Positions 1 to 64,000 are shown, counted from the first letter of the stretch. The stretch: DNA of 64,000 nt from an uncultured Spirochaetota bacterium (GCA_963734545.1 CAVTHO010000004.1:224001-288000); one strand, 5' to 3'. The notes: generated by a model from the sequence alone, not told the origin. Numbers and translations: made by a program.

Positions 1-356
1 CGGTCCCCCAGCGCGTTGAACTCCTTGTAATTGATGGAAGAAACAGGCTGCAGGTTCAGCACGATGATCGGGACCTGCGTGCGCTGCGCAACGGGCAGCA
101 CCGTGTGGGACAGGGCGTACGTGGAGATGTAGAGGAATATCGCATCGACCTGGCGCTCGGTGAAAAGGCCCGCCGCGGAGAGGGCTTTTTCGGGAGTGTC
201 AACGAGACCGGCATCCACTACCTCCACGCGCTGCGAAGAGAGCCGCTCCGCGATATAGCCCTGGTAGCCCAGGAGCCGCTCCTTCAGTCCCTTGAATTGT
301 GGCCAATAGGTATCAAGGCCTATGCCGAACAGCCCGATCTTGCCGCGGTTTCCCAT
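1..356 (-). CDS. L-fucose/L-arabinose isomerase family protein, N-terminal part (runs off window start)
   Basis: Manual translation from ATG at 356: MGNRGKIGLFGIGLDTYWPQFKGLKERLLGY...VDAGLVDT...FLYISTYALSHTVLPV, a typical N-terminus of this family; divergent from the AraC gene; absent from the ORF track because it is truncated. Confidence 0.75.
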   Translation of the reverse strand, partial: MGNRGKIGLFGIGLDTYWPQFKGLKERLLGYQGYIAERLSSQRVEVVDAGLVDTPEKALSAAGLFTERQVDAIFLYISTYALSHTVLPVAQRTQVPIIVLNLQPVSSINYKEFNALGD

Positions 357-377
357 TCCGTCCTCGGATGATTATCC

Positions 378-464
378 ATGGAAGTCTCGACGCCGTGAAT
401 GGACTTTTCCTGCGCGCAGATGGAGGAAACCCGAAAAGATGGACAAAACTTGTCGAGAATGGGC
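378..464. promoter_or_regulatory. Periodic ATGG(A/G)N direct repeats, candidate AraC-family half-sites
   Basis: ATGGAA 378, ATGGAC 399, ATGGAG 420 (21-bp period), ATGGAC 439, ATGGGC 459, between the divergent isomerase and AraC genes. Confidence 0.4.
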
Positions 465-485
465 AAATGTCGTATAACAAAACGG

Positions 486-1385
486 ATGTCCCCGGGAGAG
501 CTGAAAAACAACAAGGCATTCTTCCGCTACCTCACCTACAGCGAAGAAGACGAGAAATGGCAGATCGTCTGCACGGACGCCGGGCACAACGAGGTGGGAC
601 CGAATACGATATACCCGCCGCACAAGGAAGGCCATCCGCCGCCTTTCCGGTCGGTCGCGGTGGGGCGGACCCTGGCCGAGTACCAGATCATCTACATTAC
701 CAAGGGACGCGGGGTCTTCGAAACCAACCACAGAACGCACGTCGTGGTGCCCGGGTCGATCATGATCATTTTCCCCGGGGTCCCGCACTTCTACAAGCCG
801 GAATACGAGGTGGGCTGGACCGAATACTGGGTGGGATTCAAGGGACCCCACGTGGACACCTTGTGCGAGCAGGGATTTCTTTCCCCCCGGAAGCCGCTGT
901 ACGAGGTGGGATTGCAGAACAGCCTGCTCGCGATCTACGCGCAGATCTTCGAGGTCGTCGAGAATCAGCGGCCCCTCTACCAGGTCAGGGCGAGCTCTCT
1001 CGTCCTCACCCTCATCGCGGAGATACTCGCGCACGAGCGGAAGAACGTCCAGTACACCCACTCGGAGCAGCTTGTCCAGAAAGCCCGGTTCCTGATGGAA
1101 GAGAATATCTACAACGAGATCAACCTCAACGCCATCGGCGAGATGCTCGGCGTGAGCACCTCGCATCTGAACGCGGTATTCAAGTCATACACGTCCATGA
1201 CGCCCTACCAGTACTTCATCAGCATCAAGATCAGGAAGGCAAAGGAGCTGCTGGAGAGCGGGGGTCTCGCGATCAAGGAAGTGGCGTTCCGCCTCGGGTT
1301 CGACGACCAGTACTACTTTTCACGCCTCTTCAAGAAAAAGGCGGGTATCCCGCCGTCGCGCTGGAGCTCATTCGTGCATCAGTAG
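486..1385 (+). CDS. AraC family transcriptional regulator
   Basis: N-terminal cupin-like domain (YQIIYITKGRG...FPGVPHFY) and C-terminal double HTH (IKEVAFRLGFDDQYYFSRLFKKKAG); start placed at the ATG at 486. Confidence 0.92.
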   Translation: MSPGELKNNKAFFRYLTYSEEDEKWQIVCTDAGHNEVGPNTIYPPHKEGHPPPFRSVAVGRTLAEYQIIYITKGRGVFETNHRTHVVVPGSIMIIFPGVPHFYKPEYEVGWTEYWVGFKGPHVDTLCEQGFLSPRKPLYEVGLQNSLLAIYAQIFEVVENQRPLYQVRASSLVLTLIAEILAHERKNVQYTHSEQLVQKARFLMEENIYNEINLNAIGEMLGVSTSHLNAVFKSYTSMTPYQYFISIKIRKAKELLESGGLAIKEVAFRLGFDDQYYFSRLFKKKAGIPPSRWSSFVHQ

Positions 1386-1406
1386 GGGCGGCGGAGGCGA
1401 AGCCGC

Positions 1407-2650
1407 CTACTTTGCGGCGCCGACGATGGAGTCGATGTCCGCGGCCGCTGATTCCAGGGCCTCTGCCACGCCTTCATCTCCCGAAAAGGCGGAGCGCAGC
1501 GCGCGGACCCAGCGCTCTCCGACCTTCAGGTAGCCCGGCACGGGCGTGATGAGAACCCGCGCGTCACTTTCAATAAGGCGCCGCGCCACGGCGTAGAAGT
1601 CACCCCACTGGGAGGCGAGCCTTCGGAAAAGGGGATCCTCCCAGGTGCTGCGCCGCGTGGGGTCCATGTTTCCCTCGAAGGCCGCACGCAGCAGGAACTG
1701 CTTGCCGGCCGCCCATTCGATGAAACGCCACGCGTTCTCCTTGTTCCGGGACCGGGAGTTCATCACGAGGGACCAGGTCCACAGGTTCGATACCCTGCGG
1801 CCCGAGGGCCCGAGGGGAGGCAGCGTATAGCCGACCTTTCCCTTGAGCGCGGACTTGGGATCCAGCTCGTAGAAAGCGACGTAATGGTCCGAGTCCACGA
1901 TCAACCCGTAGCGGCCGGCGGCGAAATCCATGGCAAGCTCATACCAGCGCTGACTCAGCCAGTCCGGGGGCCCTCCCCTGGCCAGCCCTTCCACGAACGC
2001 CGCGGTGGCGGCGATGCCGTCCGCGGAGGCGATTGCGCATCTGCCCTGGTCGTCGAAGTCGCGGGCGCCGTACGCCCAGAACTGGGTGGCGTAGCCCGTG
2101 TACATCGTGTGCCAGACCTGGGTGCCCCGCTGGGCGAATCCGCGCGTCAATCCCTTTGACCTCTGCTGAAGAAGCCCGGCGACTGCGAAGAACTGGTCCC
2201 ACGTGCGCGGAATCTCGCAGTGGTGCTGTTCCAGGAGGGCCGGCACGTACGCAAGGTTGTACGTCTCGCAATTCACCGGGATCTCCCACAGCGCGCCGGC
2301 ACCCAGCCGATCTCCGAGTTTTCCCGTCCATCGATTGTTCGTCAGGAGGGGCCCGAAGAAATCTTCGACGTCGAAATCGGCGCCGGCGCGCGCAAGGAAT
2401 GGATCGAGGGGTTCGACGTACTCGGCGCCGATGTGCTCCCACAGCAGCACCGGTCCCGACATGTAGACGTCGGCGCGATCCTCACCGTCCAGATACCCGT
2501 GGATCTCGTTGGAGAAGTAAAGATCGCTGGGGATTATCCGGAGATCGAGGTCCTGACCGGTGATCTGCCTGAACTCATCCGCATGACGGACCACTGAATC
2601 GACGAAGGCATCGGTATCCGGGCCGAAGAACCTGACCGGTGAGCTCGTAT
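1407..2650 (-). CDS. ABC transporter sugar-binding protein (SBP family 1), apparently without signal peptide
   Basis: ORF 1407-2594; the frame stays open upstream (TSSPVRFFGPDTDAFVDSV) to an AGGAGG RBS at 2655-2660, where the ATG appears to lack a base; C-terminus AWRFIEW...EALESAAADID. Confidence 0.75.
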
Positions 2651-2664
2651 CGTACCTCCTCTAG

Positions 2665-4300
2665 TCACGCAAGATACTTGGCCCTCAACGCCACCTTGTT
2701 GATCTTGCCGACGCTGGTTTTGTCTATTGCATCCACGAACCGTATCTTGATGAGGAAAGCCTCGCGGGGAAGCACGCCCTTGTCCGCGTAATTCTTCACG
2801 TGCGCGGACAGCTCCTTCTCCGCGACCTTCTGATCCTTTTTCAGCACGACGAGCGCCACGGGGATCTCTCCCCAGGTGACATCGGGCTGGCCGACGACCG
2901 CGGACTCCGCCACGGCCTGGTGCGTGGAGAGGATGTCTTCCAGCTCCAGCGAGGACAGCCACTCTCCTCCCACCTTGATGATGTCCTTGCTGCGGTCCGT
3001 GATGCGGACCGATCCGGCGGCGTTCATGCAGGCTATGTCCTGCGTATGCATCCAGCCGCCCTCCCAGAGCCTCTGCGAGTTTGTCTGGTCCTTGAGGTAC
3101 CCCTGGGTGAGCCACGGCGCGCGCACCACGATCTCGCCGCTCGCCTTGTCGTCCCGGGGCACTTCCCCGCCTTTCTCGATCGATGACCTTGAGGTTGACG
3201 AGGGCGAACGGCCTGCCGGTGCGGCAGCGCAGGTCCGCCTGTTCCTCCATTCCCAGCGTCAGCTGCTCCGTGCTGAGCTGGCTCAGCGTCAGGACCGGGC
3301 ACGATTCCGAAAGGCCGTAGCCGACGGAGACGTCCACTCCCCGCTTGAGCGCGGCGATTGCCACAGACTTCGGAAGGGCCGCGCCGCCGATGAGGACCCT
3401 CCAGCCGGAAAGGTCCACGGCCGCGGCCGCCGGGCTGTTCACCAGCATGTTCAGGATTGTGGGGACGCAGTGGGAGAAGGTGACCTTTTCTTCCGCAATC
3501 AGCTTGAGGAGGATTTCCGGCACGTACTTGCCGGGATAGACCTGCTTGACCCCGAGCATCGTCGCCACGTACGGGATGCCCCAGGCGTGCACGTGGAACA
3601 TCGGAGTCAGCGGCATGTACACGTCTTCCCGATGAAATCGGCCCTGCGTGACGGCGGTGCCGAGCGTGGCAATGGCGCCAAGGGTGTGCAGGACGAGCTG
3701 GCGATGGCTGAAGTACACCCCCTTGGGCATGCCCGTTGTACCGGTTGAATAGAACGTGGTGGCGCGCGTGTTTTCGTCGAAGTCGGGAAACTCCTTTATC
3801 GGCTCAGCGGATGCCAGGAGGGCTTCATACTCAGCGTCGAGCGTCACCGCGGGAGGAGTGCCGGTTTCATTGATGAGGACGAACTTCTTCACCGTGTCGA
3901 TTCGGCCCTTGATCTGGTCCAGGATCGGCAGAAAATCCGAGTTGACGATGATGACCGCGTCCTCGGCGTGGGAGATCGTGTAGACGAGCTGCTCCGCGGA
4001 GAGACGGACGTTGACCGTGTGCAGGACGGCGCCGATCATGGGAACGGCGAAGAAGCACTCCAGGTAGCGGTGGCTGTCCCAGTCCATCACGGCCACCGTA
4101 TCACCCGGCTTGACTCCGATTTTTCCAAGAGCCGTGGCGAGCCGGCGGACCCTCTCCTGGAACTGCCGGTAGGTGAAGCGCAGCGTCCCGCGATAGACGA
4201 TTTCCTGGTCGGGATTGTCTACCACGGGCCCGAACATGAGATTCTTGATCAGGAGGGGGTAGCCGTAGGCGGATTCAGTTTTGAAAATGAGATTCTCCAT
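2665..4300 (-). CDS. Fatty-acid--CoA ligase (AMP-binding, AlkK/DmdB-like), frameshifted near 3170
   Basis: YSTGTTGMPKGV and GYGLSE motifs in one frame; DRSKDIIKVGGEWLSSLELE and KTSVGKINK in the ORF 2665-3162. Confidence 0.88.
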
Positions 4301-4378
4301 TGTGTCTCCTCGGGGTGAGTGAAACCGAAATGTCGGATCTTGACAACCGGCAGCGCATGCGACTGGATCATATCCAGA

Positions 4379-5863
4379 TTGGAAAAGCCTCTGTACCTTT
4401 CCGCGTCCAGCCACTACAGCCTCTATCGCCCCACCCTCTGCGAAAGGCGCGTCTACCTTGCCGCGCATGGGGAGCCTTCGCCGCCGGCATCCGATTTCGA
4501 TGTCCTGCTGAGAGACCTGGGCGAGCGGCATGAAAAGGAGCACCTTGCCGCCTTTCCGCAGTACAAGGATTTGAGCGACGGAAATCTTGCGGACCGCGCG
4601 CAGCGCACGCGGGATGCGGTTGCGCACGCGGAGCCGGTGATCTACCAGGGAGCACTTCGCGCCGCGTTCCCGGGTTCCCGCGACATTGTGTCGGGCAGCC
4701 CGGATTTCATGATCCTCGACGGGCAAAGCTACCGCATACGGGACTGCAAGCTCGCGCGGAGCATGGGCAATGGCAGGCACCCGGAGATCGATCTCCAGCT
4801 CCAGACCTACGGGTGGCTCTTCGAAAGGACTTTCTCCAGGCCGCCGTCGGCGCTCGAGGCATATCTCGGGAACCGCACCATCAGCGCAACTCCCTACCGC
4901 GGCGCCGAGAGCGCAGTGAAAGAGATTGGCCGGATCCGCGAGCTCTCCCTTCGGGAGGACGAGCCCTATGATCCGGTCGGGTGGACAAAGTGCGGCGCGT
5001 GCGTCTTTCGCGAGCGGTGCTGGACCATGGCGGAAAAAGCGCATGACGTGTCCGTCATTTACCGGGTGGACAAGGGGACTGCGCGGGCGCTGCGTGACAG
5101 GGGGATCACGACCTGGGACCAGCTCCTGGACCGCATGGACGCCAGAGCGCTGGCCAGATTGAAAAGACCGTGGGGCCCCCGCACCCAGAAGGTCGGCGGG
5201 CAGGCTGCGCGGATTCTTGCGCAGGCCCGGGCGCTCGCGGAGGGCAGGGTCGTCAGGCTCGGCAGCTTCGATCTGCCGCGCGCGGCGAGCCTTGTCATGT
5301 TCGACCTGGAGGGCATTCCTCCCCAGTACGAGGAGCTGGACAAGGTGTACCTGTGGGGCATCCAGGTGTACGGACCCGCCGGCGCCGTCGGTCCCTACAC
5401 TCCGGCCACTGCCGGGTTCGGGCCTGAAGGGGACCGCGCAGGATGGGAGCGATTCCTCGCGAACGCGCGTGAGATCCTGAGAGAGCGCGGGGATGTCCCG
5501 TTCGTCCACTGGCACGACTACGAGAAGAACAAGCTCAGGGAGTATGTCGCACGGTACGGAGACCCGGACGGAACAGCGGCACGGGTCCTCGCCGCGTGTT
5601 TCGATCTCCTGCCGGTGGTGAGGGACTCCCTTGCGCTGCCCGTGCCGAGCTACAGCCTGAAGGCCGTAGAGGGACTTGCCGGATTCGAGCGGACGATGAA
5701 GGAGTTCGGAGGGGACTGGTCCATCGGCCGCTACATCCGCGCGGTGGAGAATGAAGACGAGGCGGAACGCCGCGCGATCATGGACGAGATCCTTCGCTAC
5801 AACGAGGAAGATCTCAAGGCAACGTGGGCTGTCTTCCAGTGGGTGAAGGGGCTAGCAGGGTAA
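4379..5863 (+). CDS. TM0106 family RecB-like nuclease with C-terminal RNase H-like domain
   Basis: SGSPDF...DCK and QLQTY RecB-type motifs; Cys set LCERR...KCGACVFRERC; HhH-like segment; FDLEG...YLWG...YSLK...YNEEDL; start uncertain (GTG 4319 or TTG 4379). Confidence 0.85.
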   Translation: MEKPLYLSASSHYSLYRPTLCERRVYLAAHGEPSPPASDFDVLLRDLGERHEKEHLAAFPQYKDLSDGNLADRAQRTRDAVAHAEPVIYQGALRAAFPGSRDIVSGSPDFMILDGQSYRIRDCKLARSMGNGRHPEIDLQLQTYGWLFERTFSRPPSALEAYLGNRTISATPYRGAESAVKEIGRIRELSLREDEPYDPVGWTKCGACVFRERCWTMAEKAHDVSVIYRVDKGTARALRDRGITTWDQLLDRMDARALARLKRPWGPRTQKVGGQAARILAQARALAEGRVVRLGSFDLPRAASLVMFDLEGIPPQYEELDKVYLWGIQVYGPAGAVGPYTPATAGFGPEGDRAGWERFLANAREILRERGDVPFVHWHDYEKNKLREYVARYGDPDGTAARVLAACFDLLPVVRDSLALPVPSYSLKAVEGLAGFERTMKEFGGDWSIGRYIRAVENEDEAERRAIMDEILRYNEEDLKATWAVFQWVKGLAG

Positions 5864-7208
5864 ATACTTCGAGGAGGGCGGAGTCGCCTCCCACGTTCCC
5901 GGGGAAAACGATGTAGGGAACGTCATTCCATTGCCCTTTGCCGGTCAGCCGCCAGACCGGAACACCCTTGATCACCTGGCCCAGTACATCTGCCGCCTCC
6001 ACCCCCAGGGCGCTCCGCGCGAGCTCGATGCTCGTGATCCCGCCCTTTGCAATGATATAGGCCGGTCTCCCCGTGATACGGCGCACCGTTTCACACAGGG
6101 CCGCCATGACTGCCTTGCCCGTTGCCAGGAAATCCTCGGACTGATCCCGCGTGCGGGAAGTGAAGATCACCGGTGTGGTCCCGCGCTCCAGGCACAGGCT
6201 TGCTTCACGCGCAATGCGTGCGACCTCCGGCGAGGATACCTGCAGCTCGATTCCCTGGACCCCCTTCGCGCGCAGGAGCATCTCGAGCTGCCGGGTGGTT
6301 TTCGTCACGTAGGAGCCGATGACGACGAGCCCTGCCCTTCCTTCCGGCTCGATCCCTTCCCGGGTCAGGAGAGGCCGGTCCTCGATACCCGCGCGCGCCT
6401 TTACGAAAGAGGCTGCCGTGCGATAGACAAAGCGTTTGCCGCGGCTTTCCGCCTCGATGACACCGAGCGCCAGCGCTTCCAGGTCTTCGTAACCGGCCGC
6501 ATTTGCGACGATCGGAATTCCTTTCTCCGCCCGGCAGAGGACCTCTGCAGCGAATGCAGGGCCCTTCAGCCTCAGCTCCCGGACCGGGATGCTCATGACG
6601 TCGCGGGCCTTCGTGTTCCCCCTGCTCTTTTCTTCCACCCAGTCCTTGAGGTTGCTGTGCCGGAAGCCAAAGTCAGGGTCGCGCGCGAACTCGGTCAGAT
6701 GCGCCGCAACGAGCTCCGTCCCCTCGTCGACCCAGTGGATGTCGTTGAGGGTATAGCGCCCCGCTTCGAAGAATGCGGGCACGAGGATGACGCCGTCGAT
6801 CGGACGGGAGAGCTCGGACACGAGCGCCGAGACCTCGGCGGGGAAATGGCCGCGCAGCGTGCTGTCGCTGCGCGAAGCCACCACGAAATCCACGGCCGCT
6901 GCCGCGGATGTTCTTTGCAGTGCGCGGCCCAGCTCCGCGGCAAGCCCCGCCGCCTGGGCCTCGGGAAGACTGCGGGAGTTCGTGGAGATATAGAATACGG
7001 GGTCCCCGCGGCGGAGCGCCGCGGCGAGCGTCGATTCCGACCAGTCCATGTAGACCCGCACCCCGTGAACCGTCTGTGTCCCGGTCGGGTCATCATCGAT
7101 CACGACGAGCCGCTTTCCCGACTTCTCGAGGCTGCTCCGGATCGCGCCGCGGGCGCCCGTGATTCTCATGGGCGCGGGAAGCTGCGACAGCGCGGCGGCA
7201 AGCGTCAT
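5814..7208 (-). CDS. Four-carbon acid sugar kinase family protein (DUF1537/YgbK-like)
   Basis: VIDDDPTGTQTVH, RSDSTLRGHF, AKGGITS and VFPGNVG motifs; ATGA overlap with the SET gene stop. Confidence 0.9.
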   Translation of the reverse strand: MTLAAALSQLPAPMRITGARGAIRSSLEKSGKRLVVIDDDPTGTQTVHGVRVYMDWSESTLAAALRRGDPVFYISTNSRSLPEAQAAGLAAELGRALQRTSAAAAVDFVVASRSDSTLRGHFPAEVSALVSELSRPIDGVILVPAFFEAGRYTLNDIHWVDEGTELVAAHLTEFARDPDFGFRHSNLKDWVEEKSRGNTKARDVMSIPVRELRLKGPAFAAEVLCRAEKGIPIVANAAGYEDLEALALGVIEAESRGKRFVYRTAASFVKARAGIEDRPLLTREGIEPEGRAGLVVIGSYVTKTTRQLEMLLRAKGVQGIELQVSSPEVARIAREASLCLERGTTPVIFTSRTRDQSEDFLATGKAVMAALCETVRRITGRPAYIIAKGGITSIELARSALGVEAADVLGQVIKGVPVWRLTGKGQWNDVPYIVFPGNVGGDSALLEVFTLLAPSPTGRQPTLP

Positions 7209-7648
7209 GCGCCCGAGCCGTTCCGCCCGTTCTTCCTTGCGCAATGGAGACAGGCGCACCCCCTGGGCTTTATGAACTCGTCGAAGTACTCTTTTCCATA
7301 ATCGTATGAGAGCTCTTCCCCCGCGGAGATGTTCCTCTTCGCGTATATGAAGATCTTCAACCGGGAAACCTGCGCCACGCAATTCGGCCTGCAGGAGTGA
7401 TTGATATAGCGGCTCAGGTTCTCCCGGCCGCTGCCGTCAACGGTCCATCGCTTGTTCACCTGGAAAAGGTAGCGGCTGTTGAGGAGATCCGCTTCCGCGT
7501 TCGGCAGGAGCCTGCCCGTGTACTCAATGACAAGGTCCCCTTTTGAAATGCGCCTGCTCGCGAAAAGCCCCAGCCCGATTGGCGTCCGTCTCAGGGCAAA
7601 CTTGCCGTTGGTTCCTCCCATATGAGTGGCATAGTTTGTATCAGACAT
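7205..7648 (-). CDS. SET domain protein-lysine N-methyltransferase with post-SET cysteines
   Basis: GLGLFA, IEYTG, RYINHSCRPNC, GEELSYDYG and post-SET CACLHC. Confidence 0.93.
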   Translation of the reverse strand: MSDTNYATHMGGTNGKFALRRTPIGLGLFASRRISKGDLVIEYTGRLLPNAEADLLNSRYLFQVNKRWTVDGSGRENLSRYINHSCRPNCVAQVSRLKIFIYAKRNISAGEELSYDYGKEYFDEFIKPRGCACLHCARKNGRNGSGA

Positions 7649-8291
7649 TCCCGCGCGATGCAATGGCGCAGCAACTCGTGTGCTTCCCGGAAGCTGCCGC
7701 AGGCCAGCCATGGGCCCAGGTGATCAAGAAACTCCTGGCGGGGCAGGGCGATGACCACGCGTGCGGTCATGAATGCCTGCGAGCCGCAATGGACCAGGAA
7801 CCCTCGGTCAACTACCCCCCGCTCAATACCGAGGCGCAGGGGCGCCCAATCCCGATTCCGAAGACCCTGGCCCTCCACGAACCGAAAGCCGACCGTCTCC
7901 CGTGGGGTGGATGCGACAAGGTCGATCTCTTCGCTTTGAAAGTCGTCGTGATGCGCTCTGTCAGGGAGGCTCGCAGCATGGCAAGGCTGCTGCCGCCAAG
8001 TGTCTCGATCAGCCGGCAATTCCGAAGCAGCACGTGAGGGGGCCGGCCTGCCAGGGACGGCAGCACACGGACCAGACCCGCAGTCTCGAGCGACGCAATG
8101 CGATGCAGGACCGTATGGTAGGAGATGTCGAGGCGTCGCCCGATTGCAGACGCATTCAGCGCCTGCCCATTGCAGGTGGCAATCTCCCGCAATATCTCCC
8201 GCGCAAGCGGCGTGCGCCATTCCAGCCAGTGCAGGCCCTGCGGATCCGCTGTCATCAACTGGTCGGATTTCCTCGTACGCATGCTCGCCAT
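7591..8291 (-). CDS. wHTH + DUF4143-like degenerate protein, frameshifted near 7945
   Basis: Frame 1: NGQALNASAIGRRLDISYHTVLHRIASLETAGLVRVLPS (wHTH as in AAA/DUF4143 proteins). Frame 2: EEIDLVASTPRETVGFRF...GFLVHCG...VIALP; no Walker motifs. Confidence 0.55.
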
Positions 8292-8302
8292 TGGTGAAAA
8301 CG

Positions 8303-8333
8303 CGGAATTTAGAACTGGCACTTCTAAATTCCG
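8303..8333. promoter_or_regulatory. Perfect 12-7-12 inverted repeat, candidate operator
   Basis: CGGAATTTAGAA-ctggcac-TTCTAAATTCCG in the AT-rich divergent intergenic region. Confidence 0.65.
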
Positions 8334-8419
8334 TAAAATCGCAAGGCTTGCGGGTCGGTCATCGGAAAATCGCAGCCGGTACCGCGGCGGCCTGACCATT
8401 TTTCCGATAATGGGGTATA

Positions 8420-10345
8420 GTGCACGAATTGACCGAACCAAGCAGGGCAAGCTTCGACAGGGTCCTGGAACAAAAACCCACCCACGAATTGTGGTCGTCC
8501 CACAATGAAGAGTTCTGGTCCAAGGACCCCTACTATCATCTCCGCCTGGGAGAGAAAGCAGACACGAGCGGCCAGTCAATGCTCGCCCACGACATCTTCA
8601 AGGACGGCCTGCGATTGTTCCCCGGCCATCCGCGCCTGACCCAGCTCTACTGCCGTACCCTCATCAATTGCGGGTTCCTTCTCACCGCGCGGGACCTGCT
8701 CACCGACATGGTGAAACGCGGACACTTCGACGAAGAGACGCTGGGCATTCTCGGCCGGGTCTACAAGGAGATGTGGTTGATCGAGGGCAGCGGCGCTCCC
8801 GATCACCCGCATCTTGTGAAGTCCCGCGAGGTGTACCTGGGGGCGTTCAACCGCAGCAAGGGCGTCTGGACAGGCATCAACGCGGCAAGCCTCAGCCTGA
8901 TCATGGGAGACAGCGCACAGGCGGAACGGCTGGCGCGGAAGGTGATCCGGCTCTGCGCGGCGGCCTGGAGAAAGCCTCCCTACGGAGACTATTGGACCGT
9001 GGCCACGGTGGCGGAGGCGTTTCTCCTGCTGGGCCGACAGGAACAGGCGGCAAGGTACTACCGCATTGCGCGGACGCGAAGCGGGCAGGATTATTCGAAG
9101 CTGGCAAGCACGCGCCGCCAGCTCAACCTGCTCGCCCGTTACACGGCAATCGATCCGAAGGTCATGGAGACTCTCCGCATTCCACCCGTGGTGGCATTTT
9201 CAGGCCACATGCTCGACCAGCCGGGTCAAAGACGCCCGCGTTTTCCGGAGAAGGCCTCGGAGCCCGTGAGGCGGAGCATCGCGGAGATACTGGAGCGGTT
9301 CGACGTGCGGATAGGCTATGCCTCGGCGGCCTGCGGGGCGGATGTCCTGTTTCATGAATGCCTCCAGGACCGCGGTGGAGAGAGCAACGTGGTGCTCCCG
9401 TTCGCGCGCGAGGACTTCATGGAAACGAGCGTGCGCTTCGCGGGCCCCGCGTGGGTCAGGAGAGCGGAGGGCATCCTCGCGGGAAGCTCAGTGGTGGAGC
9501 AGGCCACCCGGGGCGGATACGGAGGAGAAGATCAGCTTTTCTCCTACGCCAATCGGCTCATCATGGGCAAGGCGATTCTCCGCAGCCGTTTCCTGGAGAC
9601 GGAACCGCTCCTTCTTGCCGTGTGGGACGGAGCTCACGGCGGAAAACCCGGAGGAACCGGGGAAAGCGTCGAGACATGGAGGGCAAGCGGCTTTCCCTAT
9701 GTCGTGATCAAGCCCGCAACGGCGTCAGTGGAGGAGCACGCGGGCAGCCGGCGCAGGATGAGCAGGCCGAGGGCTCGAAGTGAAAGCGCGGCACACGCCG
9801 GTCGGCAGACGGTTGCCATCCTCTTTGCCGACATTGTCGGGTACAGCCGGCTCCGGGAGGAGCAGATCCCCCACTACGTGCAGGGCTTCCTCGGCGGATT
9901 GGCCCGGATAGTTCAACGCGCCGGGCATGAGCCGCTCTACAAGAACTCCTGGGGGGATGCGATCTGCTTCATGTTCGCGGATCCCCTCGAGGCGGCGGCC
10001 TGCGCCCTGGCAATGCGCGACATGGTCCGGCACACCGACTGGGCCAGCCTCGAGCTGCCGAAGGACCTCAACATCCGCATAGGCCTGCACGCCGGCCCCG
10101 TGTACGGCTTCCACGAGCCGCTGCTGGAAAGGCGGAATTTCTTCGGCTCCCACGTCAATCAGGCCGCCCGCATCGAGCCGATCACCAGTCCGGGCAACGT
10201 CTACTCGAGCGAATCCTTCGCTGCCCTGCTGCTGGCGGACGGGAGGAACCGGTTCGACTGCCGCTACGTCGGGGTCATTGTTCTGCCGAAAGAATTCGGA
10301 AGCTATCCGATATATCATGTGAAGCGAATGACGGAAGTGGGATGA
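8420..10345 (+). CDS. TPR (TPR-S/MAP3K TRAF-binding-like) + SLOG-like + class III nucleotidyl cyclase
   Basis: ETLGILGRVYK, WTGINAASL, DYWTVATVAEA (TPR); AFSGHMLD...SAACGADVLF...AVWDG...GGT (SLOG-like Rossmannoid); LFADIVGYS, NSWGDA, RIGLHAGPV, FFGSHVNQAARIEP (cyclase). Confidence 0.88.
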   Translation: MHELTEPSRASFDRVLEQKPTHELWSSHNEEFWSKDPYYHLRLGEKADTSGQSMLAHDIFKDGLRLFPGHPRLTQLYCRTLINCGFLLTARDLLTDMVKRGHFDEETLGILGRVYKEMWLIEGSGAPDHPHLVKSREVYLGAFNRSKGVWTGINAASLSLIMGDSAQAERLARKVIRLCAAAWRKPPYGDYWTVATVAEAFLLLGRQEQAARYYRIARTRSGQDYSKLASTRRQLNLLARYTAIDPKVMETLRIPPVVAFSGHMLDQPGQRRPRFPEKASEPVRRSIAEILERFDVRIGYASAACGADVLFHECLQDRGGESNVVLPFAREDFMETSVRFAGPAWVRRAEGILAGSSVVEQATRGGYGGEDQLFSYANRLIMGKAILRSRFLETEPLLLAVWDGAHGGKPGGTGESVETWRASGFPYVVIKPATASVEEHAGSRRRMSRPRARSESAAHAGRQTVAILFADIVGYSRLREEQIPHYVQGFLGGLARIVQRAGHEPLYKNSWGDAICFMFADPLEAAACALAMRDMVRHTDWASLELPKDLNIRIGLHAGPVYGFHEPLLERRNFFGSHVNQAARIEPITSPGNVYSSESFAALLLADGRNRFDCRYVGVIVLPKEFGSYPIYHVKRMTEVG

Positions 10346-11307
10346 GGGGTATGGCAGCAAAGAAGAAGAAAAAGAGGCCCGCATCGCGGAAAAAGACCGG
10401 CCGCAAGCGCCTGGCAAAGCGCGTCGCAAAGCGCGTCGTCAAGCGCGCGAAGAAGCGGACAACCCGCCGCGCCCCCAAGCGCGCGCCAAAGCGGAAGAAG
10501 AAGCGGCCTGTCCGGCGCAAGACCGGCTCGGCAAAGCGCAAGGTCGGCCGCAAGGTCCGGCGGAAAGTCGGCCGCAAGGCCAAACGAAAGACAGCCCGCA
10601 AGAAAACACGCAAACCGGCACGCAAGACGGCCCGCAAGCGGCCCAAGACCGCCGCGCGCAGGAAGAAGAAGCCTGCCCGGCGCAGGACTTCCGCCAGGTC
10701 GCGGCCCGCCCGAAAAAAGGCACGGGCCGCGAAGCGCAAGCCGGCGCGCAGAAAGACCGCTGTCCGGAAGAGCAGGAAGCCGGCGCGCCGGTTTCCCAAG
10801 GCGCCCGCGGCCGCGGCCCGCAAACGGACGCCGGGGTTCTCCCTGCGCAAGCTGGCTGCCCGGCTGAGCCCCGGCATCAAGCCTCCGATCGAGGCCTACA
10901 GCGGCAACAAGCCGTACATCTTTGCCAGCTATTCTCACAAGAACATCAAAGAGGTGTTCTGGTGCATCAAGAAGCTGGCGGAGAGCCGCTACAGGATCTG
11001 GTACGACGAAGGGATCGAGCCGGGCAATGAGTGGCCCGAAGAGGTGGGCCGGGCGCTCACGGGGTGCCAGCTCTTCCTGGTATTCATGAGCCCGGCGGCC
11101 ATGGATTCCCGGAACGTGCGTAACGAGATCAACTTCGCCTCCAGCGCGAACAAGAGCATGATGGTGGTCATGCTGCAGCCTGCCGGCCTGTCAGAGGGGA
11201 TGCAGCTTCAGATCGGGACTGTTCAGTTCGTCAGCAAGCACGAGATGACGGACGCCGAGTTCCTGGAGAAGATGAAGAAGGTGCTGGACCCCTCGCTCCG
11301 CGTCTGA
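10342..11307 (+). CDS. TIR domain protein with N-terminal histone H1-like Lys/Arg-rich tail
   Basis: About 175 aa of mostly K/R/A/P/T with no D/E, then YIFASYSH...IWYDEGI.PG.EW...FLVFMS...SRNVRNEINFA; starts at 10342 (ATGA overlap with the cyclase stop) or 10351. Confidence 0.88.
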   Translation: MRGMAAKKKKKRPASRKKTGRKRLAKRVAKRVVKRAKKRTTRRAPKRAPKRKKKRPVRRKTGSAKRKVGRKVRRKVGRKAKRKTARKKTRKPARKTARKRPKTAARRKKKPARRRTSARSRPARKKARAAKRKPARRKTAVRKSRKPARRFPKAPAAAARKRTPGFSLRKLAARLSPGIKPPIEAYSGNKPYIFASYSHKNIKEVFWCIKKLAESRYRIWYDEGIEPGNEWPEEVGRALTGCQLFLVFMSPAAMDSRNVRNEINFASSANKSMMVVMLQPAGLSEGMQLQIGTVQFVSKHEMTDAEFLEKMKKVLDPSLRV

Positions 11308-11321
11308 GGAGGGGCCCGGTT

Positions 11322-12398
11322 TCAGTCGAGACGGACCGCGCGGCCCGTCGCGGCGGATTCGACCGCCGCAAAGCAGATCCTCAGGCTGTTCACGGCATCC
11401 GCAATGTGCGCCGAGAGGTCGATGTCCTCGGTAATGGCGCGGTAGAGATATTCCTGCTCGCGGCGGCACAGCTCGTTGTGGTCCGGCTCGTCGGTGATGC
11501 GTATGATCTCGTCCTTCTTCGCCTGCAGGCCGTTCGCGTCCGGCGTGCTCGCGTGCACGATGATCGAGTCCACCGTGGTGTGCTGGGACACGTCGGCGGG
11601 ATCCACCCGGCGCGCGTCCTTGTCGATGCTCACGCAACCTTTCGGCCCGATCACGTCCTTCACGAAGAAGGCCGTCTTGCTCATCATGGGGCCCCAGCCC
11701 ACCTCGTACCAACCGACGGACTTGTCCTCGAACACGACCTGCAGCGCGCCGTAGTTGCTCGCATCCGGGGCGATCTCCTCGGAGACCCGGGCCGCGATTC
11801 CCTGGACAAGGACGGGCCGGGCCCGCGTCATCTGGCACATCACGTCCACGTAGTGCACGCCGCAGTCCACGATGGGCGGAACCTGCGCGATGAATGACTT
11901 GTGCACCTCCCACTCGCGGCCCCAGCTCTGCTGGTTGAGGTTCATGCGCATGATCAAGGGCTTGCCGAGGGTCCGGGCAAGCTCGATGAATTTCGTCCAT
12001 GCGGGGTGCACGCGCAGGATGTAGCCGATCAGCAGCTTGCGGCTCGTCTCCCGTGCGACACGGGCCACCTCCTCCGCTTCGGCAACCGTGTGCGCAATTG
12101 GTTTCTCCATGAACACGTGGCAGCCGCGCTTCATGGCGCTGATCGCATAGGGGGCGTGAGTATCGGCGAGCGTGTTGATCGACACCACGTCCGGCTTCAG
12201 CTCCGCCATGGCCTTCTCGAAATCCGTGTAGATCGGAATGTCGAGCGCGAGGTCAGCGGCGAGTCTTGCCGCGCGGTCCACGTTCCTTGCCACGACGAAC
12301 CCGGCCACCTTGAAGCCGGGCAGCCTCGCGTACCCCCGGGCGTGAGACGCGCCCATGCCGCCCACTCCGACGACCAGCACTTTCACAGGAGAACGCAA
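11322..12398 (-). CDS. Gfo/Idh/MocA family oxidoreductase
   Basis: VGVGGMG Rossmann motif, HVFMEKP, VDCGVHYVD. Confidence 0.92.
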   Translation of the reverse strand: MRSPVKVLVVGVGGMGASHARGYARLPGFKVAGFVVARNVDRAARLAADLALDIPIYTDFEKAMAELKPDVVSINTLADTHAPYAISAMKRGCHVFMEKPIAHTVAEAEEVARVARETSRKLLIGYILRVHPAWTKFIELARTLGKPLIMRMNLNQQSWGREWEVHKSFIAQVPPIVDCGVHYVDVMCQMTRARPVLVQGIAARVSEEIAPDASNYGALQVVFEDKSVGWYEVGWGPMMSKTAFFVKDVIGPKGCVSIDKDARRVDPADVSQHTTVDSIIVHASTPDANGLQAKKDEIIRITDEPDHNELCRREQEYLYRAITEDIDLSAHIADAVNSLRICFAAVESAATGRAVRLD

Positions 12399-12515
12399 TG
12401 GGCACCTCCCGACGCCTTCAATGTTGACACCACCGGACGGCGACCCTATATTTATACACGATCAAGAGCCGAATGTGGGTTTCCGGTCAAAGATCGATTC
12501 GACAAGGAGGTGTCT

Positions 12516-13769
12516 ATGAAAAGAGGTTTGATACTCGCGCTTGCCATGGTCCTCGTGGTATGCGCGCTGCCTGTCTTTGCTCAGAAAGTCACTCTCACCA
12601 TCGAGAGCTGGCGGAATGACGATCTGTCCATCTGGACGGACCAGATCATCCCCGTTTTCGAAAAGCAGAACCCGGACATTCACGTGGTGTTCGCCCCGAC
12701 GGCGCCCGCAGAGTACAACGGGGTGCTCAACACGAAGCTCCAGGGTGGAACGGCGGGAGAGCTCATCACCGCACGGCCGTTCGATGCCTCGCTCCTGCTT
12801 TTCCAGAAGCACTACCTGGCTGATCTGACGGATCTCCCCGGCATGTCGAATTTCAGCTCGGTGGCCAAGAGCGCCTGGATCACCGACGACGGAAAGAGCG
12901 TTTTCGCGGTCCCCATGGCCTCCGTCATCCATGGTTTCTTCTACAACAAGGACATATTCGACCAGCTGAAGCTGAAGGTCCCGGTCACGAAAGCCGAGTT
13001 CATGGCGGTTCTGCAGGCAATCAAGAAAGACGGGAGGTACATCCCGCTCGCCATGGGCACCTCCGACATGTGGGAGGCCGCGACCATGGGCTTCCAGAAC
13101 ATCGGTCCGAACAACTGGAAGGGTGAGGACGGCCGCACGGCGCTCCTCAAGGGCAAGGCGAAGTTCACCGATCCTGCCATGATCAAGACGTGGACGGAGC
13201 TCGCCTCCTGGGCGCCCTACATGCCCTCGGGATTCCAGGCGGTGAAATACCCGGACTCCCAGCAGCTCTTCACACTGGGCAAGGCGGCCATCTATCCGAC
13301 CGGCTCGTGGGAGATCTCGCAGTTCGAGAAAGACGCGAGCTTCAACCTCGGCATCTTCAAGCCGCCGGTGGAGAAGCGGGGTGACACCGTGTACATCTCC
13401 GACCACACGGACATCGCCATGGGAATGAACGCGAACGCCAAGAATCCCGCGGAGGCCCGGAAGTTCCTCCAGTGGATGACCACGCCCGAGTTCGCGGCCC
13501 TCTACTCGAACGCGCTGCCCGGTTTCTTCACGCTCTCCAACGCCAAGATCACCCTGAAGGACCCGCTGGCGAACGAGTTCCTTTCCTGGCGCGGGACGAG
13601 CAAGTCGACCATCCGCAACTCCTACCAGATCCTCTCCCGCGGAACCCCCAACCTCGAGAACGAGCTGTGGCGGGTGAGCGCGGCCGTCATCAATGGAACG
13701 ATGACCCCGGCGCAGGCCGGCAAGGAGATTCAGGACGGACTGAACAAGTGGTATAAGCCTTCAATGTAG
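12516..13769 (+). CDS. Sugar ABC transporter substrate-binding protein
   Basis: AAGGAGG RBS, signal peptide MKRGLILALAMVLVVCALPVFA, FFYNKDIF motif; followed by two permeases. Confidence 0.92.
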   Translation: MKRGLILALAMVLVVCALPVFAQKVTLTIESWRNDDLSIWTDQIIPVFEKQNPDIHVVFAPTAPAEYNGVLNTKLQGGTAGELITARPFDASLLLFQKHYLADLTDLPGMSNFSSVAKSAWITDDGKSVFAVPMASVIHGFFYNKDIFDQLKLKVPVTKAEFMAVLQAIKKDGRYIPLAMGTSDMWEAATMGFQNIGPNNWKGEDGRTALLKGKAKFTDPAMIKTWTELASWAPYMPSGFQAVKYPDSQQLFTLGKAAIYPTGSWEISQFEKDASFNLGIFKPPVEKRGDTVYISDHTDIAMGMNANAKNPAEARKFLQWMTTPEFAALYSNALPGFFTLSNAKITLKDPLANEFLSWRGTSKSTIRNSYQILSRGTPNLENELWRVSAAVINGTMTPAQAGKEIQDGLNKWYKPSM

Positions 13770-13794
13770 GCAAGCTCTCTTCTCTTGTGAGTCT

Positions 13795-13824
13795 TCCCGG
13801 CGGCCGGCGCCGCCGGGATATTTT
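13795..13824 (+). terminator. Stem-loop after the SBP gene (terminator or mRNA-stabilising hairpin)
   Basis: TCCCGGCGG...CCGCCGGGA followed by TATTTT. Confidence 0.55.
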
Positions 13825-13854
13825 CCCGTTCGCGACTGGACGTGAGGAACACCG

Positions 13855-14778
13855 ATGTTGGATGTGACGCACGCAAAGCGTTTCCCCGTCTACCTGATCG
13901 TCTTCCTCGGTCCCGCGGTCGCCGTGTACACCCTGTTCATGATCTACCCCCTGCTGGATTCGCTGCGCCTGAGCTTCTTCGCCACCACGCAGGACAATCG
14001 AGAAGTATTCAATGGCCTGGGCAACTTCCGCACGCTCTTCGGTGACAGCAACTGGGCGCCCCGCTTCTGGGGCGCGCTGAAGAACAATCTTGTCTTCTTC
14101 TGCGTCCACATGCTCGTGCAGAACCCGGTGGGGCTTCTCATTGCCGCGCTGCTGGTGGGAAGCATCCGGGGCCGCGTGTTCTACCGGACGGTGCTCTTCA
14201 TGCCGACCGTTCTTTCGGTCGTCATCATCGGCTTCATCTGGCAGCTCATCCTGAGCCCCCTGTGGGGTGTCACGCCCAGCATCCTGAAGGCCGTCGGCCT
14301 GGGAAGCCTGTTTCAACCCTGGCTGGGCCTCTCGCGGTACGCCCTGGTTACCGTGGCCCTCATCTCCGTCTGGCAGTTCGTCGGTATACCGATGATCCTC
14401 TTCTACACTGCCCTGATCGGCATCCCTGACGAGCTCCTGGAGGCGGCCCGGGTGGACGGCGCCACCAGGCTCCAGATCTTCTGGCGGATCAAGTTCCCTT
14501 TGCTTCTTCCCATGGTGGGAATCGTCGGCGTGCTCACCTTCGTCGGGAACTTCAACGCGTTCGATCTGATCTATACCATGAAAGGAGCCCTCGCCGGTCC
14601 GGACTTCTCCACCGACATCATGGGCACGCTCTTCTACCGCACGTTTTTCGGCCAGCAGCTCCAGTTGGGCAACCCGACAATGGGAGCGACGGTTGCCACG
14701 ATGATGTTCCTCATCATTGCCGTCGGGGTGTCACTCTACACGCTGTGGCGCCGGCGCGTGCAGACCTACCAGCTATGA
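13855..14778 (+). CDS. Sugar ABC transporter permease
   Basis: Multiple TM segments, EAARVDGA motif. Confidence 0.93.
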   Translation: MLDVTHAKRFPVYLIVFLGPAVAVYTLFMIYPLLDSLRLSFFATTQDNREVFNGLGNFRTLFGDSNWAPRFWGALKNNLVFFCVHMLVQNPVGLLIAALLVGSIRGRVFYRTVLFMPTVLSVVIIGFIWQLILSPLWGVTPSILKAVGLGSLFQPWLGLSRYALVTVALISVWQFVGIPMILFYTALIGIPDELLEAARVDGATRLQIFWRIKFPLLLPMVGIVGVLTFVGNFNAFDLIYTMKGALAGPDFSTDIMGTLFYRTFFGQQLQLGNPTMGATVATMMFLIIAVGVSLYTLWRRRVQTYQL

Positions 14779-15590
14779 AAAAAGCCGTCCCGCACATCAT
14801 TCTGATCCTGTTCACGATCATGGCGTTCTTCCCCATCTACATGATACTCAGCAATTCCTTCAAGCTGAAGAAGTTCATCTTCGGGGACCCGTTCGGGATT
14901 CCCATCGGGAAGGCGTTCAGCCTCATCGGCTATCAGACAGTCCTGGCCAGGTCCCACGTGATGCTCAACTTCGCAAACAGCCTGGTGGTGACCCTCGCCT
15001 CGCTCTTCCTGATCCTCTTCATCGGGTCAATGGCCGCCTATGCGCTCTCGGAATACAGGTTCAAAGGCTCGGGATTCCTCGGCTTCTACCTCGCCATCGG
15101 GATCATGATTCCCATCAGGCTGGGCTCGGTGAGCCTGCTGAAGCTGATGGCGGGTCTCGGGCTCGTCAACACGCTGGTCGGGCTGGTCCTGATCTACATC
15201 GCGCAGGGGCTTCCGCTCACCATTTTCATCCTGTCGAGCTTCATGCGGCAGGTCCCGGACGAGCTCAAGCAGGCGGCGCGGATCGACGGCGCGACGGAAT
15301 ACAGGATATACGCGTTCGTGGTCCCCCTGGTGCGGCCCGCCCTCGGATCCATCGGGATCTTCACGATGATCCCGATCTGGAACGATCTGTGGTTCCCCTT
15401 GATCATCGCCCCGAGCGCGCGAACAGCCACGATCACGCTCGGCGTGCAGCAGTTTCTCGGCCAGTTCGTGAGCGACTGGAACGCGGTCCTGTCTTCCCTC
15501 ACCATGGCCATGGTCCCCATTCTCCTGATCTACCTGGTGTTCTCGAAACAGCTCATCAAGAGCATCACCTCGGGCGCGCTCAAATCATGA
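14775..15590 (+). CDS. Sugar ABC transporter permease
   Basis: QAARIDGA motif, WNDLWFPL; ATGA overlap with the previous gene. Confidence 0.93.
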   Translation: MKKAVPHIILILFTIMAFFPIYMILSNSFKLKKFIFGDPFGIPIGKAFSLIGYQTVLARSHVMLNFANSLVVTLASLFLILFIGSMAAYALSEYRFKGSGFLGFYLAIGIMIPIRLGSVSLLKLMAGLGLVNTLVGLVLIYIAQGLPLTIFILSSFMRQVPDELKQAARIDGATEYRIYAFVVPLVRPALGSIGIFTMIPIWNDLWFPLIIAPSARTATITLGVQQFLGQFVSDWNAVLSSLTMAMVPILLIYLVFSKQLIKSITSGALKS

Positions 15591-15614
15591 CCCGGGCGGC
15601 GATGCGGCTGTCGC

Positions 15615-17777
15615 TCATGACAGGCTCTCCCCTCTCCCCTGGTATTCGCGGAATACTCTCACCAGGTCCTGCAGCGGCTCCTCCTGCTGTCCGTCGTGCG
15701 CGCCTTCCAGCGTGAAGACGTTCAGGTTGTCCATTGCCCGCGTCATGGCCACGTAGATGAGGTTCCGCACGAGCGTGTCGCCCGTCTTGTCGTCATGGTC
15801 CCCGCGCGGCGGCAGGGCCGGGAGGAAGAGAAGCACGACGGCGAAGTCCAGACCTTTGCTCGAATGAAGGGTGGAGAGCCGGATGGTCTTTTCCTGTTTG
15901 AAAGAGAACTCCTCGTCGCGAATATTGGCGAACTGGTACCCCGCGTGCCCGAGCATGTCCCCAATGGTGACCAGGTCCGTCCGGGCAGGCGCCAGCACCG
16001 TGATGTTCTCCGGGTCGTAGCCCAGGGTGTCGATGAAGAGCGCCGCCTTCCGCAGCAGGAGCCGCGCGAGCTTGTCCCGGCTTGCCGCCGTGTAGAGCTC
16101 CGGGATCGGTCCTTCACGGAAAGCGACGCTCGCGCCTCCCTCGTCGTCGTCCAGCCGGGAGAGCTTCCGATACGCTTCGGTAATCTCCTGGATTGCCACC
16201 GTGTTGCGAAAGCTCGTGTGGAGGACCCGGGACCTCCCCGCGATGTCCACCCCGGCGCGCTTGTAGGGTGAGCTGAGCCCATAGATGCTCTGCCCCGTAT
16301 CACCGGCCATGATGAGACCGCGCTGCGTCATGAGCTTCAGCGCCTTGAGGTCAGCGGCGCTGAGATCCTGGGATTCATCCACGAAGCAGAAGTCCAGGTC
16401 CCTGAGCCGGACATCATCCGGGTGGGCCTGGAGGTGTTCGATCAGCTTCGTCCGTGAGTAGTTCTTGCTCAGAAGGCCGCTGTTCTCCATCTCCGCCTTG
16501 ATCCGTTCCTGGAGGGACCACACCGTCTCCCGCTGACCCGCGGAGAGCGGCTGGCGCATGCCCTTGCGCGGAATCATCTCCTGCAGGTATTCCTGGCGGG
16601 TGACGAGATTGCCGAATATGAAATCCTCGATCTCGACGGCCAGCTCCTGCGCGGTGAAAAAACCGGTGGAGTTGAGCTTCTCGGCGAGCTTGGAAATGAC
16701 GGCGTAGTCCACCCTCTGGCCCTGTCCCAGCATCCTGAGCCGGGCCTGGAAGAAACTGTCGGCCGTGAAGATCAGGTTGTCCGCGTCCTTCGCCTTGAGG
16801 ATCTCCGCGACGTAGCGGTCATACTTCACCAGCGTGTTGGTGTAGGTGAGGAACAGGATGCGGGGGCCGGTCTTCAGCTCGAGCTCGGCTTCCCGCGCGC
16901 GCCTCAGATTGTCCAGCGCGTGGAGCAGCACGATGGTCTTTCCCGTGCCGGCGCCGCCGCGGATGAGGAAGTCGTGGCCCGGCCGCACCGCGTCCACCGC
17001 CTGCCGCTGCTCCGGGGTGAGCTTCATCACGCTGCGCTCGTAGTCCATCCGCGTGCGCGTGTACAGGGAGAAGCGGCGGACGTGCTGCACGTAGAGGTCG
17101 AGGTCCCGAAAGGCCTCGAGCTGCTCGGAGAGCTGTCTCTTCTGCAGCGTGAGATTGTTCAGCTCGCGGCGCAGCTCATCCACCCTGCCCGCCTTCGCAT
17201 CCGCGCGCTCCTTCTCCCTTTCGAGCTCCGTGGCGAGGCGCATGGTCTCTCCGTCCAGCTCGGCCAGCCGCCACTTGTCCCTGGCCCACTGCTCCGTCTG
17301 CGCCAGCAGCTTCTTGTTGTCCCGCTGCGCGAGGAAAAGCTCGTACTGGACCCGCTTCAGCTCCGCGCTCTGCTCGAGAGGCGATTTTTTCTCCTCCCAC
17401 GTCTCGAGGGTACGCTTCAGGTCGGCGAGGCCCGGGGCCTCGAGGCGGCAGAGCGCGCAGAAGCTCAGGAAATTATGGGTGGCGGCCCGCACCTCTTCCC
17501 TGTCCAGCCGGAGGAACGAGTGCCTGACCTGGTTGGTGAGCGCGTGCTCCTTGATGAGGCGCGTGACGGTCTTCAGGTCTTCGCGGGGGCATCCGCGGGA
17601 CTTGAGGTGCTCGCCGTACTCCCACAGCAGATCGGGGAAATGGTCGATGCTCGACAGCCGGGGGAGATCGTCGCAGACATACGCTTCAATGAAAGAGTGA
17701 AGCGCGAGGACGAAGAACCCTTCATCGGAGCCCGCCAGCCGGACCAGGCGGGAGATGCGTCCTTCCAGCTCGTTCAT
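15615..17777 (-). CDS. SF1 (UvrD-like) helicase with N-terminal helical domain and coiled coil
   Basis: LTPEQ, GGAGTGKT, FVDESQD, GDTGQSIY, STLHSSKGLDF, YVAMTRA. Confidence 0.88.
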   Translation of the reverse strand: MNELEGRISRLVRLAGSDEGFFVLALHSFIEAYVCDDLPRLSSIDHFPDLLWEYGEHLKSRGCPREDLKTVTRLIKEHALTNQVRHSFLRLDREEVRAATHNFLSFCALCRLEAPGLADLKRTLETWEEKKSPLEQSAELKRVQYELFLAQRDNKKLLAQTEQWARDKWRLAELDGETMRLATELEREKERADAKAGRVDELRRELNNLTLQKRQLSEQLEAFRDLDLYVQHVRRFSLYTRTRMDYERSVMKLTPEQRQAVDAVRPGHDFLIRGGAGTGKTIVLLHALDNLRRAREAELELKTGPRILFLTYTNTLVKYDRYVAEILKAKDADNLIFTADSFFQARLRMLGQGQRVDYAVISKLAEKLNSTGFFTAQELAVEIEDFIFGNLVTRQEYLQEMIPRKGMRQPLSAGQRETVWSLQERIKAEMENSGLLSKNYSRTKLIEHLQAHPDDVRLRDLDFCFVDESQDLSAADLKALKLMTQRGLIMAGDTGQSIYGLSSPYKRAGVDIAGRSRVLHTSFRNTVAIQEITEAYRKLSRLDDDEGGASVAFREGPIPELYTAASRDKLARLLLRKAALFIDTLGYDPENITVLAPARTDLVTIGDMLGHAGYQFANIRDEEFSFKQEKTIRLSTLHSSKGLDFAVVLLFLPALPPRGDHDDKTGDTLVRNLIYVAMTRAMDNLNVFTLEGAHDGQQEEPLQDLVRVFREYQGRGESLS

Positions 17778-17796
17778 CCTGTTTCGTGCTCCCCGA

Positions 17797-19710
17797 TCAT
17801 ACGCGCGCGTCCAGAAGCTGGCGGACTTTTGCCAGGAGCTCCCGAGAGCTGAATGGTTTCTGGAGAAAATCGGCTCCCTGCTCGAGGATGGCGTGTTGCT
17901 GGATCGCGTTTCCCGTGTATCCGGACACGTAGAGCACTTTCACGCGCGGGGAGATATGGGCGAGATTCCGCGCGAGCTCCCTTCCGCCCATCTGGGGCAT
18001 GACGACGTCTGTCACCAGCAGATCCACCTCATGCTCCCTGGTCGCCACGCGTGCCAGGGCATCCATGCCTCCCGCGGCCTCGATGACGAGGTAGCCGTTC
18101 TTCTCCAGCACCGTCCGCGCAAAGGCGCGCACCGCCTCCTCGTCCTCCACGAGAAGGATCGTCTCCGTGCCGCGCCGCGAAGCTGTTGCCGGGAGAGGGC
18201 CGGACGCCGTCACGCTGGCCTCTGCCGTGCGCGGGAAATAGATCGTGAAGGTCGTGCCCTTGCCCGGCTCGCTGTAGCAGGTGACATGACCTTCGCTCTG
18301 CTTCACGATTCCATACACGGTGGAGAGCCCGAGCCCCGTGCCCTTTCCCTGCTCCTTCGTCGTGAAGAACGGCTCGAAGATATGCGACAGCACCTCCCTG
18401 TCCATGCCCACGCCCGTGTCGCTCACGGCGATCCGCACGTATTCACCCGGCCTCACGTCCGTGTGCTCCCGGGCGTACGCCTCGTCGAACACCCGAACGG
18501 ACGTCTCGATCGTCAGTTTTCCGCCCTCCGGCATGGCATCCCGCGCGTTGACGACGAGGTTCATGAGCGCCTGCTCGATCTGCCCCGAATCCGCCCTGAT
18601 GTTGCCCGTCCCGGGATGGAGGAAGGTCCGGAGCTCGATATCCTCTCCAACCACTCTTCCCACGATCGTTTCCAGGGCGCGCACGAGCTCGTTCGTGTCC
18701 ACCACCTGGGGTATGAGGACCTGCTTCCGGCTGAAGGCGAGAAGCTGTGAGGTGAGAGTAGCCGCCTGCTTGGCTGCCCGGGCGATCTCGTCGATCTTTG
18801 CTTCCGCGAGGCCCCCCTGCGGCAGATCCGTCCGGACAAGGTCGCAGTAGCCGCTGATGACCGTCAGGAGATTGTTGAAATCATGCGCAATGCCTCCCGC
18901 CAGCCGTCCGATGGCTTCCATCTTCTGCGCCTGCATGAACTTTTCGGCAAGGGACTTCTCCTCGGTGACATCTCTCCCGTACAGGTTGATGTAGCCGCCG
19001 TCGCGGATGGGCGTGATGGTGAGGGCGAAAGTCTTCCGGCCTTCACGCACCTCGACCTCCCGCAGCTCCCCCGCGTCCCAGGCCTGCCGGAGCGCGGGCA
19101 GGTGCGCGGGGGGTATCCTGCCATCCGGTGCTGACACCCAGGAGGCGAGCAGGACCCGGCTGGAGGCATTGCAGTACAAGAGAGATCCCTCCGGTGAAAC
19201 ACGCATGACAGGGTTCGGATTCTCGTCAGGAAACCGCGCGAGGTTCTGAATCCTTTCCTCGGCGTGTCTCCTCTCCGTGATGTCCCGAATCGTGGCAAAG
19301 ATCATCGGTTTGCCGTCCAGCTGGAAGAGCCGGTTGCTGATCTCCACGGGGATCTTGCGGCCGTCCCTGGTGACGTGCATCCCTTCCCAGACCGCACGGC
19401 CTTCGGCCGCGAGCTTTGCCATGGCCGCGGGAATTGCAGTGAGCCCCTCCGGAGCGTCGATGTCGTACGTGCTCATGCGGAGAAGCTCGTCGCGCGTGTA
19501 GCCGAGGCGCTCGCACGCCACGTCGTTCACCTCGACGAATATCTCCGGCGTGCCGTCCGCGTGGAACTCGTGGACGAGGATGGCGTCGTTGATGCTGCTG
19601 AAGAGCAATCGATAGCGTTCTTCGGTCTTGCGCAGCGCCTCCTGTGAAGGCTGCCGCCTGAGCGTGTGGGCGAGCGCAGCGATACGGTCACCGAGCGACC
19701 GTCTTCCCAT
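17797..19710 (-). CDS. PAS-domain hybrid sensor histidine kinase/response regulator
   Basis: Two PAS domains, IAHDFNNLL H-box, GTGLGL, receiver LLVEDE...DVVMP. Confidence 0.93.
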   Translation of the reverse strand: MGRRSLGDRIAALAHTLRRQPSQEALRKTEERYRLLFSSINDAILVHEFHADGTPEIFVEVNDVACERLGYTRDELLRMSTYDIDAPEGLTAIPAAMAKLAAEGRAVWEGMHVTRDGRKIPVEISNRLFQLDGKPMIFATIRDITERRHAEERIQNLARFPDENPNPVMRVSPEGSLLYCNASSRVLLASWVSAPDGRIPPAHLPALRQAWDAGELREVEVREGRKTFALTITPIRDGGYINLYGRDVTEEKSLAEKFMQAQKMEAIGRLAGGIAHDFNNLLTVISGYCDLVRTDLPQGGLAEAKIDEIARAAKQAATLTSQLLAFSRKQVLIPQVVDTNELVRALETIVGRVVGEDIELRTFLHPGTGNIRADSGQIEQALMNLVVNARDAMPEGGKLTIETSVRVFDEAYAREHTDVRPGEYVRIAVSDTGVGMDREVLSHIFEPFFTTKEQGKGTGLGLSTVYGIVKQSEGHVTCYSEPGKGTTFTIYFPRTAEASVTASGPLPATASRRGTETILLVEDEEAVRAFARTVLEKNGYLVIEAAGGMDALARVATREHEVDLLVTDVVMPQMGGRELARNLAHISPRVKVLYVSGYTGNAIQQHAILEQGADFLQKPFSSRELLAKVRQLLDARV

Positions 19711-19762
19711 TCCCTCTTCCCCCTGCTAAAACCAACATACACCCAAAGCGCGGGAGGGGACA

Positions 19763-20881
19763 ATGGAAGCAGCCAAACGGATCGCGGCCGAGATCCTCGA
19801 AACGGCGGATGTCAGGATAGGCGGAGACCGGCCGTGGGACATCCGCGTGCACAACGAGGGCTTCTACGCGCGGGTGCTCGCCGGCGGCTCCCTGGCGCTC
19901 GGTGAGTCCTACATGGATGGGTGGTGGGACAGCGACGCGGTGGACGAGCTGCTCGCGCGGATCCTCTCCCATGACCTGCAGAAGCACGTGCGGCCGTCGG
20001 CCTCGATGCTGCTGCTCGGGCTCAAGGCGGTCCTCCTGAACCTGCAGCGGAAGAACCGGGCATTCAACATCGGCCGCCGCCATTACGACCTGGGCAATGA
20101 CCTGTATTCCCTCATGCTGGACAAGGGGATGAATTACAGCTGCGGCTACTGGAAGAATGCGGACAACCTGGACGCGGCCCAGGAGGACAAGCTCGAGCTG
20201 GTCTGCCGGAAGATCGGCCTGGAAAAGGGGATGCGGGTGCTGGATATCGGCTGCGGCTGGGGCGGATTCGCCCGGCACGCGGCCGAACGGCACGGCGCCG
20301 AAGTCGTGGGCATCACCGTGTCCCGGGAACAGGCGGGGCTGGCACAGGAACGCTGCAAGGGCCTGCCGGTCGAGATCCGGCTCCAGGACTACCGCGACGT
20401 GGACGAACACTTCGACCGGGTCGTATCCATAGGCATGATCGAGCACGTCGGCTGGAAGAACTACCGGCGCTACATGGAGATCGTGGCAAGGTGCCTGGGT
20501 CCGGACGGCCTCTTCCTGCTCCATACGATAGGCGGGAACCTGTCCGGCCGGGTCCCGGATCCGTGGTCCGACAGGTATATCTTCCCGGACAGCCTGCTGC
20601 CTTCGGCGCGCCAGCTCACCGCCGCGGCCGAAGGGCTTTTCATGATGGAGGACTGGCACAGCTTCGGGCACTACTACGAGCGCACCCTTCTTGCCTGGCA
20701 CAGGAACTTCACTGCCGGCTGGGACAGGATCAAGGAACGCTACGGGGAGCGCTTCTTCCGGATGTGGAAGTTCTACCTCCTGACGAGCGCGGGCTCCTTC
20801 CGGGCGCGGCACATCCAGCTCTGGCAGATCGTCTTCTCCCCGCGCGGCCGTTCCCGGGCCTACGAAAGCGTCCGGCTCTGA
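19763..20881 (+). CDS. cfa: Cyclopropane-fatty-acyl-phospholipid synthase
   Basis: HYDLGNDLY, YSCGYW, LDIGCGWGG, SIGMIEHVG, RMWKFYL. Confidence 0.95.
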   Translation: MEAAKRIAAEILETADVRIGGDRPWDIRVHNEGFYARVLAGGSLALGESYMDGWWDSDAVDELLARILSHDLQKHVRPSASMLLLGLKAVLLNLQRKNRAFNIGRRHYDLGNDLYSLMLDKGMNYSCGYWKNADNLDAAQEDKLELVCRKIGLEKGMRVLDIGCGWGGFARHAAERHGAEVVGITVSREQAGLAQERCKGLPVEIRLQDYRDVDEHFDRVVSIGMIEHVGWKNYRRYMEIVARCLGPDGLFLLHTIGGNLSGRVPDPWSDRYIFPDSLLPSARQLTAAAEGLFMMEDWHSFGHYYERTLLAWHRNFTAGWDRIKERYGERFFRMWKFYLLTSAGSFRARHIQLWQIVFSPRGRSRAYESVRL

Positions 20882-21025
20882 TGAGACAACGGCGCGATCT
20901 CGCGCAAGAGCTCATCGGCGCCGGGATTACGTATATTCTACCGTGACGTAATATGCACAGCGCCGTGATTGTTCCGTGACTATTGCCCTGTATTTTTCTC
21001 GTATCGAATCTCAGGAGGTTTCAGG

Positions 21026-21700
21026 ATGAAGCGGTTTTTTCGGACATCGATCGTATCGCTCGCCTCCCTGGCGGCGATGCTTTTCATAGGCGCGGCCAGC
21101 GCCGCGGCAGAGTTTCCCAGTCCCCCGTCGGATACGTCAGCAATGATGAAGGGCACGCAGACCGCCGTGATTGCGGGCGGGTGCTTCTGGGGCATGGAGG
21201 GGGTCTTCGAGCGGCTGAAGGGAGTCGTGGACGTCACCTCGGGGTATTCGGGCGGGGAGAAGAACACCGCGCACTACGAGATGGTCGGCTCGGGAACCAC
21301 GGGCCACGCCGAGTCCATCCAGATCGTCTACAATCCCGCGCAGATCAGCTACGGGACCCTGCTCAAGATCTTCTTCTCCATCGCGCACGACCCCACCGAG
21401 CTCAACTACCAGGGTCCGGACCATGGGACCCAGTACCGCTCGGCGATCTTCTACGCCAACGAGGGGCAGAAGCAGGTTGCGGAGAATTATATCCGCGCCC
21501 TGGACAAGGCGAAGCTGTTCCCGAAGCCCATCGTGACGCAGGTGGTGCCTTTGAAGGCATTCTATCCGGCCGAGGACTATCACCAGAACTTCCTCGACAA
21601 CAATCCCACCTACCCCTACATCGTGTACTGGGATCTCCCGAAGATCGCGGACCTGCAGCGGACCTACCCGGAGCTGATGGCGAAACCTAACGCGGGTTGA
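21026..21700 (+). CDS. msrA: Peptide-methionine (S)-S-oxide reductase with signal peptide
   Basis: GGCFWG, GHAE, YRSAIF, AEDYHQ; AGGAGG RBS. Confidence 0.95.
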   Translation: MKRFFRTSIVSLASLAAMLFIGAASAAAEFPSPPSDTSAMMKGTQTAVIAGGCFWGMEGVFERLKGVVDVTSGYSGGEKNTAHYEMVGSGTTGHAESIQIVYNPAQISYGTLLKIFFSIAHDPTELNYQGPDHGTQYRSAIFYANEGQKQVAENYIRALDKAKLFPKPIVTQVVPLKAFYPAEDYHQNFLDNNPTYPYIVYWDLPKIADLQRTYPELMAKPNAG

Positions 21701-24314
21701 GCACCAGCCTGTCAGGCCTGGATGAAACCAGTGCTGCCTCGTCCCACCAGGTGGGGTGGTAGCGCACCTTGCTCCACGAATCGATCTGGTCGTCGTAGTG
21801 CCGATTGCCCGCATGACCGCTCTGGCCGGTCGCGTTGATCACGACGGAGCCGGACAAGTTCGACAGATCGATTACCTGGCGCATGGAGGAGATGGCGTAC
21901 ACGTCAAACGGCGCGTTCGGCTTCCAGTCCGTTGAGAATACCTGCTGGAAGCCGCCGCCCACGGGCAGGGGGCCGCGATTGAAGATCCGCTCGATGAGCC
22001 CGATGCCTGATTTCCCGAGGGTCAGATTGCGGAACACCGCGGTATGCGCCTTTCCCCACCGCCATTTTCGCATGTCTTTCCCCTGGGCCTTGGTCCCCCG
22101 CTTGACCGCCGCTTCGAAGGCGCGCACGAGGATGTCGTCCCGCGACTCCTTGACGTCAGGAGTGGACATCCTGTCCCACAGCGGATGCGCCGGGTTTTTC
22201 AAAAGAATATAGACGGTGTTCATGAGCCGTGAATTGCTGTCGAGACCCGTATCGGGGTTCCACAGCGCCGCGGCGAACTTGTCCTTGAAGATTTCTTCCA
22301 GGAGAGACTGCCAGAAACAGGCGTACACCGCCGCCCCGGTGCTCTCCATCTGCATCCTGAAATCCCATTTCATGAGGAGATCACGCGCCTGCGCGGATGC
22401 GCCCGCGAGCGGAAGGCCGGCCAGATAGGGCATGATTTCACGCGCGGAGGTATTGAGAATGTCTCCCTGCATGGCTTCCATGTCGGAGACGGAGAGCTTC
22501 CCGCCCGCCCCCTCCACCATTTCCACGATGCGCTGTGCCCGATAGCCGTTATCGTAGTCCCGGCTGATGAAATACCGATAGGCGTCGCTCGTCACCGGAT
22601 TGTTGGCGGTGACAATATAACCATTTGCCGGGTTGAACGAAAAAGGAAGACTCTCGAAAGGAATGAAACCTGTCCACTCGTATTCGTCCGTCCAGCCGGG
22701 GGACGGGACGGAGCCGTCTCCCTTTTTGCGAATCGGGATCATCCCGGGGCTCTGATATCCTATATTTCCGTCCACGTCCGCGTAGACGAAGTTCTGCGAG
22801 GGAATGTCCCAGAGCTTCAGGCTTTCGCGGAAGTCCGTGAAGTTCCGGGAATCGTCCAGCTGGAGAACGGACCGGAACGTGTGGTTGGCCTGCAGCGCGG
22901 TCCAGCGGAGCGAAAGCGCCTTGAGCTCCAGGTTCATCGGGAACTCACCGTGGGGATTGATGGCGAACCCGCGATAGCCGGCGAAAGACTCCTGGTCGGT
23001 GATGAGCGGACCATGCCGGGTTTCCCGCGCCAGCAGGACGACAGGATCGTCCTGGCGGTGAACGCGTATCTCCTCACGATGAATCTTCATGTCCACCCAG
23101 CGGCCGTTCACCTCGTATTGATTCGGGTTTTCCGGATTTATCCGCTCGATGTAGAGGTCCTGCACGTCGGGATTCAGATTCGTGACGCCCCAGGCAATCC
23201 GGTCATTGTGCCCCACGACGACGCCCGGGGTCCCTGCAAAGGTGAAACCCCGCACGTGGAATGTTCCCCCGGCCCGCTTGCCCATCTGTGCATCCTGGGC
23301 AGAGCAGTACAGGTCGACCTCGTTCCAGATAGAGGGCATCTGGATGCCCAGGTGAGGGTCATTGGCAAGGAGCGGCTTCCCCGAAAGGGTGCGGGACCCG
23401 CTGATCACCCAGTTGTTCGACCCGATCCCCGCGCCGGTGCCGAGGGCCAGGGCCGCGCCGGGATCGAAACCGCCGACGAGGCGCGTGCTTACGCCTGAGA
23501 GAGCGGCGAGCTGTTCGGCGGTGGGCGCCGGGTACGCACCGCCGGACGTGTTCCCGGAGACACCGGAGGCGCCCCTGGAGACGCCGGAGGCGCCCTTCCT
23601 CAGCAGAGTCTGCCTGAGCTCGCTGTCAGGAACGATGAAAGGCATCTCCCCGGCGCGATACTCACCGAAAAAGTCCCGCGTGAGGGAAAGCCCCAGCTTG
23701 TGAATGAGGTCGATCGTGTACATCTCCCGGCGCATGTTCCCGCCGAGGTCCTGCGACATCAGCTTGAGCCATGTGAGGGAGTTCTGGACCACCCACGGCT
23801 CGATCTCGAACTTGACGCCTTGCAGCTTCAGCAGGGCAAACTCCAGGCTGAGCTTTCGGGCCGAGCGATTCAGGATGTATGCGTTCACCCCGTCCGCGTA
23901 GGTCTGAAACACGTCCCGCGTCTCCTGGTCCATGGCCGCGTAGTCCTGATCTGCTGCCCGGCGGAAGCCCACGGTACGCAGGTAGATGTCGGTACCGAGC
24001 GTTGTCTTCCCGAACAGCTCCGACAACCGCCCGGAGCCGATCCGCCGCCAGAACTCCATCTGCCAGAACCGATCCTGCGCGGTCACGTACCCCTGCGCGA
24101 AGTAGAGGTCGTGCATGTTCCGCGCCCGGATGTGCGGCACCCCCAGGCGGTCCCGGAGCACTTCCACCGGCTCGTTCAGGCCCTTGAGGCTCAGCGCGCC
24201 CCGGGTCTGGGGGAACGAGGCGCGGACGGTGACAAGCAGGGTGACGCCCGCGAGCAGAACGATCAAGAGGAGAGCGCCCAGAGCGACGAGAAGGATTCTT
24301 ATCGATCTCCGCAT
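21687..24314 (-). CDS. Penicillin acylase family (Ntn hydrolase) protein
   Basis: N-terminal anchor, GVPHI...AQGYVTAQDRFWQME, GSNNW nucleophile, NDPHL, GQSGH. Confidence 0.93.
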   Translation of the reverse strand: MRRSIRILLVALGALLLIVLLAGVTLLVTVRASFPQTRGALSLKGLNEPVEVLRDRLGVPHIRARNMHDLYFAQGYVTAQDRFWQMEFWRRIGSGRLSELFGKTTLGTDIYLRTVGFRRAADQDYAAMDQETRDVFQTYADGVNAYILNRSARKLSLEFALLKLQGVKFEIEPWVVQNSLTWLKLMSQDLGGNMRREMYTIDLIHKLGLSLTRDFFGEYRAGEMPFIVPDSELRQTLLRKGASGVSRGASGVSGNTSGGAYPAPTAEQLAALSGVSTRLVGGFDPGAALALGTGAGIGSNNWVISGSRTLSGKPLLANDPHLGIQMPSIWNEVDLYCSAQDAQMGKRAGGTFHVRGFTFAGTPGVVVGHNDRIAWGVTNLNPDVQDLYIERINPENPNQYEVNGRWVDMKIHREEIRVHRQDDPVVLLARETRHGPLITDQESFAGYRGFAINPHGEFPMNLELKALSLRWTALQANHTFRSVLQLDDSRNFTDFRESLKLWDIPSQNFVYADVDGNIGYQSPGMIPIRKKGDGSVPSPGWTDEYEWTGFIPFESLPFSFNPANGYIVTANNPVTSDAYRYFISRDYDNGYRAQRIVEMVEGAGGKLSVSDMEAMQGDILNTSAREIMPYLAGLPLAGASAQARDLLMKWDFRMQMESTGAAVYACFWQSLLEEIFKDKFAAALWNPDTGLDSNSRLMNTVYILLKNPAHPLWDRMSTPDVKESRDDILVRAFEAAVKRGTKAQGKDMRKWRWGKAHTAVFRNLTLGKSGIGLIERIFNRGPLPVGGGFQQVFSTDWKPNAPFDVYAISSMRQVIDLSNLSGSVVINATGQSGHAGNRHYDDQIDSWSKVRYHPTWWDEAALVSSRPDRLVLNPR

Positions 24315-24407
24315 ACCCTTTCCTTTCCGACGGGCTTTTCTCCTTGTAGCGCGTCACGGGCATCAAGTCAATGACGTCGCCGGGTATTGCCATGATAGGA
24401 ACCTCGC

Positions 24408-26333
24408 ATGGTAGTATCCCGCATGCCCAACCTCGATCCGCGCGGCCCGCGTCGGTACCTTCTGGCGTCCGTCCTCAGCGCTGTGCTGTTCGCTCTTGCG
24501 TTCCCGCTGGCCACGTACCTGGTGCCCGGGGGCGTCTTGTTCGGGGCCGTCATGGTCATTCCCCTCACGCTCTTCGCCTGGAACTGGGGCGAGCGCACGG
24601 GGGTGAGCACCGCCGTGATCGGCATTTTCTACACCGAGGTGGTCTTCTCGACCGTGCATTTCCTCGTTCTTCGCAACCCGGTCACCCCTCTCTGGGCCAT
24701 GGCCACGTTCATCCCGCCGCTCATTTTCCTGTTCGTCGGGACCGTGGTCGGCAGGTTGAGCAACACGCTCCGGGAGCTGCGCTCGACCATGGCGGCGCTG
24801 AAGGACAGCCACGCGCACCTGCATGCCGTGCTGAATGCCATTCCCGATCTCCTTTTCGAGGTCGATCGGAAAGGCCGATTCTACGAGGTCCCGACTCCCC
24901 ACACCGAGCACCTGCTCGCCGCGCCCTCCGTTTTCATCGGCCGGACGGTCGTCGACATGCTTCCCGCGGACGCCGCGGCCATCTGCATGGATGCCCTGGA
25001 AAGGGCCTCCCTGAACGGGGAAGACAAGGGGGCCGCGTACACCCTGGAAGGCGAAACCGGCACCCGATGGTTCGAGCTTTCCATTTCGGCGATCGGCGAC
25101 TCCCGGGCCGAAAATGCGCACTTCATCGTTCTGGTCCGCGAAATAACGGAGCGCAAGAGAGCTGAAATTGAACGCAGAAACATGGAGGAACAGGTCATCC
25201 AGGCGCAGAAGATGGAAGCGGTGGGGAGGCTGGCGGGAGGCATCGCGCACGACTTCAACAATATCCTCATGGTCATCCTGGGCTATTGCGACCTGATCCG
25301 GGAAGTGCCGGAGGACCGGAGAGAGGTCTTGAAGTCCATCGGAATCATACGGGACTCAGCGGAAAAGGCCGCCTCCCTCACGCACCAGCTGCTCGCCTTC
25401 AGCCGCAAGCAGATCATCCAGCCCGCCGTGATGGACCTGAATTCCCTCCTCAAGAAGTCGGAAGAATTGCTGAGGCGTGTCCTGGGTGAGCACGTCGGAT
25501 TGATCGTGCAGCAGAGCGATCGGCCGTGCATGGTGAAAGCCGACCCCGGCCAGCTCCAGCAGGTGATCATGAACCTGGCGGCCAACGCCCGCGACGCGAT
25601 GCCCGGGGGCGGCAAGCTGACGATCGAGGCGCACGTCGTGGAGGTGAAGGAAGGGGATGTCCAGGAGAGGTCCGACATCGCACCGGGCGCCTATGCGATG
25701 GTGTCATTTGCGGACACGGGGGCGGGAATGGACGCGCAGACAGCCGCCCGGATTTTCGAGCCGTTTTTCACGACAAAGGAGCTGGGGAAGGGGACCGGGC
25801 TCGGCCTGTCGATCGTCTACGGGATCATCGAGCAGGCCGAAGGCTACATCACGGTGACCAGCCAGGTCGGCGCCGGTTCAACCTTCTGCGTCTACCTGCC
25901 TCTCACCCGGGATTCCGGGGAGACGCGGAACAAGTCAAAGGACAGGCCGCACCGGGGCACCGAGACGATCCTTCTCGTGGAAGACGAAGATGCGGTGCGC
26001 AACCTCATCCTCCTCAACCTGACCAGCCGCGGATATGCCGTGCTGGAGGCCAGGAACGGCGCGGAAGCGGTGAAGATCTGCCAGGTCCACGACGGGCCCA
26101 TCCACCTGCTGCTCACGGATGTCGTCATGCCGGGAATGGGCGGAGGAAAAGTGGCCGAGCACGTGAGGGCCTGCCGCCCGGATGCGCGCATCCTCCTGAT
26201 GACCGGATACACGAGCAGGTTCGAAGAGCTGGAGCAATCCCTCGGTGAGCCGCTGCGCATCCTCCACAAGCCGTTCGACATGCAGGAATTGCATCTGTCG
26301 GTCCAGAAAGCGCTCGAGGGGACCCCCGGCTGA
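24408..26333 (+). CDS. Membrane PAS hybrid sensor histidine kinase/response regulator
   Basis: N-terminal TM helices, PAS, IAHDFNNIL, GTGLGL, receiver domain. Confidence 0.93.
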   Translation: MVVSRMPNLDPRGPRRYLLASVLSAVLFALAFPLATYLVPGGVLFGAVMVIPLTLFAWNWGERTGVSTAVIGIFYTEVVFSTVHFLVLRNPVTPLWAMATFIPPLIFLFVGTVVGRLSNTLRELRSTMAALKDSHAHLHAVLNAIPDLLFEVDRKGRFYEVPTPHTEHLLAAPSVFIGRTVVDMLPADAAAICMDALERASLNGEDKGAAYTLEGETGTRWFELSISAIGDSRAENAHFIVLVREITERKRAEIERRNMEEQVIQAQKMEAVGRLAGGIAHDFNNILMVILGYCDLIREVPEDRREVLKSIGIIRDSAEKAASLTHQLLAFSRKQIIQPAVMDLNSLLKKSEELLRRVLGEHVGLIVQQSDRPCMVKADPGQLQQVIMNLAANARDAMPGGGKLTIEAHVVEVKEGDVQERSDIAPGAYAMVSFADTGAGMDAQTAARIFEPFFTTKELGKGTGLGLSIVYGIIEQAEGYITVTSQVGAGSTFCVYLPLTRDSGETRNKSKDRPHRGTETILLVEDEDAVRNLILLNLTSRGYAVLEARNGAEAVKICQVHDGPIHLLLTDVVMPGMGGGKVAEHVRACRPDARILLMTGYTSRFEELEQSLGEPLRILHKPFDMQELHLSVQKALEGTPG

Positions 26334-26337
26334 ACCT

Positions 26338-26447
26338 GGGCCCCCGTCTTCGCCCGAAGGGCCCCCGTCTTCGCCCGAAGGGCCCCCGTCTTCGCCCGAA
26401 GGGCCCTCGTCTTCGCCCGAAGGGCCCTCGTCTTTGCCCGAAGGGCC
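26338..26447. repeat. 21-bp tandem repeat, about 5.2 copies
   Basis: Unit GGGCCCCCGTCTTCGCCCGAA at 26338, 26359 and 26380; variant copies at 26401 and 26422. Confidence 0.95.
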
Positions 26448-26514
26448 ATTTTTTCACTTACCCTTGCGCGGAGGGCCTGCAAATTCGATAATTTCGGGTA
26501 GGCAGGCCTTGAGA

Positions 26515-27171
26515 ATGAAATCCGAACCAGAGCTGAGAGAGGAATTGAGACAGGTCGAGACCCAGATTGCCGCGATAGTCAGACGGGTCAAGAGCGTGGA
26601 CGGGGTGCTGAACGTGAACCTGACCTCCCCGCACGCGCCCGGGTCCGTCGCCGCCATCAAGGAGTATCTTGCCTGGCTCGACGGGGTCGAGGCATTGGGC
26701 CTCTCATACGTCAACGGGAATATCGTGACCCAGAGGCTCCGGCTTTTCTATACCCGCCCGGAAAAGAAAGAAACGAGGGACTCCGATCCCTACCCGCGCA
26801 TGCGGGAAGTGAAGAACCTGCTGGAAGCGGTACGGCACAAGGACCAGGCGAATCTCGTCCTCCTGCGGGGAAAGCGGCATATCCTGAATACTCAGATTCA
26901 AAAACTGGAACGGGACACCACCAATCGCGCGGGGCGTCACTCCGGGTTCGGGGGGCTGAAAAGGCGGATCCAGTTCGCAATCTGGCTCCAGATCACCGTG
27001 GTGGTGCTCATCATTCTCCTCGGAGGGGTGGTCTTCGAATCATTGCAAACCCGAGATCATCCATTTTGTCCGATCAACCGTGGGGCTGCGGGACAGCCCT
27101 TCCGGTCCCACGGCTCCGAGCGCGCAGGAGCAGGGCCGCACCCGGCGGGGCTTTCCGGACCGGACCGCTAG
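26515..27171 (+). CDS. Hypothetical protein with a C-terminal TM helix
   Basis: Protein-like composition from the ATG at 26515; TM IWLQITVVVLIILLGGVVF; upstream TTGCGC-17-GATAAT promoter-like pair; the 3' end may be frameshifted. Confidence 0.55.
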   Translation: MKSEPELREELRQVETQIAAIVRRVKSVDGVLNVNLTSPHAPGSVAAIKEYLAWLDGVEALGLSYVNGNIVTQRLRLFYTRPEKKETRDSDPYPRMREVKNLLEAVRHKDQANLVLLRGKRHILNTQIQKLERDTTNRAGRHSGFGGLKRRIQFAIWLQITVVVLIILLGGVVFESLQTRDHPFCPINRGAAGQPFRSHGSERAGAGPHPAGLSGPDR

Positions 27172-27173
27172 AG

Positions 27174-27245
27174 TCCGCGGAATACCGCGGCGCACAATTC
27201 CGCGGAATACCGCGGCGCCCCAATCCGCGGAATACCGCGGCGCCC
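27174..27245. repeat. 25-bp palindromic tandem repeat, 3 copies (REP-like)
   Basis: TCCGCGGAATACCGCGGCGC at 27174, 27199 and 27224, between convergent stop codons. Confidence 0.9.
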
Positions 27246-28069
27246 TAGTTCAGGCTGCCCTCGAGCCTGATGGGGAAGATGAACCACCCGTACGGCGTGC
27301 CGAGTCGGATGGTGCCCGTAACGGCGAACTTCTTGTCCGGGGATTGCGCGAGGTTGAGCGCCATGCCGAGGGTCTTCCCCGGTGTGTTCTCCATGCGCAG
27401 CCTGACGATTCCCGATTCACCCGGCTGCATTTCCGTGGACTGCTCGGTATGGAGGAGACTGTACCTCCTCTCGTTGAGCTCCAGGAAAGTCTGGACCGTA
27501 TCCACCGAGAAGGCAAAGGTGTTCGTATTCTTTACGCTGAAGGTCAGCGAAAAAGAATCGCTGAACGGCACCCCCTGCACCCCGACCAGGGCCACAACAG
27601 GAATGCGGGGGATGGGGATGGTGATGGTATCCGTGAACGGGATGGGGTCGAATCCGTTTTTTGCCGCGGGATACACTTCGCCGCGGAAGGTCACTCGCAC
27701 GCTCTCTTCGGAAAGGACGTCCACGACCTGCTTGGCGATGTCATCCATCGCTATCTGGAAAGGGAATGTGACGGTCTGATTGCCGCCGCCGTTCGTGCGC
27801 TTCATTCCGTTGAACGTGTCGGTGAACAGCTCCTTGTCGAACAGGTCCACCGCGTAATCGACCTTTTCGAAATCAAGGGGAATGGTCATGACGTTGTGGA
27901 TCAGTATCTTCGCCTGGAACTTCACCAGGTCAGGCGTAAAGGAGAGGGATTCGAGCTGGCTCACCCGGACGGTCGGGGGGGCGGAAAGAACCGGTTCCTG
28001 GCTCGCGCAGCCGACCAGAACAATCGCGAGCACGCTGCCGGCCAGTAACAATGGAAAAGTCTTTTTCAT
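27245..28069 (-). CDS. LEA type 2/WHy domain lipoprotein (two domains)
   Basis: Lipobox LVGC; repeated beta-sandwich pattern (IHNVMTIPL / VKNTNTFAF); GGAGG RBS. Confidence 0.8.
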   Translation of the reverse strand: MKKTFPLLLAGSVLAIVLVGCASQEPVLSAPPTVRVSQLESLSFTPDLVKFQAKILIHNVMTIPLDFEKVDYAVDLFDKELFTDTFNGMKRTNGGGNQTVTFPFQIAMDDIAKQVVDVLSEESVRVTFRGEVYPAAKNGFDPIPFTDTITIPIPRIPVVALVGVQGVPFSDSFSLTFSVKNTNTFAFSVDTVQTFLELNERRYSLLHTEQSTEMQPGESGIVRLRMENTPGKTLGMALNLAQSPDKKFAVTGTIRLGTPYGWFIFPIRLEGSLN

Positions 28070-28132
28070 CAGGATCCTCCTCCATGCGCGAGCTTCGATG
28101 TTCAGACTACGAGGAGGCCTCCGCGCTGTCAA

Positions 28133-28345
28133 CTAAGCGAGGAGATTGACCTTGGTGCCGGTTTCCTCGTCGGTGGGATTGATCTTCAGGGTCTGGGCAG
28201 GCTGAGGGGCAGCCTTCTTTGCGTCATCCTGATCGCCGTCCGGCTCCCGATCGATCGCCGTTTCAGGTCGGGGGGACATCATGGCGTTGCGTGCGGCCCA
28301 TTGCCACTGACCGTTGTCAGAATCGATTCTCATGGGTATTGCCAT
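28133..28345 (-). CDS. Small hypothetical protein (70 aa)
   Basis: AAGGA RBS, AT-rich upstream region, C-terminus TGTKVNLLA. Confidence 0.55.
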   Translation of the reverse strand: MAIPMRIDSDNGQWQWAARNAMMSPRPETAIDREPDGDQDDAKKAAPQPAQTLKINPTDEETGTKVNLLA

Positions 28346-28401
28346 CCTTATATAGTAGTATATGCATGTTCTGCATCCCTGTCAATGGAAGCGCTGCCGT
28401 C

Positions 28402-29488
28402 TCAACCCTTCGCGGGAGGGTCGACCGCGGGCTCCTGCTGCGTCAGGCAGTGGAGCGTTCCCAGGCCCCACACAAGGTCCACCGCGTGTATGCCGACCAC
28501 CGCGCGATCGGGAAACAGGTCCGCCAGGATGCCGAGAGCCAGGCGATCATTCGGATCGTTGAATGTCGGAACGAGCACGGCCTGGTTCGTGATGTAGAAA
28601 TTAGCGTAGCTGGCGGGCAGCCGCTGGCCCTGCAGGTACAGGGGGGCGGGCATCGGAACGAACGCCAGCTCGGCCCGTCCGCCGTCTTCCAGTCGAAAGC
28701 CCTCGGCGCGTTCCCGGTTTTCCTCAAGCGCCCGGTAGTTGGCGTCCTGTGGATTGGACTCGCGGCAGAGGACGAGCGTTCCCGGGCGGACGAACCGGCA
28801 CAGGTCATCGACATGCCCGTGCGTGTCGTCACCTGCGATGCCTTTTCCGAGCCACAGCACGTTCCGGGCGCCGAGATTCTCGGCCAGGATGAGGCCAAGG
28901 TCCTCCTTGTCGAGGCCCGGATTGCGCGCCTGGATATTCCCGTCCAGCAGGCATTCCTCCGTCGTGATCAGGCTCCCACGGCCATTGACGTCTGATGCTT
29001 CCGCCCTCCAGCACGACGGGTTTCTTATTGAAGAGAACGGGAAAGAACGTTCGGCGCGTGGCAGCCGCTATGCGCGCGGGAACCCGGCAGTCCAGGTCCC
29101 AGTCGGGGTACTTGGCCCAGGCATTGAACTTGAATCCGGCTATCGCCAGCTCCCGCCGTCCGCGCTGTTCGCGCCGGAGATGGATCGGCCCGGTGTCTCG
29201 CGTCCAGCCGCGATTGGTGGGGATGCGGAAGAATTCGACCTTGCCGGGATCCACGCCGACCCGCGTGAGGATGCGCCGCGCCTGCTCTTCGCTGGCGGAG
29301 GTGTTCACCAGGATGCGGAGGTTCTCGCCGAGCGTAACCTTGCGCGCTATCTCTCCGTACACCCACTGGACCGGCGCGATCTTTCCCGGCCAATCCCCGC
29401 GGTTGTGCGGCCACGCGATCCATGTTGCGGCGTGCAGCTCCCACTCCGCAGGCATCCGGAAGCCGTTCGAGGCGGGTGATCCCTGCAT
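28402..29488 (-). CDS. aguA: Agmatine deiminase, frameshifted near 28990
   Basis: FRMPAEWE, WTRDTGP, LEGGSI, DDTHGHVD, SYANFY, GTLHCLTQQ spread over several frames. Confidence 0.9.
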
Positions 29489-29502
29489 GACGGTGCGGCC
29501 GG

Positions 29503-30399
29503 TCATTCCGGGTCGATGAAACGCTTGTCGATGCCCTGGTAGGAATCGATCCGCCGATCCCGCAGGAAAGGCCAGTTGCGCCGCACCTCTTCGATGCGTG
29601 ACGGGTCGACCTCGCCGATCACGATCTCTTCCCTGCCGTCGCCGCTTGCCCGCGCGATCACTGCTCCAAAAGGATCCGCGATGAAGCTGGCGCCCCAGAA
29701 TTCGATTCCCGCGCCGTCGGACGGCTTCTCAAGCCCCGTGCGATTGACCGCCGCAACGTACACGCCGTTGGCAATGGCATGGCCGCGCTGGACGGTCTGC
29801 CAGGCATCGAGCTGCGCGCCGCCATGCGACGCTTTCTCGTGCGGGTGCCAGCCGATGGCCGTGGGGTAGAAAAGGATGTCGGCGCCGCGCAGCGAGGTGA
29901 GACGCGCCGCTTCGGGGTACCACTGGTCCCAGCAGATGAGAGTACCGATCTTTCCGACGGGCGTATCGAAAGCCCGGTACCCCAGGTCACCCGGCGCAAA
30001 GTAGAACTTCTCGTAGAACGACGGATCGTCCGGGATGTGCATCTTTCGATAGACCCCGTCGATCCGGCCGTCGGGCCCGATGACCGCGGCGCTGTTGTGA
30101 TAGAGGCCGGCGGCGCGCTGCTCGAAGACAGGCACGATTGCCGTGATCTTTTTTTCCCTGGCCACGGCGCCGATGACGTCTGTCGAGGGACCGGGTATGG
30201 TCTCCGCCAGGTTGAAGAGCTCCGCGTCTTCCCGCTGGCAGAAGTACCGGGTGCGGAAAAGCTCCGGCAGGCAGATGACCTGGGCGCCCGCCCCCGCCGC
30301 TTCGCGGACGAACTGCACGGCCTTGTCCAGGTTCACGCGCGAATCGACATCCGCCGCCATCTGGACGAGGCCCACGGTGAACGGGTCGCGGTGCTTCAT
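29503..30399 (-). CDS. aguB: N-carbamoylputrescine amidase (carbon-nitrogen hydrolase)
   Basis: CLPELF, YRKMHIPDDP, ICWDQWYPE, WPFLRDRR; adjacent to aguA. Confidence 0.9.
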   Translation of the reverse strand: MKHRDPFTVGLVQMAADVDSRVNLDKAVQFVREAAGAGAQVICLPELFRTRYFCQREDAELFNLAETIPGPSTDVIGAVAREKKITAIVPVFEQRAAGLYHNSAAVIGPDGRIDGVYRKMHIPDDPSFYEKFYFAPGDLGYRAFDTPVGKIGTLICWDQWYPEAARLTSLRGADILFYPTAIGWHPHEKASHGGAQLDAWQTVQRGHAIANGVYVAAVNRTGLEKPSDGAGIEFWGASFIADPFGAVIARASGDGREEIVIGEVDPSRIEEVRRNWPFLRDRRIDSYQGIDKRFIDPE

Positions 30400-30471
30400 A
30401 GCCGGTGAGCGTACACAAAGATCGATTTCTGTCCAATGGACACGCGCCGACATCGGTGGCAAAGTGGGTGG

Positions 30472-31677
30472 ATGAGATTCGAAAACCTGCTGGCTCCGCG
30501 TACGCGCGTCATGGGCGCGAGCGCCATCCGGGAAATCCTGAAGGTCGTGGCGCAGCCCGGCATGATCTCTCTTGCCGGCGGCATTCCCGCGCCGGAAAGC
30601 TTCCCCCTGGAGCTCATGGGGGCGCTCACGGAAACCGTTCTCACGCGGTTCGGCTCCGCCGCCCTCCAGTACGACCGCACGGAAGGCTTCGCGCCGCTCC
30701 AGGCTGCCCTGGCGGACCGGCTGGGGACCCGGGGCATTCAGGCGGCAGCGGACGATGTCCTTATCACGAGCGGCTCCCAGGGGACCCTGGACGCCATCGG
30801 CAAGCTGCTGATAGCGCCGGGGGACTCGGTTGCCGTGGAAGCACCCACGTACCTCGGCGCTCTCCAGGCATTCAGCCCCTATGAGCCGGAATACCAGACA
30901 CTGGAGACCGACGACGACGGGCTCATTCCCGAGTCCCTGGAAGAGGTGCTGAAGCACAAGCGGGTGAAGTTCATCTATCTGGTCCCGACCTTCCAGAACC
31001 CCACCGGCCGCTCCCTGCCCCTGTCACGAAGGCGCAAGGTAGCCGCGCTCATCCAGCGGCACGACGCGCTCCTTGTGGAAGACGACCCGTACAGCGAGCT
31101 GCGCTACCGCGGAGAGCCGCTTCCCTCGCTCAAGTCGATGGCACCCGGGCATGTCGTCTACACGAGCACGCTCTCCAAGGTGCTGGCCCCCGGTCTTCGC
31201 GTCGGGTACGTGCTGGCACCGGAGCCCATCGCGCGGTGGCTCGTGATCGTGAAGCAGGGCGTAGACCTGCACACCAGCACTTTCTCCCAGGCGCTGGCCG
31301 CGGAGTACATTGCCGGCGGGCACCTGGACAGGCACCTGCCGAAGATTCTCGACTTCTACCGCCCGCGCCAGGAGGCCATGCTCGCCGCGCTGGACGAATA
31401 TTTCCCGCGCGAGTTCCACTGGTCGAAGCCCGACGGGGGAATGTTCATCTGGGTGGAAGGGCCGGATGAGCTGAACACGGACGAGCTGGCTCATGCATGC
31501 ATTCGTCGCTGTGTCGCCTATGTCCCCGGCAGGTATTTCTACCCGGGCGCCGGCCAGGGGCTGGGAACGATGAGGCTGAACTACACGATGACGGACCCTC
31601 CGACGATTCGAAACGCGATACGGATCGTGGCAGAGGTCTTCCGCGCGGCCCAATCCGCCGCGCGCGGCTCCGCCTGA
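30472..31677 (+). CDS. PLP-dependent aminotransferase class I/II (LysN/ARO8-like)
   Basis: ISLAGGIP, PTFQNPTG, EDDPY, TLSKVLAPGLRVG. Confidence 0.92.
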   Translation: MRFENLLAPRTRVMGASAIREILKVVAQPGMISLAGGIPAPESFPLELMGALTETVLTRFGSAALQYDRTEGFAPLQAALADRLGTRGIQAAADDVLITSGSQGTLDAIGKLLIAPGDSVAVEAPTYLGALQAFSPYEPEYQTLETDDDGLIPESLEEVLKHKRVKFIYLVPTFQNPTGRSLPLSRRRKVAALIQRHDALLVEDDPYSELRYRGEPLPSLKSMAPGHVVYTSTLSKVLAPGLRVGYVLAPEPIARWLVIVKQGVDLHTSTFSQALAAEYIAGGHLDRHLPKILDFYRPRQEAMLAALDEYFPREFHWSKPDGGMFIWVEGPDELNTDELAHACIRRCVAYVPGRYFYPGAGQGLGTMRLNYTMTDPPTIRNAIRIVAEVFRAAQSAARGSA

Positions 31678-31681
31678 TCGC

Positions 31682-32881
31682 CTATTCCGCCAGAACCTTC
31701 CGCAGCTTCTCTTCCAGCAGGGGAACGTGGTACGGCTTCTGTATGAAACCGGCCAGTCCGGATCCCTCGAACTGCTCCATTGTCTCCTGCTCGTTGTAGC
31801 CGCTGGACAGCAGCACGACAACGCCGGGATCGATGCCCTGCAATTCCCGAAATGCGTCCCCGCCGTCCATGACGGGCATGGTCAGATCGAGAATGATGCA
31901 GGAAATATCGCGCTGCCGCGCGCGGAAGACTTCCACCGCTTCCCGGCCGTCATTTGCAAGAAGCACGCTGAAACCCAGGGCCTCGAGCATGCGCCGGCCC
32001 ACTTTCCTCACGCTCTCATCGTCATCCACCAGCAGGACGGTGCCGCTGCCGCGCCATTTGCCGCTCGCCTCCGCGCGCTGGCCCGAGTAGTCGGGCACGG
32101 CCGCGGCGGGAAAGAGCAGCTTGAATGTCGTGCCCCGTCCGGGCTCGCTGTACACCTTGATGGCTCCACGGTGACCGCGCACCAGGCCCATCACCGCTGC
32201 GAGCCCCAGGCCTCGTCCCTTCACCTTCGTGGTGAAGAACGGCTCGAAGATACGGGCGCGCAACGTGTCATCCATGCCGCACCCGTTGTCCGCGACCTCG
32301 ATGAAGTCATAGAGCCCTTCCGGCAGCGGCTCGCCGCTCCACATCTCCCGAAGATACGCGTGGTCGCACTGCTGGGAGCCCGTGCTGACCGTGATGACGC
32401 CGTTCGCCGTGGTGATTGCCTCTGACGCGTTGATCACGAGGTTCATCACCACCTGCTGGATCTGGGAAAGGTCCGCCTCCAGCAGGGGGATGCTCGGGGA
32501 CAGGCTGAACCGGATGGCCGCCTTCTTCGAGATCGACAGCTTCAGCATCTGCTCCATTTCCGTGATGACCGCGTTGAGATCCAGGGTCCTCTTCTCGAAA
32601 CGGCCCTTCCCCGAGTATGCGAGGAGCTGCTGGCAGAGGTTCGCGGCCCGCTTTGCCGACTGCGTGATCTCGTGCAGGTTCTCACGCGCGGGGGAATCGG
32701 GAGAAAGGCCCCGCTCGGCGAGGTCCGCGTTGCCGAGAATGGTCATGACGATGTTGTTGAAATCGTGGGCAATGCCGCCGGCGAGCACGCCGAGGCTCTC
32801 CAGCTTCTGCGTCTCCAGCAGCCGTTGGTCGAACGCCGCGCCGCCGGAGGCCTTGCGCCGCTGCCCCCGCATGGTCTTCAA
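31682..32881 (-). CDS. Hybrid histidine kinase/response regulator with no sensor domain in this ORF
   Basis: IAHDFNN, GRGLGL, receiver DLTMP. Confidence 0.9.
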   Translation of the reverse strand: MKTMRGQRRKASGGAAFDQRLLETQKLESLGVLAGGIAHDFNNIVMTILGNADLAERGLSPDSPARENLHEITQSAKRAANLCQQLLAYSGKGRFEKRTLDLNAVITEMEQMLKLSISKKAAIRFSLSPSIPLLEADLSQIQQVVMNLVINASEAITTANGVITVSTGSQQCDHAYLREMWSGEPLPEGLYDFIEVADNGCGMDDTLRARIFEPFFTTKVKGRGLGLAAVMGLVRGHRGAIKVYSEPGRGTTFKLLFPAAAVPDYSGQRAEASGKWRGSGTVLLVDDDESVRKVGRRMLEALGFSVLLANDGREAVEVFRARQRDISCIILDLTMPVMDGGDAFRELQGIDPGVVVLLSSGYNEQETMEQFEGSGLAGFIQKPYHVPLLEEKLRKVLAE

Positions 32882-32884
32882 GTA

Positions 32885-33211
32885 TCAGGCGTCCTCTTGT
32901 TCCAGCACGCCGGCGGCCATGCCTTTCTCCACGAGCGCCGCCCAGGTAATGCGGATGGGCCCTCCCCGGGCACCGGCACGGGCCCGGGTCTCCAGTATCC
33001 CCGCCTTGTGCACGCTCTCCGCAATCTGCTGCGCCGCCGCATCCGTGTAGTCATCCGGGACCGCAATGACCTCGAGGACGGCGTGTTCCATCGCCGCGGC
33101 CAGACCGAGGGTGCCGTCTGGTTCAGAGGTGAAGTATAGCGAGCGGATCACGCGATGACTGCCTTTCATGCCCCACGGCGCGGTACTCCGCGCATTTTCT
33201 TCCGGGGCCAC
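32885..33211 (-). CDS. Hypothetical protein, in frame with the downstream kinase (separated by one TGA)
   Basis: ORF track; junction reads GAG GAC GCC TGA TAC TTG AAG ACC ATG. Confidence 0.5.
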   Translation of the reverse strand: MAPEENARSTAPWGMKGSHRVIRSLYFTSEPDGTLGLAAAMEHAVLEVIAVPDDYTDAAAQQIAESVHKAGILETRARAGARGGPIRITWAALVEKGMAAGVLEQEDA

Positions 33212-33221
33212 TGTCTTTGTG

Positions 33222-33392
33222 CTATGAAGCCCGAAACGTGTTCAGAGCGGCTTGAGTGACGTAACCGAGGGCGAGCGCAATCTCGCCGAAGCTCCTCTTG
33301 TCGCCGTCCTTCTGCGCGCGGAGCACTGCCTCCACGTGGGACTGCTGCATGGCTTTTGTTCTCACCAGGAAGTCGCCTATTCTTTCCGCCAT
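33222..33392 (-). CDS. Stand-alone MshEN-like small protein (56 aa)
   Basis: RIGDFLV...QSHVEAVLRAQ...RSFGEIALALGYVT matches the tandem RLGxxL...LxxQ pattern; GGAGG RBS. Confidence 0.7.
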   Translation of the reverse strand: MAERIGDFLVRTKAMQQSHVEAVLRAQKDGDKRSFGEIALALGYVTQAALNTFRAS

Positions 33393-33487
33393 TCCCCGAT
33401 CCTCCCTGACAGTATAGTCGGGCACGCCATCCGACACAAGCCTCGTAACCTTTGCACCTCTCGCTTGTTTATTGTTTGAATCTTCAT
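33377..33487 (-). CDS. Putative 36-aa peptide
   Basis: AAGGAGG RBS just before the ATG; MKIQTINKREVQRLRGLCRMACPTILSGRIGEWRKE. Confidence 0.45.
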   Translation of the reverse strand: MKIQTINKREVQRLRGLCRMACPTILSGRIGEWRKE

Positions 33488-33505
33488 AGAACCTCCTTCT
33501 GTAGG

Positions 33506-33535
33506 GGCCCCGCGAGCGTCTCCGTTCGCGGGGCC
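33506..33535. terminator. GC-rich hairpin
   Basis: GGCCCCGCGA...TCGCGGGGCC 10-bp stem followed by TATCTTTTT on the + strand. Confidence 0.5.
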
Positions 33536-33616
33536 TATCTTTTTATCCCTTGACTCCCCCCCCTGAACGGGTAGAATGGCCGCGCATTCCCTTACACGCC
33601 AGACCCGGAGGCCACC

Positions 33617-34171
33617 ATGAACGAGCAGATCAGGCTGATCGCCCAGAGGATCCGCGCCTTGCGCGACATCGCGCAGATCTCGCCGGAAACCTGTGCCCGG
33701 GACCTCGGCGTCCCCCTGGAGACCTACTGCGCCTACGAAAGCGGGAAAGCCGACATCCCGGCGAGCTTTCTGTACCAGGTTGCGGGCAAATTCCACGTGG
33801 AGCTTTCCTCCCTGCTCACCGGCGAGGAGCCGCGGCTGCGTGTCTACGCCGTCACCCGGGCGGGACGGGGCGTCCGGGTGGATCGAAGGAAGGACTACGG
33901 CTACCAGAGCCTCGCATTCAACTTCATCGACAAGAAAATGGAGCCTTTCCTCATCACGGTAGAGCCCCGGCCGGCTTCCGATCCCATTCCCCTGAACACC
34001 CACCCCGGCCAGGAGTTCAACTACGTGCTGGAAGGGGCCTTGAAGGTCGTGGTGGAAGGCCACGAAGTGCTGCTCTCCCCGGGCGACTCGATCTTTTTCG
34101 ATGCGCGCCACGGCCATGGAATGAAGGCGGTCGGAGAGACGACGGCCAAGTTCGTGGCGGTCATACTATAG
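33617..34171 (+). CDS. XRE-family HTH + cupin transcriptional regulator
   Basis: N-terminal HTH (YESGKADIP), HPGQEFNYVLEG cupin motif; GGAGG RBS. Confidence 0.92.
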   Translation: MNEQIRLIAQRIRALRDIAQISPETCARDLGVPLETYCAYESGKADIPASFLYQVAGKFHVELSSLLTGEEPRLRVYAVTRAGRGVRVDRRKDYGYQSLAFNFIDKKMEPFLITVEPRPASDPIPLNTHPGQEFNYVLEGALKVVVEGHEVLLSPGDSIFFDARHGHGMKAVGETTAKFVAVIL

Positions 34172-34189
34172 AAAGCGAGGTCCGGGTCC

Positions 34190-35833
34190 ATGCTGGAGCA
34201 ATTCCTCTCACAGACGAGCTTCTCCTCATACGAGGAGCTGATCAGAAAGTTCCGCATCGCCGTCCCCCCGCGGTTCAATTTCGCGTGGGACGTGGTGGAC
34301 GTCGTGGCGAAAAGAGAGCCGGGCAGGAGGGCCCTGGTCTGGTGCGATGAGAAAGGCCAGGAAGCCACCTTCACCTTCGGCCAGATGGCGGAGCTCTCCC
34401 TGCGGGCAGCCACATTCTTCCTCTCCCTGGGCATCGGGCGCGGTGACCCGGTCATGCTGATCCTCAAGCGCCGCTACGAGTACTGGTTCTGCCTCCTGGG
34501 GCTGCATCGGATCGGGGCAATCGCCATTCCGGCCACGCACCTTTTGACGAAAAAGGACATCGCCTATCGCAACAATGCGGCTGCCGTGAAAGCCGTCGTC
34601 TGCGTGAACGATCCGAAGGTGCTGGACAACGTGGACGCCGCCCTGCCCGAGTCCCCCACGCTGAAGCACCGGATCGCGCTGGGGGTGAACAGGACCGGCT
34701 GGCAGGACCTCCGGGCGGAGATGGAAAAGTCGCCCGCCACGCTGGACCGGGTGCACACGGAAAACACGGACACGAGCCTCCTGTATTTCACCTCCGGCAC
34801 GACCGGAATGCCCAAGATGGTTCAGCACGATTTCGTGTATCCGCTGGGCCATATACTCACTGCCAAGTACTGGCAGAACGTCATGGATGGCGGCCTCCAC
34901 CTCACCGTGGCGGATACCGGCTGGGCCAAGGCGGCGTGGGGCAAGATCTACGGCCAATGGCTGTGCGGCTCCGCCGTGTTCGTCTACGACTATGACCGTT
35001 TCGTGCCGAGCGCCCTTCTGGGGGTCATCGCCAGACATCGAGTCACCACCTTCTGCGCCCCTCCCACGATGTACAGGTTCTTCATCAAGGAAGACCTGAG
35101 TCAATTCGACTTTTCCAGCCTGAAGTACTGCACGGTTGCCGGAGAACCTCTGAATCCCGAGGTGTATTCCCGGTTCCTCGAGCTGACAGGTCTCAAGCTG
35201 ATGGAAGGCTACGGCCAGACTGAAATGACCGCCGCCATCGCGGTCTTCCCGTGGATGGAGCCCCGGCCCGGCTCGATGGGCAAGCCTTCTCCGGGGTACG
35301 ACATCGACCTGCTGGATGATGACGGCAAGTCCTGCGAGGCAGGGGAAAAGGGCCAGATCGTGGTCCGCACCAACGCGCGCGCCCCTGTGGGCATGTTCCA
35401 CGGCTACTACAAGGACCCGGATCTCACGGCCCGTGCATGGCATGACGGGGTATACCGCACCGGTGACGTGGCCTGGAAGGACGAGGACGGCTATTTCTGG
35501 TTCGTGGGAAGGACAGATGACGTGATCAAGAGCTCAGGGTATCGCATCGGCCCGTTCGAAGTGGAGAGCGCGCTCATCGAGCACCCCGCCGTCCTGGAAT
35601 GCGCGGTGACCGGCGTACCGGATGCGGACAGGGGCGCCGTGGTGAAGGCCACCGTGGTTCTTGCCAAGGGGTATACGGCGTGTCCCGAGCTTGCCGCGAC
35701 CCTGCAGGAGCACGTGAAGAAAACGACCGCTCCCTACAAATACCCGCGTATCATCGAGTTCGTCCCGGAGCTTCCCAAGACAATCAGCGGGAAGATCCGC
35801 AGGGTCGAGATCAGGGAAAAAGACATAGAGTAG
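34190..35833 (+). CDS. Acyl-/acetyl-CoA synthetase (AMP-forming)
   Basis: [37 protein letters not shown]. Confidence 0.92.
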
Positions 35834-35869
35834 CAGGGGCCGCGCCCGGCCTTTGCGCGCGCCGGCCGC

Positions 35870-37735
35870 TCACCTCATGGCGCGGGTCGCGTTCAGGATT
35901 GCGACCAGGGCCACTCCCATGTCCGCAATCACCGCCTCCCACATGGTGGCAATTCCGAACGCGCCCAGCGCGAGGAAAACCCCCTTCACCCCCAGCGCGA
36001 AGACGATGTTCTCCGCGACTATCGCGCGGGTTCTTCTTGCCCGGTGGATGGCCTCCACGATCTTGCCCGGGTTGTCCGACATGAGAACGACATCCGCCGT
36101 CTCCACCGCGGCATCGGCGCCTGATCGGCCCAGCGCAATGCCCACGTCCGCGCGCGCGAGCACCGGCGCGTCGTTGATGCCGTCTCCCATGAACGCGGTG
36201 CGCGCGCGCTTCCCGCCTGCCCGCATGATCGCTTCCAGGTGCTCGACCTTCTGCGCCGGCAGCAGGTCTGCATGGTACTCGTCGATGCCCAGCTCGGCGG
36301 CCACCCTCTGGGCAACCTCGACGCCGTCACCGGTCAGGAGGGCTGTCCGATCCACCCCCAGCGCGCGCAGATCCCTGATCGCCTCCTTTGCCCCGTGCCG
36401 CGCCACGTCATTGATGGCGAGATAGCCGGCGTAGGCCCCGTCCACGGCCACGTGCACCGCGGTGCCCTCGATGCAGCAGGTGTCGTGGGGGATCTGCTGG
36501 GCATGAAGGAGCCGGTCGTTGCCGGCCATGATCGCGTGCCCCTCCACCGTGGCGAAAACCCCCTGGCCGCCGAGCTCACGGAATGCGGTAGCGGCGGAGT
36601 CGTCCACGGGCCGGCCATAGGCTTCTCGAATCGACGCGGCGATCGGGTGATTCGAATGCGCCTCGGCAACGGCCGCGTAGCGGAGGAGGTCGGGGCCGGA
36701 GACGCCGTTGCGGGGATTCACCGAGGTGACGTGGAAGCTCCCCTTCGTGAGAGTGCCGGTCTTGTCGAAGACCATGGTCTTCACGCGCGCCAGCACGTCG
36801 AGGTACGCCGATCCCTTCACCAGTATGCCGTGACGCGAGGCTCCCCCCACCCCGCCGAAATACCCGAGCGGGATGCTGATGACCAGCGCGCACGGGCAGG
36901 AGATGACGAGCATGGTGAGGGCGCGATAGACCCAGTCGTGCAGGAGGGCGCCGGGAACGAACAGCGGCGGCAGGAAAGCCACCATGGCCGCCGCGGCAAC
37001 CACGAGGGGCGTGTAGATCCGGGCGAACCTGCTGATGAACCGCTCCGTCTTTGCCTTGGCGCGCGTGGCGCCCTCCACGAGCTGTATAATCTTCGCGGCG
37101 CTGGACTCCCCCGCGCTGCGCGTGACCCGCATTTCTATCAGGCCGTCCATGCAGATGAATCCCGCCAGCACTTCCTGGCCGGGCTCCACGCGGCGTGGAA
37201 CGGGCTCTCCCGTGAGGGCGGAAGTGTCCACGAAGCTCCCGCCCGACGTCACGCGACCATCCAGCGGCACGCGCTCGCCGGGACGGACCACGACTTCAGC
37301 GTCGATCGCGACCTCTTCGGGCCGGATCTCCACGAGGTCCCCGTTGCGCCGCACACGCGCGGAATCCGGCCGCAGGTCCAGGAGCTTCCGGATGGACCTG
37401 CGGCTGCGATCCACGGACAGGTGCTCCAGTATCTCCCCCACCTTGAAAAAAACCATCACCGCGACCGCTTCCGAAGGCAGGCGTATGGCGAATGCGCCGC
37501 CCGTGGCCACGGTCATCAGGAAGTTCTCGTCGAACACCCGGCCCCGGAAGATCCCGCGCACCGCCGCGGCCAGCACGTTCCAGCCCGCCAGGAGATAGGC
37601 TGCCCCGAAGATCACGTAGCTCAGCCAGGGCCATGCGGAGGCCTGGATCCTGCCGCCGGCAGCGATCCCGAGAACGAGCAGGGCGATCCCCACGCCCAGC
37701 ACAACGAGATCCGCGCGAAGGTTGAAGCGCCCCAT
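35870..37735 (-). CDS. cadA: Heavy-metal (Zn/Cd) P1B-type ATPase
   Basis: DENFLM, LTGEP, SCPCAL, DKTGTLT, HP, GDGINDAP; no N-terminal HMA domain. Confidence 0.93.
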   Translation of the reverse strand: MGRFNLRADLVVLGVGIALLVLGIAAGGRIQASAWPWLSYVIFGAAYLLAGWNVLAAAVRGIFRGRVFDENFLMTVATGGAFAIRLPSEAVAVMVFFKVGEILEHLSVDRSRRSIRKLLDLRPDSARVRRNGDLVEIRPEEVAIDAEVVVRPGERVPLDGRVTSGGSFVDTSALTGEPVPRRVEPGQEVLAGFICMDGLIEMRVTRSAGESSAAKIIQLVEGATRAKAKTERFISRFARIYTPLVVAAAAMVAFLPPLFVPGALLHDWVYRALTMLVISCPCALVISIPLGYFGGVGGASRHGILVKGSAYLDVLARVKTMVFDKTGTLTKGSFHVTSVNPRNGVSGPDLLRYAAVAEAHSNHPIAASIREAYGRPVDDSAATAFRELGGQGVFATVEGHAIMAGNDRLLHAQQIPHDTCCIEGTAVHVAVDGAYAGYLAINDVARHGAKEAIRDLRALGVDRTALLTGDGVEVAQRVAAELGIDEYHADLLPAQKVEHLEAIMRAGGKRARTAFMGDGINDAPVLARADVGIALGRSGADAAVETADVVLMSDNPGKIVEAIHRARRTRAIVAENIVFALGVKGVFLALGAFGIATMWEAVIADMGVALVAILNATRAMR

Positions 37736-37736
37736 G

Positions 37737-38084
37737 TCATTCCGCCAGGTGGGTCCGGATGGACTGGAGGACCGCGCTCACGTGGTGGTCACTCAGCGAG
37801 TAGTACACGATCTTGCCGTCGCGGCGGTGGCTGACGAGCCGCGCGCTCTTCAGCACGGCGAGCTGGTGGCTCACCGCGGAGACGCTCATGCCGAACGCCT
37901 CGCTGAGGTCGCCGACGCACAGCTCTCCGGCAAGAAGCGCGTGAAGTATGCGAAGCCTCGTCGAATCTCCGAGGATCTTGAAAAAGATCTCCATGTCTTC
38001 GAGCTCATCCGGGTCGGGAATCTTCGCCCTTCCCGCAATCACCGCCTCCGGATGTATGCCGCGCATGCTGGTTGCTGGTGCCAT
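37737..38084 (-). CDS. ArsR/SmtB family metal-responsive repressor
   Basis: FKILGDSTRLRIL, ELCVGDL, SAVSHQL, alpha5 site DHH...HLAE. Confidence 0.93.
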   Translation of the reverse strand: MAPATSMRGIHPEAVIAGRAKIPDPDELEDMEIFFKILGDSTRLRILHALLAGELCVGDLSEAFGMSVSAVSHQLAVLKSARLVSHRRDGKIVYYSLSDHHVSAVLQSIRTHLAE

Positions 38085-38093
38085 GAATGCTCC

Positions 38094-38152
38094 TTCTCTC
38101 ACTTGAACAGTTGTTCAAGTGAGAGAATAACGCGACAGCAGCGGATTGTCAA
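38094..38152 (-). promoter_or_regulatory. Sigma70 promoter overlapped by an SmtB/CzrA-type operator
   Basis: TTGACA (38152-38147), 17 bp, TATTCT (38129-38124); perfect 16-2-16 palindrome TTCTCTCACTTGAACA-gt-TGTTCAAGTGAGAGAA at 38094-38127. Confidence 0.88.
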
Positions 38153-38189
38153 GAGGAGGAAGGGGACGGCGCGGGCGCCCGGCCCCGGA

Positions 38190-39571
38190 TCAGGCGCGCA
38201 CGCGCCCGCGAAACAGGGATGCAAAAATGCCGGCGCCGCACAGCGCCGCAAAAATGAAGAATCCCGAGCGGAAGGCGCTGAGAAACGCATTGTATCGCTC
38301 AGGGGTTATCTCCACCTCGCCCACATATACGGCGATGATCAACGCGGCGATGCCCATGCTCAACATCTGCCCGATGAGACGCATGGCTCCTGTCGTGGCC
38401 GAGGCGACAGCATAGTGTTTCCTCTCCACGGAACCCATGATGGCGCTGGTATTGGGGGAGGAGAACAGCCCGAACCCCAGGCCGCAGACAACCAGGATGG
38501 CGATGATGTATGCAAGGCTCGAGGCGCGGCCGAGGAACGCGGTGAGAAGAAGACCGACCGTGCTCAAGGCCATGCCCACGGAAGCCACTATTCGCGGCTC
38601 CACCCGGTCCGAGAGCCGCCGGCCAGCGGGGAGAATACCGCCATCATCACCGGCTGGGTCAGCATGATCAGACCCGCGGAACGCGGAGAGAATCCCTTGA
38701 TGTACTGGAGGAACAGGCTCAGCAGGAAGGAAAGGGCAAAGGTAGCCGCGTAGTTGATCAGCGCCGAGAGATTGGAAAGGGCGAAGACCGAGCTGCGGCG
38801 AAAGAGACTGACATCCAGCACGGGGGAAGCGACACGGCTCTCCCTCAGCACGAAGGCCGCGAGCAGCACGGCGCCGCCGATGATGAGCCAGAGGCCGGTC
38901 ACTGCCGGCAGCAGCCGGAAACCGTACATCACGGCGAACAACGCGCAGGCGTAGAAGAGCGATCCGACCACGTCCATCTTCTGGCCGCGCGCCTCCGCCC
39001 ACTCGCCCCTCACCTTCCAGAGAGCCAGCCCGGTCACGAACAACCCCAGGACCATGGTCAGCAGGAAGATGCTCCGCCAGCCGAGGAACTGGGTGAGCAT
39101 GCCGCCGATGAAAGGACCGAGCGCGCCGCCGGCGTACACGGATGCCACGGTGATTCCGAGAGCGCGTCCCCTCTGCTCGGGCGGATAGACCGAGGTGACA
39201 ATGGCCAGCGAGGTCCCGAACATCATGGCGTCGGTGAATCCCTGCAAGGCACGGAGGGCGACCAGCATGGCCTCTGAGGCGGCAAGCGCGCACAGGAGCG
39301 ACACGACCGAGTAGCCGGCCATGCCCGTAAGGAAGACCTTTTTTCGGCCGTGGATATCCGCCATCCTCCCCATGGGAACGAGGAACATGGCTGCGGCAAG
39401 CAGGTAGGCGGTGCTGATCCAGCTCAAGGTGATGGCGTCTGCGGAAAACTCCTTGCCGATCGAGGGGATTGCGATGTTGATCGAGGAGGCCATGAACGGC
39501 GTGAGAAATGAGGCCGTCGAGGCAACGAAAAGAACCACGCGTTTGTCGACCGTACCGTGCTGCGGGTGCAT
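38190..39571 (-). CDS. MFS transporter (DHA2-like), frameshifted near 38620
   Basis: GRMADIHGRKK motif A; the C-terminal TMs continue in another frame (LSDRVEPR...FSSPNTSAIMG). Confidence 0.88.
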
Positions 39572-39659
39572 GCGCTTTCACCCACTATATGCGGAATCAG
39601 CGTCCATGGCTATTCCGACAGATGCGCAAGACGGGTATACTCGGGGTCGAGAAACGACA

Positions 39660-40232
39660 ATGCAGTCTGAACAACTGAGAGCGCTGTGGGAGAGGTACTG
39701 CTGCCGGCTTCTTGCGTTCATACGCGGGAAGATCGCGGATGAATCTGAAGCGGAAGACATCCTTCAGGAGGTCTTCCTCCGGATCCACCGCAACCTGTGC
39801 TGCCAGGAATGGAACAAGCCGGACGGCTGGATCTACCAGATCACGCGCAACCTGATCATCGACCATTACCGCAGCCGCAGGGAAACGGTCGAAGTCGACG
39901 AAACCATGCCCGCCCTGGAACAGGGTGGCCCTGAGGATGATCCCGTGACCCGGCTGGCATTCTCCCTGAGGGAAACCATCGATGCGCTGCCGGAGCCGTA
40001 CCGCCAGGCCCTGGTGCTGACCGAATATGAGGGCCTGAGCCAGAAGGAGCTCGCCTCCCGGATGGGAATATCGCTCTCCGGAGCCAAGTCGCGCGTGCAG
40101 CGCGCACGGGAGAAGCTGCGCGATCTGCTCCTGACCTGCTGCCACTTCGAGCTGGACCGGCGAGGAAGGATCATAGACTACTACAAGCGCTGTTGCTGCT
40201 GCGGCGCGGCCGCCCAACGGCACCCGGCATGA
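39660..40232 (+). CDS. sigZ: ECF RNA polymerase sigma factor, SigZ-like
   Basis: AEDILQEVFL, WIYQITRN, SGAKSRVQRAR, CCHFELDRRG tail typical of SigZ. Confidence 0.82.
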   Translation: MQSEQLRALWERYCCRLLAFIRGKIADESEAEDILQEVFLRIHRNLCCQEWNKPDGWIYQITRNLIIDHYRSRRETVEVDETMPALEQGGPEDDPVTRLAFSLRETIDALPEPYRQALVLTEYEGLSQKELASRMGISLSGAKSRVQRAREKLRDLLLTCCHFELDRRGRIIDYYKRCCCCGAAAQRHPA

Positions 40233-40278
40233 TTTTCAGGAACGGCTCCGCGCCGTTCGCCCGCAGACTCCTCGTGCG

Positions 40279-41367
40279 TCACACGCTGTACCGGCGCCCT
40301 TCATCCAGCATTGCGAGGTAGTTGTCCAGTGGGACGTAGTTGGCCACGGTGTTGCCCGTGCCAAGGCAGTAGCCGCCGCCTTTCATGCAGACTTCCAGCG
40401 TCTCCCGTACCCGCCGCCTGATGTCTGACTCGGTGGACCTGCACAGGAAGTCCATGTCGATCCCGCCGAGAAGCGCAATCCTGCCGCCGTAGCGCCCCTT
40501 GGCCTCGGTCACGGGCAGTATTGCGTCCTCGAAGGAGTGTTTTCCATCGATGCCGACATCATCGATAAGGTCGTCCATGATCTCGTCGAGCTTGCCGCAC
40601 GAGTGAAGCAGATACGGCTTGCCTTTCGACCGGGCGATCGCCGCGCAGCGCGTGTGCCAGGGAAGGACTTTTCGGCGCAGAAAGTCGGGAGAGAGCATTG
40701 TGCCTGACCGGAATCCCAGGTCATCCGAGCCCCAGATCACCGCTACCTTTGAGAAGTCCGCAAGAGCGTCGGTGAAAGCCACATAGAAAGTCCCGACCTT
40801 TTCCAGAACAGCGTCGACGAGGGCGGGCTGGTCGACCAGGAAATAGCAGAGCGTTTCGTACCCCAGCAGAAAAGAGAGAATCTCGAAGATGTGCGCGGTG
40901 AGCTCGTAGCATCCCATGTTCGGCGGCAGGTTCCGCTCGAGCCATTCGAGGGGGGAAAAGTCGATCTCCGCGACTTTCGGCCAGGGGTAGGCTTCAAAAT
41001 CCTTCCAGCTCTGGATGGGTCCGGTGTGCTCCTCCTGCCAATCTCGAGCAGCTCTTTCCTGTTCAGGGAGCATGGTCGTGTCCGGCGCAGACAGGCGTGC
41101 CATCGGAAACACGGTCTTGCGCGCGACACCGACCCGGAACATGTCATAGCCAAGGAATGCGTGCAGTGTCATATCCCGTTTCGTTTCGTACAGGGGATCG
41201 GACCTGTCCAGCCCGGCTGCGAGCTCGAACCGCGCGCAGACGGCCTCCTTGATCTCGGCGTCGAGAAAGAGCTCGACGTGGTGCACCCTGCGGGGCATCT
41301 TCCGCCGGAAGAGGACCTCCCTCATTTCCCCTACGTCCGGGTCGAGCGGTTTCGAAAACTCCTTCAT
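40279..41367 (-). CDS. Uroporphyrinogen decarboxylase family protein
   Basis: SDDLGF, LLHSCG, GGIDMD, GTGNTV. Confidence 0.85.
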   Translation of the reverse strand: MKEFSKPLDPDVGEMREVLFRRKMPRRVHHVELFLDAEIKEAVCARFELAAGLDRSDPLYETKRDMTLHAFLGYDMFRVGVARKTVFPMARLSAPDTTMLPEQERAARDWQEEHTGPIQSWKDFEAYPWPKVAEIDFSPLEWLERNLPPNMGCYELTAHIFEILSFLLGYETLCYFLVDQPALVDAVLEKVGTFYVAFTDALADFSKVAVIWGSDDLGFRSGTMLSPDFLRRKVLPWHTRCAAIARSKGKPYLLHSCGKLDEIMDDLIDDVGIDGKHSFEDAILPVTEAKGRYGGRIALLGGIDMDFLCRSTESDIRRRVRETLEVCMKGGGYCLGTGNTVANYVPLDNYLAMLDEGRRYSV

Positions 41368-41538
41368 CGTCGTCCCTCCGTGGCTTCCTCCATCCTACCA
41401 CGATCCGCCCGGGCCGTGCTGTCGCCGCTGCGGGCGGCGCGCAGCCGCTCCGGAAGTATTTTCCGGAAAGATTGCGTCTTTTTCGCTCTGCCTCCGTCTA
41501 CCAGGTTGTCACTGCACGCGAGTGACGAGGAGGAACAG

Positions 41539-41688
41539 ATGTTGCAGGATTTCTTGATGCGGATGTATGCGCCCCTTCTTTGGCAGGAGCAGTGCGACCA
41601 CCGATCCCGGACGGAGCCGCGCCCGCTGAACCTGGCGAGGCTCCGAGGATGCGCGTGTGAGCAGCCTTGCTGCGGGCAGGCGGCCTGA
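41539..41688 (+). CDS. Small Cys-rich protein (49 aa)
   Basis: GAGGAGG RBS; C-terminus GCACEQPCCGQAA; stop 2 bp before the permease ATG. Confidence 0.6.
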   Translation: MLQDFLMRMYAPLLWQEQCDHRSRTEPRPLNLARLRGCACEQPCCGQAA

Positions 41689-41690
41689 CC

Positions 41691-42728
41691 ATGGACTTCA
41701 TCCTGAATCTCGTCGCGCAGTCGGTCAGGCAGGTCCTTCTCACTCTCCTGCACAACTGGCCCTTTCTTCTCGCCAGCATCCTGATCGCGGCCTTGATGCA
41801 GGTGTTCGTGGATGTGAAGAAGGTATCCGCTTTCCTCGGCCGGCACCGGCGCGCGGGGGTGGCGGCAGCCACGGCTGCCGCCGTTGCCACGCCTTTCTGC
41901 TCGTGCGGTACCACGGCCGTGGTGCTGGGCATGATGGCAAGCACCATGCCCTGGGCGCCGATCGTTGCCTTCATGGTGGCGTCCCCGCTGAGCTCTCCCG
42001 AGGGCATGGTGTACACCGCCGGCCTTTTCGGATGGCCTTTCGCGCTCACTTCCTTCCTGTTCTCGATTCTTCTCGGGCTATCCGGGGGATTCATTGCGGC
42101 GTCATTCGAGCGGCGCGGCTGGCTCGACCACCAGGCGCGCTTCGAGGCCGCCTGCGCATGCAGCCAGCCGTCCTTCCCGTCCTTCCCGGTCAGGGAGATC
42201 CCGGTGAGTGGAACCGCCGGGCTTCAACTCGCTGCCTGCTGCGCGGGCAGCGTGGCCGTGGAAACGGCAGCAACGCGGGTCACGGAGACCGTTCTCATCA
42301 AAACCCTCGCGCGCGTGTCAGGTCTGCCGAAGGAGATATGGAACATCGGCAAGAAGCTTCTTCCGATGTTCCTCGGGTTTGCCTTTATCGGCTATCTCTT
42401 GAATGGCCTCGTGCCGGCCGCCTGGGTCAATGCGCTGTTCGGCAGCGGCAACGTCTACGGCGTTCCTCTGGCAGCGACCCTTGGCCTGCCGCTGTACATC
42501 TCCGAAGGATCTCTGCCTCTGATCCGCGCCCTCATGGATTCCGGGATGAGCCAGGGGGCTGTCATGGCGTTCCTCATCGCAGGATCAGGCACGTCGATGG
42601 GAGCCATTGCCGGTGCCCTGACGATAGCCCGCTGGCGCGTTGTCGGGCTGGTCGTCGGTGTGCTCTGGATCGGGGCAATGTGCGCGGGCTTTGCCTATGA
42701 TACTCTCCTGGCTCTCAAGGTGTTCTGA
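41691..42728 (+). CDS. DUF318/ArsP-like permease
   Basis: TPFCSCG motif, FMVASPL, second repeat PLYISEG...AFLIAG; Cys-containing central loop. Confidence 0.88.
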   Translation: MDFILNLVAQSVRQVLLTLLHNWPFLLASILIAALMQVFVDVKKVSAFLGRHRRAGVAAATAAAVATPFCSCGTTAVVLGMMASTMPWAPIVAFMVASPLSSPEGMVYTAGLFGWPFALTSFLFSILLGLSGGFIAASFERRGWLDHQARFEAACACSQPSFPSFPVREIPVSGTAGLQLAACCAGSVAVETAATRVTETVLIKTLARVSGLPKEIWNIGKKLLPMFLGFAFIGYLLNGLVPAAWVNALFGSGNVYGVPLAATLGLPLYISEGSLPLIRALMDSGMSQGAVMAFLIAGSGTSMGAIAGALTIARWRVVGLVVGVLWIGAMCAGFAYDTLLALKVF

Positions 42729-42785
42729 GGCGGCATCTGTGGCTGCCCGTGGCATTTCCGGGTGCCCCGTGATAAGCTGGCCGGC

Positions 42786-43199
42786 ATGTCAGCAAGAAGC
42801 GATACATCAGGCTCCCTTCTGTTCCTTCACATAGCGACGGCCGCGTATCTCATCCTGCTCGGCCTCGTCGGCATCATCAACTACAACTCCGACCTCAACA
42901 GGTTCGGCAGAGGGCTCGTGCAGGCCGTCGGAGGCAGGAACGACGTCCTGGGGATCATCATTTCGATTCTCAGCCTTCTTGCAGGCGTTGCACTGATCGC
43001 GGCGCTTTTCGCCCGGTTCGATTCGAGTATCGGACGGGCGGCCGGGCTTGCCGTGTTCGTATTCTGGGCCCTGCGGATCGTGTATGTCTGGTTCCGCAAG
43101 GACGTGTTCCAGCCGGACCTTCTCGTCTGGCTTGTGCAGATCGGTCCGGACATCGTGATCCTGGCGGCGCTCTGGCACATCGGCCGCAAGTATTCCTGA
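42786..43199 (+). CDS. Hypothetical 4-TM membrane protein
   Basis: Four hydrophobic segments. Confidence 0.7.
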   Translation: MSARSDTSGSLLFLHIATAAYLILLGLVGIINYNSDLNRFGRGLVQAVGGRNDVLGIIISILSLLAGVALIAALFARFDSSIGRAAGLAVFVFWALRIVYVWFRKDVFQPDLLVWLVQIGPDIVILAALWHIGRKYS

Positions 43200-43203
43200 C
43201 GGA

Positions 43204-44130
43204 TTGGCGCGGCTCGTTTCCTCCCGTAGAATCTGGAGCCGCGCGCCCCATAACGCCTTCACGGATCTCATCCGGTTCAGGGGCAGGTGGTACTGCGCGC
43301 TGCGCGAGTCGCGGAACCACGTGGGGCACATGGGCCGGGTGCGCATCATCGAATCCGCCGACGGCAGGGACTGGGTTTCCGCCGCGCTTTTCTCCGAACG
43401 CGGCGTGGACCTGAGGGACCCCAAGCTTTCCGTCGCGCCCGGGAACCGGCTCATGCTCCTGATGGGAGGCTCCCGGTACACCAAAGGGAAATACACGGGG
43501 AGGAATCCGAGAGTCGCCTTTTCCCGCGACGGCCGCACCTGGAGCGAGCCTCGGGGCATCCTCGCCGAGGGGGACTGGCTGTGGAGAGTGACATGGCAGG
43601 GAAGACAAGCCTTTGGCGTCACCTACAGGATCGTCGACAAGGACACGTGGACGGTCACGCTCGTGACGAGCGGAGACGGTCTTTCGTACCGCGAGGTGTG
43701 CAGCCTGCGCGTCCCGGGCAAGCCGAACGAAACGACCGTGCGATTCAGACGTGACGGCAGGGCAGTCGCCCTCGTCCGACGGGAAGGCGGCAGCAGGAAA
43801 GCCTGGATCGGCACCAGCCGGAAGCCCTACACGGCGTGGCAGTGGCGGTCAACGAGGCATCGGGTAGGCGGCCCGAACTTTCTCGTTCTGCCGAACGGTG
43901 ACATGTGGGCGGCGGGCCGCGCCTACCTGCCGGATGGTCCGCGCACCCTTGTTGCCCGGATGAACGACCGCCGGTATACACCGGTGCTCGCGCTGCCCAG
44001 CGCCGGTGACTGCAGCTATCCGGGCCTTGCCTGGCATCGCGGCCACCTATGGGTGAGCTACTACTCTTCCCACGAGGGGAAGACAGGCATCTATCTGGCA
44101 CGAATACGATTGGACGGGGAGGGACGGTGA
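43204..44130 (+). CDS. BNR/Asp-box beta-propeller (sialidase-like) protein
   Basis: HNAFTDL, Asp boxes SADGRDW, SRDGRTW and SGDGLSY, DCSYPG, YYSSHEG. Confidence 0.8.
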
Positions 44131-44774
44131 AAGCACTTGTCGTGTGGGGAGGCTGGGAAGGGCACGAGCCGAGGCAGTGTGCCGAGCGCTTTGTTCCGTG
44201 GCTTCGGCAGCAGGGTTTCGAGGTGACGGTTTCCTCTTCCCTCGATTCGTATCTCGATAAGGCGCTGATGGGCTCGCTGCAGCTCATCGTGCCTGTCTGG
44301 ACAATGGGCACGATCACGGGCGATCAGGAGAAGGGCCTGCTGAAGGCGGTGGAGAGCGGCGTGGGCATTGCCGGCTGGCATGGGGGCATGGCGGACTCCT
44401 TTCGCGCCAGCACGGAGTACCAATACATGGTAGGCGGACAGTGGGTGGCGCATCCGGGCGGCATCATACCCTACCGCGTGCACGTGCTCGACCGCGCGGA
44501 CCCGATCACGCGGGGCGTCGCCGACTTCGACATGCTCTCCGAGCAATACTACATGCACGTGGATCCTTCGAACGAAGTGCTGGCCACGACGACGTTCGGC
44601 GGCGGCGTGCACCCCTGGATCGAGGGCACGGTCATGCCGGTGGCATGGAAGAGGACGTACGGAAAGGGGCGCGTATTCTACTGCTCGCTGGGACACGTGG
44701 CAAAGGATTTCGACGTTCCGGAAGCGATGACGCTGGTCCAGCGGGGTATGCTGTGGGCCTGCGGCGCGCTCTGA
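44127..44774 (+). CDS. ThuA-like domain protein
   Basis: [34 protein letters not shown]. Confidence 0.88.
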
Positions 44775-44819
44775 GGGCCCGCGAGCCGCGGTCACGGTAC
44801 CCCGTGACATTCGCCCAGG

Positions 44820-44844
44820 CCTGAGAGCGGCACCCGCTCTCAGG
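44820..44844. terminator. Hairpin between convergent genes
   Basis: CCTGAGAGCGG-cac-CCGCTCTCAGG. Confidence 0.55.
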
Positions 44845-45781
44845 GGTAGAAGAGGAAGATGTTGCCCACGTCCGGGACGTGTCGCATCGCCTCAGAGGAA
44901 AGACGCGTGAGCTCCTCCGCAACCGCGGGCTCGATGCTGCCGTTGGCGGCCGCGACATTGCTTTCGATCTGCTCGACCCTTCGGGCTCCCACCAGGGAGG
45001 AGACGATGCCGGGCCTGCCGAGCACCCAGCGGATCGCCAGTGTGCTCAGGGATGTCGAGCTTTTTCGAGCCACTTCCCGCATGGCGGCAGCCGCGTCCCG
45101 CACGAACGGCCATACATCGGGTCGATAGTAGAGGGTTGTTCCCCTGGCATCGCCCTTCTCGAACGAATCCGGGCTCCGGGGCGTGTCGGAGAGGAGGCCC
45201 TGCGCAATGGAGCTGAACGTGACCACCGCAATGCCATGTGCGATACAGTAGGGAATGATGTCCCGTTCGGGGTAGCGCCACAACAGGTTATAGCAGAGCT
45301 GGTGTGCGTCGATCCGCCCGGCCTCGGACGCCATGTCCATGTCCTTGACGCTGAAGTTGCTGACGCCGATGAGCCGGATCCTGCCCTGCGTGCGCAGGAG
45401 CTCGAGGCCTTCCATCATGGGACGGATGTCGAAACCGGTTTTCGGCCAGTGGACGTAGAAAAGGTCGATCCACTGCCTTTTCATCCGTGCAAGCGACTGC
45501 TCCACTCCCGCGATCGTCTCCCGCTTGCCCGCCGCGTGCATCTTCGTGGAGACGAAAGCTCTTTCTGAAAAGGGCTCGATGCCCCGGCCCAGGACCTCTT
45601 CCGAATGACCCATTCCGTAGTCGTGAGCGGTATCGAAATGCCGCATTCCCCTGCGATACGCCTCCCGTATCAGCGCGACCGACATGTCATCCGCAGGGGT
45701 TCCGCTCCCCATGTCGCCGAACTGCCAGCATCCCAGGCCTACACCTTTCGGAATAAGCTCCGTGACGGAACGCGCGCCCAT
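44840..45781 (-). CDS. Aldo/keto reductase
   Basis: GLGCWQFG, FDTAHDYG, DLFYVHWP, IGVSNF. Confidence 0.92.
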   Translation of the reverse strand: MGARSVTELIPKGVGLGCWQFGDMGSGTPADDMSVALIREAYRRGMRHFDTAHDYGMGHSEEVLGRGIEPFSERAFVSTKMHAAGKRETIAGVEQSLARMKRQWIDLFYVHWPKTGFDIRPMMEGLELLRTQGRIRLIGVSNFSVKDMDMASEAGRIDAHQLCYNLLWRYPERDIIPYCIAHGIAVVTFSSIAQGLLSDTPRSPDSFEKGDARGTTLYYRPDVWPFVRDAAAAMREVARKSSTSLSTLAIRWVLGRPGIVSSLVGARRVEQIESNVAAANGSIEPAVAEELTRLSSEAMRHVPDVGNIFLFYP

Positions 45782-46236
45782 CAATCGTTCTCGAGGAGCT
45801 CGATGATGACTTTCAGGTCCCGGTTCGCGTCCACGTATGCGTAGCGGCCGCCGGTGTATTCCCCCGTCTGCAGGAGCGGCATGTCCGCCGCCTTCAGCTC
45901 GGCGATTTTCTCCTTCATGCCCTTGATCACGAAGGCGATGTGGTGGACTCCTTCTCCCTTGCGGTCGAGGTCCTCCCTCCAGGTGCTCGGCCCCTTGTCC
46001 GGTTCGATCAGCTCGATATCCAGGGTGGGCCCGACCTTGAAAAACGCGAGCTTGGACCGTGCCTTTGTCGGAGCGCCCTTGTAGCGCGCCTGGGACTTGT
46101 CCAGCTCGTCCGTGATCTGGATGGGAGGCTTTTCCACCCCCAGAAAGTCCGCGTACACCTGCGCCGTCTTCTCGATATCGTGCACGAGAATCCCCACCTG
46201 CGTGACCACGTTCGTGCCGAGGATTTTCTTCTTCAT
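45781..46236 (-). CDS. VOC family protein (glyoxalase/methylmalonyl-CoA epimerase-like)
   Basis: QVGILVHDIE, ELIEP, GEGVHHIAF, ELLE. Confidence 0.88.
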   Translation of the reverse strand: MKKKILGTNVVTQVGILVHDIEKTAQVYADFLGVEKPPIQITDELDKSQARYKGAPTKARSKLAFFKVGPTLDIELIEPDKGPSTWREDLDRKGEGVHHIAFVIKGMKEKIAELKAADMPLLQTGEYTGGRYAYVDANRDLKVIIELLEND

Positions 46237-46268
46237 TCTCCGCGCCTCCTTTGTGTGTGCACTCTGCC

Positions 46269-47144
46269 TTATTGGCGATAGCCGAAACGCTTCTCCAGCC
46301 CCAGGAGCATGGCAATCAGGAAAAGGGCAATGATGAGGAGTATCCAGGCCATCGCGGACGCAAGCCCCATTTTGAAATACTGAAACGCGTTCTGATAGAG
46401 ATACAGCGAATAGAACAGGGTCGACTGGTTGGGCCCGCCGGACGTGATGATGAATGACTCCGCAAAGGATTGAAAAATGCCTATGACGTACGTGATGACA
46501 TTGAAGAGGATCACCGGGGAAATCATGGGGATGGTGATCCGGAAAGTCCGGTGCAGGAAGTTTGCGCCGTCAATTGCCGCGACCTCGTACAGGGACTGCG
46601 GGATGTCCTGGAGTGCGGCGAGGTAGATGATTACCGCGCCCCCCGATATCCAGAGAAAGATCATGATGAACGCCGGCTTTGCCAGGTACGGATCCGCGAG
46701 CCAGCCGGGTCCCTTGACGTGGATGTAGGACAGAAAGGTGTTGATCAGGCCGGTCTGCGGCTGCAGCATCCAGATCCAGAGAATGCAGAGAATGACGAGC
46801 GGGACGAGCGTCGGCACGAAGAAGATGATGCGGAATACCGAAAGGCCCTTGATCCTCTTGTTGCTGAGGATGAGGGCAAGGGTGAGGGTGGCGATCGTGA
46901 TCACGATGGTGCCGACGACGACCATGTACAGGGTGTTGAGCAGCGAGGTGCGGAAGACCATATCGGTGGTCAGGAGGTCGATGTAGTTGCCCAGCCCTAT
47001 GAATTTCGGCGGATCCACCACGTTGTAGCGGGTGAGGGAATAGAAGAGGGAGCTGAAGATCGGATACGCCGTGAAGACAAGGAATCCGACGATCCACGGA
47101 GAGATGAAAAGCAGCCCGTTTCTTTGATCCTTTGAACCGATCAT
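46269..47144 (-). CDS. Sugar ABC transporter permease
   Basis: EVAAIDGA motif, TM segments. Confidence 0.92.
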   Translation of the reverse strand: MIGSKDQRNGLLFISPWIVGFLVFTAYPIFSSLFYSLTRYNVVDPPKFIGLGNYIDLLTTDMVFRTSLLNTLYMVVVGTIVITIATLTLALILSNKRIKGLSVFRIIFFVPTLVPLVILCILWIWMLQPQTGLINTFLSYIHVKGPGWLADPYLAKPAFIMIFLWISGGAVIIYLAALQDIPQSLYEVAAIDGANFLHRTFRITIPMISPVILFNVITYVIGIFQSFAESFIITSGGPNQSTLFYSLYLYQNAFQYFKMGLASAMAWILLIIALFLIAMLLGLEKRFGYRQ

Positions 47145-47148
47145 CGGG

Positions 47149-48000
47149 CTATCCCTTTATTCCCGTCATTGCGATCCCCTGGATGAAGTATTTCTGCAGC
47201 ACGAAGAAAATGATCAGCACGGGGAAGGTCATCATCACGCCGAGGGTGAGAAGCATGTCCCATTTCGGATCCAGGTTGTGCATGATCTGCTGCGCTCCGA
47301 GTGAGAGCGTGTACAGCTTGTTGTCCGAGAGGAAGATCAGCGGGCCGATGAAGTCATTCCAGGTTTTCAGGAAGGAGAAGATGATCACCGTGGTGATTGC
47401 CGGTGTCGACAGCGGAATAATGACGCGCCGATAGATCATGAAATCTCCCGCCCCGTCCATTTTTGCCGCATAGGAGAGCTCGTTCGGTATCGACATGTAG
47501 AACTGGCGCAGAAGGAAGATGAAGAAGGCGTTCCCGAAGAAGGCCGGCACGATCAGGGGCAGGAGGGTTCCGATCCAATGAAGCTGGTGGAACAGGATGA
47601 AAAGAGGAATCATGACAACCTGGAAGGGCAGGATCAACGTGGCCAGAACGACATAGAAGAGCGCTTCCCGGCCTTTCCAATCGATCTTGGCGAACCCGTA
47701 TGCAATGAGCGTGTTGGAAAGGACTGAGCCGATCACGTTGAAGACCACCAGGACCATGGTATTGCGAAAGTCCTGCAGAAAGGGAAACTCGTTGAAAATA
47801 CGGACGTAGTTGTGCCACTGGGCTTTCTTGGGAAGCCACTGCATGGGAACGACGAAAAGCTCGGCAGGGACTTTCAACGAGCTCAGGGTCATCCACACGA
47901 AGGGAACAATGAAGACGAGGGCAAGCACGGCGAGAATAATAGTCGAAATGGCGATTTCGCCCGGCGCAAGATAAACAGCTTCTTTCGCTTTCCGTGGCAT
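47149..48000 (-). CDS. Sugar ABC transporter permease
   Basis: YAAKMDGA, WNDFIGPL. Confidence 0.92.
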   Translation of the reverse strand: MPRKAKEAVYLAPGEIAISTIILAVLALVFIVPFVWMTLSSLKVPAELFVVPMQWLPKKAQWHNYVRIFNEFPFLQDFRNTMVLVVFNVIGSVLSNTLIAYGFAKIDWKGREALFYVVLATLILPFQVVMIPLFILFHQLHWIGTLLPLIVPAFFGNAFFIFLLRQFYMSIPNELSYAAKMDGAGDFMIYRRVIIPLSTPAITTVIIFSFLKTWNDFIGPLIFLSDNKLYTLSLGAQQIMHNLDPKWDMLLTLGVMMTFPVLIIFFVLQKYFIQGIAMTGIKG

Positions 48001-48084
48001 CAGACAGCTCCCCTACCCAGTGTAGCCCACGAGCCCTACCTTAAGCGATCCCTCTCCTGCATGAGCAAAGCGACTGTAATAAAC

Positions 48085-48180
48085 CGGATGCCCGGCCCGC
48101 GCGGGGGCGGACCCGGGCATCCGAAATGATCGGGGGCGCATCCGCGCCCGGGAAAAAATGAGGGCGTTCGCGCGCCCTCA
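48085..48180. terminator. Two stem-loops between the SBP and permease genes
   Basis: CGGATGCCCGG...CCGGGCATCCG (48085-48123) and TGAGGGCG...CGCCCTCA (48159-48180). Confidence 0.55.
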
Positions 48181-48200
48181 AGAAAGGGCAGTTTCCGCGC

Positions 48201-49514
48201 TTACTGCGCGAGCTGCTTCTCGAACTTGGCCTGAAGGGCCTGCAGCAGGGGCAACGGATCCTTGTTGTTGTAGATCACGTCGTCACGCATTGCGTTCAGG
48301 TCGTCTCCGAGCTGGGCCGCCACCTTGGTCAGCGCCGCATGACCCGAATTGGGAGAGTTCGCCAGCTCCCTTTCGATCTTGTAGATAGGGTCGTTCTTCA
48401 AAGTCCAGCTCACTTCGTCGAACTGCTTGTTGTTCGTGGGGATCGAGCGCCAGATGTCGAAGTTGTTCGCGCTGATCGGCGTGGTGATGACGAAATTGTA
48501 GAACCTGTACGCGAGATCAGGCCGCTTGGCGCCCTTGGGGAGCAGGAACACGTTGGACTGGAAGATCGTGCCCCCTGCCCTTCCGCCTGCCGGGGTCGGG
48601 ACCTTTGCCACCGCGTATTCGATGTTCGGGGCGTAGATGCGCAGCGCGTTCGTGAACCAGTTGCCCACCACGGTCATCGCGACCTTGCCGGTCATGAAGG
48701 GGTGATCCGGAGAGAACAGCGCGCCGAACCCCGAGGTGAATCCCTTCATCTCGGTGGGGCTCTTCTTCTGCGCGTACTTGTTCATCCACCTGTACACGTC
48801 AACGAGCGGCTTTTCCGTCAGGTACAGCTTCTTGGTGCTCGTGTCGAAGATCTTGGCGCCGAACATCCAGCCCCAGTAGAAAGGATTGTCGTTGCCGTAG
48901 TCCATCCAGGGAATGTAGCCGAACCGGTCGATGCTGCTCGCGCTGAACTTGTCGAGCTTGGCGGCCAGGGCGTCGAGCTCCTCGAGGGTCTTGGGCGGCT
49001 TGGTCACGTCGAGACCGGCGTCCTTGAAGACCTTCACGTTCATGTAGAGCAGGATGACATTCGAGTCCTGGGGCAGCAGGTACGTCTTGCCGTCGATCTG
49101 CGTGACCTCTTTCATCCCGGGGAACATGTCGGCGATCTTCAGGGTGATCTTGCTCATGTCCCAGGGAAAGGCCGTGCCGTTGGCCGCGAATGAATACGCC
49201 GCGCTGGCATTGTCCGAAAGCGCGATGTCGGGAGCATCACCTCCGGCAATCGCTGCCAGGAGCTTGCCCGTGTTGACGCCGCCGGCAGGGGTGGCGACAA
49301 GGTTGACCTTGACGCCGGGATTGGCCTTCTCGAACTCCCCGACGCGCCACTGGTCCCATTTCAGGGAATCACCCCCGAACGGGGACCAGTACACGAGCGT
49401 TCCCGGTCCCGAGGCGGACGCCTGCTCGGACCCGCCCGCCGCGAGAACGGGGAATGCGAACGCTGCCATCATCAGCGTCGCGACAAGAACCGTAGCCCAT
49501 GATCTTCTGTTCAT
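48201..49514 (-). CDS. Sugar ABC transporter substrate-binding protein
   Basis: AGGAGG RBS, signal peptide, AIAGGDAPD, FMTGKVAM. Confidence 0.92.
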   Translation of the reverse strand: MNRRSWATVLVATLMMAAFAFPVLAAGGSEQASASGPGTLVYWSPFGGDSLKWDQWRVGEFEKANPGVKVNLVATPAGGVNTGKLLAAIAGGDAPDIALSDNASAAYSFAANGTAFPWDMSKITLKIADMFPGMKEVTQIDGKTYLLPQDSNVILLYMNVKVFKDAGLDVTKPPKTLEELDALAAKLDKFSASSIDRFGYIPWMDYGNDNPFYWGWMFGAKIFDTSTKKLYLTEKPLVDVYRWMNKYAQKKSPTEMKGFTSGFGALFSPDHPFMTGKVAMTVVGNWFTNALRIYAPNIEYAVAKVPTPAGGRAGGTIFQSNVFLLPKGAKRPDLAYRFYNFVITTPISANNFDIWRSIPTNNKQFDEVSWTLKNDPIYKIERELANSPNSGHAALTKVAAQLGDDLNAMRDDVIYNNKDPLPLLQALQAKFEKQLAQ

Positions 49515-49540
49515 TTTCGCCTCCTCCTACAGTTGATTGC

Positions 49541-49646
49541 GGGCTCGCTTTCGTCCATCCGTGGACTCGCTCGCCCTCGCCATCCATGTCTACGGGCTCG
49601 CTTTCGTCCATCCGTGGACTCGCTCGCCCTCGCCATCCATGTCTAC
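49541..49646. repeat. Exact 53-bp tandem duplication
   Basis: GGGCTCGCTTTCGTCCATCCGTGGACTCGCTCGCCCTCGCCATCCATGTCTAC at 49541 and 49594. Confidence 0.95.
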
Positions 49647-50089
49647 GAATCGTGCTTCACGTTCAGCAGAACCCCCAGCTTCTGTGCGCTCTCCACAAAC
49701 ACGTAGCGGCCCCCGGGATAGTCGCCGCTGTGCCTTTCCGGGATGCCTTTCTTGCCCAGGAACTCGAGAGTGGCCGGCAGATCATCCACCATGAAGCCGA
49801 TGTGGTGGACGCCCTCCCCCTTGGTATCGAGAAACTCCTTCCACGAGCTCGGCTCTCCATCGGGCTCCGTGAGCTCGAGCACGAGCGCGCCCAGATCGAA
49901 AACCGCCAGCTTGGCGCGCGTCTTTGTCGGCTTGCCTCGAAACCTCGTGTGGGCTTCTTCGACGGGAGGGATCTGGAATATTTTGGGCATCGGCAGACCG
50001 AAGATCTCGCAGAAGCTTTTCGCCGTTTTTTCAATGTCACGCACTACTAATGCAACCTGGCAGATCCGCTTCGCATCAATCGGTGGCAT
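49643..50089 (-). CDS. VOC family protein (paralogue of 45781-46236)
   Basis: QVALVVRDIE, ELTEP, GEGVHHIGF, GDYPGGRY. Confidence 0.88.
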   Translation of the reverse strand: MPPIDAKRICQVALVVRDIEKTAKSFCEIFGLPMPKIFQIPPVEEAHTRFRGKPTKTRAKLAVFDLGALVLELTEPDGEPSSWKEFLDTKGEGVHHIGFMVDDLPATLEFLGKKGIPERHSGDYPGGRYVFVESAQKLGVLLNVKHDS

Positions 50090-50448
50090 GTGCAGCTCCC
50101 CTCTGAAACTCCGTTTACCTACACGATAAACTACACGGCACATGCGACTGAGTCAAGATAAGAATTCAGGAATGAGCGAAAAAAGGCAAAAGAGCCCGCA
50201 CAGGTATTTTGTATTTTATTTGCTTATGATTAAAATAAGTTATCGACTTTGGCCAGTGCATGTGTAGTAGATTCAGTCCATTATTCGGTCTTTCCGAAGG
50301 AGGCTTGTTTGTACCGCTCAAGCACTGCATCACGGTAACGAAAACGTCATTCGTCATGAGATACTCACGGGTCTCCTTGCGGCCTCCAGCGCGATTTGGC
50401 GAAAAACAGCAGAATTCCCTGAATCCAGGCAAACCGACTTCCCTGTTC

Positions 50449-50496
50449 TTGACTTGCGAACCAGGGACGAGTATGATCGTGTACGTTACCGTTACA
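50449..50496 (+). promoter_or_regulatory. Sigma70 promoter with a downstream LacI-type operator candidate
   Basis: TTGACT (50449), 17 bp, TATGAT (50472), followed by TGTACGTTACCGTTACA. Confidence 0.65.
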
Positions 50497-50663
50497 GGAC
50501 ACGGCAAGGGTGTCTGGAAGCCCCTCGGGATTCCGTCTGCGGCATCGAGGTCAGGATTGACAGCAGTTGCCTGGAAACGGATACTTGCGCCGACGCGAGA
50601 GGGACCGGACCGCCAGGAAGCGCGGAGGATGCGGCTGCTCGCGAGCGGCAAGGAGCTGGTTCC

Positions 50664-51650
50664 TTGAAGGTGACGATAAAAGAAATAGCTGCCATCTGCG
50701 GATTTTCCATCGGCACCGTCGACCGCGCGATGCACAACAGAAAAGGCATCAATCCGAAGTCGCGTGAACGGGTGCTGTCGGTCGCGCAGCAGCTCGGGTA
50801 CCGCCCGCACCTGCTGGCGCGAAGCCTTGTGACCGGCTTCACCATGACCATCGGCGCGGTCGTCCCCAACCTCAAGAATCCCTTCTTCTCGGAGCTGGTG
50901 GAGGTGATCCAGAAGAAAGCGCGGACTGCGGGTTACCACGTGTACATGATGCTGAGCGAGTTCGATCCGCAGGAGGAGATCGCTTCGCTGGACCGGCTGC
51001 GGGCGCTGAACGTCGACGGCATCGTCATCATGCCGGTGAATCGCGGCCGCTCGTTCCAGGCCTACCTGAAGAGTCTCGCGACCCCCCTCGTCACCATCGC
51101 GAACAGGGTGTCGAAGCAGTGGACGTGGGTCGGGATCGACGACCGCGCGGCGGTTCGGGACGCCGCCCGCTACGTGATCTCCAAGGGGTACGCGCGCATC
51201 ATTTTCGTGACGCAGCAGCAGGATCCACGGTCTCTGCAGACCCTCTACTGCGACGACCAGCGCATCCTGGGCTACAAGGAAGCGCTCCACGAAGCGGGCA
51301 GCGCCTATGCTCCCTGCGTGCTGACGGACGAGACGATGATGCGCATGATAGAGGAAACGCGCCTGGCGGGCTGGGAGCGCACCTGCATTCTGGCTTCGTG
51401 CGACGCGGTGGCCCTGGAGGTCATGTCCCTTCTGAAGGCGAACGGAATCGCCATTCCGGACACGGTCGGCCTGATGGGATTCGACAACCTTGACGAGCTG
51501 AAGTACATCACCCCGCGGCTGACGACCGTCGCGAGCCCGATCCAGAAGATCGGCGAACAGGCGTTCGACTACCTGCTGCAGACCATCAACGGCACGTGCA
51601 TCGACTCCCGCGTCCTGGAGCACCGGATCATCGAGGGGGAGACGGTCTGA
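50664..51650 (+). CDS. LacI family transcriptional regulator
   Basis: VTIKEIAAICGFSIGTVDRAM HTH, GFDN, PRLTTV; AAGGAG RBS. Confidence 0.93.
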   Translation: MKVTIKEIAAICGFSIGTVDRAMHNRKGINPKSRERVLSVAQQLGYRPHLLARSLVTGFTMTIGAVVPNLKNPFFSELVEVIQKKARTAGYHVYMMLSEFDPQEEIASLDRLRALNVDGIVIMPVNRGRSFQAYLKSLATPLVTIANRVSKQWTWVGIDDRAAVRDAARYVISKGYARIIFVTQQQDPRSLQTLYCDDQRILGYKEALHEAGSAYAPCVLTDETMMRMIEETRLAGWERTCILASCDAVALEVMSLLKANGIAIPDTVGLMGFDNLDELKYITPRLTTVASPIQKIGEQAFDYLLQTINGTCIDSRVLEHRIIEGETV

Positions 51651-51651
51651 T

Positions 51652-53054
51652 CTATTTCCAGGCGCCCCCGCGGGCCGCGCGCTTGAGGTAGTTCCCGCGC
51701 CCCGCCTTCCCGAGGAACTCCTGCCCGTCCACGATCACCTCTCCCCGTGAAAGCACCATCCGCGCGTTGCCGCGCACCTGGAAGCCCTCGAACATCGAGT
51801 AGTCCACCTTCATGTGGTGCGTGCTCGCGCTGATGGTGTACGGAGCCTTGGCGTCCCAGATCACGAGGTCCGCGTCGCTGCCCGGCGCGATCTCCCCCTT
51901 CTGCGGGGATACATGCCGAAGATCCGGGCCGGCGTGGTGGAGGTCAGCTCCACGAACCGGTTGAGCGTGATCTTTCCCGAGTTCACGCCGTGGTGGTGGA
52001 TGAGCTGCAGCCGATTCTCGATGCCCGGGCCGCCGTTGGGGATCTTCGTGAAATCGTCCTTGCCCAGGATCTTCTGGTCCTTGAAGCAGAACGGGCAGTG
52101 ATCGGTGGACACCACCTGCAGGTGGTCGTTCTTGAGACCGTCCCAGAGCTTCGGCTGGTGCTCCTTGGGCCGCAGCGGCGGCGTGAACACGTACTTTGCC
52201 CCTTCGAAGTTCGGCCGCGCCAGCTCGTCCTGGGACAGGAGCAGGTACTGGGGACAGGTCTCCGCAAAGGCCGGCACGCCCCGGTCACGCGCCTCGCGCA
52301 CCTCGTTCAGCGCGTCTTCCGAGGAGAGGTGCACGATGTACACGGGCACGCCGGCGATCTCCGCCATGGCGATGGCCCGGTGCACGGCCTCCGCCTCGGC
52401 CCGGGGCGGGCGGGTCAGCGCGTGGTAGATGGGCGCGGTCTTTCCTTCCGCGAGGGCGCGGGCCACGATGACGTCGATGACGCTGCCGTTTTCCGCGTGC
52501 ATGCAGACGAGCGCGCCGTTCTTCGCGGTCTGGGAGAGGGCCTTGAAGATGGTGGCGTCGTCCACCATGAGCACGTTGGGATACGCCATGAACAGCTTGA
52601 AGCTGGCCACGCCCTCTCTCACCATGTCGTCCATGTCTTCCAGGCCGGAGGAGCCGAGGTCGGTGATGATCATGTGCAGGCCGTAGTCGATGGCGGCGCC
52701 GTGCCCTCCGCCTTCTTCCACCAGGTGTCCAGGGCGTCGCGCATGCGGGTGCCGCGCGCCTGGATGGCGAAGTCCACGATGCGTCGTGGTGCCCCCGAAA
52801 GCCGCGGCGCGCGTGCCGGTTTCGAAATCGTCCGCGGACGTGGTGCCGCCGAACGGCATGTCCAGGTGCGTGTGCGCATCGATCCCGCCGGGGATCACGT
52901 ACATCCCCCTGGCGTCGATCACCTTCTCCGCGGACCGGGCGGGGATCCCGCGCCCGCACCTCCTTGATGTGCTCGCCCTCGATCAGGACGTCCGCCGTTC
53001 TTGTCTCCTTCGGCGGTGACAACGGTTGCCGCCCTGAATCAGCGTGTTTCCCAT
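51652..53054 (-). CDS. hydA: Dihydropyrimidinase, multiple frameshifts
   Basis: PGGIDAHTH, FKLFMAY, HAENG, STDHCPF, IPNGGPG; N- and C-termini in other frames. Confidence 0.92.
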
Positions 53055-53069
53055 GTCTCCCTCTTTATT

Positions 53070-54445
53070 GTCCCGGTTTGCTGTAGACGCGCCCTGCCGT
53101 GCGCTGCTCCCAGCTTTCGCTTCGGTTTGCCCGTCTCCACCTTCTCCATCGTGATGCACTCTTCCACCGGGCAGACCAGGGAGCAGAGATTGCAGCCGAC
53201 GCACTCCTCCTCGTCCACGTGAGGAACGTGGGGAGCGGCCGCGGCGCCGTTTCCGTTGCCCCCGCGCGCCTGGTCGAGCTTGGCGATGGGCGTCACCGTG
53301 ATGCTCTGCCTGGTCCGCGCTTCACGCGACAGCGGGAGGCTCCGCGAGCCTCGTCGTGGTGGATGCACTGGTGCGCCCCGTCCCAGCAGGCAATGTAGCA
53401 CAGGTCGCATCCGATGCACTTGTCCGGGTCGATGCGCGCAACGATCTTGTAGTTCAGGTCGAGGTGCTTCCACTCCTTCATCCGGGGCATGCGTGCGGCC
53501 GCGGAAATCCTCGAGGGTCCGGATAGCCCTTCTCGTCCATCCAGTTGGAAAGTCCGTCGATCATGTCTTCCACGATCCGGTAGCCGTAGTGCATGACGGC
53601 CGTGCAGACCTGCACGTTGCCGCAGCCCAGGAGGATGAACTCCGCCGCCTCCCGCCAGCCGGCAATGCCGCCGATCCCGGAGATGGGGAGCGCCACCTCC
53701 GGGTCCGAGGCGATCTGCTGGACCAGGTGCAGGGCGATGGGCTTGACCGCCGGGCCGCAGTAGCCGCCGTGCGCGGACAGGCCGCCCACGTTCGGCCGCG
53801 GGATCAGCGTGTCGAGGTCGATCCCGGTGATCGAGTTGATCGTGTTGATCGCCGAAAGGCGCGTCCGCGCCGCCCTTCTGTGCCGCGCGCGCCACCAGCG
53901 CGGATGTCCGTCACGTTCGGAGTGAGCTTCACCATGACCGGCGTGTGCGCCGCCTCCTTGGCCCACTCGGTGATCATGCAGGAGTATTCGGGCACCTGCC
54001 CGACCGCGGCGCCCATGCCGCGCTCGCTCATGCCGTGCGGGCAGCCGAAGTTCAGCTCCAGGCCGTCCGCGCCCGCGTCCTCGGCGCGCTTGACGATGTC
54101 GTGCCAGACCTCCCGCTTGGACTCCACCATCAGGGAGGCGATGACGGCGTGCTTCGGGTAGCGCTTCTTGACCTCGGCGATCTCGCGCAGGTTGTCTTCG
54201 ACGGGGCGGTCGGAGATCAGCTCGATGTTGTTCAGCCCCATCATCCGCTGGCCGTTCCAGTCCACCGAGGAGTAGCGGGAGGCAGTGTTCACCACCGGCT
54301 CGCCGATGGTCTTCCACACGGCGCCGCCCCACCCCGCGTCGAACGCGCGCATGATCTGCTCGCCGGTGTTGGTGGGAGGCGCGGAGGCCAGCCAGAACGG
54401 GTTCGGGGAGCGGATGCCCATGAAGACCGTGTTGAGGTCAGCCAT
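53070..54445 (-). CDS. preA: NAD-dependent dihydropyrimidine dehydrogenase subunit PreA, multiple frameshifts
   Basis: NPFWLASAPPT, ELNFGCPHGM, KLTPNVTDI, GGYCGPAVKP, two 4Fe-4S motifs (CIGCDLC, CVGCNLC); the end coordinate is approximate. Confidence 0.9.
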
Positions 54446-55794
54446 CGAACGTCCACCCTCCGGAGCCTCTGCGCGAATGGCCTGGGCCGGCCGCCCTTTG
54501 CCGTCCGCCACCGCGTCCACGACCTCGCGGCCGCCGTTCACGCAGTCCCCGCCGGCGAAGTACCGCGGATTCGCGGTCCGGCCCGTGGGACGATCCACGG
54601 CGATCGGCCCTCCTGTCGATGCTGATTCCCCGTGACGTGCTGCAGCAGCTCCAGGAACCGTGACTGGCCCAGCGCGGGGATGACCATGTCGCAGGCAAAG
54701 TCGAACTCGGAGCCCGGCACCGGTTCGGCGTTCCGCCGCCCGCTTGCGTCGGGGGCGCCGAGGCGCGGTCTGCACGAACCTGACGCCCGCCGCATGGCCA
54801 TCCTGGCCGCGAGTATCTCCACCGGCTGCGCCAGCCAGTGGAAACTGCACTCCTTCGACTCTTTGCGTGCTCGTACTCGAAGGGAAAGGCAGGCATCTCC
54901 TTCTCGGTCCGGCGGTAGAAGAGATGGACTTCCTCCGCGCCCAGCCGGCGCGCCGCGTTCGCCGCGTCGATGGCGGTGTTGCCCCCGCCTATGACGGCCA
55001 CGCGCTTCCCGACGGGAAGATCCGGCTGCGTCTTGTAGCGCTCGATGAAGTGAAGCGCATCGATCACGCCGCGGGCGTCCTCCCCCGGAATGCCCAGCAT
55101 GTCCATGGCGCCCAGTCCCAGCCGAGGAAGATGTAGGCGTACTCACGTCTCCAGGGTGTCCAGGGGGACATCCTTGCCGACCTCCGCGCGGCGGAACTCC
55201 ACGCCCATGTCCCGGACCATCTCGACCTCCCGCAGGCTGTCGGACGGGCGCAGCTTGTACTCCGCCACCCCGTAGGTGGCCAGACCGCCCGGCAAGGGGC
55301 GGTTGTCGAAGACGGTCACTGCGAAACCCTGCTGCCGGAGCTCGGCGGCGCAGGCAAGCGAGGCCGGGCCCCCGCCGATGCAGGCTACCTTCTCCGGGTG
55401 TCGTGACCGGGACAGGCGTGCCCGGCTTTCTCTTCTCATGGAAATCCTCCATGGCGAAGCGCTGCAGCCGGCCGATCTCTATCGGCTTCTTGTTGTACCG
55501 GTGCATGACGCACGCGCCCTCGCAGAGGACCTCCACGGGACACGCGCGGGAGCAGCTCATGCCCAGGATGTTCGCGTCCAGGATGGTCCGCGCAGAGCCC
55601 CGCACGTTGCCGCTGGCGATCTTCTTGATGAAGCGCGGCACGTCGATGTGCGTGGGGCAGGCGTCCATGCAGGGCGCGTCGAAGCAGCCCAGGCATCGAT
55701 TCGCCTCGGTGACGGCGGATTTCGAATCCAGCGCAGGGTGCAGGTCAGCAAAACGCTCGAGATTTCGTTCGAGGGGAAGCCCCGGATCGCTCAT
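54438..55794 (-). CDS. preT: Dihydropyrimidine dehydrogenase subunit PreT (GltD-like), multiple frameshifts
   Basis: RCLGCFDAPC..ACP, CSRACP, IGGGPA, IGGGNTAID, FAGGDCVNGG spread over several frames. Confidence 0.9.
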
Positions 55795-55947
55795 GTCGTG
55801 CTCCTCGCGGGTCCGAAGATGTGATGCACCCTACTATAGTAATCACGCGGCGCGGGAGCGGAAACTAAAATGCCGCGGCCGGCGGAGGTGCGCCGTACCG
55901 TTCGGCGAATGCGCCGTGCGGGGGGGCGCCGTACCGCGGCCGCGATA

Positions 55948-56703
55948 TCAGCCGGGCTTGGTGGCACGATGAAATCCGAGCGTGCCGGCAAACAGCGTCC
56001 TGACGGCGACGCTCCGGAAGCCCTGGGCGCGCAGCAGGCCGGACAGCTCATCGGCGGAGTAGAACATCTCGAGCGCGTTTATGAAATACGTCCGCGCGCC
56101 CAGGGCGGTCGGCCCGCTTCCGAACAGAACGGCGGTGAACGAGAGGCAGAACCGCAGGTAGCCATGATAGAGCTTCTCCACGACCCGGTTGCGGGGGCGC
56201 AGCATGTCGCAATGATAGAAGCGGCCGCCGGGCTTGAGCACCCGGAAAACCTCGTCGAAGACGCGTCGGATGCGCAGGTGGCGGGACGCCCATTGCAGCG
56301 TGATGACGTCGAAGTGATTATCCGGGAAAGGGAGCTCGTGCACGTCACCTATGAGGCTCTGGATATGAAATCCTCGTGCCTCCGCTCGAGAGAGCCCCAC
56401 TTCCTGCATGGCCACGCTTCGGTCGATGGCCAGGACCTCGAGGCCCGGCTCGCGCTGGAGGAGCGCAATCCCGACTGCATTGGTGCCGGCGCAGACATCA
56501 AGCACACGCTGCCCGGACCGCACGTCGATTGTCGCCATGAATCTTCCCAGGATCCAGTTCCACAGCCCGAGACTGGCGACAAGATTCGCGCGGTCGTAAT
56601 AGGGGGCAACGTCGGCAAACACCTTGTCGAGCTGCCTCGTCCAGACCGTATCGAAACGCCGTTGACGCGCCTGTTCGCGCGTCGCAAGAGGCGGAGGACT
56701 CAT
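55948..56703 (-). CDS. Class I SAM-dependent methyltransferase (UbiE/COQ5-like)
   Basis: VAPYYDRAN, LDVCAGT, LPFPDNHFD, RVLKPGG. Confidence 0.85.
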   Translation of the reverse strand: MSPPPLATREQARQRRFDTVWTRQLDKVFADVAPYYDRANLVASLGLWNWILGRFMATIDVRSGQRVLDVCAGTNAVGIALLQREPGLEVLAIDRSVAMQEVGLSRAEARGFHIQSLIGDVHELPFPDNHFDVITLQWASRHLRIRRVFDEVFRVLKPGGRFYHCDMLRPRNRVVEKLYHGYLRFCLSFTAVLFGSGPTALGARTYFINALEMFYSADELSGLLRAQGFRSVAVRTLFAGTLGFHRATKPG

Positions 56704-56983
56704 TGTACAAACCTTCCTGGCGGCTCCCGACACGGCGCACAGGGCCCGTCGCGCGGTCTTCCCGCCGGAAAACAACAAAAGATATTGCTCCTGTCTCCGA
56801 CGGTCAACCGAGGGTGCCGTGCGCACGCAGAGCTCCTTGTGGCACGGCAGGACGCCCGTCCTGCCGAGGCCCCCGGCGGGCGCCCCTGCGCTGCCCCCTC
56901 GCCACCGCTCCCGCTTGACGGCTGGGCGAAACAGGGATACATTTCAATCAAGTTTATGTCATAAACTTGTTTATGGAGGCGCC

Positions 56984-57690
56984 ATGAATACGACAGATCT
57001 GGATACGCTCCTTCGCGACGTGGAGGAGCTGCGCCGCGCGGTAAGGCGGAACAGCCCGTTCCTGCGTGAAGTGATTTCCTCGCGCCTCTTCGCCGCCTAC
57101 GCGCTGGCGCTCGGCCTCGCAATAGCGGCGTTCTGCCTGGCGAGCCAGATCCTCATCGGGTGGTACGGCTCCTTTCCCGCCATCCCGCCTGCATGGAAGA
57201 CCGGCTTCTGGCTGGCCCTCGCGGTGCTGGGCGCCGCGGCAGTGATCAGCAAGCCACTGATCCTCGGACGGCGCGCCGCCGAAGTGGATACGCGCGCCAC
57301 GTTCATCACGGTCGTCAAGGTGCTGTATGGCGGTCTGGTCTCCAATATCTACGCCCCGGCCTTCCTCTGCATGGCGGCTGCGTCGATCTTCGCCGTGACC
57401 ATCGGCCATCCCTGGTACATTGTTCCGGCTGTCGCCGTCTTTTACACTTTCGCGGCCAATGGCGTCGGCCTTTTCGTGCAGCGTCCCGAGTATTTCGCCT
57501 CGGGCTGGTATTCACTGGTCGCCGGGATCGCATCCGTCTTTTTCCTGGAAAGAGTACCCTTTATCTGGACGGCAGTTGTGGCCGCGGAATGAGCCTGGTC
57601 TTCGGCATGGTCTCTCTCATCTGGGGCGGCGGGCGCCGCAGGAGCGGTGACAGCGCTGAACCGTCCCATGCCGGGCCGGGGAAGAGATGA
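56984..57690 (+). CDS. Hypothetical multi-TM membrane protein, probable frameshift near 57590
   Basis: GGAGG RBS, several TM helices; the last TM (GMSLVFGMVSLIWG) continues in another frame and ends at an ATGA overlap. Confidence 0.7.
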
Positions 57691-58073
57691 GCGCGAAGGA
57701 GAGCTCGGGCCGCAGGGAGCGCGCCCTCTCCGGGCTGGAGCTGGATCGCGTGATCCACGAACGGGCGCGGCTCGTTCTGCTCACGTACCTGGCCTCCTCG
57801 GACCGGGCCGAAACGAGCTTCACGGAGCTCAGGGACAATCTCGGCTTCACGGCGGGAAACCTCTCCGTGCAGCTCAGGACGCTCGAGGAGGCAGGCTACG
57901 TGAAGATCGACAAGCGGTTTGTCGCCCACAAGCCCTTGACGGGTGTGAGGCTTACCGTGAAGGGAGAAAAGGCAATCACGGCATACCTGGGAAACCTGGA
58001 AGTGATCGTGACGGCCCTTCGCGGCGGAGCGCCGGCGAGAGCGTCCGGGGGGGCTCACCGGACAGGTGAATGA
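57687..58073 (+). CDS. Winged-helix transcriptional regulator (HTH_34-like)
   Basis: LDRVIHERARL, SFTELR, TAGNLSVQLRTLEEAGYV. Confidence 0.88.
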   Translation: MSAKESSGRRERALSGLELDRVIHERARLVLLTYLASSDRAETSFTELRDNLGFTAGNLSVQLRTLEEAGYVKIDKRFVAHKPLTGVRLTVKGEKAITAYLGNLEVIVTALRGGAPARASGGAHRTGE

Positions 58074-58084
58074 GGAGGAGCAGC

Positions 58085-58792
58085 ATGGCGGTATTGCATC
58101 TGGAAAAAATCACGCGCGTCTATCGCAAGGGAGACAACGAGGTGCGCGCGCTGGATGGCGTCGACCTCGACATCGAGGCCGGGGAATTCCTGACCGTGGT
58201 GGGGCCTTCGGGCTCGGGAAAGACGACATTCCTCAACATCCTGGGCTGCCTCGACTCACCCACCGAGGGGCGTATCGTGTACGACGGGACCGAGCTGCAG
58301 GGGCTCGGAGAGAAAGGAAGATCGGCCTACCGGCGGGAGCGGATCAGCTTCGTCTTCCAGTCCTACAATCTCATTCCTGTCCTCACCGTGCGGGAGAATG
58401 TCGAGCTTCCGCTGGTGATTGAACGGAGGCTGGATACCGCGGAAATCCGCCGCCGCGCCGAGGAGATGATCGCCGCGGTGGGCCTTGCCGGGATGGAGAA
58501 CCGCTTTCCCCGCGAGCTCTCCGGCGGGCAGGAGCAGCGGGTTGCCATTGCCCGCGCGCTGGTGAAACGGCCGCTCGTCATTCTTGCGGACGAGCCCACG
58601 GCGAACCTGGACTCGCACACCGCGGAGGAGATCGTGGAGCTCATGCGCGGCATCAATGCCGCAAGGGGCAGCACGTTCGTGTTCTCCACCCACGACCGGC
58701 TGGTCATGGAGCACGCGCGGCGTGTGGTGACCATCCGCGACGGCCACGTGACCGCGGACGAACGTAAAAGTCCGCCTTTGGCGGCGCCATGA
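58085..58792 (+). CDS. ABC transporter ATP-binding protein (LolD/MacB-like)
   Basis: GPSGSGKT, LSGGQEQR, ADEPTANLD, STHD. Confidence 0.94.
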   Translation: MAVLHLEKITRVYRKGDNEVRALDGVDLDIEAGEFLTVVGPSGSGKTTFLNILGCLDSPTEGRIVYDGTELQGLGEKGRSAYRRERISFVFQSYNLIPVLTVRENVELPLVIERRLDTAEIRRRAEEMIAAVGLAGMENRFPRELSGGQEQRVAIARALVKRPLVILADEPTANLDSHTAEEIVELMRGINAARGSTFVFSTHDRLVMEHARRVVTIRDGHVTADERKSPPLAAP

Positions 58793-58819
58793 TCCGCCTT
58801 CGGCGGCGGGGAAATAGGC

Positions 58820-60076
58820 ATGGGTACCCTCTGGAAAATCGCGCTGCGCAACACGATCCGGCACGCGCGGCGGACCATCATCACCGCGGTGGTGATGATG
58901 GGCGGCATTGCCGTCTTCATCTTCTACGATTCCCTGCTGGCAGGCATGGACCGCATGGCAGTGGATACAATGGAGAACTACACGCTTTCCTCGCTGAAGA
59001 TCCGGACCCCTGCCTATGTGCGGGACATCCAGGGCGCGCCGCTGGACAAGGGTCTGGCCCATCCCGAGGAGACTCTTTCCGCGGTGACCGCGCTGGGCCT
59101 GCAGGCCGCGCCGCGGATCCGGTTCGTGGCCAGGCTCTCCAACTACACCGACGAGATCCCGGTTCTGGCCGATGCGGTGGACCCTGCCGCGGACCCCAAG
59201 GTATTCAAGCTCGCCCAGGCCGTCACGGAGGGTGCCTGGCTCTCGCGCGCCGCGTCCCGTTCCGTCGTGCTCGGAGCGGAGCTGGCACACGAGCTTTCAG
59301 TGAAACCGGGTGACACGGTGCTCGTCGCGGCGCAGACCGTGCATGACGCCACGAACGCGGACGAATACACCGTGGCGGGCCTCCTGAGCACGCCGGCACC
59401 AGAGATCAACCGGGCCGGGCTCTTCATGCCGCTGGATGACGCGCGTGCTCTCCTGGACACCCCGGCGGGCCCGGACGCGCTCGTGACCGAGGTGGACGTT
59501 GCCCTTCCCCGGGCACCCAGCCTGGCCGCGGCGCTCGCGCAGGGGGAGGCCGCCGCGTCACGCCTGCGGGCCGCGCTGCCGGAGGAGCGTGTGGACCCGA
59601 TCGGGTCCCTCGCGGAAGGCTACCTCGCGCTCCGAAACGCCAAGGCGAGCTATTCGCTGATACCCGTGATCATCGTGCTCATGATCGCCGCTGTCGGCAT
59701 CGTGAACACCATCCTCATGTCTGTTTTCTCACGGATCAGGGAAATCGGAATCCTGCGGGCATACGGCATGACGGCGCGCGACATCAAACGGCTCTTCACC
59801 CTGGAGGGGCTGGCACTCGGGCTGGCCGGCTCCACCCTTGGCGTGGCGCTCGGGGCGGCCCTGGATCTCCTCCTCGTCGTACGGGGGTTGAGCATGAGCG
59901 CCATCTCGAACAGCCTCGGATCGCTTCCGATCTCCGGCGTCCTGCACGGCGAGTGGAACCCGAAGACCATGCTCATCGGCTTCCTGTTCGGGATCGTTGT
60001 GTCCCTGATCGCCGCGCGCATCCCCGCGCGCCGGGCCGCGCGCCTTCAGCCGACCGATGCGCTCAGGTTCCAGTAG
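58820..60076 (+). CDS. ABC transporter permease (FtsX/LolC/E-like)
   Basis: ALRN...RRT, large periplasmic loop, RIREIGILRAYG, PTDALR. Confidence 0.9.
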   Translation: MGTLWKIALRNTIRHARRTIITAVVMMGGIAVFIFYDSLLAGMDRMAVDTMENYTLSSLKIRTPAYVRDIQGAPLDKGLAHPEETLSAVTALGLQAAPRIRFVARLSNYTDEIPVLADAVDPAADPKVFKLAQAVTEGAWLSRAASRSVVLGAELAHELSVKPGDTVLVAAQTVHDATNADEYTVAGLLSTPAPEINRAGLFMPLDDARALLDTPAGPDALVTEVDVALPRAPSLAAALAQGEAAASRLRAALPEERVDPIGSLAEGYLALRNAKASYSLIPVIIVLMIAAVGIVNTILMSVFSRIREIGILRAYGMTARDIKRLFTLEGLALGLAGSTLGVALGAALDLLLVVRGLSMSAISNSLGSLPISGVLHGEWNPKTMLIGFLFGIVVSLIAARIPARRAARLQPTDALRFQ

Positions 60077-60088
60077 GAGGAAGTCGTC

Positions 60089-61336
60089 ATGAACGTGCTC
60101 GGCATGGCTGTCCGCAACCTCGGACGCAACCGCCGTCGAACCTTCCTCGCCGTGCTCTCCGTGCTCATCGCCATCACCCTGGTGGTCTTCATGGACGGGC
60201 TCATCGGCGGATTCATGGACTCGATGGCGCGCAACTTCACCAAGAACGAGACGGGTCACGTGAGCGTGACGACCTCCGAGTACCGTGCCCGGGAGCGGTT
60301 CATGCCCGCCTCCGTCGCGATGCCGGACTCTGACGCGGCTGAGAAAGCCATCCGCTCGACCCCCGGGCTGGAAGGACGCATCGTGCTGGTCGCCCCCCGG
60401 GCGCTCTTTGGTGTCGTGCTGTCCTCCGCTTCGGCCACGAAGGCCGCCCGGGGGATCGGCGGCGACCCCGATGGGGAGAAACACCTCCTCATGCTGAACC
60501 GGGCGCTCCTGCCGGGCAGCGCGTACCTCGATCCGCGCGGAGGCACCACCATCCTGGGCGCGAAGCTGGCCGAGGACCTGGGACTGAAAGTGGGGGACAC
60601 GCTGAAGGTCGTCACTGAGAAGGCGGACTACGGGATGGGCTTCAAGAAGTTCAGGATCGTCGGTGTCTTCCGCACGAGAGTGGATACCTTCGATGCATCG
60701 ACCTTCCTGGTAAGCCTTGCGGATGCGCGGGAGCTTCTCGGGCTGGGCAAGGGGGCGTCGCAGATCCTCGTGATGCTCAAGGACTACAGGGACTCGGATG
60801 CAGCGGCAAAGCTCATTTCGACCCATCTTGCGTCCGGCGGCCTCGGAAAACTCTCCGTGCAGAGCTGGACGTCCCTCGGAGACACCGCGGCGCTCATCAC
60901 GATGTCGGGGAGGATCTACTTCTGGGCGGAAATCGTCGTGGCGTTCCTCGGGGCGTTCATCATCGCCAACATCATGATGATGGTCGTTCTGGAGCGGCGG
61001 CGGGAGATCGGCGTCCTGAAATCCATGGGCATGGAAGGGCCGCGGATCCTGCGTCTCTTTCTCGCTGAGGGGATATTTCTCGGTGTCATCGGCTCCGCGG
61101 TCGGGTCGATTTTCGGGACCGCGCTGAACGCGTGGCTTTCCGTGAAGGGGCTGGATTTCAGCTCGAGCGTCTCGGGCAGCGGCATCGCGATGGACAACGT
61201 CATCTACACCGGCGTGCATCCGCTCAACGTCATCCTGCTCTTCACGCTCGGGGTGGCGGTTTCCGCAGTCGTGTCTTTCCTGCCGTCCCGCAGCGCGGCG
61301 CGAATGGACCCTATTGAAGCGATACGGTCGGTGTAG
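60089..61336 (+). CDS. ABC transporter permease (FtsX/LolC/E-like)
   Basis: RNLGRNRRRT, ERRREIGVLKSMG, PIEAIR. Confidence 0.9.
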   Translation: MNVLGMAVRNLGRNRRRTFLAVLSVLIAITLVVFMDGLIGGFMDSMARNFTKNETGHVSVTTSEYRARERFMPASVAMPDSDAAEKAIRSTPGLEGRIVLVAPRALFGVVLSSASATKAARGIGGDPDGEKHLLMLNRALLPGSAYLDPRGGTTILGAKLAEDLGLKVGDTLKVVTEKADYGMGFKKFRIVGVFRTRVDTFDASTFLVSLADARELLGLGKGASQILVMLKDYRDSDAAAKLISTHLASGGLGKLSVQSWTSLGDTAALITMSGRIYFWAEIVVAFLGAFIIANIMMMVVLERRREIGVLKSMGMEGPRILRLFLAEGIFLGVIGSAVGSIFGTALNAWLSVKGLDFSSSVSGSGIAMDNVIYTGVHPLNVILLFTLGVAVSAVVSFLPSRSAARMDPIEAIRSV

Positions 61337-61347
61337 GAGGTGAGGTC

Positions 61348-62091
61348 ATGAGAGCGTTCAGATCAGCGTCGCTGGCCGTCGTGCTTGCGGGATTTGCGGC
61401 AGCGGCAGCCCCGGGACAATCGGTGGAAGAGATCCTTGCAAGGCTCGACGCGAACATCTCGTATGAGAGCATCCGATACAGCGGGCGGATGGAAATCACG
61501 GTGGGCGGGGAAACCCGGTACAAGACCATGGACGTGGCTGCAAAGGGAACGGAGAAGGCGTTTGTCGAATTCACAAATCCCGAGGACAGGGGAACCCGGT
61601 ATCTGAAGCTCGACAAGAACCTCTGGATCTACTTTCCGAAAGAACAGGACACGGTGAAGATCTCCGGCCACCTGCTCAAGGAAGGGATGATGGGCTCCGA
61701 CGTCTCCTACGAGGACGCCCTCGAATCAGCGGACTACAGGGCCCGGTATTCTCCCGCCCTCAAGGGCGAGGATACCGTGAACGGGCGGCGCTGCTATATC
61801 GTGGAGCTCAGCGCAAAGGTGCCGACCGCCTCCTATGACAGGCAGCTTCTCTGGATCGACGCGGAGCGGTACGTGAGGCTCAGGTCCGAGATGTACGCCA
61901 GGTCGGGAAAGCTTCTCAAGGTGGGTACGACGCTCGATGTGGTTCGCCTGGGGGACCGCTGGTTCCCCGCGCGCACCGAGCTCGTATCGAAGCTTCGCCA
62001 CAACACCAGGACCGTGTTCAGCATGGACAAGATCGACATCGGGGCCGTTGTCGACGAACGCCAGTTTTCCCTGGCAGCGCTGTCCAGGTAA
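61348..62091 (+). CDS. Outer-membrane lipoprotein-sorting (LolA-like) protein
   Basis: Signal peptide; FTNPEDRGTRYLK...LWIYFP...MMGSDVSYED signature. Confidence 0.85.
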   Translation: MRAFRSASLAVVLAGFAAAAAPGQSVEEILARLDANISYESIRYSGRMEITVGGETRYKTMDVAAKGTEKAFVEFTNPEDRGTRYLKLDKNLWIYFPKEQDTVKISGHLLKEGMMGSDVSYEDALESADYRARYSPALKGEDTVNGRRCYIVELSAKVPTASYDRQLLWIDAERYVRLRSEMYARSGKLLKVGTTLDVVRLGDRWFPARTELVSKLRHNTRTVFSMDKIDIGAVVDERQFSLAALSR

Positions 62092-62101
62092 GGCGGCTGC
62101 C

Positions 62102-63220
62102 ATGAACCGACGAAAAGTCATGAGAGCCGCGGCCGCCGCTCTGACCGCCGGGATGATGACCGTTCCGGCCTGGGCCGAGGACCCGGCATCCTGGAGCCTG
62201 GGCGGATCCGTGGCCGCACAACCCTATGCAACCTATGCCGGCAACGGATCCATCGAAGCCGCGGACTTCTCATACGGCTCAACCACGACGCTCGGCCTCG
62301 ACCTGCGCGCCCGGGGCGAGCGCGCCCGGGCCGAGGCCTCGGCAGAGGCAGCGGTGCTGACAGGCGCATCGGCCCAGGCTGCCTGGGCCGCCTCGGCAGC
62401 CGGTCTTGCGCGGCCTGACGAGCTCCTTGTCCCCGGGACCGCACCTGCCGCGCCTGCGGCGGAAACCCTCGTGGCCTTCAGGCTTCGCACTCTCTACCTC
62501 AAGCTCGATCTCGACTGGGCTTCGCTGACCGCGGGTCGCCAGGTGATCAACTACAACCGCGGAGCCCTCTGGAGCCCGACCGACCTCTTCAACGAGCTCG
62601 ACCTGACAGGCCTCTCGCCGGTCCGGCTGGGCAGCGATGCGCTTCGCGCGTCTGTCCCCCTGGGCGCCACGGCCGGCTTCGATCTCGCGGCGGCTCCCAC
62701 AGCCGCGCCGGCTGACGGACGCTACTCCGCGCGGCTGTCAGGCCTCGTTGCCGGTATTGACGGCGCACTCACCGCGGCCCGGGCCGGGAAAAGCTGGATG
62801 TTCGGCGCGGACTTCAAGGCCGACATCGAGGTCGGTATCTACGGGGACGTCGCCTACGCGCTGCCGGACTCGGGTCAGGCAGGCGCGCTTCGCGCGGCGG
62901 CCGGGGCCGACTGGTCCATTGGTGACTTTGTCATGGCAGCCGAGTACTACTACAACGGAGGCGGTGTCGAGGCAGACCCCCTGTTTCCCGGCACGCATAA
63001 CCTCTATGCGTCCCTCGTCTGGAATGCGACCGAGCTTTTCAGCCTTTCGGGGAATGTCATCCTGGATATCACGGACGGCTCGGGCACGGCCCTGCTTCTC
63101 GGATCCCTCAGCGCGGCCCAGAATGCCACGTTCCAGGCCTATCTCAAAGCCGGCTACAACCCGGCAGCGGCCGCGCGGGCGAGCCTGCAGGCAGGGCTGA
63201 ACATCGAGGTGAAGTTCTAA
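62102..63220 (+). CDS. Putative outer-membrane beta-barrel protein
   Basis: Signal peptide, AGRQVINY...WSPTDLF, AEYYYNG, C-terminal Phe (IEVKF). Confidence 0.7.
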   Translation: MNRRKVMRAAAAALTAGMMTVPAWAEDPASWSLGGSVAAQPYATYAGNGSIEAADFSYGSTTTLGLDLRARGERARAEASAEAAVLTGASAQAAWAASAAGLARPDELLVPGTAPAAPAAETLVAFRLRTLYLKLDLDWASLTAGRQVINYNRGALWSPTDLFNELDLTGLSPVRLGSDALRASVPLGATAGFDLAAAPTAAPADGRYSARLSGLVAGIDGALTAARAGKSWMFGADFKADIEVGIYGDVAYALPDSGQAGALRAAAGADWSIGDFVMAAEYYYNGGGVEADPLFPGTHNLYASLVWNATELFSLSGNVILDITDGSGTALLLGSLSAAQNATFQAYLKAGYNPAAAARASLQAGLNIEVKF

Positions 63221-63367
63221 GGGGGCCGTGCGCCCTCCCCTGAATCCAATCATCTGGCTGAATCGCTTGATCACGTCGCGAAGGGTTTCTCCCCCCGTCA
63301 TAGTCGAATCATGCAGAGGCGCGGCGGACGGACTGCGGCGCGCCCTGCATCGGCAAAGGAGAAAACC

Positions 63368-64000
63368 ATGGCACCACGAACAAAAGGAGGCTTCAGCCTC
63401 CTGCAGCGTCTGGGACTGTTCGCCCTCCCCATCGGGCTCACGCTCCTCGGACCTGCCTGGGCGGAGGACAGGGGGGCTGCCGGCGGGCGGGCGGGCCGGG
63501 CGGGACGGGCGGGACGCCCCCCGGCAGGGCACCTTCCGGCGCGGGAAGCGAACAGGCGGCAGCGCGCCCCTGGTACGATCTGCGCATGATGCCGGATCCG
63601 ATCCTCGACCAGGTTCTGCTCTTCTACCTGGGCGAAGCGCGCATGGGCATGACGGATGTGGGAGAAGTCCTGGACACCGCGAGCCGCGTAAGGGCGGATG
63701 ACGAGTACAGCTGGACTCGGGAATGGGAAAAGACCGCCGAGCGCATGCGCGCCGCGGCGGAAGCAGGGGAGAAGGCGGGACATCCGCTTGGCGCCGGGGA
63801 GTCCTTCATGCGGGCAGCGGCCTATTACCGGGCGGCGCTGCACAGGCACCCGGATCCCACGGCGCCGGAGGTGCGGCAGTTGGCGGAAAAGGAGGTCTCC
63901 TGTTTTGCGCGGGCAGCACGGCTCCTTTCCCTGCCCGTCCAATCCGTGAGAATACCCTACGAGGGCACGACTCTTCCCGGGTATCTCTTCAAGGCTCCCC
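63368..64000 (+). CDS. Secreted alpha/beta hydrolase (FrsA/2,6-dihydropseudooxynicotine hydrolase-like), partial and frameshifted near 63500-63560
   Basis: Signal peptide frame, then DVGEVLDTA...SWTREW...RAAAYYRAA...VRIPYEGTTLPGYLF in another frame; runs off the window end. Confidence 0.75.

Follow-up and report, generated by a model that had tools for sequence, protein, structure and literature searches.

What does a long, strongly basic N-terminal tail do on a bacterial TIR protein, and with what does that protein work? The question is raised by a gene in a 64,000-nucleotide stretch of DNA from an uncultured wetland Spirochaetota bacterium, referred to here as the window. A first-pass annotation described a histone-like, acid-free tail fused to a TIR domain, and proposed that the tail binds DNA, RNA or polyphosphate (for example, incoming phage DNA) or clusters and thereby activates the TIR. 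It made no mention of the TPR-S/SLOG/cyclase partner encoded upstream, nor of membrane-anchored sister TIRs. The features of the locus are collected in Table 1.

Table 1. Positions of the two genes and their predicted parts, counted from the first nucleotide of the window.
Feature	Position	Strand	Details
Partner gene (TPR-S + YpsA-like SLOG + class III cyclase)	8420..10345	+	641 aa; stop TGA 10343-10345
TPR-S (Tetratricopeptide Repeats-Sensor) region	8600..8893	+	partner residues 61-158; PF20308
SLOG-fold domain, YpsA-like, predicted	9152..9742	+	partner residues 245-441
Class III adenylate/guanylate cyclase catalytic domain	9806..10279	+	partner residues 463-620; PF00211
Spacer, partner stop to conserved TIR start	10346..10350	+	5 nt
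TIR gene ORF	10342..11307	+	321 aa from ATG 10342; conserved start ATG 10351
Polybasic, acid-free, disordered N-terminal tail	10351..10881	+	177 aa from ATG 10351, 180 aa from ATG 10342
Short predicted helix LRKLAARL	10843..10866	+	residues 168-175, pLDDT 54-58
TIR domain	10909..11295	+	residues 190-318 in model; Pfam 193-302
Candidate catalytic Glu262, codon GAG	11125..11127	+	within invariant SRNVRNE motif

The composition of the tail agrees with the first description. Lys and Arg account for 52% of its residues, Asp and Glu for none, and its net charge is +92/+93 (177-180 aa). The first acidic residue of the protein is residue 184, close to the TIR boundary at about residue 190, and the last 141 residues have a net charge of -1. 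Residues 1-180 comprise R47 K46 A31 P14 T11 V8 G7 S7 L4 M2 F2 I1, with neither Trp nor Tyr. If the frequency of Asp plus Glu is assumed to be 11.5%, a run of 183 residues without either has a probability of ~2e-10. The repeated units reported earlier are all in place: KTARK at residues 83 and 95, KPAR[K/R] at 91, 110, 133 and 146, and KVGRK at 67 and 75. Compared with 20,000 composition-preserving shuffles, KPAR[KR] (4 versus a mean of 0.085) and KVGRK (2 versus 0.005) reached counts seen in 0/20,000, and TARK occurred twice versus a mean of 0.13 (P=0.006). The underlying DNA is, as described, not a perfect repeat: four degenerate arrays of period 12 lie within it, each with 2.2-4.8 copies and 73-87% matches.

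TARK had been likened to the context of histone H3 K9. We consider it a by-product of the duplicated KTARK unit in a sequence rich in K, R, A and T, and we reject a histone-fold or H3-tail meaning because TARK arises from repeat duplication. The term "histone-like" is apt for a low-complexity polycation of the linker-histone/Hc2 type, as Pfam HC2 is matched by 6 of 57 family members (best E 9.6e-8), but not for a histone fold. The tail in the window itself does not match HC2 (PF07382), and no Pfam family matched it at E values up to 5. It is modeled as a disordered coil (pLDDT ~49) with neither secondary structure nor a histone fold. Sequence conservation within the tail is confined to the linker FPKAPA...FSLRKLAARL...KPP, which contains the short predicted helix and is kept in closer relatives.

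The frame is open throughout the tail, as previously stated, but this alone is little proof because two minus-strand frames are also open there. GC3 of the tail (0.83) is in line with that of the TIR part (0.89) and of the upstream partner gene (0.79). Translation from within or after the tail had been named as an outcome that would count against the proposal. No start codon of this kind leaves a whole TIR, as the stretch between residues 4 and 205 holds no in-frame ATG, GTG or TTG, and residue 205 is already within the TIR fold. Thus, the tail is, on this reading of the frame, a translated part of the protein. Of the two start codons proposed, ATG 10351 (MAAKKK...) is the conserved one by comparison of loci, whereas the equivalent of ATG 10342 is out of frame in one related locus (L001). 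One wetland contig also has a 1-nt deletion at 10346, a position that falls between these ATGs.

The decisive evidence for the reality of the tail is comparative. Of 124 proteins whose TIR is 58% or more identical, 93 have an extension of at least 60 aa in which K/R make up 25% or more and D/E are nearly absent. A further 29 have basic stubs of 35-57 aa, which, where the DNA was checked, reflect N-runs, frameshifts or internal start calls; relatives lacking a long tail are mostly truncated gene calls or assembly breaks. At 13 clean loci the tail is only 29-61% identical to that in the window (TIR, 71-92%), and its net charge stays between +91 and +116 across lengths of 191-303 aa, so that charge is more constant than either length or sequence. 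Across related loci the length ranges from 111 to 337 aa, and distant members have a lower charge density (30-34% K/R). Across 30-100% TIR divergence only the K/R-rich frame stays free of acidic residues, and all tail indels in wetland contigs keep the frame, being 42, 36 and 48 nt long or a +1/-1 pair. Close homologues, whose possible lack of the tail had been raised as a counterargument, retain it in composition though not in sequence. By these alignments the tail is conserved in charge and composition without a conserved sequence. In assemblies such tails are frequently interrupted, and gene callers frequently truncate them, so that the tail-TIR architecture is under-annotated in public data.

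The TIR domain itself was identified by profile and by fold. TIR_2 (PF13676) matched with 58.1 bits (cut-off 28, E 1.6e-15) and was found in 57/57 family members. The AF2 model (pLDDT 83-94 over residues 190-318) has a flavodoxin-like TIR fold, with VIA Z scores of 15.6-14.2 to Hydra TRR-2, SPARTA TIR-APAZ, SARM1, AbTir and ThsB (rmsd 2.4-3.0 over 116-132 residues). Foldseek gave SARM1 (1.6e-7). Sequence searches of PDB chains with the TIR domain or the family profile returned zero matches. Glu262 is invariant in 110/110 aligned TIR domains, 77 of which lack the polybasic tail, and in the model lies in a helix (257-268) that follows strand C (244-249). We take this residue to occupy the position of the catalytic Glu of known TIR NADases (SARM1 and bacterial TIRs). 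The TIR domain is thus most likely catalytically intact and predicted to be of the NAD-cleaving type.

Directly upstream is a gene whose Pfam matches are TPR-S (4.4e-15), Guanylate_cyc (2.6e-11) and MAP3K_TRAF_bd (2.8e-7). PF20308 scored 56.5 bits (cut-off 27.6; 3.8e-16 for the N-terminal piece alone), and PF00211 scored 43.9 bits (cut-off 21.9). In the cyclase domain, all 14 aligned orthologues share D471, D513, N580 and R584; D471 and D513 are presumably the metal-binding aspartates, and N580 and R584 the transition-state Asn/Arg, of class III cyclases. The middle domain had no Pfam match, and an ESM Atlas search returned only unnamed clusters (0.78); its fold was assigned from structure prediction. 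The AF2 model (pLDDT 91.5) resembles YpsA (2nx2; VIA Z 18.2, rmsd 2.3, 155 aligned), followed by DprA (12.6), ShosA (12.0), LOG (10.8), MCP (9.8), TRPM2 (9.8) and the SLOG of ThsA (7.0), and Foldseek also gave YpsA (2.2e-6). As modeled, it is a Rossmannoid SLOG fold, clear of unrelated folds. An Rfam scan of 7000-12000 found no family. A promoter/terminator scan detected a single promoter-like site (8392-8421), and 8 terminator-like sites versus 4.4 expected, none of them at a gene end.

The two genes are closely tied. The partner stop and the conserved TIR start are separated by 4 nt in 12 of the 13 clean loci and by 3 nt in the other (L005); this short spacing implies that the genes are probably translationally coupled. 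The partner adjoins the TIR gene in 38/38 related spirochaete loci and is directly upstream in 37 of them (19/19, 11/11 with the own locus left out, and 7/8 in the three locus sets). Within the family, 18 of 25 genomes have both genes, six have neither (three of these are 96-99% complete) and one has only a 35%-identical paralogue, and thus the genes are jointly present or absent in 24/25. Judged by gene content, TIR and partner are an obligate two-gene module. Given this conserved, coupled partner, we read the TIR protein as the signal-making half of the module.

We compared the module with known systems, of which type I Thoeris (a ThsB TIR with a ThsA SLOG-SIR2) is similar in having two genes and a TIR with a conserved Glu beside a SLOG-fold sensor; the structural scores are Z 14.2 for ThsB to the TIR and 7.0 for ThsA SLOG to the partner. 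As in a Thoeris operon, the TIR gene here adjoins a partner with a SLOG/TPR-S sensor across a 3-5 nt spacer. Where a Thoeris partner carries a killing or arrest effector (SIR2, membrane-spanning, nucleotide hydrolase and others), however, the only further domain here is a class III cyclase. The partner also has an extra N-terminal TPR-S, its SLOG is nearer to YpsA than to ThsA, and the TIR carries the polybasic tail. The TIR product 3'cADPR is bound by ThsA SLOG according to the available text of a Thoeris survey preprint (10.64898/2025.12.03.692087), and YpsA-clade SLOG domains have been implicated in cADPR sensing (PMC9503650, available text). None of the effectors described in the main text of 10.64898/2025.12.03.692087 has a cyclase output, and all three uses of the word "cyclase" there are unrelated. 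PADLOC returned only Aga_TIR (1.5e-5) and PDC-S66 (0.009) for the TIR protein, and no Thoeris model at threshold. The NCBIfam ThcB4 (15.3 bits versus a cut-off of 220) and Pfam ThsB_TIR (21.1 versus 21.2) models also scored below their cut-offs.

Type VIII Thoeris (a TIR with ThsI, which combines a CMP-hydrolase and a TPR) likewise has a TIR beside a Rossmannoid nucleotide domain plus a TPR, and the TPR of its effector is predicted to act in TIR signaling (10.64898/2025.12.03.692087, main text). For BcTir/BcTpr of Bacillus cereus, YpsA-Tpr assemblies are listed in the available text (10.1101/2023.05.26.542521). ThsI and BcTpr were compared with the partner by description; unlike either, the partner has an N-terminal TPR-S, a YpsA-like SLOG in the middle and an appended cyclase, and the portions of these sources available to us mention no polybasic tail. 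Pycsar (a PycC cyclase with a cNMP-activated effector, e.g. PycTIR) also places a nucleotide cyclase gene next to a TIR gene, and PADLOC PycC matched the partner weakly (3.2e-6), far from a family-level match. In contrast to PycC, the cyclase here has its own sensor domains, and the implied order of signaling is reversed. Pycsar membership is ruled out because the TIR protein lacks a cNMP-binding domain (none at E up to 5 for the tail and up to 0.01 for the whole protein).

For the tail, the nearest parallels are H1-like polycations (chlamydial Hc2, Pseudomonas AlgP and Streptomyces DdbA), which are similarly acid-poor, rich in K/R/A/P and of low complexity, with short degenerate repeats, and vary in length by repeat gain and loss. 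The size of Hc2 varies by lysine-rich pentamers (PMC2848022), and in DdbA an H1-like domain is combined with a second functional domain (PMC3643593), according to the available text of both reports. However, Arg is far more abundant in the tail than in polycations of the K/A/P type, the tail is joined to a TIR enzyme, and it has no HC2 match; its likeness to Hc2 is, at the sequence level, one of composition. Plant TIRs activated by condensation or by assembling on nucleic acids offer an analogy, in that a scaffold concentrates the enzyme locally and so turns it on, in the available text of two studies (PMC10972746; 10.1101/2021.11.09.467869). In plants the TIR domain itself assembles, whereas here a separate disordered polycation would bind the scaffold.

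In combination, these results lead us to propose, at roughly even odds (probability about 0.5), a Thoeris-like module that signals from the TIR to SLOG/TPR-S to the cyclase, with the tail as an H1/Hc2-like tether and activator on a polyanion. The TIR would cleave NAD+ to an ADP-ribose-derived nucleotide, the SLOG and/or TPR-S domain of the partner would bind that nucleotide, and binding would switch the class III cyclase so that a cyclic nucleotide is emitted or NTP is consumed. The tail would serve as the localization and activation module of the TIR by keeping the enzyme bound to a polyanion. This polyanion is most probably nucleic acid, and scaffolding or charge neutralization on it would control self-association. 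TIR enzymes need self-association for activity. We infer the ligand of the tail, the product of the TIR, the direction of signaling and the biological role, defense included. By analogy, it is plausible that the tail binds DNA, RNA or polyphosphate and that clustering activates the TIR, as first suggested. Specific sensing of incoming phage DNA, by contrast, is unsupported, because a constitutive polycation of ~+92 would bind the cell's own nucleic acids too. A polycation this strong would be bound to host nucleic acid constantly, which sits badly with a switch.

The setting of the module bears on whether it serves conflict at all. The pair could instead be one input branch of a large housekeeping cyclic-nucleotide network, in which the TIR, bound to the nucleoid or to ribosomes, would inform the cyclase of the status of NAD+ or nucleic acid; we regard this as possible but would not favor it. 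In the genome, the class III cyclase domain is matched 29 times and cNMP-binding domains 23 times, but TIR_2 only once, and shorter basic tails also occur on other of its proteins. The neighbors in the window are sugar transport and metabolism genes, with no defense island. The module is single-copy and, besides the 18 family genomes, recurs in several families of the phylum (13/17 in one, f68). A plasmid collection had no match, and a phage search had one, unannotated and 34% identical. On the other hand, TIR, SLOG and TPR-S together are described as hallmarks of conflict systems in the available literature text, the pair is absent from the six family genomes noted above, and the flanking genes are conserved in only the two closest loci and otherwise differ between species, as for an accessory module. 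Single-copy occurrence in 18/25 genomes and away from plasmids fits housekeeping signaling as well as immunity.

A more ambitious version of the proposed module, which we put forward tentatively, is a polyanion-templated relay. The polycation would condense the TIR on nucleic acid of the cell or of an invader, the state of that nucleic acid would set TIR activity, and the NAD-derived signal would pass through SLOG/TPR-S to the cyclase and be converted to a cyclic nucleotide. If true, this would be a two-tier second-messenger cascade, from an NAD-based immune signal to a classical cyclic-nucleotide signal, and a bacterial counterpart of the condensation-activated plant TIRs. In the literature searched, neither such a cascade nor a condensation-activated TIR was found described for bacteria.

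The identity of the polyanion is where the sister TIRs matter. In a quick, midpoint-rooted tree of TIR domains, all 33 polybasic forms and seven forms with N-terminal multi-TM regions constitute one clade (SH-aLRT 97), and five of the seven multi-TM TIRs branch outside the subclade that holds all of the polybasic forms. In the Leptospirales version of the cyclase-TIR pair, a charged region and then a single TM helix come after the TIR. A scan of metagenome contigs with a TM-anchored relative (P0153) found no relative, and in a phylum search with the same protein only the TIR part matched, returning further polybasic forms. As sister TIRs carry membrane anchors in the position of the tail, the polyanion could be the membrane and not DNA. 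The tail would then be a peripheral anchor on anionic phospholipids of the inner membrane, with no nucleic acid role, much as the animal TIR adaptor TIRAP is held by a lipid-binding motif rich in lysine in the available text of PMC5796906. We consider this unlikely, because the tail spans 111-337 aa and in the close clade carries a net charge of about +92 to +116. It also lacks hydrophobic or aromatic residues for insertion (2 F and no W/Y in 180 aa), its composition is that of DNA-binding Hc2/H1-type tails, and some family members match HC2. Known polybasic lipid anchors use far less length and charge than this. The swap of tail for anchor suggests that what controls the TIR is its placement on a polyanionic surface.

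It is less likely still that the tail is an electrostatic autoinhibitor or bait, in which repulsion of ~+92 keeps TIRs apart until they are neutralized by a polyanion other than ordinary DNA. Candidate polyanions for such a role are polyphosphate and an acidic DNA-mimic protein of phage. The steadiness of total charge relative to length and sequence is consistent with this, as are the self-association required by TIR enzymes and, in the available text of PMC9239181, the link of H1-like AlgP to polyphosphate granules. However, no sequence feature points to a specific partner, and the lower charge density of distant members (30-34% K/R) argues that a fixed charge threshold is not universal. That the tail is never made, with the region serving as an untranslated leader or having been annotated in error because a GC-rich frame happens to be open, is very improbable: the open minus-strand frames, the 29 short forms whose starts were often called within the tail and the lack of listed RNA runs covering 9800-11400 are outweighed by the lack of a canonical in-frame start between residues 4 and 205, the frame-keeping indels, the single acid-free frame and a start that, both in the window and at 13 related loci, follows the partner stop by 3-5 nt. 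Separately, a secreted effector was ruled out, as the TIR protein has no hydrophobic N-terminus and the partner has sensor and cyclase domains with no Pfam match to a membrane or export family.

The polybasic-tailed TIR and its sensor-cyclase partner look like a new Thoeris-like signaling pair. The literature searched, including the main text of the Thoeris survey, yielded neither a TIR protein whose tail is polybasic or H1-like nor a TIR/SLOG/cyclase system. Burroughs and Aravind (J Bacteriol, 2020; PMC7685563), who are cited elsewhere for this TPR, may already describe TPR-S/SLOG/cyclase-TIR operons.

How bacterial TIRs sense their trigger and are activated is open in most systems, and this family provides a simple, testable case, in which the sensor or localization part is a conserved block of charge (~+92 to +116 in the close clade) and not a folded domain. 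If the partner reads the TIR product, NAD-derived signaling would be joined to cyclic-nucleotide signaling, a link absent from the available text of the Thoeris surveys, and searches restricted to defense islands would miss TIR systems that, as here, reside among metabolic genes.

Residues 1-180 of the polybasic TIR protein (numbered from the ATG at 10342) comprise R47, K46, A31, P14, T11, V8, G7, S7, L4, M2, F2 and I1. This tail is 52% Lys/Arg with a net charge of +93, and the first Asp/Glu is residue 184. The C-terminal 141 residues are of ordinary composition and have a net charge of -1. The KTARK, KPAR(K/R) and KVGRK motifs recorded in the first-pass annotation are present where it placed them and are commoner than in shuffled sequences of the same composition. 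This excess arises because the tail DNA contains four degenerate period-12 arrays, which encode four-residue units such as KRVA, RKVG and KTAR. TARK, previously likened to the histone H3 K9 context, is therefore a by-product of unit duplication, and its interpretation as a histone-mark signal is not borne out. In an AF2 model based on a 57-sequence alignment, the tail has a pLDDT of ~49 and no secondary structure except a weak helix at residues 168-175, which falls within the only sequence-conserved linker of the tail.

Features of the polybasic TIR gene and its upstream partner (nucleotide positions are those of the window)
Feature	Location	Strand	Details
Polybasic-TIR ORF	10342..11307	+	321 aa
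TPR-S/SLOG/cyclase partner gene	8420..10345		641 aa; ends 5 nt before ATG 10351
TPR-S	partner N-terminus		PF20308, 4.4e-15
SLOG-fold middle domain	partner residues 245-441		model pLDDT 91.5
Class III cyclase domain	partner C-terminus		PF00211, 2.6e-11

The open frame alone says little about translation of the tail, because the GC content of the window is 63% and two minus-strand frames are likewise open across this region. There is no in-frame ATG, GTG or TTG between residues 4 and 205, and residue 205 is already within the TIR fold. Thus, starting at any of these three codons inside or after the tail would not yield a complete TIR domain, which requires that the tail be translated. Two starts, 10342 and 10351, had been proposed. 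The ATG at 10351 (MAAKKK) is the conserved one and 10342 is not conserved. At related locus L001, the ATG within the GGATGA sequence does not share the reading frame of the TIR gene, one wetland contig lacks base 10346, between the two ATGs, and the protein database entry P0003 is the 318-aa form.

Whether homologues retain the basic tail was evaluated using 258 proteins, each aligned over at least 115 TIR residues. Among the 124 with at least 58% TIR identity, 93 have a nearly acid-free basic N-terminal extension of at least 60 aa with at least 25% Lys/Arg. The others include 29 with basic stubs of 35-57 aa, an apparently chimeric call (P0039) and one protein with a hydrophobic N-terminus (P0133). 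For short or broken forms, inspection of the underlying DNA revealed a run of Ns in L001 and L079 and a frameshift within a low-complexity stretch in L006, L009 and L016. In each, a MA(K/T)KKK-type start persists directly 3′ of the upstream gene. MAG assemblies often interrupt the tail with N-runs or frameshifts (L001:5300-5500, L006, L009, L016, L077 and L079), and gene callers often start within the tail, generating "TIR-only" database entries of 176-200 aa. The polybasic-TIR architecture is therefore under-reported.

At 13 clean genome loci, the tail shares 29-61% identity with that of the window, with many gaps, and the TIR domain shares 71-92%. These tails are 191-303 aa long, contain zero or one Asp/Glu and have net charges of +91 to +116. 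With the window included (the loci being a subset of L002-L019), tail length ranges from 177 to 303 aa and Lys/Arg content from 38 to 52%, the charge being more dilute in longer tails. That charge is steady while length and Lys/Arg content vary suggests that the tail is under selection for total charge. More distant members have a lower charge density (30-34% Lys/Arg over 111-224 aa). Contigs from four wetland-metagenome runs (X1-X4) carry tail indels measuring 42 nt, 36 nt and a net 48 nt (37 letters inserted, with an 11-nt overlap), as well as a +1/-1 indel pair separated by 4 nt. None disrupts the reading frame, each being sampled by single low-depth contigs. The start-codon pattern, the retention of the basic frame in relatives, the steady charge at the clean loci and these indels together settle that the tail is translated.

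Shorter K/A/P-rich, acid-poor tails occur on other plus-strand ORFs of the window's own genome (G000; C3:62911-63999, C9:283589-284335, C8:613547-614368 and C5 near 120743). By eye, these include a metallo-beta-lactamase-type hydrolase with a C-terminal tail of ~100 aa and the C-terminal part of a PEP-utilising-like enzyme with an AKKPAAKK tail of ~80 aa; another, of 274 aa, combines a cNMP-binding match below threshold with a basic tail of 50 aa. Attaching a basic tail to an enzyme or signalling protein thus seems to be a minor trait of the lineage. A 113-aa K/A/P-rich ORF (MKKKPATVKK...; C6:280165-280503, plus strand) overlaps the 5′ end of a gene (C6:280128-281354, also plus strand) that is in a different frame and has a cNMP-binding domain and, by eye, a GGDEF-type-like domain. 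A frameshift, either real or introduced by assembly, may have separated this ORF, as a polybasic N-terminal tail, from its gene. Judging from cyclase and cNMP-binding matches, the cyclic-nucleotide signalling repertoire of this genome is very large.

The TIR domain matches TIR_2 at residues 193-302 (58.1 bits; Pfam cut-off 28), and its model aligns with solved TIRs, including those of SPARTA TIR-APAZ, SARM1, AbTir and ThsB, with Z scores of 14-15.6. Glu262, in the SRNVRNE motif, is invariant in all 110 aligned domains and is located on the helix after strand C, at what we take to be the site of the catalytic Glu of NAD-cleaving TIRs. Outside the group, 52 loci from many phyla (30-53% identity) encode the same TIR type without a polybasic extension. 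There the TIR is N-terminal and the C-terminal domains vary (including FGE-sulfatase, LRR, TPR, WD40, trypsin, Macro and FtsK). In a quick, midpoint-rooted ML tree of 110 domains, all 33 polybasic forms fall in one clade (SH-aLRT 97) with seven N-terminal multi-TM forms, five of which branch outside the subclade containing all polybasic forms. The tail occupies the position held by membrane anchors in these sister proteins.

The first-pass annotation did not record the partner gene. D471, D513, N580 and R584 of its product, presumably the metal-binding and transition-state residues of the cyclase, are invariant in 14 orthologues. The middle domain has no Pfam match; its model has a SLOG fold, with structural matches to YpsA (Z 18.2), DprA (12.6), ShosA (12.0), LOG (10.8) and the ThsA SLOG (7.0). 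A promoter-like site at 8392-8421 overlaps the nominal GTG start of the gene at 8420. Between the cyclase gene and a sugar-kinase-like gene (5814..7382, minus strand) is ~1 kb (7383-8419) with no Pfam-assignable ORF. For a minus-strand ORF (7812..8579), tblastn gives matches of 42-51% in L001 and L002, and no family is hit. Farther upstream (2534-5863), an AMP-binding enzyme (2534..5515, minus strand) and an RNase_H_2-superfamily ORF (4319..5863, plus strand) overlap at 4319-5515. Both are matched in L002, and the annotated gene boundaries are provisional.

In a scan of genome contigs, TIR genes sharing 72-93% identity were present at 19 loci, each in a spirochaete MAG, and the cyclase gene (62-86% identical) is directly upstream in every case. 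Among the 13 clean loci, 12 have a 4-nt spacer between the two genes and the other has a 3-nt spacer. The cyclase gene is also upstream at 11 of 11 further loci of the class (61-87% TIR identity) and at 7 of 8 in another class of the phylum; at L086 (G561:C17:28933-32367) a 35%-identical homologue is downstream of the polybasic TIR gene. Of the 21 loci compared, at most 9 share any one further ORF family once frames overlapping the pair are set aside, and only L001 and L002 are syntenic with the window. The same TPR-S/SLOG/cyclase gene, with 37% identity, is present at two Leptospirales MAG loci, L022 (3998-7284) and L028, where a gene for a 429-aa TIR-first protein without the polybasic tail begins ~180 nt downstream. 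In the L022 protein, the C-terminal region is charged and a single TM helix is predicted. The cyclase-TIR pairing thus appears to have a wider distribution than the tail.

[quoted passage not shown] Given these links, we infer that the pair is a Thoeris-like TIR signalling system. In the simplest reading, the TIR would make an NAD-derived nucleotide, the SLOG/TPR-S part would receive it and signal to the cyclase, and the tail, as an Hc2/H1-like polycation, would fix the TIR on a polyanion. Relative to Thoeris, it is unusual that the TIR protein consists, apart from its TIR domain, of a conserved disordered polycation and that the output is a cyclase. Literature searches covering the main text of the Thoeris survey found neither a TIR with a polybasic, lysine-rich or H1-like tail nor a TIR/SLOG/cyclase system; the partner architecture may already be catalogued in the supplement of that survey or in PMC7685563 (cited for the TPR).

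The polyanion would most likely be nucleic acid, given the composition and length of the tail and HC2 matches in relatives (Pfam, 6 of 57 family members). Several points count against this overall reading. With a charge of about +92, the tail would be bound to host nucleic acid constantly, and, given the membrane-anchored sister TIRs, anionic lipid has to be taken seriously as an alternative ligand. In addition, the main text of the Thoeris survey (10.64898/2025.12.03.692087) has no cyclase output, curated Thoeris models do not match the pair, and its neighbours in the window are sugar-transport and metabolic genes. As the window's own genome has 29 class III cyclase-domain and 23 cNMP-binding-domain matches versus a single TIR_2, the pair could instead feed into housekeeping cNMP signalling.

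The TIR is present in 18 of 25 genomes of the window's family, 5 of 8 in family f2 (class sample, 15 of 401 positive) and 13 of 17 in f68, another family of the phylum (phylum sample). In the window's family, the same 18 genomes have the TPR-S/SLOG part and six lack both; the remaining genome, G019, encodes only a paralogue with 35% identity. Three of these six genomes lacking the pair are 96-99% complete. The pair is therefore accessory, and despite this status it is widely kept.
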